In this document: positions 1 to 29,112 of the stretch, piece by piece | How the letters are laid out: every line of letters starts with the position of its first letter | Position numbering within the stretch: position 1 is the first letter of the stretch | Source: an uncultured virus (IMG/VR IMGVR_UViG_3300025410_000014) | Taxonomy: Duplodnaviria > Heunggongvirae > Uroviricota > Caudoviricetes | DNA length: 29,112 bases | IMG/VR virus record: IMGVR_UViG_3300025410_000014 | Reading direction: 5' to 3' (one strand) | The notes under the pieces: model-generated | The model's input: the letters and a program-made list of their open reading frames with translations, nothing else | Databases searched by the model: none | Told to the model about the DNA's origin: nothing | Translations under genes and position numbers: made by a program

Positions 1-21
1 GGCTAAAAGGCTAGGTCAAAA

Positions 22-1848
22 ATGAATCTAATAACCATAGATTTTGAAACGTACTACTCTAAAGAGTTTAGTCTATCCAAGATGACGACTGAAGAGTATG
101 TGCGACATGATGACTTTGAAGTTATCGGGGTATCCGTCAAGGAGAATGATGATGACGCTATTTGGTTTACTGGTGATGATGCTGAGATTGCTGAGTTTCT
201 TGGTCACTATGATTGGAGCAATTCTTTTGTACTTGCCCATAACGCTCAGTTTGACGGCGCTATTCTCACTTGGAGGTTTAATATTAAACCGAAGGCTTGG
301 CTTGACACATTGTGCATGGCACGTGCAACGCATGGGGTCGAGGTCGGTGGTAGTCTTGCGTTTCTTGTGGAAAAATATTCGTTGGGCGCAAAGGGGACAG
401 AGGTTGTTAGTGCCCTCGGAAAAAGACGCAATCATTTTAATGCTGATGATCTCCATGCATATGGTCGATATTGCATTAATGACGTGGAACTGACAAAGAA
501 GTTGTTCGATGTATTCATGAAGACTTTCCCGGCGAAGGAGTTAAAAGTCATTGATACAACTTTACGTATGTTCATTGAACCGACTCTGGAGCTAAACTTA
601 CCAATGCTTGAATCTCATTTAGAGAGTGTCAAGGATAAGAAAGCGCAGTTGTTACAAGCGGTGGATGCCGATAAAGATTCATTGATGAGCAACGACAAGT
701 TTGCTGAGTTGTTGACGATGCTGAAGGTTGACCCGCCCAAAAAGATTAGCGCACGCACAGGCAAAGAAGCATGGGCATTTGCTAAGACTGACGAGGAGTT
801 TAAGGAGTTGCTTGAGCATCCTGATCCAAGGGTGCAAGCGTTGGTGTCCGCACGGCTTGGTCTAAAGACTACGCTAGAAGAAACACGCACACAACGATTC
901 ATTGAGATTGCTTACAGGGGCAAGTTACCAGTACCCATAAAGTATTATGCGGCGCACACAGGTCGGTGGGGTGGTGACGATAAGATCAACCTACAAAATC
1001 TTCCTAGTCGTGGCAACAATGCGGGCAAGTTGAAGATGTCCATTGAAGCACCTGATGGGTATGTGATTATTGATTGTGATTCTGCTCAGATCGAAGCACG
1101 CACACTGGCGTGGTTAGCGGGGCAAAATGATTTAGTGGAGGCATTTGAGAATGGCGAGGATGTTTACAAGATCATGGCATCGGCTATCTACAACAAGAAA
1201 GCAGAAGATGTCACAAAAGAAGAGCGGTTCGTTGGCAAGACGACAATCCTCGGTGCGGGGTACGGGATGGGAGCGGTTAAGTTTAGTGCGCAACTTAAAA
1301 ATTTTGGCACAGACATTGGGGAACAGGAGTCAAAGCATATTATCGAGACGTATCGCAAAACGTACCCTAAAATTGTTGATCTTTGGCGAGAGTCACAGAA
1401 GTGTCTGAACGCTATCGTGTCGGGTAATGCAAGTACATTTGGTGCAGTTGATGCGGTTAAGTTTGACCCAATAGAGAAAGGGTTTCTACTGCCTAGTGGA
1501 CTGTGGCAACGATACGATACTCTCGAAAAGACATTTGATGCTGATGGCAAAGAGCAGTATCAATACAAGACACGCAAGGGTATGGTCAAAATCTATGGGG
1601 GTAAAGTCGTAGAGAACATATGCCAAGCAGTTGCACGATGTGTTATTGCCGAACAGATGTTGATGATCGCCAAGAAATACAAGGTTGTACTGACTGTGCA
1701 CGATGCGGTGGCTTGCATCGCACCACAAGCAGAAGCTGATGAAGCTAGAGCGTACGTAGAAACATGTATGCGTTGGAGACCTGATTGGGCGAAGGCCCTA
1801 CCTTTGAACTGCGAGTCAGGCATGGGCAAGAACTATGGAGAGTGTTGA
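22..1848 (+). CDS. polA: DNA polymerase, family A (3'-5' exonuclease plus polymerase domains), phage type
   Basis: ExoI-like IDFET, ExoII-like AHNAQFD, ExoIII-like YCINDV; HTGRWGG...NLQNLP; motif A DSAQIEAR; motif B RFVGKTTILGAGYG; motif C TVHDA. No 5'-3' exonuclease domain. Confidence 0.95.
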   Translation: MNLITIDFETYYSKEFSLSKMTTEEYVRHDDFEVIGVSVKENDDDAIWFTGDDAEIAEFLGHYDWSNSFVLAHNAQFDGAILTWRFNIKPKAWLDTLCMARATHGVEVGGSLAFLVEKYSLGAKGTEVVSALGKRRNHFNADDLHAYGRYCINDVELTKKLFDVFMKTFPAKELKVIDTTLRMFIEPTLELNLPMLESHLESVKDKKAQLLQAVDADKDSLMSNDKFAELLTMLKVDPPKKISARTGKEAWAFAKTDEEFKELLEHPDPRVQALVSARLGLKTTLEETRTQRFIEIAYRGKLPVPIKYYAAHTGRWGGDDKINLQNLPSRGNNAGKLKMSIEAPDGYVIIDCDSAQIEARTLAWLAGQNDLVEAFENGEDVYKIMASAIYNKKAEDVTKEERFVGKTTILGAGYGMGAVKFSAQLKNFGTDIGEQESKHIIETYRKTYPKIVDLWRESQKCLNAIVSGNASTFGAVDAVKFDPIEKGFLLPSGLWQRYDTLEKTFDADGKEQYQYKTRKGMVKIYGGKVVENICQAVARCVIAEQMLMIAKKYKVVLTVHDAVACIAPQAEADEARAYVETCMRWRPDWAKALPLNCESGMGKNYGEC

Positions 1849-2030
1849 TGTATAACTTTATGAGCATGACTAAACAAGTCCATAAAAAACCGCCATCACG
1901 GGAGTTATGTTTGTTCTTGGCTAAAAGATTTGCTGAGATGAATATAAAAACAGTTCAGAATCTATCATGGCACTATTTGTTTTGCTATGTAATGTACGAC
2001 CATTGGATTGAGGAGTATTGGAATGACTGA
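1848..2030 (+). CDS. hypothetical protein (60 aa)
   Basis: Start re-called at ATG 1848, which overlaps the polA stop (TGATG) and has GGAG at 1837-1840. The ORF track starts it at 1785, inside polA. Confidence 0.6.
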   Translation: MYNFMSMTKQVHKKPPSRELCLFLAKRFAEMNIKTVQNLSWHYLFCYVMYDHWIEEYWND

Positions 2031-2130
2031 TGCATTAGTTTGGGCACTAGCATTTGGTGCAGTTATTGCCGTAGTGTTGTACGCTATGGTGTTGGCGTGG
2101 ATGTTTATACAGGAGCATAAAGATGACTAA
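2023..2130 (+). CDS. small single-pass membrane protein (35 aa, MTDALVWALAFGAVIAVVLYAMVLAWMFIQEHKDD)
   Basis: Not in the ORF track. GAGGAG RBS at 2010-2015, one long hydrophobic stretch, and it fills the gap between its neighbours with 8-bp overlaps at both ends. Confidence 0.7.
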   Translation: MTDALVWALAFGAVIAVVLYAMVLAWMFIQEHKDD

Positions 2131-2320
2131 AGAAGAAATTATTGAGATGGCTAAAGAAGTTAATCTGCCGTATTTTTGGGAATCAGGTATGCCGTGCAAC
2201 TTAGAGGCATTAAAATCTTTTGCCACATTGGTAGCAGAAAAAGCAACGGCTAAACTTAGGGCTAATATAAAAATTAACCAAAAGAATTTGTTGCAAAAGC
2301 TAACAAGGGAACAAGAATGA
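2123..2320 (+). CDS. hypothetical phage protein (MTKEEIIEMAKE...LKSFATLVA type)
   Basis: AGGAG RBS at 2111-2115; ATGA overlap with the next gene. Confidence 0.75.
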   Translation: MTKEEIIEMAKEVNLPYFWESGMPCNLEALKSFATLVAEKATAKLRANIKINQKNLLQKLTREQE

Positions 2321-2724
2321 CTGACGAAGAAATACACAACATTTATTTGCACATGAGTGGCAAAGCAGAGGGGTTGGTTGAAGCGACTGGCAACGCTGAC
2401 TTTCCTGTATTGTTTGCTAGAGCAATCCTTGAGTACGAAGGAATGACAAAAGATATGCAAAACATGGCATCTAAATCTACTTATAAAGAACAACTAGAAA
2501 CAAAAGATGAGCCTGTTGGTAAGTTTGCAAAGTTTACTGATGGTATATGGAGAGAAGTAACTGATTATTCTGCGGGAATTCCTCTTTACACCACACCACA
2601 AAGCACATGGGTAGGACTGACAGAAGATGAAATCAAAGAATGCTTTGCCATAACTCCTGATCAGTTTTTGCCGTGGCAAATCTACAAAAGAATTGAAATT
2701 AAGCTGAAGGAACGCAACACATGA
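2317..2724 (+). CDS. mosaic hypothetical protein with C-terminal WVGLT...KLKERNT module
   Basis: ORF coupled by ATGA overlaps at both ends; carries the repeated module. Confidence 0.8.
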   Translation: MTDEEIHNIYLHMSGKAEGLVEATGNADFPVLFARAILEYEGMTKDMQNMASKSTYKEQLETKDEPVGKFAKFTDGIWREVTDYSAGIPLYTTPQSTWVGLTEDEIKECFAITPDQFLPWQIYKRIEIKLKERNT

Positions 2725-2978
2725 GATTGTCCACAATCAACAAGTACGAGCTTGTACTGCACGATTTACCAATGTGTGCGATATGCAACAAACCTGTAGA
2801 AAAGGTTGAGTCGATGTACGACATTGTTTACGGAGCAAAAAGATTTCGTGTGCACTGCCACGGTGACATGGAAGAGGCAATGCTTGATGATGTTCTGATT
2901 GAAGACTGCGCTAGTGTGCAGTTTGGTCAAGCATTTATTGACAAATTACCGCAGAAACAATTGGAGAAAAACACATGA
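2721..2978 (+). CDS. hypothetical protein, possible Zn-binding (CAIC...HCHG)
   Basis: AAGGAA RBS within the upstream junction motif; CxxC plus CH; ends in EKNT. Confidence 0.75.
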   Translation: MRLSTINKYELVLHDLPMCAICNKPVEKVESMYDIVYGAKRFRVHCHGDMEEAMLDDVLIEDCASVQFGQAFIDKLPQKQLEKNT

Positions 2979-3157
2979 GTGAACAAGAACGCAGTGAATT
3001 ATGTTCTAACTATGGTGGCTTTTGCAAAAAAGAATGGGTAGGACTGACTGAAGAAGATTTAAAACTACTATCTGCTGAATGGCGAATTGTTTATGGAGCG
3101 TGGACGCATGACTTTGCCAGAGAAATTGAAGCCAAACTCAAGGAGAAGAACACATGA
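2975..3157 (+). CDS. hypothetical protein consisting mostly of the WVGLT...EAKLKEKNT module
   Basis: GGAG RBS, ATGA overlaps, repeated module. Confidence 0.8.
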   Translation: MSEQERSELCSNYGGFCKKEWVGLTEEDLKLLSAEWRIVYGAWTHDFAREIEAKLKEKNT

Positions 3158-3639
3158 CTAAAGAAGCATTACAAATTGCATTAAATGCGTTGACTGATTT
3201 TGACTACGACAAACGCATCAAGGCTATTGAATCTATCAAAGAAGCATTAAAAACAAAAAACGAATATGAGCGTGGCTTTATTGATGGTATGCAAAAGCAA
3301 ATGCAATCAAGTGTAGACAAGGCGGTCAACGCAATGGGCAACACACGCCCTTGGTACACCATTGATGAACTAAATGCGTGGGCTGACAAGTACCAAAATG
3401 AGCAGTGGCATAAAGCCGCAATCAGGCTTGGCGAGAAGTTGGCATCTGTTGGGCCTGTTGGCTATTACGAAATGGACGCAAAAGAATGGCTTGATTGGGC
3501 TATGTCAACCGTAAAAACTCGCACATGGGTAGGACTCACAGATGAGGAAATTGAAACCATTTATGCAGAGTGCAATGTATGGGACAAATTTGAATACGAG
3601 CGAATGCTTGAAGCCAAACTAAAGGAGCGCAACACATGA
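3154..3639 (+). CDS. mosaic hypothetical protein with C-terminal WVGLT...EAKLKERNT module
   Basis: AAGGAG RBS, ATGA overlaps, repeated module. Confidence 0.8.
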   Translation: MTKEALQIALNALTDFDYDKRIKAIESIKEALKTKNEYERGFIDGMQKQMQSSVDKAVNAMGNTRPWYTIDELNAWADKYQNEQWHKAAIRLGEKLASVGPVGYYEMDAKEWLDWAMSTVKTRTWVGLTDEEIETIYAECNVWDKFEYERMLEAKLKERNT

Positions 3640-3884
3640 ATTGGTTACCAGAACACAAGTGCGGTTTATATCTAACCCACAATGAGCATCGAGATGTTTA
3701 TGAAACAGTCGAGGAGTGTTATAACCCTGACTATTTTGTATCCAAAGAGGAGTGGGAAAAAGCTATTGCTGAGGATAATGTTTGGGTGTTGCAGTGGTAT
3801 CCACACACACCTATTGGGTTTAATATTATTGCCGCATCATCACTAGAAGTTATTCAAGCCAAGTTGAAGGAACGCAACACATGA
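3636..3884 (+). CDS. hypothetical protein ending in QAKLKERNT
   Basis: AAGGAG RBS, ATGA overlaps. Confidence 0.8.
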   Translation: MNWLPEHKCGLYLTHNEHRDVYETVEECYNPDYFVSKEEWEKAIAEDNVWVLQWYPHTPIGFNIIAASSLEVIQAKLKERNT

Positions 3885-4078
3885 CTGAAGAAGATGAAGA
3901 GTTTGAGCGCATTGCAAAAGCTAATCAACACAGGGCATTTCTAAATGCATCGAACAAAGAACCAAGATGGAAAGATCATACAACAAAATGCCCAAACTGC
4001 GCTAAGATGGAAGAAGACATTGCCGTGTTGATGAAACGCCTTGAACGGGCACTATCGGAAAAAAATGAATTGTCCTAA
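3881..4078 (+). CDS. hypothetical protein with CPNC and a C-terminal coiled coil
   Basis: Starts at the last junction motif. Confidence 0.7.
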   Translation: MTEEDEEFERIAKANQHRAFLNASNKEPRWKDHTTKCPNCAKMEEDIAVLMKRLERALSEKNELS

Positions 4079-4241
4079 ATGTGGTGCATGGAGTATTGTA
4101 AAGTACACTAAGACACCAGTACGCAGAAGAGAGTGCGCCAATGAACATAGATTCACTACACAAGAAATCTGCATTGACGATAAGATGCACCAACAAAAAG
4201 TAGAGCGCATGAATAAAAATAGAAAGAACAAGAATGGATGA
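4065..4241 (+). CDS. NrdR N-terminal-like zinc ribbon protein (no ATP cone)
   Basis: MNCPKCG...VRRRECANEHRFTTQE matches the NrdR N-terminal pattern CPxC...RRRxC...RFTTxE. Start re-called to ATG 4065. Confidence 0.75.
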   Translation: MNCPKCGAWSIVKYTKTPVRRRECANEHRFTTQEICIDDKMHQQKVERMNKNRKNKNG

Positions 4242-4437
4242 GAATGATGAACACATGAGAGATTTAATGGCGATGTTTGCAATGTGTGGGCTAATCTCCC
4301 ATGAAGGGCAACGTCCTAATACTGTGCAAACCGCTTATGACCTAGCAGATGCAATGATGGATTATCGTAAGAACTTGGATGATGGCATTGCATCTATAAC
4401 ATCGAAAAGAAAATATGAGCGAAGAGCAAAAGATTAA
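4234..4437 (+). CDS. conserved small phage protein (RDxxAxxAMxG...AYxxADAM type)
   Basis: Recognisable motif MRDLMAMFAMCGL...AYDLADAMM. Confidence 0.75.
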   Translation: MDENDEHMRDLMAMFAMCGLISHEGQRPNTVQTAYDLADAMMDYRKNLDDGIASITSKRKYERRAKD

Positions 4438-5104
4438 GTACACGTGGTCGTATTCGAGCCTTGACTTGTACAAGCAGTGCCCGCACAAGTATTACCGCTT
4501 GCGTGTAAAGAAAGATGTGGTTGACCCTGAAAGCGATCAGAAGAACTATGGAACTGAGTTTCATACGGCGGCTGAAGAGTTCATCAGGGATGGCAAGCCG
4601 TTGCCACAACGCTTTGAATTTACACGTGAGCTTCTTGAGCTACTCCGTAAGAGGACAGGACAACATCTTTGTGAGAATAAGCTAGGATTGACTCGTAGCC
4701 TGGAGCCATGTAGTTTCTTCTCAAAAGATGTTTGGTGGCGTGGTATCGTGGACTTGATTACCTTGCAAGATGATCGTGCTTTTGTGGTGGACTACAAGAC
4801 TGGGCGTACAAGCAAGTATGCGGACACAAAGCAGTTGGAGATCATGTCCCTTGCCGTGTTCAAGCATTACCCACAGGTCAAGAAGATCAAGGCGGGGTTG
4901 CTGTTCGTCATTGCAAATGACTTTGTCAAAGCGGATTACGATGTAAAAGATTCGGGTATTTATTGGCAGAACTGGATTACGGATACAAACAGGTTAGAAA
5001 AATCAATAGAACTTGATGTATGGAATCCAAGACCTAACTTTACGTGCAAAGGTTGGTGTCCAGTTAAAGATTGTGCACATAACGGCAAGGGGTACTACAA
5101 ATGA
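4415..5104 (+). CDS. PD-(D/E)XK exonuclease, Cas4/AddB-like
   Basis: WSYSSL...QCP, GTEFH, GIVDL...VVDYKTG, QLEIM and C-terminal CKGWCPVKDC (1+3 Cys arrangement). Confidence 0.88.
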   Translation: MSEEQKIKYTWSYSSLDLYKQCPHKYYRLRVKKDVVDPESDQKNYGTEFHTAAEEFIRDGKPLPQRFEFTRELLELLRKRTGQHLCENKLGLTRSLEPCSFFSKDVWWRGIVDLITLQDDRAFVVDYKTGRTSKYADTKQLEIMSLAVFKHYPQVKKIKAGLLFVIANDFVKADYDVKDSGIYWQNWITDTNRLEKSIELDVWNPRPNFTCKGWCPVKDCAHNGKGYYK

Positions 5105-5424
5105 TTGATGTAAAACTGAGTGACTCAGGCATTGAAGGTGCAGGTATATTCCACGACTTGCGATACACCAATGACCGAAATAATGGTAATCAAAACCAAA
5201 TAACATTTGGTATAAAAAATGAATCAGGTAATGAGATACAAGCTGAAATTACATTAAGTGTATTCGACAATAGAACAAAGAAGTATAGACATGATGTGCA
5301 CAAACTAGAGAGTCTTTATGGAATAAAACTGACCATCAGAGGTGCTATTGAGCATAACGACTTTTTGAATATGTTGCAATTGATCTTGGAAGCTGAGAAA
5401 ATGGTAGATATCATTAAACCTTAA
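5101..5424 (+). CDS. hypothetical protein, AT-rich
   Basis: 107-aa ORF with ATGA overlap to the nuclease gene; no recognisable motif. Confidence 0.7.
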   Translation: MIDVKLSDSGIEGAGIFHDLRYTNDRNNGNQNQITFGIKNESGNEIQAEITLSVFDNRTKKYRHDVHKLESLYGIKLTIRGAIEHNDFLNMLQLILEAEKMVDIIKP

Positions 5425-5434
5425 CGAGGTAATC

Positions 5435-5737
5435 ATGGGAACAACTAAAAAGACAGGCCGTAAATATGCTGAGGCAGCTCAATACGAAGACACACCGGAA
5501 CAAGTTAAACATCGTGAAGAACGCAACAAATTGCGGTATAAGTTTTTGAAAGAAGGCAAAGTCAAAAAGGGTGACAAAAAAGATGTTGCTCATAAACTTG
5601 CATTGGACAAAGGTGGTAGCAACAAGCAAGGTGCATTTGTGCAAAGCGAGTTTGGCAATCGTTCGTTCAAGCGGGACTCAAAGGGCAACTTAGTGTCGGA
5701 GATAAGCGTTAAAGAACGCAAGATGAAAAGAAAATAA
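5435..5737 (+). CDS. small basic HNH-like (beta-beta-alpha) endonuclease-fold protein
   Basis: GAGGT RBS; KDVAH...LDKGGSN...VQSEFGNRS resembles the H-N-N core. Confidence 0.6.
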   Translation: MGTTKKTGRKYAEAAQYEDTPEQVKHREERNKLRYKFLKEGKVKKGDKKDVAHKLALDKGGSNKQGAFVQSEFGNRSFKRDSKGNLVSEISVKERKMKRK

Positions 5738-5738
5738 A

Positions 5739-7286
5739 GTGCAAATTATTGACAACAAAGCGTTATTAATTAAAGTACGTGACCCTAACCGCATAACTGC
5801 GGTGATACCAAAATCAAAAGTGGTTGGGCAAAACGAAGTGCTAGTGAAGTGGGGGTTGGAAGAGGCGCAAGTATTAAAAAACATGCGTATCAAGAATGTT
5901 CCATCGCCTATTGAAATGGACTACCAATGGACAGGGATATATAAACCCTTTGACCATCAGAAGACCACAGCATCTTTCCTCACGTTACATCGCCGTGCAT
6001 TTTGTTTTAACGAACAAGGCACAGGTAAAACATCGTCTGTGATATGGGCGGTGGACTACTTGATGAACAAGGGTGTCATCAAGAAAGTTCTTGTGTTGTG
6101 CCCACTATCCATCATGCAGTCTGCATGGGAGGCTGACCTCTTTAAGTTTGCAATGCATCGCACATGTGCTATCGCTCACAGTTACTCAAAAGAAAAACGC
6201 ATTGAGGCAGTGCGCAGTCAAGCTGAGTTTGTGATATGCAACTATGATGGGTTAGAGATTATCAAAGACGAAGTCATAAGCCAACAGTTTGATCTCATTG
6301 TCATTGATGAGGCTAACGCTTATAAGAATGTAAGCACAAAAAGATTTAAAGTTCTTAACTCAATCATCAAGCCCGATACATGGGTATGGATGTTGACAGG
6401 AACTCCTGCATCTCAGTCGCCTACTGATGCGTATGGGTTGGCAAAAATTATTAACCCATCAGGTGTGCCTAAATTCTATGGTGCGTTTAGGGACATGGTC
6501 ATGATGAAGATAACCACGTTCAAGTGGATACCCAAGCCTACATCAGAAAAAATACTTCATGATGTGCTACAACCTGCAATACGTTTTACAAAGGAGGAAT
6601 GCTTGGATTTACCAGAAATGACGTACGTGACTAGGCATGTACCTTTGACTACACAGCAGATGAAGTACTACGAAGCCATACGCAAACAAATGACCACAGT
6701 TGCGGCGGGTGAGGAGATAACCACAGTAAATGCGGCGGCTAATCTAAACAAGTTATTGCAACTATCATGCGGGGCAGTATATAGCGATAGCGGTGAAACA
6801 GTTGCATTTGACGCAAAGAATCGCATGAGTGCGTTACTCGAAGTCATCGAAGAAGCAAGTCACAAAGTAATTATCTTTGCACCATTTAAACATGCTATCG
6901 ACATCATCGCAGAAGAACTAACCAAAAATCAAATCCCTAACGAAACAATTCATGGAGGTGTATCGGCAACTAAACGCACAGAAATATTTTCAAAATTCCA
7001 AACAGAAAAAAATCCACAGGTGCTTGTCATTCAACCACAGGCCGCTGCGCATGGAGTTACACTTCACGCCGCTAATGTTGTTGTATGGTGGGGGCCAATC
7101 ACATCAATAGAGACTTATCTACAAGCTAATGCACGTGTGCATAGGGCTGGGCAACGTAACCCATGTACTGTCGTTCACCTAGAGGGAAGTCCCGTTGAGA
7201 AAAAAGTTTACAAAATGTTATCAGAAAAAGTAGACATTCATACTAGGCTGATAGATTTATATAAAAATATTTTAGGAGACACTTGA
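5739..7286 (+). CDS. SNF2-family (SF2) helicase
   Basis: GTG start; motif I EQGTGKT, Ia VLCPLS, II VIDEAN, III LTGTP, V AAHGVTL, VI QANARVHRAGQ. Confidence 0.92.
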   Translation: MQIIDNKALLIKVRDPNRITAVIPKSKVVGQNEVLVKWGLEEAQVLKNMRIKNVPSPIEMDYQWTGIYKPFDHQKTTASFLTLHRRAFCFNEQGTGKTSSVIWAVDYLMNKGVIKKVLVLCPLSIMQSAWEADLFKFAMHRTCAIAHSYSKEKRIEAVRSQAEFVICNYDGLEIIKDEVISQQFDLIVIDEANAYKNVSTKRFKVLNSIIKPDTWVWMLTGTPASQSPTDAYGLAKIINPSGVPKFYGAFRDMVMMKITTFKWIPKPTSEKILHDVLQPAIRFTKEECLDLPEMTYVTRHVPLTTQQMKYYEAIRKQMTTVAAGEEITTVNAAANLNKLLQLSCGAVYSDSGETVAFDAKNRMSALLEVIEEASHKVIIFAPFKHAIDIIAEELTKNQIPNETIHGGVSATKRTEIFSKFQTEKNPQVLVIQPQAAAHGVTLHAANVVVWWGPITSIETYLQANARVHRAGQRNPCTVVHLEGSPVEKKVYKMLSEKVDIHTRLIDLYKNILGDT

Positions 7287-7311
7287 CAAAGTAAAGTAAT
7301 GCCTATATATT
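7283..7311 (+). promoter_or_regulatory. sigma70-type promoter
   Basis: TTGACA (7283-7288), 17-bp spacer, TATATT (7306-7311); followed by the AAGGAG RBS (7327-7332) of ORF 7339. Confidence 0.8.
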
Positions 7312-7338
7312 TGAGATACAAACAAAAAGGAGTGCACT

Positions 7339-7731
7339 ATGACTGAAGTAACTGAAGAAGCAACAGCAGAGAGATTAGCAAAAATCTATACTAAAATTAG
7401 AGACAAACGCAAGGAGCTTGAAAAAGAAGTTAGCGAGCTAAAAGAAAAACAAGATGTCATAGCCAAGGAACTACTTGAGTTATGCAAAGAGCAAGGCGTT
7501 ACCACAATGCGCACTGCTTACGGCACTATATCTAAAAGGGTAACCAAGAACTACTGGACTAGTGATTGGGAATCTTTCTTCAAATTCATTAAAGAGAACG
7601 ATGCCTTTTCGTTGATGCAACAACGTATCAATAACTCGAACATGGCACAATTTCTTTCTGAAAACCCCGATGTGCTTCCGCCGGGTCTAAATGCGGACAC
7701 AACACAAACCATCGTAATTATCAAACGCTAG
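7339..7731 (+). CDS. conserved phage replication-module protein with N-terminal coiled coil
   Basis: Strong RBS; coiled-coil N-terminus; lies between the helicase and the SSB-like gene. Confidence 0.8.
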   Translation: MTEVTEEATAERLAKIYTKIRDKRKELEKEVSELKEKQDVIAKELLELCKEQGVTTMRTAYGTISKRVTKNYWTSDWESFFKFIKENDAFSLMQQRINNSNMAQFLSENPDVLPPGLNADTTQTIVIIKR

Positions 7732-7740
7732 GAGTTATAA

Positions 7741-8631
7741 ATGAGCAACGACATCATGTTAGATTTGGGACTACCAAACTATTTAAAAGAGATTGAGTTA
7801 GACGAGACCACTAAAGCCCTAATGGGTGGCACAAGTGGTATGGGTATGAAGCGCATCTCCATCAAAGGTGGTGTGTGGAGACTCATGGCAAATGGCAAAG
7901 AGATTTCAAAGAATGAAGATCGTTCAATGAATGTTGTCATCGTTGCCGCCGCACCAAAAGTATCGAGAACTTTTTACTTGAAGAGTTACTCAGAAGGTAG
8001 CGAGCCTGCCGCACCTGATTGTTGGTCTGCTGATGGTGAAGTGCCTGATGCAAAGTCTTCTATTCCACAAGCCAAGCGTTGCATAGACTGCGATCAAAAC
8101 GTCAAAGGTTCAGGTCAAGGTGATAGCCGTGCTTGCAGATTCAGTCAACGTATTGCAGTTGTGTTGGCTAATGATATCAAGGGCGATGTCATGCAACTCA
8201 CATTACCATCTAAATCTATCTTCGGAGCGGGGGAGCCTGGGAAGTGGCCTCTACAAACATATGCAAAGATGTTAGGCAGTAAAGGTATACCAGTCACGGC
8301 CGTAGCAACTGAGATGCGTTTTGATACTAATAGCGCAACGCCTGTCATTACATTCAAACCTGTTCGTGTGCTTGAGACTCATGAGCATCAAGTTGTGATT
8401 GAGCAAGGCAAAACATTGGAAGCTAAGAACGCTATTACAATGACTGTTGCTGAGGCTGATGGTATTAAATTGCCTAAATTGGAAGCCCCTGTGGAAGCAC
8501 CCAAGGCTAAAGAACCAAAGGCTGAAGCTAAAGTGGAAGACGTTGAGCCAGTCAAACGCTCTGCTAAGAAGGAAGAAGAGCCAGCACCCAAGAAAGACTT
8601 GTCAAAGATTCTTGAAGAGTGGGATGACTAA
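7741..8631 (+). CDS. putative single-stranded DNA-binding/annealing protein
   Basis: AGGAG RBS; beta-rich core with a Cys cluster, flexible P/K/E/A linker and an acidic-aromatic C-terminus (EEWDD) typical of phage SSBs; replication context. Confidence 0.6.
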   Translation: MSNDIMLDLGLPNYLKEIELDETTKALMGGTSGMGMKRISIKGGVWRLMANGKEISKNEDRSMNVVIVAAAPKVSRTFYLKSYSEGSEPAAPDCWSADGEVPDAKSSIPQAKRCIDCDQNVKGSGQGDSRACRFSQRIAVVLANDIKGDVMQLTLPSKSIFGAGEPGKWPLQTYAKMLGSKGIPVTAVATEMRFDTNSATPVITFKPVRVLETHEHQVVIEQGKTLEAKNAITMTVAEADGIKLPKLEAPVEAPKAKEPKAEAKVEDVEPVKRSAKKEEEPAPKKDLSKILEEWDD

Positions 8632-8633
8632 TC

Positions 8634-8864
8634 ATGCCTAAAGGGTACTCACTTCTGACAGTGCAGGAAGTTAAGGAAGCCAATCAAAATTTGCTTGGTG
8701 TAAAACTGGGTAAAATTTGCATTGAACGAGACATCCCAGTCACAGACGTTGCAGAGTTCTTTGGAGTGAGCCGTGTAACTATCTACTCATGGTTTCGTGG
8801 GCAGGTAGTTGTATCGGGTAAACACGCAGAGAAAATGCAGAAGCTAATCACAAAATTAGCGTAA
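8634..8864 (+). CDS. XRE/Cro-like helix-turn-helix protein
   Basis: VTDVAEFFGVSRVTIYSWFRG is a canonical HTH. Confidence 0.85.
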   Translation: MPKGYSLLTVQEVKEANQNLLGVKLGKICIERDIPVTDVAEFFGVSRVTIYSWFRGQVVVSGKHAEKMQKLITKLA

Positions 8865-8869
8865 CGGTT

Positions 8870-8951
8870 TGAGGGGGCTAGGCTAGCTACCGAAAAGGGT
8901 GCTCCGTCTCATCCCTGCCCAACTCATTTAAAAGACGAACCAAGGACGGAT
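8870..8951 (+). promoter_or_regulatory. putative structured cis-regulatory RNA leader of the primase-helicase
   Basis: Outer stem 8870-8878/8917-8926, inner stem 8896-8901/8910-8916; loop TCCGTC (8903-8908) is complementary to GACGGA (8945-8950) next to the start codon. Confidence 0.6.
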
Positions 8952-11798
8952 ATGATTTCGAGAAACGAGTTTCTCAGGCTTGTGCTCCCCCCATTACAAG
9001 CTGATGAGTATTACTGCGCTTTCGGGATCGCAACAGTTAATGAAAAAGATATAGTTGATCAGAAGTTTGTAGATAGTATTGAAGAACTAAGTTATAAAGC
9101 AAACTACTTTGTTGAGTATAACTTTAATGCTTTCTTTGCTTTAGCTAAATATGGTGACCCGAAGAATGGGCGTACCACAAACAACGCAATATCTCTAAAG
9201 TCGTTTTTCATTGATCTTGATTGCGGGCCTGGAAAGCCTTATGCAGATTTGAGTGAAGGGCTTGTTGCCCTAAAAGATTTTTGTAAGAAAACAAAACTGC
9301 CTCGCCCAACTATTGTGAAGTCAGGGCTTGGTGCACACATATACTGGGTGCTTGATGAATCAATGCCGAGGAAACAATGGAAGCTCCATGCTGAGAGGCT
9401 GAAAGAGTTATGTGTAGAACACAAGTTTGATGTTGACCCCGCAGTCACAGGGGAAGCGGCACGGGTGCTTAGAGTGCCTGAGACTTACCATTTGAAAGAC
9501 CCAACCAATCCAATCTTGGTTGAGGTACTGCACGTTGCTCCGACCATAAGCAACATTAAAGACTTACTGCCCCCATCCGAAGATGCGTTGGCTGTGTTAG
9601 AAAGGGCTGAGTTTAAACGCCCAATGGATGCAGTGACGCTAGCGTTGATGGGTGCGAGCCAGTCTAGGTTTAAGACTATTCTAATTAAATCTGTCGAAGG
9701 CACAGGCTGTAAACAGATTGTTGGCATCTACGATAACCAACACGACATTGATGAGCCGTTGTGGAGAGCGGGACTAAGTATTGCGCACCAGTGTATAGAT
9801 AGGGATAAAGCAATCCATATCATATCGCACAAGCATCCTGATTACTCTGCAACAACTACTGAGAAGAAGGCCAACGAGACGAAGGGGCCTTACACATGTG
9901 AGACGTTTAAGAAACTAAATCCAAGTGGGTGCGAGGGATGCACACTAAAGATTACATCTCCAATTCAGATTGGCAAAGAGATTGTTGAGGCTACTGAAGA
10001 AGACAATAAGGTCATGGACTTAGAGCCTGAGACCAAAGAACTAAAAGAGTTTGTGATACCGAAGTATCCACATCCGTTCTTTAGAGGCAAAGTAGGTGGT
10101 ATATACCAAAGAGTCAAGACGGCAGATGGTGAAGAAGTAGAAGACATTGTGTACCCATACGACTTCTATGTTGTCAAGCGTATGCAAGACCCTGAATTGG
10201 GTGAGACAGTGCTACTGAGATTGCACTTGCCAAAAGATGGTGTACGTGAGTTCATTATGACGCTAGCCAGCGTATTATCCAAAGAGAAATTCATCAGCAC
10301 AGTTGCATCATTTGGTGTGACTGCATTAGGCAAAAAGCAGGATGCGCTTATGTATTATGTAACTAAATGGGTGGAAGAATTACAAATGAATTCGCAAGCA
10401 GAAAAAGCATATAAGCAATTTGGATGGATTGAAGACGAGTCAGGCATCATTGTCGGTGACAGAGAGATACGTGCAACAGAAGTGGTGTATAGCCCGCCAT
10501 CAAGCCCAACGCTACCGCACGTGCCGTTCTTCCAAGCCAAGGGCGACTTCCAAGTATGGAAAGATACAATTAATGTATACGGCAAAGAAGGCATGGAGGA
10601 CAGAGCCTTTGCATTCTTTATGGGCTTTGGCACTATGCTGATGAAATTTACGGCGCTTGATGGGTTTTTGCTAAACTTGTTTAGTCGTGAATCAGGATCA
10701 GGGAAAACCACTATTCTGCAAGCGATCAACAGTATCTACGGCAGACCAAAAGAACTCCTACTTTCTCCCAAGGATACATATAACTCACGCATGGGCAGGA
10801 TGGGAGTCATGCAAAACTTTGCGGTTACATTGGATGAGATTACCAATATGCCCGCTGATCAAATGTCGCAACAAGCCTATGACGTGACATCAGGTAGGGG
10901 CAAGAACCGCTACAAGCAGCATGAGAATGCAGAGCGCATGAATAACACCAAGTGGCAAACTGGCTTGATCACGTCATCTAACAGGGTCATTGCCGATGCA
11001 TTGCTATCTGTTAAGGGTTTTCCCGATGGTGAGTTGAAGCGCATAATGGAGATTAACATTAAGCCCGATCCGTTTGATGACGCAACATGGGCACGTCAAC
11101 ACTTTGGCAAACTAATGGATAACTACGGACATGCCATACAACCATACGCACAGGCATTGGTTGCCCAACTACCAATGGTCAAAGCACAGTTGGCAGAAGT
11201 CCAGTTGCGTATTGAGCAAGCCGCCAATATTAAAAACGCTGAGAGGTACTGGGCATTGATGGCATCCCTTAGTATCACAGGCGGGGCAATCGCTAAAACC
11301 CTTGGACTGCATGACATACCAATCAAACCAGTCTTTAACTACGCTATAGACCTAATAAATAATACACGGAACAAGACACGTGAGTACATGTTTGACGGAG
11401 ATGATTTCCTAGGTGGGTTCTTGCAACGCCACTTCTCTGAGATATTGGTCATTAACGGCAATAAGGATAACCGCACAGGGCTAGAGCATGGCCCGATCAA
11501 AGAGCCAAGGGGTGCATTGACTGCACGCTATGAGCCTGATACCAAGAATCTTTACATTGTTAACCGCACATATAGGGAAGATTGCGCTAAGAATTTTATG
11601 AACTACGAGGAGTCCTTAGCCCCGTATCGTAAATCCAAATCATTACTTGGCGTGAAGAAAAAGCGCATGACGGCAGGTACTCTTGCAAATACGCAAGCCC
11701 CAGTAAATGCACTGTGCTTTGATTCGACTAAGCTAGACTTCTTCAATGAGACTGTATTGTTAAATGCTGAAGATTCTAAATCTACCGATACTGATTGA
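8952..11798 (+). CDS. primase-helicase: N-terminal AEP/RepB'-like primase, Cys-containing linker, DUF927-like region and P-loop ATPase
   Basis: FFIDLD, KSGLGAHIYW, RVLRVPET (primase motifs); CETF...CEGC; Walker A ESGSGKTT; Walker B VTLDE; ITSSN. Confidence 0.88.
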   Translation: MISRNEFLRLVLPPLQADEYYCAFGIATVNEKDIVDQKFVDSIEELSYKANYFVEYNFNAFFALAKYGDPKNGRTTNNAISLKSFFIDLDCGPGKPYADLSEGLVALKDFCKKTKLPRPTIVKSGLGAHIYWVLDESMPRKQWKLHAERLKELCVEHKFDVDPAVTGEAARVLRVPETYHLKDPTNPILVEVLHVAPTISNIKDLLPPSEDALAVLERAEFKRPMDAVTLALMGASQSRFKTILIKSVEGTGCKQIVGIYDNQHDIDEPLWRAGLSIAHQCIDRDKAIHIISHKHPDYSATTTEKKANETKGPYTCETFKKLNPSGCEGCTLKITSPIQIGKEIVEATEEDNKVMDLEPETKELKEFVIPKYPHPFFRGKVGGIYQRVKTADGEEVEDIVYPYDFYVVKRMQDPELGETVLLRLHLPKDGVREFIMTLASVLSKEKFISTVASFGVTALGKKQDALMYYVTKWVEELQMNSQAEKAYKQFGWIEDESGIIVGDREIRATEVVYSPPSSPTLPHVPFFQAKGDFQVWKDTINVYGKEGMEDRAFAFFMGFGTMLMKFTALDGFLLNLFSRESGSGKTTILQAINSIYGRPKELLLSPKDTYNSRMGRMGVMQNFAVTLDEITNMPADQMSQQAYDVTSGRGKNRYKQHENAERMNNTKWQTGLITSSNRVIADALLSVKGFPDGELKRIMEINIKPDPFDDATWARQHFGKLMDNYGHAIQPYAQALVAQLPMVKAQLAEVQLRIEQAANIKNAERYWALMASLSITGGAIAKTLGLHDIPIKPVFNYAIDLINNTRNKTREYMFDGDDFLGGFLQRHFSEILVINGNKDNRTGLEHGPIKEPRGALTARYEPDTKNLYIVNRTYREDCAKNFMNYEESLAPYRKSKSLLGVKKKRMTAGTLANTQAPVNALCFDSTKLDFFNETVLLNAEDSKSTDTD

Positions 11799-11973
11799 AT
11801 GGGACAAGTTTAAAGGAGGCACATCCTTCTTTATCCCTTGCCTAGATCGCAGGGCAACTCAAAGGTACGTACAAGCGGAAGCCAGGCGCCATAGGTTAAG
11901 CGTGATCTGTAAACAAGTTATAGAGAACAATATTTACGGCTTGCGCGTTTGGAGAAAGGAAGATACAATTTAG
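11764..11973 (+). CDS. small basic phage protein (GxSFFIP...GLRVWR type), possibly DNA-binding
   Basis: Recognisable motif; overlaps the primase 3' end. Confidence 0.75.
   Translation: MLKILNLPILIEWDKFKGGTSFFIPCLDRRATQRYVQAEARRHRLSVICKQVIENNIYGLRVWRKEDTI
11941..11969 (+). promoter_or_regulatory. putative sigma70-type promoter
   Basis: TTGCGC (11941-11946), 17-bp spacer, TACAAT (11964-11969). Confidence 0.5.
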
Positions 11974-11975
11974 TG

Positions 11976-12032
11976 TCAGTTGCACTCTACTTCCTAGAAG
12001 TACTTAGCCCCCGCTGGTCGGGGGCTTTTTTT
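11976..12032 (+). ncRNA. candidate small RNA (~55 nt)
   Basis: Lies between the predicted promoter and the intrinsic terminator; no ORF; internal hairpin TACTTC-CTA-GAAGTA (11988-12002). Boundaries are inferred. Confidence 0.4.
12006..12032 (+). terminator. rho-independent terminator between the convergent gene blocks
   Basis: AGCCCCCG-CTGGT-CGGGGGCT hairpin followed by a T-run. Confidence 0.92.
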
Positions 12033-15000
12033 CAATCTTCAGAAAACTTCTCTCTGATTTCGGGCAACAACTTCTTGTTGTAAACAATTCCGTCAATCAT
12101 GTTTTTCTCATTGGCTTTGCGTGCAGTCTCAGATTTCTGCAAAGTAGCTGATGTAATACGCTCACCCGGATGTGCTTCATTGAATGAAGTGATCTTGTCT
12201 TGGGTACTACTCATCAAATCTGTATCACCAGCCGTTCTTGCTAAGTCGTAGAGATTGAGCAACTTAGTCTTGCGTGCCAATACTTCTTTTTGGAACTGAG
12301 TACGTGCGCTAGACATTTCGTACATATTAGATAGATCAGCAGGTGCAAAGCCCGCTATCTGCATCAGGCCATTGTATGTATTGATGTCTGATTCAATTGG
12401 GTCACCCTTGAGAGTCTGCGCACCCTCAGTCATGTACCTAAACCCTTTCATACCATTACGCACAAAGCTAGGAGCTAAGGCTTCAAACGCACGTTCGGTA
12501 TGTCCTTCAGCCATCATCTTGGCAGCGTTTTCTGCGTTGACTGCATACGATGCGGCAGGGCCAAGAGCTTGTTGAATGATGGTTAATGTTAGGCCATGAT
12601 CTGCTACGCTACGTGGGTCATCACGATAGATTAGATCGGTTGCAAGACCAACACGATTAGATATCTCTAAATTAGTTAGATAGTTAACTGGGCCTTTGTA
12701 TGCAAACTCACCAAAGAAATCACGCATCTCTTCATTGAAGTCAAAAGGTTCATCATCGTCACCGAACAATGCGTTGATAATGCTGGCTAGAGTTGAAGCT
12801 GCTCCGTAAAAAGGTAGTCCTTTAGCGCCAGCAAATGCCATACCCATACCATACGTACCAATAAGTTGACGCATTGCAGCTTGGCGTACTACCGGTGTCT
12901 CACCTTTAAATGCTTGATGGAATGCACGACCAATAACGAATGCACTATTCCAAGCAAATGATTTAAATGTAAATGCTACCCTGCCTAGTGGGTGTTGCAT
13001 CCACTTGGGCGCAGTGACGGACATACCTGATGTATGTGCATCTTTAACAGTGTCGATGGCTTCACGGATAGCTTGTGCTTCGCTCTTACCTTTTTGTTTG
13101 GCTAAGTCATAAGCAGCCACGGCGGTAACGGCACGATTGTATTTTTCACTTGCGGCAAATGGAATACTCAAAGCACCCAACATCTTTGCTTTTAACCCAG
13201 TAAATTCACTTGTGCTTTGTCTGCGACCTTCCAATACTTCACGTGCCATCGTATGCTCAAGCTGACCATGATCCATCAGAGCTTCGTACAAATTCTTATA
13301 GCGTGCGTTTTTGTCTAGCCCGTTGATAGCAATTTTGCTTGCATTCATCATGGCGCTTGTAGCACCTGCAAACCCATACTTGCCACTCAATATAGGCCAT
13401 ACCATCATGGGTAATGAGGTCACGTTAACCAGCGCAGATGAGGCGTTACCTGCAATGTATTCCATATAGCTTAGTGTGGTTGCCCCACTTACTAAATCAC
13501 TATATGTTGGGTTGTGCATAAACCCACGTTGATCATAAACATTTTGTGCTGCGGCATATACGGCAGGGGTATTGGTATTGCTAGCTTCTGCGCCAATAGC
13601 ATCAATGGCTTTATCTATCTCTGGAGAATATGCAGAGTCAGAAAGCTTTCTTGCCCACTTGATCATGGTGTCGCCATAGCCACGCACAATGTCACGCTCC
13701 ATGCCACGCACGTTCTCGGACTTCATGAACTGTTTGACTAAAGACTGTGCGGGGAACAACGCTAAGTACGATTGGTACACATTGTTGAGCTGCTCTTGAC
13801 TTGCACCATTTTTTTGTAGCCCGTGCATGATCTGACCCAAGAACGATGTTGGTGGGACTAGACCTTGTTGATACTGTGCGTTTTGTAGATTTTGATAGGA
13901 CTTATGCTGTGCGCCTTTTAGCACATCCTTAATGAACTTATCACGTTCACGAATAGACTCAAACGCTGAAGCAGCACGTTCGCCAGTAGTAGGATCTGCA
14001 TACTCTACCCAAAAATCACCACGGCGCAGGAATGGTATGTACCCAGGCACACGGCGTTTAGTTTGGAACTCAGCTTTGATGCGAGCAGCAAGCGATGGCG
14101 TAGCGTTGGCTAATAGAATTTTTTCATACTCATTGATTGAGTCTTCATATGAATTGCGTATAGTCTTATAAACGTCTTGAACTTCTTTAGGTAATGCATG
14201 GTATATGGTTCTTAGTCTTGCAAACTCTGATGCGTTTTCTTTTGTTGTTGGGAATTTAGGGTTAAGGATGTCCACTTCTGCCAAGCGAGCATCGTAAGCC
14301 ATGTCATTCATGCGCTCCATTGCTGCCTTATGTTTCTTAAAGACATCAGTGAAGTGCTTGTAGTTTTTGTTGATTTCCTTGATGCGTCTCTCTTGCGTAC
14401 CATTACGTTTCTCAAGTGCATCTATCAATCGTTGGATTGAAGGAAGTTGTTTCTTGTAAATAGTGTTTAAGTGATCAAGGCGCAACAGCCCAAATGCTAA
14501 CTTAGTTGTGGATGGCCCTGCATACATAGGGCTATTTTTATCCGCAATGTTTGAGAATGTGTTTCTAGCTTTATCAACTGCTTCTCGTGTAAGGTTGGGC
14601 ATGTTTTTGCCAATTTCGCCTACTGTGCGAAAAGCATCATTAACTGCTTGTCCCGTGCTCATAAACATCTTTTCAGATGGCGTTGCTTCCACGTCCCGTG
14701 AAACATCTATAGCATCATTAATAAATTTCAAACCCGCATTATAAGCAGATTGACCTTTACGGAATCCAAAGAACTCAGCAATAGACTGCATGATTCTTTC
14801 AAACAAGTTGCCGCTCTTAGGGGCTTTGATTGTTTTAAGAACTGCTTGGAAGTTGGGGTTACCTACTAACTCAGAAGCAAACTCCTGCAAGTCCTGCGCA
14901 CCATAGGCAGCGCCTAATTGATTTTGTATTTGGTCAAAAAACTTTAAGAATTGTTTAGTAAGCGGATGGTTACGGTTATTAAGTACGTGCGATATTGCAG

Positions 15001-18000
15001 CGTGTGTAATCTCATGAATTGCAGTATGCTCATTTAGCCCATGTTCGGGGTCAAGCGTAATTGTGTTGGTAGCAGGATCATAAGAACCAGCTTTGCCAAA
15101 ACCAACTTCACCAATAACAATCTTGGGATTTAACCCAAGTGCTTTAAACCTACGCAATACTTGCTTGATCTCATTGTTATCAATGGTCTTGATTAAATGG
15201 TCAAGAATATTATTGACATTGCCTTTTTTAACTAGATCAATACCCGCAGCATCTAAATTCTTACCTTTATAAGCAGGGCCATAGAATGTATCTTTGCCCA
15301 AAATTATTTGCATTTCGTTTTTAAACTGCCTCTTAAAAGCTTCAGGCAATTTGTCCATTGCATAATTAATAGCTTCTAAGATTTGACCTTTGTTGAGCAG
15401 CGCTATAAATCCTGGCGTATCTTTCTTGGTCAGGTAGTTATTTTTTATGTGCGTTAATGCTTCTTTAAACCTATCGGCAGAATTAAACCCAGGCCCTTTA
15501 CGATTAGTTTCTTTTGGTTCGGGTGGTATAGAATCTTCGTAAGCTTTTTTACGTGCAGCAGCTTCAGCAACTTTTTGTTGCACTGTGCTTTCAAATTCTT
15601 GATTGCCTAGCTTAGTTACGTTGCTGAGAAACTCTGCTCTTTTACTAGGAGATAAAGTATCTAGATGCGCCAAAATCTGTGCACCTTCAGGGCTACCAGT
15701 TGTTATCTCATGGTGCAATCTTTCAAGCAACTGTTTGTTTTTGATCTTTTGCGCTGCATCTTCTTTAGTGGATATTTCTTTATCCAACTGCAATAGATGG
15801 CGATACTCGTTAATTAGAGCAGGTAACCGCAATACTTTATGCGTAGCCGTGCCACGATGCGAACCAATCTCTAAAAACTTGCTATCAATACCTTTTTCTT
15901 GTGCAGCTTCATGGATGCGTGAAGTTAGAATGCTATCTACACGCTTATCGTTTTCTTCAATAAAGTCTTCTTGTTCTTTATTGGCTTCGACCGCACCCTT
16001 CTTTGCTTTTTCTTTTTTGCTTTTAGTGGGTTGTTTTTCTACTGGAGCGGGCTGTTCAACTTTTCCTGCATGTTTTTCTTTTAATTTTGTTAAGGTATAG
16101 TGTTTACCTTCAATCTTATTTTCTCTTTCAGATAAACTAAGTATTTTTCGTTTAACAGCTTCTTCGTTGGTAGTTTCTTTAGCACCTTTAGGAGTGTATG
16201 CAGAAGGAGGATTAATTCCATCGTCAACAACCATTTTTCCATCTGGCAGACGAGTAACTTTTACGTCATTGACTATTGGATTTGGTGTACCGTCAGTATT
16301 TGTATAATGTTGAGTTAATCTGTAATGCGTACCCTCAACATTAGCAGCTTCAGCTACAGTTTTTAAATAGCCTTCATGACCGCCTAGTGTTTCTAGTACC
16401 TCATGAACATTTTCTTGTTTTTCTACTGGAGCGGGCTTTCGGACTTCTCCTGCATTAACGCTTGGAGCATTCTGTTCAGCAGGAACATTTCCATCTCGTT
16501 CAGTTGGTTCAACTGTTCCGGCGGCTCCTCCAGCGGGTTCGCTAACCACCTCATTGCTTGTTCCAGTTGTGGTTGTGTCAGGTCTTGTAGCATCTTCAAC
16601 TCCTTGGAATTCTGGGCGACCTAAGAATGCTTCTACATTCTCACGTGCTTTTGTACTTGTTGTCTTTTCTGCATATGCTTCAAGCACACGTTTAACTTCA
16701 GCGGCATCGGCCGGGTTACTGATGTCCTTACCATGTATCAACTTGTTTCTAATAAACGTGGCGGTACGTCCTATGCCCAGGCCCTTAAACGTATTGTCGT
16801 CTATGGTTGTGGGAAGTTGTTGTGGTGTTAGCTGTGTAGGCTTCTGGACTACGGTAGGCTCTGAAGCTACTGCGGTAGTTTGATCCACAGGTGCAGCAGC
16901 TTGTTGTTCTACAGGTGCAGCTTGTGGCGGCGCAGGTTGTTCTTGCACTGGCGCAGTAGGGGCGGCTTGTTGCGGTGCAACTGTTGGAGCAGCAGGTGCA
17001 ACTTGTTGTTGTGTGGGCAGTACAGGCTTGGGGCCACGCTTGGCTGCTAAATTCTCATTCTCAGCTCTTTGCTGTGCAATAGTTTGTGCCAAAGGTGATG
17101 GCTGTCTAGCCAATGACAACAAGTCAATCTTGGTTGGTGCAATCTCAGCAATAGCGGCTTTAAGTTTTGCAGCGGCTTCTTTAGTTGCAGCAGCTTGGCG
17201 TTGTTGTTCTAAGCGCTCACGATTAGCCGCAGCTTTGTCAGCTTTAGCCACAGTCATTTCAGCTTGCTTGGTGGGTGCGCCCTGCTCGTCAAACAAACTA
17301 CCTTGCACGCCTTTGGGTTCTTTTGGCTCTACAACTTTAGGTGGTTTTGCAAACTGTCCTTCTGGCAACAAAGTTGTGTATGGCCCCATCTCCATACCAG
17401 GCAACTGCATCTGTTGTTGCTCATTGTTAAACTGGTCTATGTTTGCGCTTTGACGATTTGCTTCCGCAGTTAATTGACGGCCTGCCCGTTTTTGCAAAGC
17501 TTGCTCGTATTGCTGGGCACGCTCTCTACCTGCACGCCCACGCTCAATTGCCCCAGTAGTTGCGCCAAACGCACCACCACCTACTGCACCACGGACACTA
17601 GACTCCATGATGCGGTTCCACTCAGGACTACCAAATATCTGAGGATTTTTACCTACAAAGTTTTCAGCAGCAATGCTAATGGCTTCTTGCATACCTTCGG
17701 TAATGCCTTCTTCCCCCGCCGCCGCAAGCATGTTGGATGCAACAGAACGTAGCAATCCTTTGTCCATGCCAGACTTTTCCAATACCTTTTCTACTATGCC
17801 CATCTTCATTGGGCCAGTAAGGTTCTTCATTAGATGTGCAGGTAGCACAGAATCTAGTGCAGCAGCGCCAGCACCAAACAAAGCAGCGGCCCCAGGAGCT
17901 AGTTCACCTGTTTTGTCATAGATGTTTTGGAATACTTCAGGAGCGTTCTGGGCATATGAACCTAGAAAGATACCTGCGTTTTGTCCACGTGCCGCATACT

Positions 18001-18535
18001 CTGCACCTTTAGTAGCAGCCACATGAGCTAATTCAGCAGGTGTAGCACCTGACTCAATAAGAGGCATAGCCGCACGACCAGCCGCAGCAACACCAAGACG
18101 GCGACCAACTGCCGCCCCAATACCCCCAGGTATCAAAGATGTTGCAATGTTAGGCACTTGCTCGGCGACATTCTCAAGCACAAACTTAGGTATGTCACTA
18201 ATACCCTTAACATCTTTTAAACTGCCGTACTGAGGCGAGTAGTATTTGTTTATCTCATTTTGCGTATCTTGCGCTTCTTGCATTTGTTGCTTGGCATAGT
18301 CATTAAAGCCCAATGCACTTGCACCCATTGCAGGAATAACATCAGTCAGAGTAGACCCCAACTGTTTAGCGCCACGCATAACGCCACGCTTTAATACTTC
18401 GCCAGTAGTGAACTCACCTTTAGGAAGTTCAAAATTATATTTTTTAGATAGAGCGTCTAATTGATCGCTAAGTTGATCCTGAGTTAGGTTGTCGTCAAAC
18501 CTAACTTGCCCAATTTTTGGTAGATCAAGTATCAT
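12032..18535 (-). CDS. giant internal virion/ejection protein, polyvalent-protein type, with zincin-like metallopeptidase motif
   Basis: 2167 aa. Gly/Ala-rich N-terminal third, disordered P/Q/A linker, GSYDPATNTITL...IHEITH...QEFASE metallopeptidase-like segment, helical C-terminal region. Last gene of the virion block. Confidence 0.75.
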   Translation of the reverse strand: MILDLPKIGQVRFDDNLTQDQLSDQLDALSKKYNFELPKGEFTTGEVLKRGVMRGAKQLGSTLTDVIPAMGASALGFNDYAKQQMQEAQDTQNEINKYYSPQYGSLKDVKGISDIPKFVLENVAEQVPNIATSLIPGGIGAAVGRRLGVAAAGRAAMPLIESGATPAELAHVAATKGAEYAARGQNAGIFLGSYAQNAPEVFQNIYDKTGELAPGAAALFGAGAAALDSVLPAHLMKNLTGPMKMGIVEKVLEKSGMDKGLLRSVASNMLAAAGEEGITEGMQEAISIAAENFVGKNPQIFGSPEWNRIMESSVRGAVGGGAFGATTGAIERGRAGRERAQQYEQALQKRAGRQLTAEANRQSANIDQFNNEQQQMQLPGMEMGPYTTLLPEGQFAKPPKVVEPKEPKGVQGSLFDEQGAPTKQAEMTVAKADKAAANRERLEQQRQAAATKEAAAKLKAAIAEIAPTKIDLLSLARQPSPLAQTIAQQRAENENLAAKRGPKPVLPTQQQVAPAAPTVAPQQAAPTAPVQEQPAPPQAAPVEQQAAAPVDQTTAVASEPTVVQKPTQLTPQQLPTTIDDNTFKGLGIGRTATFIRNKLIHGKDISNPADAAEVKRVLEAYAEKTTSTKARENVEAFLGRPEFQGVEDATRPDTTTTGTSNEVVSEPAGGAAGTVEPTERDGNVPAEQNAPSVNAGEVRKPAPVEKQENVHEVLETLGGHEGYLKTVAEAANVEGTHYRLTQHYTNTDGTPNPIVNDVKVTRLPDGKMVVDDGINPPSAYTPKGAKETTNEEAVKRKILSLSERENKIEGKHYTLTKLKEKHAGKVEQPAPVEKQPTKSKKEKAKKGAVEANKEQEDFIEENDKRVDSILTSRIHEAAQEKGIDSKFLEIGSHRGTATHKVLRLPALINEYRHLLQLDKEISTKEDAAQKIKNKQLLERLHHEITTGSPEGAQILAHLDTLSPSKRAEFLSNVTKLGNQEFESTVQQKVAEAAARKKAYEDSIPPEPKETNRKGPGFNSADRFKEALTHIKNNYLTKKDTPGFIALLNKGQILEAINYAMDKLPEAFKRQFKNEMQIILGKDTFYGPAYKGKNLDAAGIDLVKKGNVNNILDHLIKTIDNNEIKQVLRRFKALGLNPKIVIGEVGFGKAGSYDPATNTITLDPEHGLNEHTAIHEITHAAISHVLNNRNHPLTKQFLKFFDQIQNQLGAAYGAQDLQEFASELVGNPNFQAVLKTIKAPKSGNLFERIMQSIAEFFGFRKGQSAYNAGLKFINDAIDVSRDVEATPSEKMFMSTGQAVNDAFRTVGEIGKNMPNLTREAVDKARNTFSNIADKNSPMYAGPSTTKLAFGLLRLDHLNTIYKKQLPSIQRLIDALEKRNGTQERRIKEINKNYKHFTDVFKKHKAAMERMNDMAYDARLAEVDILNPKFPTTKENASEFARLRTIYHALPKEVQDVYKTIRNSYEDSINEYEKILLANATPSLAARIKAEFQTKRRVPGYIPFLRRGDFWVEYADPTTGERAASAFESIRERDKFIKDVLKGAQHKSYQNLQNAQYQQGLVPPTSFLGQIMHGLQKNGASQEQLNNVYQSYLALFPAQSLVKQFMKSENVRGMERDIVRGYGDTMIKWARKLSDSAYSPEIDKAIDAIGAEASNTNTPAVYAAAQNVYDQRGFMHNPTYSDLVSGATTLSYMEYIAGNASSALVNVTSLPMMVWPILSGKYGFAGATSAMMNASKIAINGLDKNARYKNLYEALMDHGQLEHTMAREVLEGRRQSTSEFTGLKAKMLGALSIPFAASEKYNRAVTAVAAYDLAKQKGKSEAQAIREAIDTVKDAHTSGMSVTAPKWMQHPLGRVAFTFKSFAWNSAFVIGRAFHQAFKGETPVVRQAAMRQLIGTYGMGMAFAGAKGLPFYGAASTLASIINALFGDDDEPFDFNEEMRDFFGEFAYKGPVNYLTNLEISNRVGLATDLIYRDDPRSVADHGLTLTIIQQALGPAASYAVNAENAAKMMAEGHTERAFEALAPSFVRNGMKGFRYMTEGAQTLKGDPIESDINTYNGLMQIAGFAPADLSNMYEMSSARTQFQKEVLARKTKLLNLYDLARTAGDTDLMSSTQDKITSFNEAHPGERITSATLQKSETARKANEKNMIDGIVYNKKLLPEIREKFSED
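16031..16455. repeat. direct repeat pair (23 bp exact, extending to 36/41) spaced 384 bp apart
   Basis: TTGTTTTTCTACTGGAGCGGGCT at 16031-16053 and 16415-16437; protein AGEVRKPAPVEKQ vs AGKVEQPAPVEKQ. Confidence 0.92.
16423..16593 (-). CDS. nested (+1 frame) 56-aa helical protein MLQDLTQPQLEQAMRWLANPLEEPPEQLNQLNEMEMFLLNRMLQALMQEKSESPLQ
   Basis: AAGGAG (16605-16600), 6-nt spacer, ATG 16593; open to TAG 16423. The host frame here is low-complexity. Confidence 0.65.
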   Translation of the reverse strand: MLQDLTQPQLEQAMRWLANPLEEPPEQLNQLNEMEMFLLNRMLQALMQEKSESPLQ

Positions 18536-18537
18536 TT

Positions 18538-20463
18538 TTATTGCATTAAATCATTAAAATGAGGAACTGAAGAATCACTATCGTCATAATTTAAGTTGTT
18601 TGTGGCATATGTTCTTTGTGCTGCTGCATGTACCCCAGCCAATTTAGGATTAGATCTCCAATTTTCTCCACCTTGGCGTTTAAGATCTTTTATTAAAGCC
18701 GTTTCTTCTGGGCTACCTACAAAAGATTGCATACCTTTTTGGAAAGCAGCATTATGTTTTATTTTATTTGCTTCCATTTGGTTCTGAACTGTTTGCCCTT
18801 TTAGTATAGCTTGCATGTTATGATTTCTTTCATTTTCTGCAAGAACTAATCGGTTGTATTCATTTCTGTCACCACGAGCTAAAGCTGCTTGTTTCATTTG
18901 CTCAGTATGCATCTTATTGTATAAGTCTGCACGGGTAAGACCAAGCTTACCAGACAATATAGCATTCTCTTCAGCACCACGTTGTCTATTAGCATTAGCC
19001 ATATAGGACACGCCTTGGCTTGCACCTTGACCAATATTAGCCGCAGCATATGGAGATGTGCCACCCATCATACCAAGACCTGCTTGTAGAAGTGCCATGT
19101 ACTTGTCGTTTTGATAGTTCTTCTCAACACCTTCTTGGCGCTGCTTTAGATAGTCTGCATACTGTTTAACGTAGTCATCATCAGGACTAACTTCCATGTT
19201 AGCGCCAGGTGGGTTATTTTGAATTGGCCCAAATCCTTGATCTTCTGCTTCGGTTGTTGCATCATAATTTGGAGTGCCCATTTGCGGATTAGCAGCTTGA
19301 GAATCAGCAGCAGGGTTATACCCAGGGCTTTCAGGCATTCCCGCTGGGGCAGTATTTGCAACTGGTGCAACTGGTTTAGCGGGAACTGCTCCAGCTTTTG
19401 CTCCTTGAGCCGCAATATGTGGATTGCCAATATAGGGTTTAGATATGTCTACGTTAGCTGGGTAGCCACCATTATCTGCGGGGGGTGCAGGATAAGGAGG
19501 AATAAAAAAGTTACTTAGTCGGTCAAGGAATCCGCCTTTATCAAAATGCACTTCACCACCAGCTTTACCTGCGGGTATGCCTTTAATATAGTCTTTGGTT
19601 TCTTTGGGTAGCTTGGACATGTCTGCGCCAGAAGCTAACCACTTATCTGTGTTGCCAGGCCCCCAGTTGTAAGCAATTGCTGCCAACTCATTGTTACCAT
19701 AACGGTTATGCAATGCGCCCAAATACTCACGCCCAACACGTGCAAACTCTTCGGGAGAATTACTGCGTGCGGGTTCTACACCAAACCCAGGACTTTTTAC
19801 TGTACCAGGCATGACTTGCATTTCTCCCATTGCTCCTTTTTCTGAAGTCAATAGATTGCCGTTCTTGTCGTAACGCTGCCCACGACTTTCCTTATAAAGC
19901 ACATGGTGCAACAAAGCATCATGCTGCTCTGGAGGTGTCTTGTTAATATCTTCTTTAAGCGCATGGTGTGCATTTTTTGCAGCAACACCTGCCATACCCG
20001 CTAGACTTTCGATACCTTCTTCGTCTTCGGGTTCTTCTTCAGCTTCCATTTGAGGAGCTTCTTGTTCCTGAGCAGGTGCACTAAGTTTTTGGAAAAGCAT
20101 ACGCTCTTCCTTGTTCATTCCAGAATCAGAACTATCATCGTCTTCTTCATCGTCATCAGCCTCACCACCATCAGCAAACGCAATAATGCCACCACCTGCG
20201 CCAGTCGCAACAGGTAAGTTACTTGGTAGTGCAGGTATGCCCGCAGGTTGAGCCGCTTCAGCCAAAATGCCTTGCGCAACTGTAGGAGGGTTAGGATTAG
20301 CGCCAGCAGTCTGCGTTGCCTGCATTTGTTTCTGCTGCTGCAATTTATCTTTAATTAGCGGTATGCCAATATACGCAGGTACAGACCCATCTTGCACACC
20401 TTTTTGCAATTCTTGGATTGAAAAAGCTTCAGGTTTATAAAGTAATTTTTGTACTATAGACAT
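18538..20463 (-). CDS. internal virion protein with soluble lytic transglycosylase (SLT) domain
   Basis: Catalytic KESRG, GAMGEMQVMPGT, AAIAYNWGPG, ETKDYI; flanked by acidic and P/A-rich disordered regions. Confidence 0.88.
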   Translation of the reverse strand: MSIVQKLLYKPEAFSIQELQKGVQDGSVPAYIGIPLIKDKLQQQKQMQATQTAGANPNPPTVAQGILAEAAQPAGIPALPSNLPVATGAGGGIIAFADGGEADDDEEDDDSSDSGMNKEERMLFQKLSAPAQEQEAPQMEAEEEPEDEEGIESLAGMAGVAAKNAHHALKEDINKTPPEQHDALLHHVLYKESRGQRYDKNGNLLTSEKGAMGEMQVMPGTVKSPGFGVEPARSNSPEEFARVGREYLGALHNRYGNNELAAIAYNWGPGNTDKWLASGADMSKLPKETKDYIKGIPAGKAGGEVHFDKGGFLDRLSNFFIPPYPAPPADNGGYPANVDISKPYIGNPHIAAQGAKAGAVPAKPVAPVANTAPAGMPESPGYNPAADSQAANPQMGTPNYDATTEAEDQGFGPIQNNPPGANMEVSPDDDYVKQYADYLKQRQEGVEKNYQNDKYMALLQAGLGMMGGTSPYAAANIGQGASQGVSYMANANRQRGAEENAILSGKLGLTRADLYNKMHTEQMKQAALARGDRNEYNRLVLAENERNHNMQAILKGQTVQNQMEANKIKHNAAFQKGMQSFVGSPEETALIKDLKRQGGENWRSNPKLAGVHAAAQRTYATNNLNYDDSDSSVPHFNDLMQ

Positions 20464-20465
20464 GA

Positions 20466-21551
20466 TTAACTCGTCTTGCTCATGGTGTTATATAAACCCA
20501 ACGCCCCAATACCCGCCGTACCCAAACCAGCCAATTGTGAAACAGCACTCGGAGCTGCTTGATACTGAGTTGCAGTCTGTCCAGGAATTGCATAACCACG
20601 CAACAATGCGTTGTAGGCATTAAGCTGTTGCATTGGGTACTGTTGCGCATTAGCGTAATTCTGAATATCTTGGTTAATAATATTTTGTTGTTGGGTTTGT
20701 TGTTGCGCACCCATTTGATTTTGCAACCCAAGGATACCTGTTTGTGCAGCAAGTTCTTGTTGGCCTAAGTTACCCAACTGCGTACCCATACTACCAGCTT
20801 GGTTTAGACCTTGCAGTGCGGTATTTACCCCTTGCAATGCAGCCTGATTACCTTGTAAATTTAGGTTAGCACCAAATTGTTGGTTTTGGTTAGCTTGGTT
20901 ATATGCATTAGAGTACCCTTGACCAACTAGATTACTCATAGCTAATTGGTTAGCTTGATTCTGTGCGGCTTGTTGGACACCAAAACGTGACCCACCCAAA
21001 GCACCAGCTTGTGCGGCCTGTGCTTGTTGTTGCTGGCCTTGAGCGGCCTGTTGTTGTGCTAATAATTGTTCCTGTGGTAGCAACGCATTTTGCAAATACG
21101 GATTCATGTACTGCGCTATGGCATTAGGATCAGTAGCACTAGCCGCATAATTAGTACCCACATCGGCTGCGTTTTGCCCATAGCCTAGACCACGTTGCCC
21201 CACATCAGCGGAAGTAGCAGCGCTTGCCGCAGTAATATCTGAACCAGTACCGATTTGCCCAGGTACTTGAAGCTGCCCAGCACCCGCCTGAGATGCTTGT
21301 TGCAAAGGACTAAACCCAGCAATATAGTCTGAAGGATTTTGGCTATACGGATTGTATGGCTTTACCCCAGTTATATCTTGCGTAGTAACTTGATTACCAC
21401 TTGCATCAGTTGTTGTATCAGGTTTTGTATTAAATAGTTGCTGTGTAGCCCCACCTAGTAGAGTTTCTACTTGTGGTTGCAGCCAATCAGGTATATTTGA
21501 CTGGGTAATTGTTTGTGATGTGGGTGTACCACCGCCGCCGCCACTGCTCAT
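20466..21551 (-). CDS. Gln/Gly/Ala-rich putative DNA ejection (pilot-like) protein
   Basis: MSSGGGGGTPTSQT N-terminus, YMNPY, AGALGGSR, extended Q-rich helices; virion context. Confidence 0.65.
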   Translation of the reverse strand: MSSGGGGGTPTSQTITQSNIPDWLQPQVETLLGGATQQLFNTKPDTTTDASGNQVTTQDITGVKPYNPYSQNPSDYIAGFSPLQQASQAGAGQLQVPGQIGTGSDITAASAATSADVGQRGLGYGQNAADVGTNYAASATDPNAIAQYMNPYLQNALLPQEQLLAQQQAAQGQQQQAQAAQAGALGGSRFGVQQAAQNQANQLAMSNLVGQGYSNAYNQANQNQQFGANLNLQGNQAALQGVNTALQGLNQAGSMGTQLGNLGQQELAAQTGILGLQNQMGAQQQTQQQNIINQDIQNYANAQQYPMQQLNAYNALLRGYAIPGQTATQYQAAPSAVSQLAGLGTAGIGALGLYNTMSKTS

Positions 21552-21979
21552 AATAGCACCTCAACTAAAGTGTTTCTAGGTTCGAAATTGTATCGCTTCC
21601 AAAGACGTACGATAGCTGGCCTACCGTACCCTTGTATCTTTGTTGCGCCACGTTGTTTTAGGATTTGTTTTAACTGCTCAAATGTGTTGTCATTTGATAT
21701 TAATTTACCGCCAATAGAAGTTACAAACGCAACTCTGTGCAATGGGTAATTAATAAACGATACAGTCGCCGCACCATGAATCTCACCTGCATCATCTACG
21801 GCAACCAACAAAAGCCACTGACCCGCAGTTAAATATGACTGGACATGTTCTACTGTATACGATGCAGCCCAATCTGGGAAGTCCCCACCCTTGTCCAAAG
21901 CTTCCCTAATAAAAGGTTCTACTTTAGGCCAAAGCTGCTGGACGTAGTTGGTATCCGCATATTGCACAGTTAAATTCAT
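21548..21979 (-). CDS. GNAT-like fold virion-module protein
   Basis: Alpha/beta pattern, WLLLVAVD...IHGAATV, GATKIQGYGR...RLWKRYNF; position analogous to small GNAT-like genes of podovirus virion modules. Confidence 0.55.
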   Translation of the reverse strand: MNLTVQYADTNYVQQLWPKVEPFIREALDKGGDFPDWAASYTVEHVQSYLTAGQWLLLVAVDDAGEIHGAATVSFINYPLHRVAFVTSIGGKLISNDNTFEQLKQILKQRGATKIQGYGRPAIVRLWKRYNFEPRNTLVEVLL

Positions 21980-23101
21980 TTAGTCTCCCGGACTTATACC
22001 AGCAGAAGCGGCTTGTTGTGCCTGCATATTTGTTATCACATTAGCCACAGCAGCAGGGTCAGCATGTTGTGCCGCAACAGCCGCTGCAACAGCAGCAGGA
22101 TCATTAATATTAATGCCTGATTGAGCTATGTAATTTTGAATATTTTGATCTGTATATGGCGTATACGATGGGCTAGATGTTGGAGTAGGTGTTGGGGTCA
22201 CCGCACTTGCAACAGATGAGTTTGTATTGGTTGCCCCAGGTAATGTTGTGATACCTGAACTTGAAGGTGTTGGAGTAGGTGTGGGCGATGATAAATACTG
22301 CGCTTGAGCGGCAGGCAAATTCTGTAACGCTGCTTGAACAATGGCTGGGTCAGCATTCGTAGCCTTGATAGCATTCAATACTTGGGCTGGATCCTGCGTA
22401 TTAATATGGTTTTGTGCAATGTAGTTAGCAATATCTTGTGCCGTATATGGCGTATACGAAGGAGTTGGGGTAGGTGTAGGCGTTGTTGTGCCTGCGGGCT
22501 TAACCACAGTAGATGTAGGTGTGGGAGTTGGTGTGGGAGTTGGTGTGGGAGTTGGGGTTACCGTAGGTGTATATCTTGTTGGGGTTAGTGTATTTATCCC
22601 AGTTGATGTATTTGCAGGTGGCGTATAACCGGGAAGATTAACACCAGTATTATTAAGTTTAGATAAGTCAAACCCAGGAAATAGAGCTTGTATCTGGCTA
22701 GAAGTTAAATTATTTTGGCTTATTAAGCTATTAAGTTTAGCTGCGTCAATATTAACACCGCCATTAAACGCAGCGCCCAATTGAGATGTCAACGAGCTTG
22801 GATTACCACTGCTATTATTAGACGCAGGTGTAGTTATGCCAGCATTATTGTTGTAGCCACCACCGTAACCACCAGCAGCACCACCATTTTGGCTGCTAGG
22901 GCCAAACATAGCACTATAACCTTTGCCAAAAAGTGAAGCTATACCATTCCCCATTGGGTTATCGTAGGTTGGTTGATAGCGTGTTGGCACATAAGCACTA
23001 GGTGTAAACCCTTGAAGATTAGCACCAATACCCGTATTACTAGCTACAGGGTCTTGTTTTATGCTTGCTAATGCTGCGTTAACTTGATCTGCGGTTGCCA
23101 T
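21980..23101 (-). CDS. low-complexity Pro/Thr-rich putative virion protein with a duplicated ~45-aa domain
   Basis: AAGGAG RBS; (PT)n linkers; two copies of SYTPYTxQxIxNYIAQxxINxxDPA. Confidence 0.75.
   Translation of the reverse strand: MATADQVNAALASIKQDPVASNTGIGANLQGFTPSAYVPTRYQPTYDNPMGNGIASLFGKGYSAMFGPSSQNGGAAGGYGGGYNNNAGITTPASNNSSGNPSSLTSQLGAAFNGGVNIDAAKLNSLISQNNLTSSQIQALFPGFDLSKLNNTGVNLPGYTPPANTSTGINTLTPTRYTPTVTPTPTPTPTPTPTPTSTVVKPAGTTTPTPTPTPSYTPYTAQDIANYIAQNHINTQDPAQVLNAIKATNADPAIVQAALQNLPAAQAQYLSSPTPTPTPSSSGITTLPGATNTNSSVASAVTPTPTPTSSPSYTPYTDQNIQNYIAQSGININDPAAVAAAVAAQHADPAAVANVITNMQAQQAASAGISPGD
22518..22553. repeat. tandem 12-bp repeat x3 (GGTGTGGGAGTT) encoding a Thr-Pro run
   Basis: Seen directly in the sequence. 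Confidence 0.9.
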
Positions 23102-23110
23102 AAGGTCTCC

Positions 23111-24007
23111 TTATGCTGGCATATATTTGCGTGGATTAATTTGCGTACCTTGTTTTGGGTTGCCAGTACGGGCCTTACGCACCTTATTCATCATATGGTA
23201 CAACTGCTTTGCACCAGCATCTGTAGACCCATTTCCCAGGTGAGAAACAACATCAGCAGGTACAACAAATTCTCCATCTGCCAAACGTGCAGGTTGTTTT
23301 TCACCAATAGACGCAGGAATATTATCGGACATGCCATCCCCCGGGCCTTTAAGCAAATGCCCACCATCTGAATAACTACCTAAATGGCCACCACCAGCAA
23401 GTGCAGCGATACCACCTTCCGCCATTGTGTAAGGCACGTAAGTAGATGGGTCATAAGAAAATTTGCTTAATGCACCAGTATATTTTTTCTGCGTGGGAAT
23501 GCCGTATTTTTTGCGATCCGCATACATGGTTGCCCCAATGCCTGCACCAGCACCTGCTAACATTTTTTGAGGTGTGGATAAACTGTTCCACATATCACTA
23601 ATACCTGAAACAATACCTGTGTTAGCACCAGCGCCAGATGTATAAGCTTGTCCGTTCGCTGCTGGGGTATAAGAAGTTTCAGTAGGAAAGGCGCCACTTG
23701 CATTTAAGCCCTGCCCTGCGGTTGAGTCCATAGCAGCATTGGATAAGCTAGCATCAGGTATGCCACTGAATTGTCCTACTCCCATAGGCGGTGTAGTAGC
23801 TACAGCAGGAGCAGGTGGCGTTACATCAGGCGGTGTATCAGGAGCACCACTTGGCATAATGCCACTCATAGCCCCACCAGTTACACCACCCATTAAAGCA
23901 CCTTTAAGGGGATCACCGCCTGTAAGCAAAGCACTGCCGCCGCCAACTGCTGCACCAGTCATTACCGAACTTAACAATGCGCTTTCTGCTATGCCGCCAT
24001 CTGCCAT
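23111..24007 (-). CDS. putative internal virion protein with C-terminal GPGDGMSDxIPA...LADGEFVVPA domain
   Basis: Gly/Ala-rich N-terminus and a conserved-looking C-terminal domain; GGGGGT RBS. Confidence 0.75.
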   Translation of the reverse strand: MADGGIAESALLSSVMTGAAVGGGSALLTGGDPLKGALMGGVTGGAMSGIMPSGAPDTPPDVTPPAPAVATTPPMGVGQFSGIPDASLSNAAMDSTAGQGLNASGAFPTETSYTPAANGQAYTSGAGANTGIVSGISDMWNSLSTPQKMLAGAGAGIGATMYADRKKYGIPTQKKYTGALSKFSYDPSTYVPYTMAEGGIAALAGGGHLGSYSDGGHLLKGPGDGMSDNIPASIGEKQPARLADGEFVVPADVVSHLGNGSTDAGAKQLYHMMNKVRKARTGNPKQGTQINPRKYMPA

Positions 24008-24039
24008 GATTACCCCCTAAATTTGTTCAAGTTTACCAT

Positions 24040-24366
24040 TTAACCTATCTTCCAGCTAGTACCTGTCGAGTAAACAGGCACAGTATTTGTACCGCCACCA
24101 ACCACCGTTGAACCAAAAGTCGTAGCCGTTGCGTCCGATACAAAAGTTCTAGTTCCTGCATTGGTCATGGATGCGGTAGGGAGCTTGGCCACTGTTACGA
24201 TAGATGTGTTGGTGATGTACGTTGAAACCAGCGTAGTCAAGATATCATTTAACTGGTTAAAAAACAAACGCAAGACGTTATTGAGCTTATCCCCGTACTG
24301 CCTGTCGTATTGATCGGGCGCAAGGGGCAGGTTCGGTGGCGCAGGGTTGATTGGTTTTGTAGCCAT
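24040..24366 (-). CDS. putative small tail/virion structural protein
   Basis: PNLPLAPDQYD...LRLFFNQL N-terminus; fibre-like C-terminus VPVYSTGTSWKIG; coupled to the upstream gene. Confidence 0.7.
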   Translation of the reverse strand: MATKPINPAPPNLPLAPDQYDRQYGDKLNNVLRLFFNQLNDILTTLVSTYITNTSIVTVAKLPTASMTNAGTRTFVSDATATTFGSTVVGGGTNTVPVYSTGTSWKIG

Positions 24367-26441
24367 TATCTGCGTCCATCGGGTCTAATATTAAAGCGAG
24401 GAGCACCCAACTGCCAAGTCGTACCAATCTGATTGGACTCCATCTTAAAGATCATCTGGCGGCCACGGATACGGGTATACACCTGCCCAGTAAATTCTTC
24501 GGTAATGTTGTAAGTTGAGGTGTAGTTGACCGTGTTGTTTTTGGTCTGGGTAGCACCCGAGCCTGAATCGGTCAAGGCAATCAACGTCATCGTTGTGGCT
24601 GGCGTGGGTGAGTTTGATGAACCCGCAAAAGTCAAGTCTGGGAGTATCCTGTCAATAAAGACAAAATGATCTCCGTCTCCAATGTCAAACTCGGAAGAAG
24701 ATATGTAGGCATCTATTGACTGGATTGTGCCTGTCTCATTATTGTCTACACCGCTTTCTTGGTTGCAGAGATACCCGTTATAAGTAGCGCCAATTGGATT
24801 ATTCTGGAGCGTGGTATCGAGCCAGGCAGTCCTGGCAATAGAGCCGTAATACCAGTTCTTTTCAACATAGTTATAAACAACATAACTATTCATGGTGTCA
24901 CTAGTGCCAGATACATAGAACCACCAGACTTCGTTAAAGCCTTCTACAGTGCTACAGTAAACTTGTTGATTTTGGTTGTAGTTAATATTTTGGAAGACAA
25001 AGCGGCGTAGGTCGCAGTTAAGCGTTTGCACCCGTCCATCGTACATATAGAACTTGTCAATGCCCATCCAGTACACAACGCCAGATGCATAAACAGCCGC
25101 ATTGGGGCCGACAATAGTAGTGTTCTCGCCTAGTAACTGCGTACCCCACACATAAGGAGGGCCAAGATATTGAAGGGAGTAACAAGCCGCATCAGTCAAT
25201 ACAAATATCTCTTGACGGGTTTGAATGGCAGTGACGATCTGGGAGCCGTGAGACAAGCGCACATCCCCTGCTTGGTTGGTAATATCTGGATACCATACCA
25301 AAGGATTTTGTTGGTCAGACCAGCGGATCAACATGGGGTCTAGCGTATTCGTACCAATCCCGTTAGTCCCAAACACAAGCACAAAATTAGATGCATCAGA
25401 AACCTGTAGATAGTTTTGGTACAACGGAACATCTACCAGATCAGAAATGTAAAACGTACCAGAGCCTGCGCTGCTTGTATTAATGGCTGAACCACCTTGA
25501 GTGGCGGAAAGATTAAACTGTGTACCAGATACGTTAATCACATAATATGTGGTATTTGTAGATAGGCCACTGGGCAAACTGCCGCCCGTAACTCCAAGCT
25601 GTATGGCGCTATTGTTGGGTAGGGTAACGCCAGACACAACTACCGCAGGGGAAGCATAAGAGATCGTGACTGAACCACCTATACTATTAAGAAGCACGCC
25701 TCGGGTTGTGACGCCGCCAGAAGCAGTCCAGTAGTAAATACCCCCACCACGGGGGCCAAATATCAAGTTCTCACCAAAGTTGTAGGCGTTCCAAATCTGT
25801 AAGTTATTCTTGACGGTCTGACCTGTACCCCAAGGCCCAAGGCCAAAGTTACCAGCGCCCCATCCATTGAAAGGAGTCTGTGTGGCAGGGCCAGTGTTAA
25901 TTTGAAACTGTGCAACCACAGAGCTACCGCCACCTGTTGTGGTCGATGATGCATTTGACCCCGCATTGATTGTAAACGTGTTGGTCGTTGGTGTCGTAAG
26001 AACCTGGTACTCACCGTTGATGGTAAGCCCCGCTACGGCTGTAGCACCGCTGAATATCACAAAGTCATTGATAATTGCGCCATTAGATGCGGCTGTGACA
26101 GTGACTATGTTTGACCCAGAAACCGTTGCAAATGGGTTTGAACCCAAAGTCAATGTGGTTCTTATTGGGGTGATATCGTAATAAGCTGTGCCGTAAGTGA
26201 GATAGTACTTTAAATTAGTACCCACACCTACCAAGTTTAGGAATGATAGCGTGATCCAGTTCCAAAGGGAACGGCAAACGCCTAAAAATGTATTTGGAGA
26301 ATACTGCGTCCAGCCACCAATCTTCTCTGGACTTCCTTGACGGAATCTAACCCACTGGCTCTCATACCACCCGCCTTCATTGTAGTAGCGGGTATTTTCT
26401 TTATTCACCCCAGGTTTGAAGATTATTTTCGAAAATGGCAT
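24366..26441 (-). CDS. putative tail nozzle/head-stabilisation (beta-propeller-like) protein
   Basis: 691-aa beta-rich protein; FKPGVNKE...VRFRQGSPEKIGGW, IRWSDQ, C-terminal RPDGRR; S/T/G-rich inserted subdomains. Confidence 0.7.
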   Translation of the reverse strand: MPFSKIIFKPGVNKENTRYYNEGGWYESQWVRFRQGSPEKIGGWTQYSPNTFLGVCRSLWNWITLSFLNLVGVGTNLKYYLTYGTAYYDITPIRTTLTLGSNPFATVSGSNIVTVTAASNGAIINDFVIFSGATAVAGLTINGEYQVLTTPTTNTFTINAGSNASSTTTGGGSSVVAQFQINTGPATQTPFNGWGAGNFGLGPWGTGQTVKNNLQIWNAYNFGENLIFGPRGGGIYYWTASGGVTTRGVLLNSIGGSVTISYASPAVVVSGVTLPNNSAIQLGVTGGSLPSGLSTNTTYYVINVSGTQFNLSATQGGSAINTSSAGSGTFYISDLVDVPLYQNYLQVSDASNFVLVFGTNGIGTNTLDPMLIRWSDQQNPLVWYPDITNQAGDVRLSHGSQIVTAIQTRQEIFVLTDAACYSLQYLGPPYVWGTQLLGENTTIVGPNAAVYASGVVYWMGIDKFYMYDGRVQTLNCDLRRFVFQNINYNQNQQVYCSTVEGFNEVWWFYVSGTSDTMNSYVVYNYVEKNWYYGSIARTAWLDTTLQNNPIGATYNGYLCNQESGVDNNETGTIQSIDAYISSSEFDIGDGDHFVFIDRILPDLTFAGSSNSPTPATTMTLIALTDSGSGATQTKNNTVNYTSTYNITEEFTGQVYTRIRGRQMIFKMESNQIGTTWQLGAPRFNIRPDGRR

Positions 26442-26442
26442 G

Positions 26443-27039
26443 TTAACCGCCTAAAACGGAAAGGGCGTGTTGGGTTAATTTTATACGTTCTTCAAGACCA
26501 AATGTACCACCATTTATGCGTTTTGTTAAGCCCTCCCAGTTCTGCGCTTCAGCCAGATCGTTGCATCCATGAGTCTTCCAGAACCACCCAGCAGACAAAG
26601 CAGCATACATTGGGGTCGCAACAAGTTGCGGTTCTTTGACCATATCCCTCTGGACTGACTGCCCAAAGTGGTAATAGTTATCGTGTCCAGTCAACTGAAT
26701 ACAGCCCCGACCATGAAACCGCCAACCATCTCCTGATTTTTCATCACGGTTTCCCATTCGATTGGCGTAAATTCTGTTGGCAATCTTCTCGGGCTGGTGG
26801 GCGTAAAGGGCAAACTCATTGGGTTGAAACTTGTGTCCAAAGAGCTTTTGTAAGGTTTCGGCTCGATAGTTGAGGTTTTCTTCCAATGTTTTGAAACGGT
26901 TGCACTCGTGGCTGCACTGTCCGATAAAAGCTGCCTGCTTCTTGACATCGTTCATCCCAAACGTAGTAAAAGTTGTAGTCAATGGCTCTGACCATTCAGC
27001 ACCTATCCCGAGCTGATTGAGCTTCTCAGGGCTTAACAT
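26443..27039 (-). CDS. endolysin, glycoside hydrolase family 19
   Basis: FIGQCSHEC...LEENLNY, GDGWRFHGRGCIQLTG, SAGWFW, TKRINGGTFGLEER. Confidence 0.92.
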   Translation of the reverse strand: MLSPEKLNQLGIGAEWSEPLTTTFTTFGMNDVKKQAAFIGQCSHECNRFKTLEENLNYRAETLQKLFGHKFQPNEFALYAHQPEKIANRIYANRMGNRDEKSGDGWRFHGRGCIQLTGHDNYYHFGQSVQRDMVKEPQLVATPMYAALSAGWFWKTHGCNDLAEAQNWEGLTKRINGGTFGLEERIKLTQHALSVLGG

Positions 27040-27493
27040 TAACCATCTCCCTTACTTTGTTGTAGGTGTCGATACAGGCGTTGAGCTGGGTGATGGCGAT
27101 GTCCCCGTCTGCTGCGATACTTGCAAGAGCCTTAATAGTCTCTCGCTCAGATTCGCTTGCATCGGTTGAATCTCCTCTGGGAGAGGTGGCATCTGTGGTG
27201 GCTTGAACGGGACAACTGGAGGGGAGGCGCAACTCGCCAGAGTCAATCCTAGAATTAATACTAGACTGCTTTGTTTTAACATCATTTCTCGCCTTTACAA
27301 GTGCAGTGGTTACGCCTGTTAACTTCTTGTTCAGTTCTGCTTCTTTTGCCCGAGCTTCGTCATTAAGTCGGATAATTTCTGCTTGATCTTCTGCAACACG
27401 TTGCTCATAGCCTTGATGATGTCCATAAAAGTACACTCCTAAAATAGCACAAATTGCGCCAATGATGAACCATGGGTTGAGAAAACTAAACAT
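27026..27493 (-). CDS. i-spanin (Rz-like)
   Basis: N-terminal TM helix, periplasmic coiled coil, GELRL motif, C-terminal QLNACIDTY; adjacent to the endolysin; contains a nested lipoprotein gene. Confidence 0.85.
   Translation of the reverse strand: MFSFLNPWFIIGAICAILGVYFYGHHQGYEQRVAEDQAEIIRLNDEARAKEAELNKKLTGVTTALVKARNDVKTKQSSINSRIDSGELRLPSSCPVQATTDATSPRGDSTDASESERETIKALASIAADGDIAITQLNACIDTYNKVREMVNVKP
27052..27285 (-). CDS. o-spanin (Rz1-like lipoprotein), fully embedded in the +1 frame of the i-spanin
   Basis: Signal peptide with lipobox LASC; Pro-rich mature part; architecture as lambda Rz/Rz1. Confidence 0.85.
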   Translation of the reverse strand: MMLKQSSLVLILGLTLASCASPPVVPFKPPQMPPLPEEIQPMQANLSERLLRLLQVSQQTGTSPSPSSTPVSTPTTK

Positions 27494-27953
27494 TTACACT
27501 TGCCCTTGCATTTGCCATGCGCTCTCGCTCTTCCTCATGCTCTAAGCTCGGTGGAGTTGTGGGCGGAGGAGGAGGTGTCCAAGCTTGGGTAGGATCAATG
27601 CTGAATCCTGAAGTGGAGTTGTTGCCACTTTGAAATTGCATTGGGTTTCCATACCCCATTTGCCCCATCATGGGCTGACCCATGCAAGGATTAAAAGGCA
27701 TCGGAGGAGGGGGTGGAGGCACGCTAGACTTGCCTGTGAGCACCAAACTGACCACGGTGAATATCTGCGCCATAGCCATAGAAAGAATGGCCAAGATCGC
27801 CTTATCAGCAGGCGCTTCGGTAAAAAGTGGCTGTTCAATGAACACAATGCTGTATGAGAACAGCACTGTTACTAGGACAAGGATAAAGCAAAACGTCTTT
27901 AGGATAAACGCCTTGGTCTCGATGTCAACTTGTTCAGGGGTTTTGTGCGCCAT
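27486..27953 (-). CDS. two-TM membrane protein with Pro-rich C-terminal tail, holin candidate
   Basis: Two hydrophobic helices; lysis context. Start re-called to about 27953 (uncertain) because the upstream part of the track ORF overlaps the lipoprotein gene. Confidence 0.65.
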   Translation of the reverse strand: MAHKTPEQVDIETKAFILKTFCFILVLVTVLFSYSIVFIEQPLFTEAPADKAILAILSMAMAQIFTVVSLVLTGKSSVPPPPPPMPFNPCMGQPMMGQMGYGNPMQFQSGNNSTSGFSIDPTQAWTPPPPPTTPPSLEHEEERERMANARASVNV

Positions 27954-28107
27954 TTTTCGGTTTATTAAAAAATTCGGGACAATTTTGAGAGGCAACACAG
28001 AGAGGCGGTTTGCAGTCTTCCGCATCCCAGTTCTTAGGGTCTTGGCAATGGTAGCGATATCTGTCGTCACAAGACACCAACAAAAGAGTTAATAGCAACC
28101 ACTTCAT
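27934..28107 (-). CDS. Cys-rich lipoprotein (57 aa, MKWLLLTLLLVSCDDRYRYHCQDPKNWDAEDCKPPLCVASQNCPEFFNKPKNGAQNP)
   Basis: Not in the ORF track. ATGA overlap with the upstream gene, AAGGA just upstream, lipobox LVSC, four further Cys. Confidence 0.8.
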   Translation of the reverse strand: MKWLLLTLLLVSCDDRYRYHCQDPKNWDAEDCKPPLCVASQNCPEFFNKPKNGAQNP

Positions 28108-28343
28108 TTTCCTTCAATCCTTGCAAGAGCCTTGTTTACACGAATCTCCATCATCTTGATGTCTATGTACATCCACGAAAGCAGTGGTATGAATAGGAGG
28201 ATCACCACCATCAAGACCACGATAACAATGACGAAGAACGAACGATCATCAGCATCAGCCATATCCACGCTATCATCAGAAACGTTATTACTGTAGCTAT
28301 TGCTTTGTCTTGGAATTCCTCCGCCCTTTGACGCTTTAGCCAT
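28104..28343 (-). CDS. single-pass membrane protein
   Basis: Long hydrophobic segment FFVIVIVVLMVVILLFIPLLSWMYI; stop coupled to the lipoprotein start. Confidence 0.7.
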   Translation of the reverse strand: MAKASKGGGIPRQSNSYSNNVSDDSVDMADADDRSFFVIVIVVLMVVILLFIPLLSWMYIDIKMMEIRVNKALARIEGK

Positions 28344-28930
28344 GCCGCTTTCCGTTTCTTGTCTAGCTCCGCCTTTCTAGCTAACGCCTGCTGATTGGCA
28401 ATATGCCCAATCATTTTATTCACCCGACTGTACAAGTCCTTCATCTCAGGAGGAACATGGTAGACCATGTACTCTCTCATCTCTTCATTCAACTTTTCCA
28501 TCTGTAAATTGGCAATCACCAACTTGATCGCAATGTCGTTTCCTTCTTCATTGTTGGCAGTCAGCGACAACTCTTCTTGTTCTTTTGTGTAAGCCTTTAA
28601 GCCGTTGTATGCGTGGAAGAACTTGGTGAGGGCATCTGCGACTTGGGCATAGATTTGGTTCTCATCAAATTCAACCCTCTTTTTCGGTTTAGCTTTAGCA
28701 GGAGCTTGCTTAACCGTGGCTTGTGGCTTTTCTTTACCACCGAAGAGTTTAGAGAAAAACCCAAATATCCCTTTTGCGTCATTTTGGATACTTTTGATAT
28801 CCCCCACAACTCCATCAATCTCTTTCTTGGCATCAACAACGAACTGCCTTCCCTCTTTGTACATCTCGCAGGATTCTTTGACGAGTTTAAACGCCGAAGT
28901 TGCCAGAGCGACAAGGGTGAATGGATCAAT
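28211..28930 (-). CDS. coiled-coil protein with C-terminal TM helix; probable ATT start
   Basis: The frame is open upstream of ATG 28864 as IDPFTLVALATSAFKLVKESCE. ATT at 28930 lies 2 nt after the upstream stop. Confidence 0.65.
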   Translation of the reverse strand: MDPFTLVALATSAFKLVKESCEMYKEGRQFVVDAKKEIDGVVGDIKSIQNDAKGIFGFFSKLFGGKEKPQATVKQAPAKAKPKKRVEFDENQIYAQVADALTKFFHAYNGLKAYTKEQEELSLTANNEEGNDIAIKLVIANLQMEKLNEEMREYMVYHVPPEMKDLYSRVNKMIGHIANQQALARKAELDKKRKAAWLKRQRAEEFQDKAIATVITFLMIAWIWLMLMIVRSSSLLSWS

Positions 28931-28932
28931 TT

Positions 28933-29112
28933 TTACAACCCAAAGAACTTGTGGAAGAACTGCCCTGCTACGTTCGGGCCGAGCAGGACTAGGAGCATCA
29001 CACCATAGATCAAATACTCGATCTTGGTCATGCGTCTATCGCCTTCTTTCAGCATATCTGCGATCTGCCTATAGCGCTCATCACAGACTGCAACGTGAAC
29101 GGCAAGGTCTTT
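28933..29112 (-). CDS. partial small membrane protein, XhlA-like/holin-associated type (5' end outside window)
   Basis: ...KDLAVHVAVCDERYRQIADMLKEGDRRMTKIEYLIYGVMLLVLLGPNVAGQFFHKFFGL*: coiled coil followed by a TM helix. Confidence 0.7.
   Translation of the reverse strand, partial: KDLAVHVAVCDERYRQIADMLKEGDRRMTKIEYLIYGVMLLVLLGPNVAGQFFHKFFGL

Follow-up and report, generated by a model that had tools for sequence, protein, structure and literature searches.

We found that the leader of a primase-helicase gene in the window, the 29,112-nt stretch of uncultured Caudoviricetes DNA analyzed here (IMG/VR IMGVR_UViG_3300025410_000014), carries what comparative evidence indicates is a divergent int-alpA-type RNA element, and that this element very probably acts as a translation throttle on the gene. 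Its guide loop, L3, can pair with either of two downstream sites, and it is likewise quite likely that L3 blocks initiation when paired with the site at the ribosome-binding region (site 2) and allows initiation when paired with the other site (site 1). The throttle may be set by RNA self-pairing or RNA concentration, a proposal to which we give slightly less than an even chance.

The plus strand of the window encodes a DNA polymerase A, a PD-(D/E)XK nuclease, an SNF2 helicase, a DUF7307 protein, an HTH protein and a DUF927 protein (Pfam/PHROG scan), together with a 296-aa gene of the same cluster that matches no Pfam family, and facing genes on the minus strand encode LPD39, SLT and GH19 domains. 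The leader lies between the HTH gene (Cro/Xre-like, 76 aa, 8634-8864, Pfam HTH_3 E 6.7e-5) and the presumed regulated gene, the DUF927 primase-helicase (948 aa, 8952-11798, Pfam DUF927 E 1.3e-22), both on the plus strand; the HTH stop codon ends at 8864 and the primase ATG begins at 8952, leaving a gap of 87 nt. The primase-helicase has PHROG matches to polymerase/primase at 70-192 and to primase/helicase at 358-777, and our search found no solved structure related to it by sequence. The leader element occurs once in the window. A blastn search against GenBank phages gave no match, and two distant cultured relatives, Pseudomonas phage Rollin and Rhizobium phage RHph_TM3_14A, appear by eye to be without such a leader element.

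The element is a three-way junction on the plus strand followed by two sites complementary to one of its loops. The 5' strand of stem P1 (8870-8878), whose base lies 5 nt 3' of the HTH stop, pairs with 8917-8926 and shows two-sided changes at three of four junction-proximal pairs. It is followed by the junction strand UA (8879-8880), part of a conserved CUAG that is near-invariant in 33 homologues and shared with the Rfam int-alpA consensus, and by P2 (8881-8891), a 2-3-bp stem with a self-complementary loop, L2, that is a candidate RNA-RNA dimer contact. The junction strand GAAAA (8892-8896; GAARA in the family) is conserved in homologues and in the int-alpA model and leads into P3 (8897-8914), the hairpin that carries L3 (CTCCGTCT, 8902-8909), and the junction closes with CU (8915-8916) and the 3' strand of P1 (8917-8926), both placed by covariation and RNAalifold. 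Downstream lie site 1 (AGACG, 8933-8937, at -19 to -15), which forms 5 bp with 8905-8909 and is weak in the window's lineage, a Shine-Dalgarno-like AAGGA (8942-8946) whose AGG is conserved, and site 2 (8944-8950), which forms six Watson-Crick pairs and one G-U with 8903-8909, includes GACGGA (8945-8950) and spans the 3' end of the Shine-Dalgarno (SD) sequence and the spacer to the AUG. The letters and coordinates quoted in a preliminary description of this gap, including its length, the outer stem, the loop, AGACG and GACGGA, all hold. It also recognized the inner hairpin but set it in the wrong register, with strands of 6 and 7 letters; covariation gives GGGUG (8897-8901) paired with CAUCC (8910-8914), including one G-U, and this corrected P3 leaves GAAAA and CU as junction strands.

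We accept this fold as real because of comparative support rather than single-sequence stability. Folded alone, the window leader is not more stable than shuffled sequences (z = +0.78), its predicted minimum-energy structure is a different fold lying 6.4 kcal/mol below the three-way junction, and a single-sequence model that leaves pseudoknots out gives P2 and P3 probabilities near 0 in the window (medians 0.23 and 0.37 in 241 elements). Among 66 viral loci collected by primase similarity alone (53-100% identity), however, the element is kept in 65, and each of the three stems shows compensatory changes. RNAalifold on 33 of these loci, chosen by hand for diversity, returned the same three-way junction with two-sided change at 12 of 15 pairs and no conserved hairpin over the SD. 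Across the stems 98.2% of 559 cells are paired, with two-sided changes in 10 of 17 named pairs, a result that none of 500 shuffles reached, with slid controls at 34-57%; in P3 every cell is paired and four of five pairs change on both sides. These data indicate that the leader RNA fold in front of the primase-helicase is real and conserved. The element is nevertheless, from its distribution, dispensable for the wider primase protein family: among 72 distinct leaders of distant primases (38-46% identity), a relaxed junction search matched 28, one of them false by eye, while seven carried one 5-bp site and two carried both, one of these being the false match. In one distant primase group the junction is kept but its loop has no target, and a local hairpin covers the SD.

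To describe the wider family we used scans for the junction-base pattern, which yielded at least 121 viral and at least 120 genomic stretches and, with the primase loci, 317 parsed candidates, 201 that passed a stem filter and 114 after removal of near-duplicates (24 from the primase clade and 90 others). The filter removed 102 genomic, 11 viral and 3 primase-set candidates, and the 102 of 120 genomic pattern matches that failed it were counted as chance. Three further scans (at least 309 loci, 310 candidates, 295 through the filter) supplied 127 new non-redundant elements. The motif is thus common in phages, with pattern-scan totals that are lower bounds, and it occurs both in phage loci and in genomes assigned by their labels to several phyla; for most of these sets the search pattern itself fixes the junction bases. 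In 19 of 24 primase-clade elements and 63 of 90 others, the 50 nt downstream contain two separate sites that can each form 5 or more Watson-Crick pairs with L3, compared to 2.7% and 4.1% with swapped loops; out of sample this holds for 81 of 127 compared to 3.4%. Double sites in the 50 nt upstream are nearly absent (0/24, 1/90 and 5/125), and single sites there are at background. The sequence of L3 varies freely, and across unrelated genes both sites change in step with it. Since the same L3 bases serve both sites, one loop is unable to hold both at once.

Site 1 begins a median of 15 nt after the junction CUG (IQR 14-17), as it does in the window (15 nt), with no significant correlation between its offset and P3 length, and it covaries at its flanking positions. 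Site 2 starts about 14 nt after site 1 and abuts or overlaps the SD, lying at -7 to -2 in the primase clade (-8 to -2 in the window) and at about -13 to -8 elsewhere. In 42 of 51 distinct clade leaders (33 expected), the base before the loop CCG forms a pair with site 2, as G-C in 37, A-U in 3 and U-A in 2, with three rows mis-anchored; the window has U8903-A8950 in place of the G-C found in those 37. There are seven uncompensated site 2 mismatches before CCG (five U-C, one A-A and one C-U), mostly in the window's nearest relatives. The pairing of L3 with the ribosome-binding region or with a second, mutually exclusive site, which the preliminary description had proposed, is thus conserved and covaries, with the site over the ribosome-binding region held at about -7 to -2 from the AUG in the clade. 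As anatomy, the two-site picture holds in these alignments. For the window itself, a 6-bp and a 5-bp site together arise in 0.035% of 20,000 shuffles of the 25 nt 3' of the stem (a post hoc test). Predicted helix energies there are -9.7 kcal/mol for site 2 and -4.5 kcal/mol for site 1, and with site 2 the stronger helix the element's own loop may cover the RBS without a partner. In the out-of-sample set the longer helix is at site 1 in 71 elements and at site 2 in 14, with 32 ties, and in the primase clade the two are not separable in strength (10 versus 6, 8 ties, p=0.18).

An Rfam search of the whole window at gathering score, the check proposed earlier, returned no match, but a relaxed search of 221 nt found a relationship that had been missed: int-alpA (RF02996) matches over its full model (1-71 of 71) with 26.9 bits and E 7.4e-4, and is the sole match up to E 10. 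Because this score falls under the family's gathering cut-off of 35.8 bits, we call the window leader, on the evidence of its sequence, a divergent int-alpA-type element and not a formal family member. Of the primase-linked loci, 6 of 20 score above the cut-off and 9 more match below it, and among 20 loci found by pattern ahead of other genes, 18 match, 11 of them above the cut-off; the window's nearest record (G001) has no RF02996 match and one match with the model built here. The int-alpA model shares with the window the three-way junction, the UA, GAARA and CU junction strands and the covarying stems, and its own consensus loop (CCUU) is complementary to its own tail (AAGG), but it stops before site 2. 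The family presumably sits beside integrase and AlpA genes, as its name suggests, whereas the window copy sits between HTH and DUF927 primase-helicase genes; five bacterial-genome copies of the element lie after an integrase. RF02996 is typed in Rfam as 'Gene; sRNA', and we take the motif to come from Weinberg et al. 2017. The portions of that paper's main text covered here (PMC5737381) do not name int-alpA, and its supplement may already show one pseudoknot. In the material covered from Fremin et al., 2023, RF02996 is listed against eight of their IMG/VR motifs, so the presence of RF02996 in DNA viruses is already on record. Our literature search, including full text on 'int-alpA', found, in the text it covered, no function or mechanism for the motif and no account in int-alpA of two target sites or a self-complementary loop.

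That self-complementary loop is a result added here, not found in the literature searched. The small P2 loop, treated in the preliminary description as filler, proves to be under apparent selection. In the window it contains two overlapping 6-nt palindromes, UAGCUA (8884-8889) and GCUAGC (8882-8887). Across the family a 4-nt palindrome occurs in 24 of 39 distinct L2 loops compared to 9.1 expected from within-loop shuffles (20 versus 8.2 with centred palindromes excluded), and out of sample in 21 of 28 unseen loops compared to 9.5 expected and a maximum of 19 in 10,000 shuffles. The unseen loops add six new palindrome words, 13 different 4-nt palindromes were seen, and there is no excess in chance pattern matches (16/64 versus 14.3) or in L3 loops (11/97 versus 21.6). 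In 13-nt P2s the 4-mer keeps one register, and its outer and inner positions are complementary in 24 of 26, with four pair types each; in the 11-nt class to which the window belongs, 30 of 31 have a complementary inner pair and 14 of 31 also the outer pair that completes the 4-bp palindrome. Because the inner two bases of L2 are adjacent and unable to pair within one hairpin, their complementarity points to intermolecular pairing. The self-duplex of the window P2 is predicted at -12.8 kcal/mol compared to -6.9 kcal/mol for shuffled loops, and cofolding predicts a P2-linked dimer favored by about 5 kcal/mol, although an energy test for an extended duplex was not significant (p=0.18). A GACG-loop subclass is present in the family, with no enrichment out of sample (2 versus 0.8, p=0.18). 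The shuffle tests ignore relatedness of the sequences, and the spread of palindrome words and gene contexts is a better argument than the shuffle statistics; on that argument, the self-complementarity of L2 appears to be under selection and to be kept through sequence change. A role for the palindrome at the DNA level, as an operator or methylation site, ranks low given 13 different words, neighbors that are unrelated, and target sites positioned relative to the start codon.

Retroviral kissing-loop palindromes are 6 nt long. Such palindromic loops link retroviral RNA dimers, in which GACG tetraloops also occur, and in the sections of the source covered here they resemble L2 in being self-complementary, fixed in register and often flanked by a purine on each side (PMC516450). 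L2 differs in that its palindromes are 4 nt, it lies in a bacterial mRNA leader and its dimer is only predicted.

In the mechanism we favor, a portable mRNA leader would limit translation of the primase-helicase: the three-way junction would present L3 either to site 1, at a fixed distance and with the SD free, or to site 2 on the SD-AUG spacer. Two copies of the RNA would dock through L2; the mRNA would keep its own L3 at site 1, and site 2 would be covered by the L3 of the docked partner. That partner might be a second mRNA or a fragment, produced by termination or trimming, that ends after P1 and leaves L3 free; as phage transcripts build up, this would produce negative feedback on a dosage-sensitive replication protein. 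We prefer RNA self-association as the trigger since no other candidate explains the doubled site together with the palindromic loop. Against it as the trigger, pairing of 5-6 bp between molecules is weak, and the much stronger site 2 of the window suits plain repression in cis and counts against a partner. The broader claim, that int-alpA-type leaders are protein-free RNA concentration sensors in which a palindrome docks, a guide loop acts on the partner's RBS and a decoy guards against self-silencing, is a tentative one that we consider possible but doubtful. A precedent for a fragment acting on its parent is IsrK of the Gifsy-1 prophage, a leader RNA with a short form that targets its own long transcript in trans, as far as the available text describes it (PMC4825925); IsrK activates, however, and a short form of the window leader is only proposed.

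The alternative that survives best, though we think it fairly unlikely, is a purely cis-acting attenuator or timer in which site 1, made first, would hold L3 in an ON state before L3 moves to site 2 (OFF) with no trigger; we place at the same level a variant in which a constant low rate follows simply from the ratio between the two helices. The fixed register of site 1 and the stronger helix of site 2 in the window fit such a device, which needs no partner, but it does not explain why L2 self-complementarity should be selected, and for a timer the usual preponderance of the longer helix at site 1 is the wrong way round. We regard as unlikely a ligand or protein switch, in which L3 would be shifted between the sites when the junction strands UA, GAARA and CU bind a host protein, an ion or a small molecule. 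The unpaired junction bases are conserved in phage loci and several labelled phyla, and a marginal nested fold may need a stabilizer; yet those bases are imposed by the search pattern in most sets, and the L2 palindromes are left without explanation. Rfam searches of the window matched no riboswitch family. The downstream genes are mutually unrelated and non-metabolic, which speaks against such a switch and argues against autoregulation by the product.

Translational coupling, in which a ribosome ending on the HTH gene would open the base of P1 and free the primase RBS, we judge improbable. In 21 of 24 non-redundant clade leaders the HTH stop is found 10-18 nt ahead of CTAG, one locus (L065) is without both the HTH gene and the element, and leader-peptide termination drives the ColIb-P9 pseudoknot in the portion of that literature covered (PMC4705826). 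Two loci (L098 and L123) nonetheless keep the element before the primase without this HTH gene, among 82 other elements the upstream stop lies anywhere between -9 and 358 nt away, and the tight spacing is also a matter of plain genome compaction. Translation of the HTH gene, offered as a trigger in the preliminary description, is not required, for the element precedes primases lacking it and many unrelated genes, the latter at any stop distance.

Very improbable, in our estimate, is a processed antisense RNA of the P4 CI/c4 type that brings about premature termination, or an activating pseudoknot of the repZ type with a counter-transcript. The phage context, the downstream replication genes and the U-rich linker 3' of P1 (46-55% U, with a run of four U in 11/24 and 33/90) would suit either, but the C4 and PK-repZ models have no match in our Rfam searches, and 8500-9200 holds no terminator-like site and no minus-strand promoter site of the sigma-70 type, the one type searched. 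P4 CI RNA, in the text available, has two pairing sites and acts as a regulator of replication genes, but its targets lie on both flanks and it ends transcription (PMC4825925); both sites here lie downstream, and there is no upstream target within the 50 nt examined. In the parts of the source consulted, ColIb-P9 repZ and Inc RNA resemble the window in that a hairpin loop pairs close to a replication gene's SD, with an upstream ORF ending nearby and a single loop contested by two partners (PMC4705826). The repZ pseudoknot differs in that it activates, has its partner site upstream of the SD, works with an SD-hiding hairpin that a leader peptide opens and has a counter-transcript as competitor (PMC4705826); here the competing sequence is a same-strand direct repeat, and site 2 occupies the SD-AUG spacer, a position at which a helix is expected to block initiation and not to promote it. 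Chance complementarity within a small intergenic gap, to which a fold no more stable than shuffles and a score under the Rfam cut-off would be congenial, has virtually no standing and is refuted by conservation and covariation.

The anatomy offers three separable, mutable parts: the guide loop, the two target sites and the self-complementary loop. If leaders of this kind do sense RNA concentration, they would be a dosage-feedback module that phages and islands can reprogram for use with primases, replication initiators, homing endonucleases and antirepressors; if they dimerize, translational feedback could count its own transcripts without protein, ligand or counter-transcript, as a compact programmable part. 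Even if only the cis mechanism is true, a function would be assigned to an orphan Rfam family. Of 84 downstream ORFs called, 64 were scanned, comprising 23 replication proteins, 12 endonucleases, 5 antirepressor or Rha-type proteins, 2 integrases, 4 others and 18 without assignment.

T4 homing endonuclease genes carry RBS-sequestering hairpins whose effect is relieved by an internal late promoter, so that, as in our proposal, RNA structure limits translation of a DNA-acting gene within a long transcript, and in the part of the source covered they show why such genes are throttled (PMC2988022). The block proposed here differs in being a loop-to-RBS pseudoknot with a second site, not a local hairpin. 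We also observed that the element family often precedes HNH genes.

The three-way junction is retained in a set of distant primase leaders (loci L643, L647-L649, L651, L657, L659, L677, L696, L702-L704 and L708, at about 1070-1200 in each). In this group, we found no downstream match to the long loop, which is itself mostly a UGCA palindrome, and the SD region lies under a separate hairpin. The junction may have a role besides RBS pairing. A primase relative with 61% identity (L065:1770-1800) is preceded by neither the HTH gene nor the element, and the gene before this primase stops about 25 nt upstream of its start. At the primase start in the window, a weak hairpin is predicted at 8947-8960, linking site 2 to the first codons with the AUG inside its loop; this hairpin is absent from the consensus fold.

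Two copies of the element occur per contig at L119/L120, L127, L181 and L468/L469. In three of these same-contig pairs (two of the three being near-identical genomes), the copies differ in guide loop and small loop alike, and one pair is identical. At L630 and L645 (about 1090-1160), P2 carries a long insertion, and these variants have no clear target sites. In bacterial genomes labeled Desulfarculaceae, Proteobacteria, Bradyrhizobium and Planctomycetota, an integrase gene immediately precedes the element (L203, L216, L245, L248 and L277), a position that fits the family name int-alpA.

The 296-aa gene at 7741-8631, which matches no Pfam family and has an acidic tail with a WDD end, is kept upstream of the primase even in the distant cultured phages; its product looks like a putative single-strand-binding or annealing protein. 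Elsewhere in the window, we observed a 2167-aa protein with an LPD39 domain (12032-18535, minus strand), an adjoining SLT protein (18538-20463) and, near these genes, a GH19 protein (26443-27039), which probably serve virion-ejected and lysis functions.

Follow-up and report, generated by a model that had tools for sequence, protein, structure and literature searches.

A conserved small gene probably overprinted in the +1 frame of a giant virion/ejection-protein gene of uncultured tailed phages

Out-of-frame nested genes are textbook material in tiny viruses, with the phiX174 genes E (in D) and K (in A/C) as familiar cases of overprinting. To our knowledge, large dsDNA phages offer few documented examples, and such genes are discarded by gene callers. 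The closest phage system is Rz1, which lies in the +1 frame of Rz. According to two published accounts, lambda Rz1 is a small gene contained wholly inside the larger phage gene Rz; it is initiated at a start codon of its own, and each of the two genes yields a functional product (PMC5295617, PMC6139136). For overprinting in small viruses, for example tombusvirus p19 in p22, three further accounts describe two same-strand frames that are both coding, a small accessory product with its own fold, and stronger purifying selection on one frame than on the other (PMC8227390, PMC3494269, PMC11044054). For large polyvalent, DarB-like or PLxRFG proteins, our literature search turned up no description of a nested gene.

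Here we describe a probable case of this kind in a 29,112-nucleotide stretch of DNA (the window) from an uncultured member of Caudoviricetes. The nested coding sequence occupies 16423..16593 on the minus strand, comprises 56 codons and a TAG stop (16425-16423), and runs in the +1 frame relative to a 2167-aa open reading frame (ORF; 12032..18535, minus strand), covering residues 648-705 of that host protein. It is delimited by its sequence, translation, homologues, purifying selection and predicted fold. The acidic 56-aa product starts with MLQDL and ends with SPLQ. Its ATG (16591..16593, minus strand) spans the host codons GAT-GCT and is preceded, after the six-base spacer TTGAAG, by the Shine-Dalgarno (SD) sequence AAGGAG (16600..16605, minus strand), which overwrites the host codons CAA-GGA-G (Gln-Gly). 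In the program-made list of ORFs the frame opens at a TTG immediately adjacent to the SD sequence and is given as 16423..16599 (58 aa); unlike this TTG, the ATG at 16593 has proper SD spacing. The first-pass annotation had placed AAGGAG-N6-ATG exactly at this position, with an identical translation, and had described the host frame over the same bases as a disordered-looking linker; host residues 648-705 indeed read EDATRPDTTTTGTSNEVVSEPAGGAAG... as it claimed. The arrangement AAGGAG-N4-9-ATG occurs only six times in the window on both strands: three of the sites open ORFs of 100 aa or more (3154, 7339 and 23101), and the others are the nested-gene site, 149 and 3636.

The locus resembles Rz1/Rz in that a small gene with its own start is fully nested in the +1 frame of a larger phage gene. 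However, Rz1 is an outer-membrane lipoprotein of the lysis cassette, and its two frames encode constrained partners, whereas the host here is a virion/ejection polyvalent protein, its frame over the overlap is an unconstrained linker, the nested protein of the window has neither Cys nor a lipobox, and there is no sequence relation. We considered an embedded Rz1-like o-spanin and rejected it, the lipobox Cys being absent and the host being DarB-like rather than a spanin. An Rz-like spanin is encoded elsewhere in the window, at 27026-27493. With overprinting in small viruses the locus shares two same-strand coding frames, unequal purifying selection and a small nested product. Those overlaps belong to very small genomes under size pressure, whereas the present one lies inside a 6.5-kb gene of dsDNA phages of ~60-75 kb; also unlike the small-virus cases, constraint is stronger on the nested frame, and over the overlap the larger gene evolves neutrally.

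The host gene combines features of large polyvalent proteins, namely, an LPD-type domain and a DarB-like/PLxRFG C-terminal region, and Pfam and PHROG matches identify its product as a large polyvalent, DarB-like virion/ejection protein. A HEITH zincin motif lies at residue 1174 (window 15002-15016), residues 1347-1481 form an LPD39 domain (Pfam, E = 4.9e-13; 49.6 bits against a cut-off of 27), and residues 1485-2164 match phrog_10089, DarB-like antirestriction (4.7e-81). Cultured-phage matches cover only residues from 1299 on; the C-terminal 870 residues are 22-28% identical to large polyvalent, DarB-like or PLxRFG proteins in 36 cultured-phage records, and a tblastn search of these records with three members of the nested family found no nested ORF. 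Immediately upstream of the overlap lies a small conserved host domain (residues 575-647; 16595..16813, minus strand), which ends ...RPEFQG directly before the nested start, so that its last codons form the SD sequence. Amino-acid diversity across this domain is 0.30-0.37, and tblastn matches among relatives are 46-85%. In L152, one of the loci that lack the nested gene, the domain ends RPEFQ-V, with neither GGAG nor a +1 ORF. The host-frame reading of the overlap itself (16426..16594, minus strand) is a linker that evolves free of amino-acid constraint and is kept stop-free.

A phmmer search with the peptide against 1.84 billion representatives gave 38 matches at E<=1e-3, mostly full-length proteins of 57-58 aa in which an MLQ[DE]L start and a ...SPL[QH] end are conserved. 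Their homologue clusters hold 1-3 members each, i.e., gene callers almost never called the gene. In IMG/VR, 427 stretches fit the peptide pattern and 298 encode a relative; the viral-locus counts below refer to the best 80 of these 298. All 80 contain a nested ORF of 56-58 codons with start and stop at aligned positions (start codon ATG in 70, GTG in 10), in the +1 frame of an open host frame that extends over 596-2049 codons, a range bounded by the ends of the loci. In a metagenome scan, 319 stretches fit the pattern and 119 were relatives; among the 80 of these that were retained, 79 are nested in the +1 frame and one is cut by the contig end. The alignment shows that the type of stop codon varies (TAG, TAA, TGA) and its position is constant. 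It should be noted that most loci were retrieved by the nested peptide itself and form a biased sample. We also drew on a second sample, picked via the N-terminus of the host protein without reference to the nested frame, in which the full nested ORF is present in 61 of the 73 evaluable loci, partial in one and missing from 11; this sample and the close-pair analysis lessen the retrieval bias but do not remove it. The first-pass annotation had proposed that stops in the +1 frame, or lack of the RBS-ATG, in orthologous regions would speak against a real nested gene. ORF, start, stop and SD sequence are kept in 80/80 viral loci (best 80 of 298), 79/79 evaluable metagenome loci and 61/73 loci of the host-N-terminus sample, which does not refute the gene.

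The gene is present in one copy per genome in five of five near-complete records, and carrier genomes are ~60-75 kb long. Some lineages dispense with it: in a relative with 90% N-terminal identity the nested gene is truncated and replaced by an unrelated 45-aa ORF, and one of the 11 relatives without the gene comes from a record rated 100% complete that holds no copy elsewhere. A search for a relocated copy in five records lacking the nested gene found none (positive control 5/5). Taken with a quick tree (midpoint root), the sequence comparisons indicate a gene that occurs once per genome and in every case nested, and that goes far back within a large clade of uncultured phages. It was lost or replaced several times across this clade and is thus accessory rather than essential. 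Among genome contigs, 69 stretches fit the pattern and none was a relative, so that within those patterns no cellular, prophage or free-standing copy was found; a scan with an alignment of a divergent subfamily returned only nine contigs, all already known. In cultured phages, blastn with the region gave no match, and tblastn with the peptide and two other family members gave nothing significant (E=7 for one, no match for the others).

We compared the two frames over the overlap in 58 independent pairs out of 160 distinct sequences, using simple p-distances uncorrected for multiple hits; a further close-pair analysis agrees with the outcome. The dN/dS of the nested frame is 0.132 (bootstrap CI 0.095-0.174), compared to 1.24 (0.92-1.69) for the host frame; the +1 frame is thus far more constrained than frame 0 (0.13 vs 1.24), a comparison that the first-pass annotation had proposed as a check of the gene. 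The same pairs contain 423 differences that are synonymous in the nested frame and nonsynonymous in the host frame, versus 59 of the reverse kind. Nucleotide diversity at nested codon positions 1, 2 and 3 is 0.387, 0.202 and 0.489, so that the host wobble position, which corresponds to nested position 2, is the least variable. Mean pairwise identity over the overlap is 0.60 in the nested frame and 0.33 in the host frame. Along 1500 codons of the host gene, wobble diversity is 0.47-0.69 and drops to 0.25-0.28 only at residues 646-705, in a profile of 19 sequences chosen among carriers. The nested protein varies by conservative replacements, and insertions or deletions comprise whole codons and occur only in the loop. 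Stops in the host frame over the overlap number zero in the 160 distinct sequences, compared to an expected 0.60 per sequence. These comparisons indicate that selection acts on the sequence of the small protein, and that the host frame is an unconstrained spacer kept open.

The translation signals are conserved as well: the nested gene retains its own start codon and ribosome-binding site, as an overprinted gene should. GGAG is found at -10..-7 in 50 of 68 distinct relatives, and the host Gly codon under the SD sequence is GGA in 54, GGG in two and GGT in one (n=57), although GGA makes up 8.7% of the Gly codons elsewhere in the same host genes. The host codon that bears the first two bases of the start codon is AAT in 41, GAT in 19, AGT in seven and GGT in one, with wobble T always; the background frequencies are 33% for AAT and 49% for GAT. 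Amino-acid conservation begins exactly at Met1, and in seven of the 80 viral loci (best 80 of 298) a stop lies directly before the nested ATG. No sigma-70-like promoter or terminator was found in 16200-17000.

An open frame and an SD-ATG that arose by chance inside a long gene, with no product, would be one alternative, and ORF length does not argue against it: an alternative-frame, same-strand ATG ORF of at least 56 aa appears in 82% of 2000 synonymous-codon shuffles and 79% of 2000 codon-order shuffles of the host gene. With such ORFs in about 80% of shuffles, length alone is uninformative. The window also contains several other +1 ORFs of 42-50 aa, and the exact window peptide is missing from a collection of 15 billion proteins. 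What makes chance extremely improbable is the comparative evidence: the ORF, start, stop and SD sequence are kept across hundreds of diverged contigs, the nested frame evolves under a low dN/dS, the codon-position pattern follows this frame, and the dip in host wobble diversity is found only at the overlap. Assembly copies of a single sequence are excluded as the source of this conservation by the 160 distinct nucleotide sequences. A conserved nucleic-acid element in the linker (RNA structure, packaging or recombination site), rather than a protein, could account for the 60 identical bases that the window and one relative (L003) share at the start of the ORF, adjoining a recombination breakpoint. 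Such an element would not yield the three-base periodicity of variation in the nested frame, the conservative replacements or the whole-codon indels; in addition, a consensus structure computed with RNAalifold from 24 sequences contains 0 pairs, the local fold does not reach significance (z -1.66), and the lack of a sigma-70-like promoter or terminator also counts against it. We consider this explanation, like chance, to have almost no probability.

Programmed frameshifting into the +1 frame would instead yield an isoform of the giant protein that is cut short after ~647 aa and ends in a 56-aa helical tail, and no free small protein. SD-like sequences can stimulate bacterial frameshifting, as in prfB and dnaX, and one is present here; moreover, the nested frame is also open upstream in many loci, up to 162 codons. 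However, a frameshift extension is expected to have a conserved slippery site, a frame open from the site of the shift and no need for a start of its own, and the nested gene does not fit this: ATG or GTG stands at the first conserved codon in 80/80 loci (best 80 of 298), GGAG is spaced as for initiation, the six-base SD-ATG spacer is free to vary, no conserved slippery motif was seen, and both the onset of conservation at Met1 and the stops directly before ATG are at odds with entry from upstream. We regard frameshifting as very unlikely, if slightly less so than the two preceding explanations. By far the most probable reading is thus that the +1 frame of the giant virion/ejection-protein gene contains a genuine overprinted protein-coding gene, as the first-pass annotation had proposed; the comparative data (relatives, gene anatomy, selection and ribosome-binding site), and not the length of the ORF, strongly support it.

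The product is predicted to be a small three-helix protein. AlphaFold2, given 96 sequences, returned a model with pLDDT 84 and pTM 0.60 and helices at 7-18, 26-29 and 33-52; the helix-PP turn-helix pattern noted from the sequence was therefore roughly right. The window protein has a net charge of -6 and a pI of 4.14 (family medians, -5 and 4.55) and contains no Cys, with eight Cys in total across 96 family members. Searches for relatives of known function gave little: no Pfam family matched the window peptide, and at E<=1 no family matched more than three of the 96 members, in scattered weak matches; PHROGs gave no match to the nested peptide, and the ESM Atlas no usable one. The best hit of a PDB profile search was weak (E 0.23). 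Structure comparisons returned weak or generic three-helix matches, with a best Z of 4.7 from VIA-align, a best E of 1.0 from BFVD and a best E of 5.7 from Foldseek against the PDB; the last of these is AcrIE3, which at this E we do not take as evidence of relationship. Neither family, fold nor neighbour genes provided a functional clue for the nested protein.

The first-pass annotation had suggested that the small protein could serve the metallopeptidase half of the giant protein as a chaperone, inhibitor or immunity partner and keep it inactive until ejection. Permanent cis linkage and putative co-expression with the giant protein would fit such a partner, as would its small size and acidity, since many protein inhibitors are small and acidic. 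Nevertheless, its presence does not track the HExxH domain: six loci of one clade that lack the nested gene (L151-153, L158, L159 and L164) keep this domain at 43-46% identity, and 12 full-length carriers have no tblastn match to it. Furthermore, 30 of the 73 peptide-found loci lack the N-terminal domain family of the window upstream, such that no single host domain is a constant companion. The suggestion is thus without support; we rate a dedicated partner of this half as unlikely, and a specific inhibitor of the metallopeptidase domain as unlikely to at least the same degree.

Under the preferred reading of a genuine overprinted gene, ribosomes would initiate independently at the conserved SD-AUG inside the late mRNA of the giant gene, as the conserved signals suggest, and would produce a strongly acidic protein of 56-58 aa with a predicted small three-helix fold. 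The sequence of this protein would be under selection, and the giant gene would read the same bases as an open spacer. As to function, we tentatively favour an accessory factor of the virion-internal/ejection module that is made late and acts in trans; it might help in assembly or loading, or be a co-delivered effector. A role directed at the host, in anti-defence or takeover, ranks next, as a weaker possibility. A bolder and rather doubtful proposal is that the small gene is the evolutionarily dominant unit, across which the giant gene reads as a spacer; it might once have stood free and been swallowed when two virion-protein genes fused, or have been born de novo in a neutral linker, and its product might be a cis-encoded partner governing how the ejected giant protein is loaded or activated.

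The locus probably represents a new gene family and a new example of a known phenomenon. The data point to a conserved nested gene in hundreds of environmental phage contigs, with strong purifying selection and a confident predicted fold, that is almost never annotated, and suggest that real genes can lie hidden in the 'disordered linkers' of giant polyvalent virion proteins. The locus would offer a clean natural example of an overlap in which the nested gene bears the constraint and the larger one evolves neutrally. An uncultured phage clade would also gain, among its late ejection-module genes, an orphan acidic family predicted to be three-helix. If the small gene is indeed the dominant unit, phage 'linker' regions may contain a hidden class of genes that annotation pipelines systematically miss, and, in the de novo variant, a gene born in a linker would have persisted for long and become near-core across a large clade of uncultured phages.

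On the minus strand of the window, a Shine-Dalgarno (SD) sequence AAGGAG (16605-16600) is followed, after six bases, by an ATG at 16593, which opens a frame of 56 codons ending with TAG (16425-16423). The ORF list and the translation place this frame at +1 relative to the 2167-aa ORF 12032..18535 (-), the giant host gene. The first-pass annotation had described the SD, the spacing, the start, the codon count, the stop and the peptide exactly, and its quotation of the host frame over the same bases (residues 648-705, a Thr/Gly/Ala/Pro/Glu-rich stretch) was confirmed. The length of the ORF alone is unremarkable: when the host gene was shuffled 2000 times by synonymous codon and 2000 times by codon order, 82% and 79% of the shuffles, respectively, had an ATG ORF of 56 aa or more in an alternative frame of the same strand. 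The strong SD-start pairing is less common: AAGGAG-N4-9-ATG occurs six times on both strands of the window, and three of the six are starts of long ORFs. Because such a length is expected by chance, the case for a nested gene rests on the comparison with relatives.

Using the 56-aa peptide as a phmmer query against 1.84 billion representative proteins, we obtained 38 matches with E<=1e-3, two of them with E<=1e-10. One match, P0032 (273 aa, repetitive), looks spurious; the others align end to end, start with MLQ[DE]L[TS] and have a common stop position after ...SPL[QH]. Several homologues carry N-terminal extensions rich in Arg/Leu/Ser/Pro/Lys, resembling out-of-frame sequence annotated from an ATG further upstream. 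The homologue clusters contain only 1-3 members each and are unnamed or named "hypothetical protein", and the window's own peptide is absent from the protein collection searched; the nested ORF is almost never called by gene callers. When IMG/VR was scanned with patterns from seven family members, 427 stretches matched, of which 298 were confirmed as relatives. In the best 80 of these 298, the nested ORF invariably has 56-58 codons and a stop at the aligned position, starts with ATG (70/80) or GTG (10/80) at the aligned position, and lies at +1 in a host frame that, inside the locus, stays open over 596-2049 codons; the nested frame itself is open for 0 to 162 codons upstream of the start. In the metagenome scan (319 stretches matched, 119 relatives, 80 kept), 79 loci are nested and one is cut by the contig end. 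No free-standing copy was found among the IMG/VR and metagenome loci examined, or in 185,579 prokaryote genomes, as far as the two peptide patterns can detect one.

A further sample was chosen by the host N-terminal domain only (406 stretches, 269 relatives, 80 kept); seven of these 80 stop short of the region, leaving 73 evaluable loci. The first profile detected the nested ORF in 58 of the 73, with a partial match in locus L093, and a broader profile added three, for a final count of 61 full, one partial and 11 absent. Every match is at +1 inside the host ORF, and divergent subfamilies share the end position and have ATG, GTG or TTG close to where the start aligns. A quick maximum-likelihood tree was built for the N-terminal domain (65 distinct rows) and rooted at the midpoint only. 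Carriers occur on both sides of its deepest split, and the non-carriers fall into three clusters lying within clades of carriers; on this midpoint-rooted tree, the distribution would fit an old nested gene with repeated loss. In L152, a locus scored as absent, the upstream host domain ends with RPEFQ and is followed by a Lys/Asn/Glu/Val repeat, with no GGAG at the site and a +1 frame full of stops. The loci L003 and L093, from one IMG/VR contig, have 90% N-terminal identity to the window and keep the SD and ATG; their first ~20 nested codons (60 bases) are identical to those of the window and are followed by a different host segment (LPENQREAVAQRLGITRPEF...). L093:6416-6553 is a natural truncation, its ORF of 45 aa ending in an unrelated tail. 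No relocated copy was found in five records without the nested gene, one of them rated 100% complete, and five carrier records have exactly one copy each.

The window's giant gene contains 384 extra bases (within 16031-16435, -; host residues about 706-833) compared to its nearest relatives (L001/L002, L178 and L180-L183), which are 98-99% identical to the window up to 16417. A direct repeat of 21 bases, with copies at 16435 and 16051, flanks the insert; the first copy overlaps the last codons and the stop of the nested gene. The insert is common only to locus L179 (100% identical over 801 bases), and a tblastn comparison of the ~128-145 aa that it encodes (ENVHEVLETLGG...) with 80 related loci gave no match. 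A second +1-frame ATG ORF (50 aa, 16090-16242, -) lies within the insert.

Across 68 distinct sequences, the mean pairwise amino-acid identity is 0.595 for the nested frame, 0.330 for the host frame and 0.376 for the third frame, and stops occur in 0, 0 and 66 of the 68 sequences, respectively. The first, second and third positions of the nested codons have nucleotide diversities of 0.387, 0.202 and 0.489; since nested position 2 is the host wobble position, the host wobble is the least variable. For an OLGenie-style count, 58 phylogenetically independent pairs (each sequence used once, nucleotide identity 80-99.5%) were drawn from 160 distinct sequences pooled across all scans; all samples are of metagenomic origin, and because some sequences are common to the IMG/VR and metagenome sets, duplicates were removed at the nucleotide level. 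There are 423 nested-synonymous/host-nonsynonymous differences versus 59 of the reverse kind. Based on uncorrected p-distances, dN/dS is 0.132 for the nested frame (bootstrap 95% CI 0.095-0.174) and 1.24 for the host frame over the overlap (0.92-1.69), and binned all-pair counts agree; the +1 frame is thus more constrained than frame 0, a comparison that the first-pass annotation had proposed as a check. In 19 host genes chosen among carriers and aligned by host protein, host wobble diversity in 30-codon windows is 0.47-0.69 everywhere along 1500 codons except for residues 646-705, where it is 0.25-0.28 and host amino-acid diversity is high (0.63-0.67). In all 160 distinct sequences the host frame runs through the overlap without a stop, and among 2701 nested codons where a third-position T would make a host-frame stop, none has T. 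The expectation from amino-acid-matched T usage is 0.60 stops per sequence (probability of staying open ~0.55 per sequence), indicating that both frames are maintained. The host frame over the overlap is kept only as an open spacer and is otherwise free.

The translation signals are preserved at host synonymous sites. GGAG is located at -10..-7 of the nested start in 50 of the 68 distinct sequences; the host codon under the SD is GGA in 54, GAG in 11, GGG in two and GGT in one. Outside this site, GGA accounts for just 8.7% of the Gly codons of these host genes. In the 11 sequences with GAG, GGAG lies one base upstream. The host codon giving the first two start bases is AAT, GAT, AGT or GGT, ending with T without exception, the background use being 33% for AAT and 49% for GAT. 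The stop codon varies (TAG, TAA, TGA), while its aligned position is fixed.

A chance ORF, which the length alone would allow, is excluded by the homologue family, the constant anatomy, the selection on the nested frame, the kept signals and the recurrence in the host-chosen sample. The start codon found in every locus, the SD-ATG distance of the initiation type and the variable SD-ATG spacer speak against a frameshift fusion of the host N-terminal part with the nested frame, as do stops upstream of the start (directly before the nested ATG in 7 of the 80 IMG/VR loci). If the conservation reflected a nucleic-acid element, codon periodicity would be hard to account for; the consensus RNA structure is empty (0 pairs), the local RNA fold is non-significant, and this explanation is likewise disfavoured. 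Judged by sequence comparison, the nested ORF is predicted to be a real protein-coding gene of a new family, and the first-pass claim to that effect stands, with the ORF in 61/73 host-chosen loci, no nested stop in 68 sequences and the SD-start kept. It may have arisen de novo in the linker or by engulfment of a small gene through fusion. Overprinting is an established phenomenon, with lambda Rz1 inside Rz and overlapping genes in small viruses as examples, and the nested gene is a new instance of it. Full-text literature searches turned up no polyvalent, DarB-like or PLxRFG protein for which a nested gene has been described.

The window is phage DNA, with PHROGs matches to DNA polymerase, helicase, primase, endolysin, Rz-like spanin, virion structural proteins and a DNA ejection protein. 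The endolysin (26443-27039) and the spanin (27026-27493) belong to a minus-strand lysis cassette (26443-28070), together with an overlapping 194-aa ORF (27486-28070) that has no PHROG match. The gene preceding the host gene encodes a virion protein with a transglycosylase (18538..20463). The giant-gene ATG (18535) directly follows the end of this ORF and has no SD-like sequence upstream, which suggests translational coupling; the internal AAGGAG of the nested gene by far exceeds in strength the signal at the host gene's start. No sigma-70-like promoter or terminator was found near the nested gene, which lies within the late virion/ejection module on an mRNA common with the giant gene. The host protein contains an LPD39 domain (Pfam), a HEITH motif at residue 1174 (HExxH motif search) and a C-terminal "DarB-like antirestriction" region (phrog_10089). 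It matches cultured phages only from residue 1299 on (36 records, 21-28% identity), and blastn of the region against cultured phages gave no match; thus, the N-terminal half, including the overlap, is without a cultured relative.

AlphaFold2 with a 96-sequence alignment predicts helices 7-18, 26-29 and 33-52 (mean pLDDT 84, pTM 0.60). The family is acidic (median net charge -5, range -8 to -1; median pI 4.55; -6 and 4.14 for the window protein), and the conserved positions are mostly core hydrophobics, Glu11, Glu35, Glu49-Lys50 and loop prolines. No convincing match to the nested protein was found among curated families, solved structures and predicted viral structures. The first-pass annotation had suggested, from its place just upstream of the metallopeptidase-containing half, a chaperone, inhibitor or immunity partner that keeps the giant protein inactive before ejection; this is not supported, as six loci have the HExxH domain but lack the nested gene, and the domain is undetectable in twelve full-length carriers. 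Of the 73 loci selected by peptide that have an upstream flank of 2200 bases or more, 30 (L013-L020, L026, L029, L032-L034 and others) showed no detectable member of the N-terminal domain family of the window ahead of the nested gene; in these, the host frame is open for ~1800-2040 codons. Thus, the nested module resides in giant genes of different or very diverged N-terminal architectures and, given the HExxH mismatch, no host domain is a constant companion. We tentatively suggest that the nested protein may be a late-made, trans-acting accessory factor of the internal/ejection module; a host-directed role, ranked next, is conceivable and somewhat less likely.
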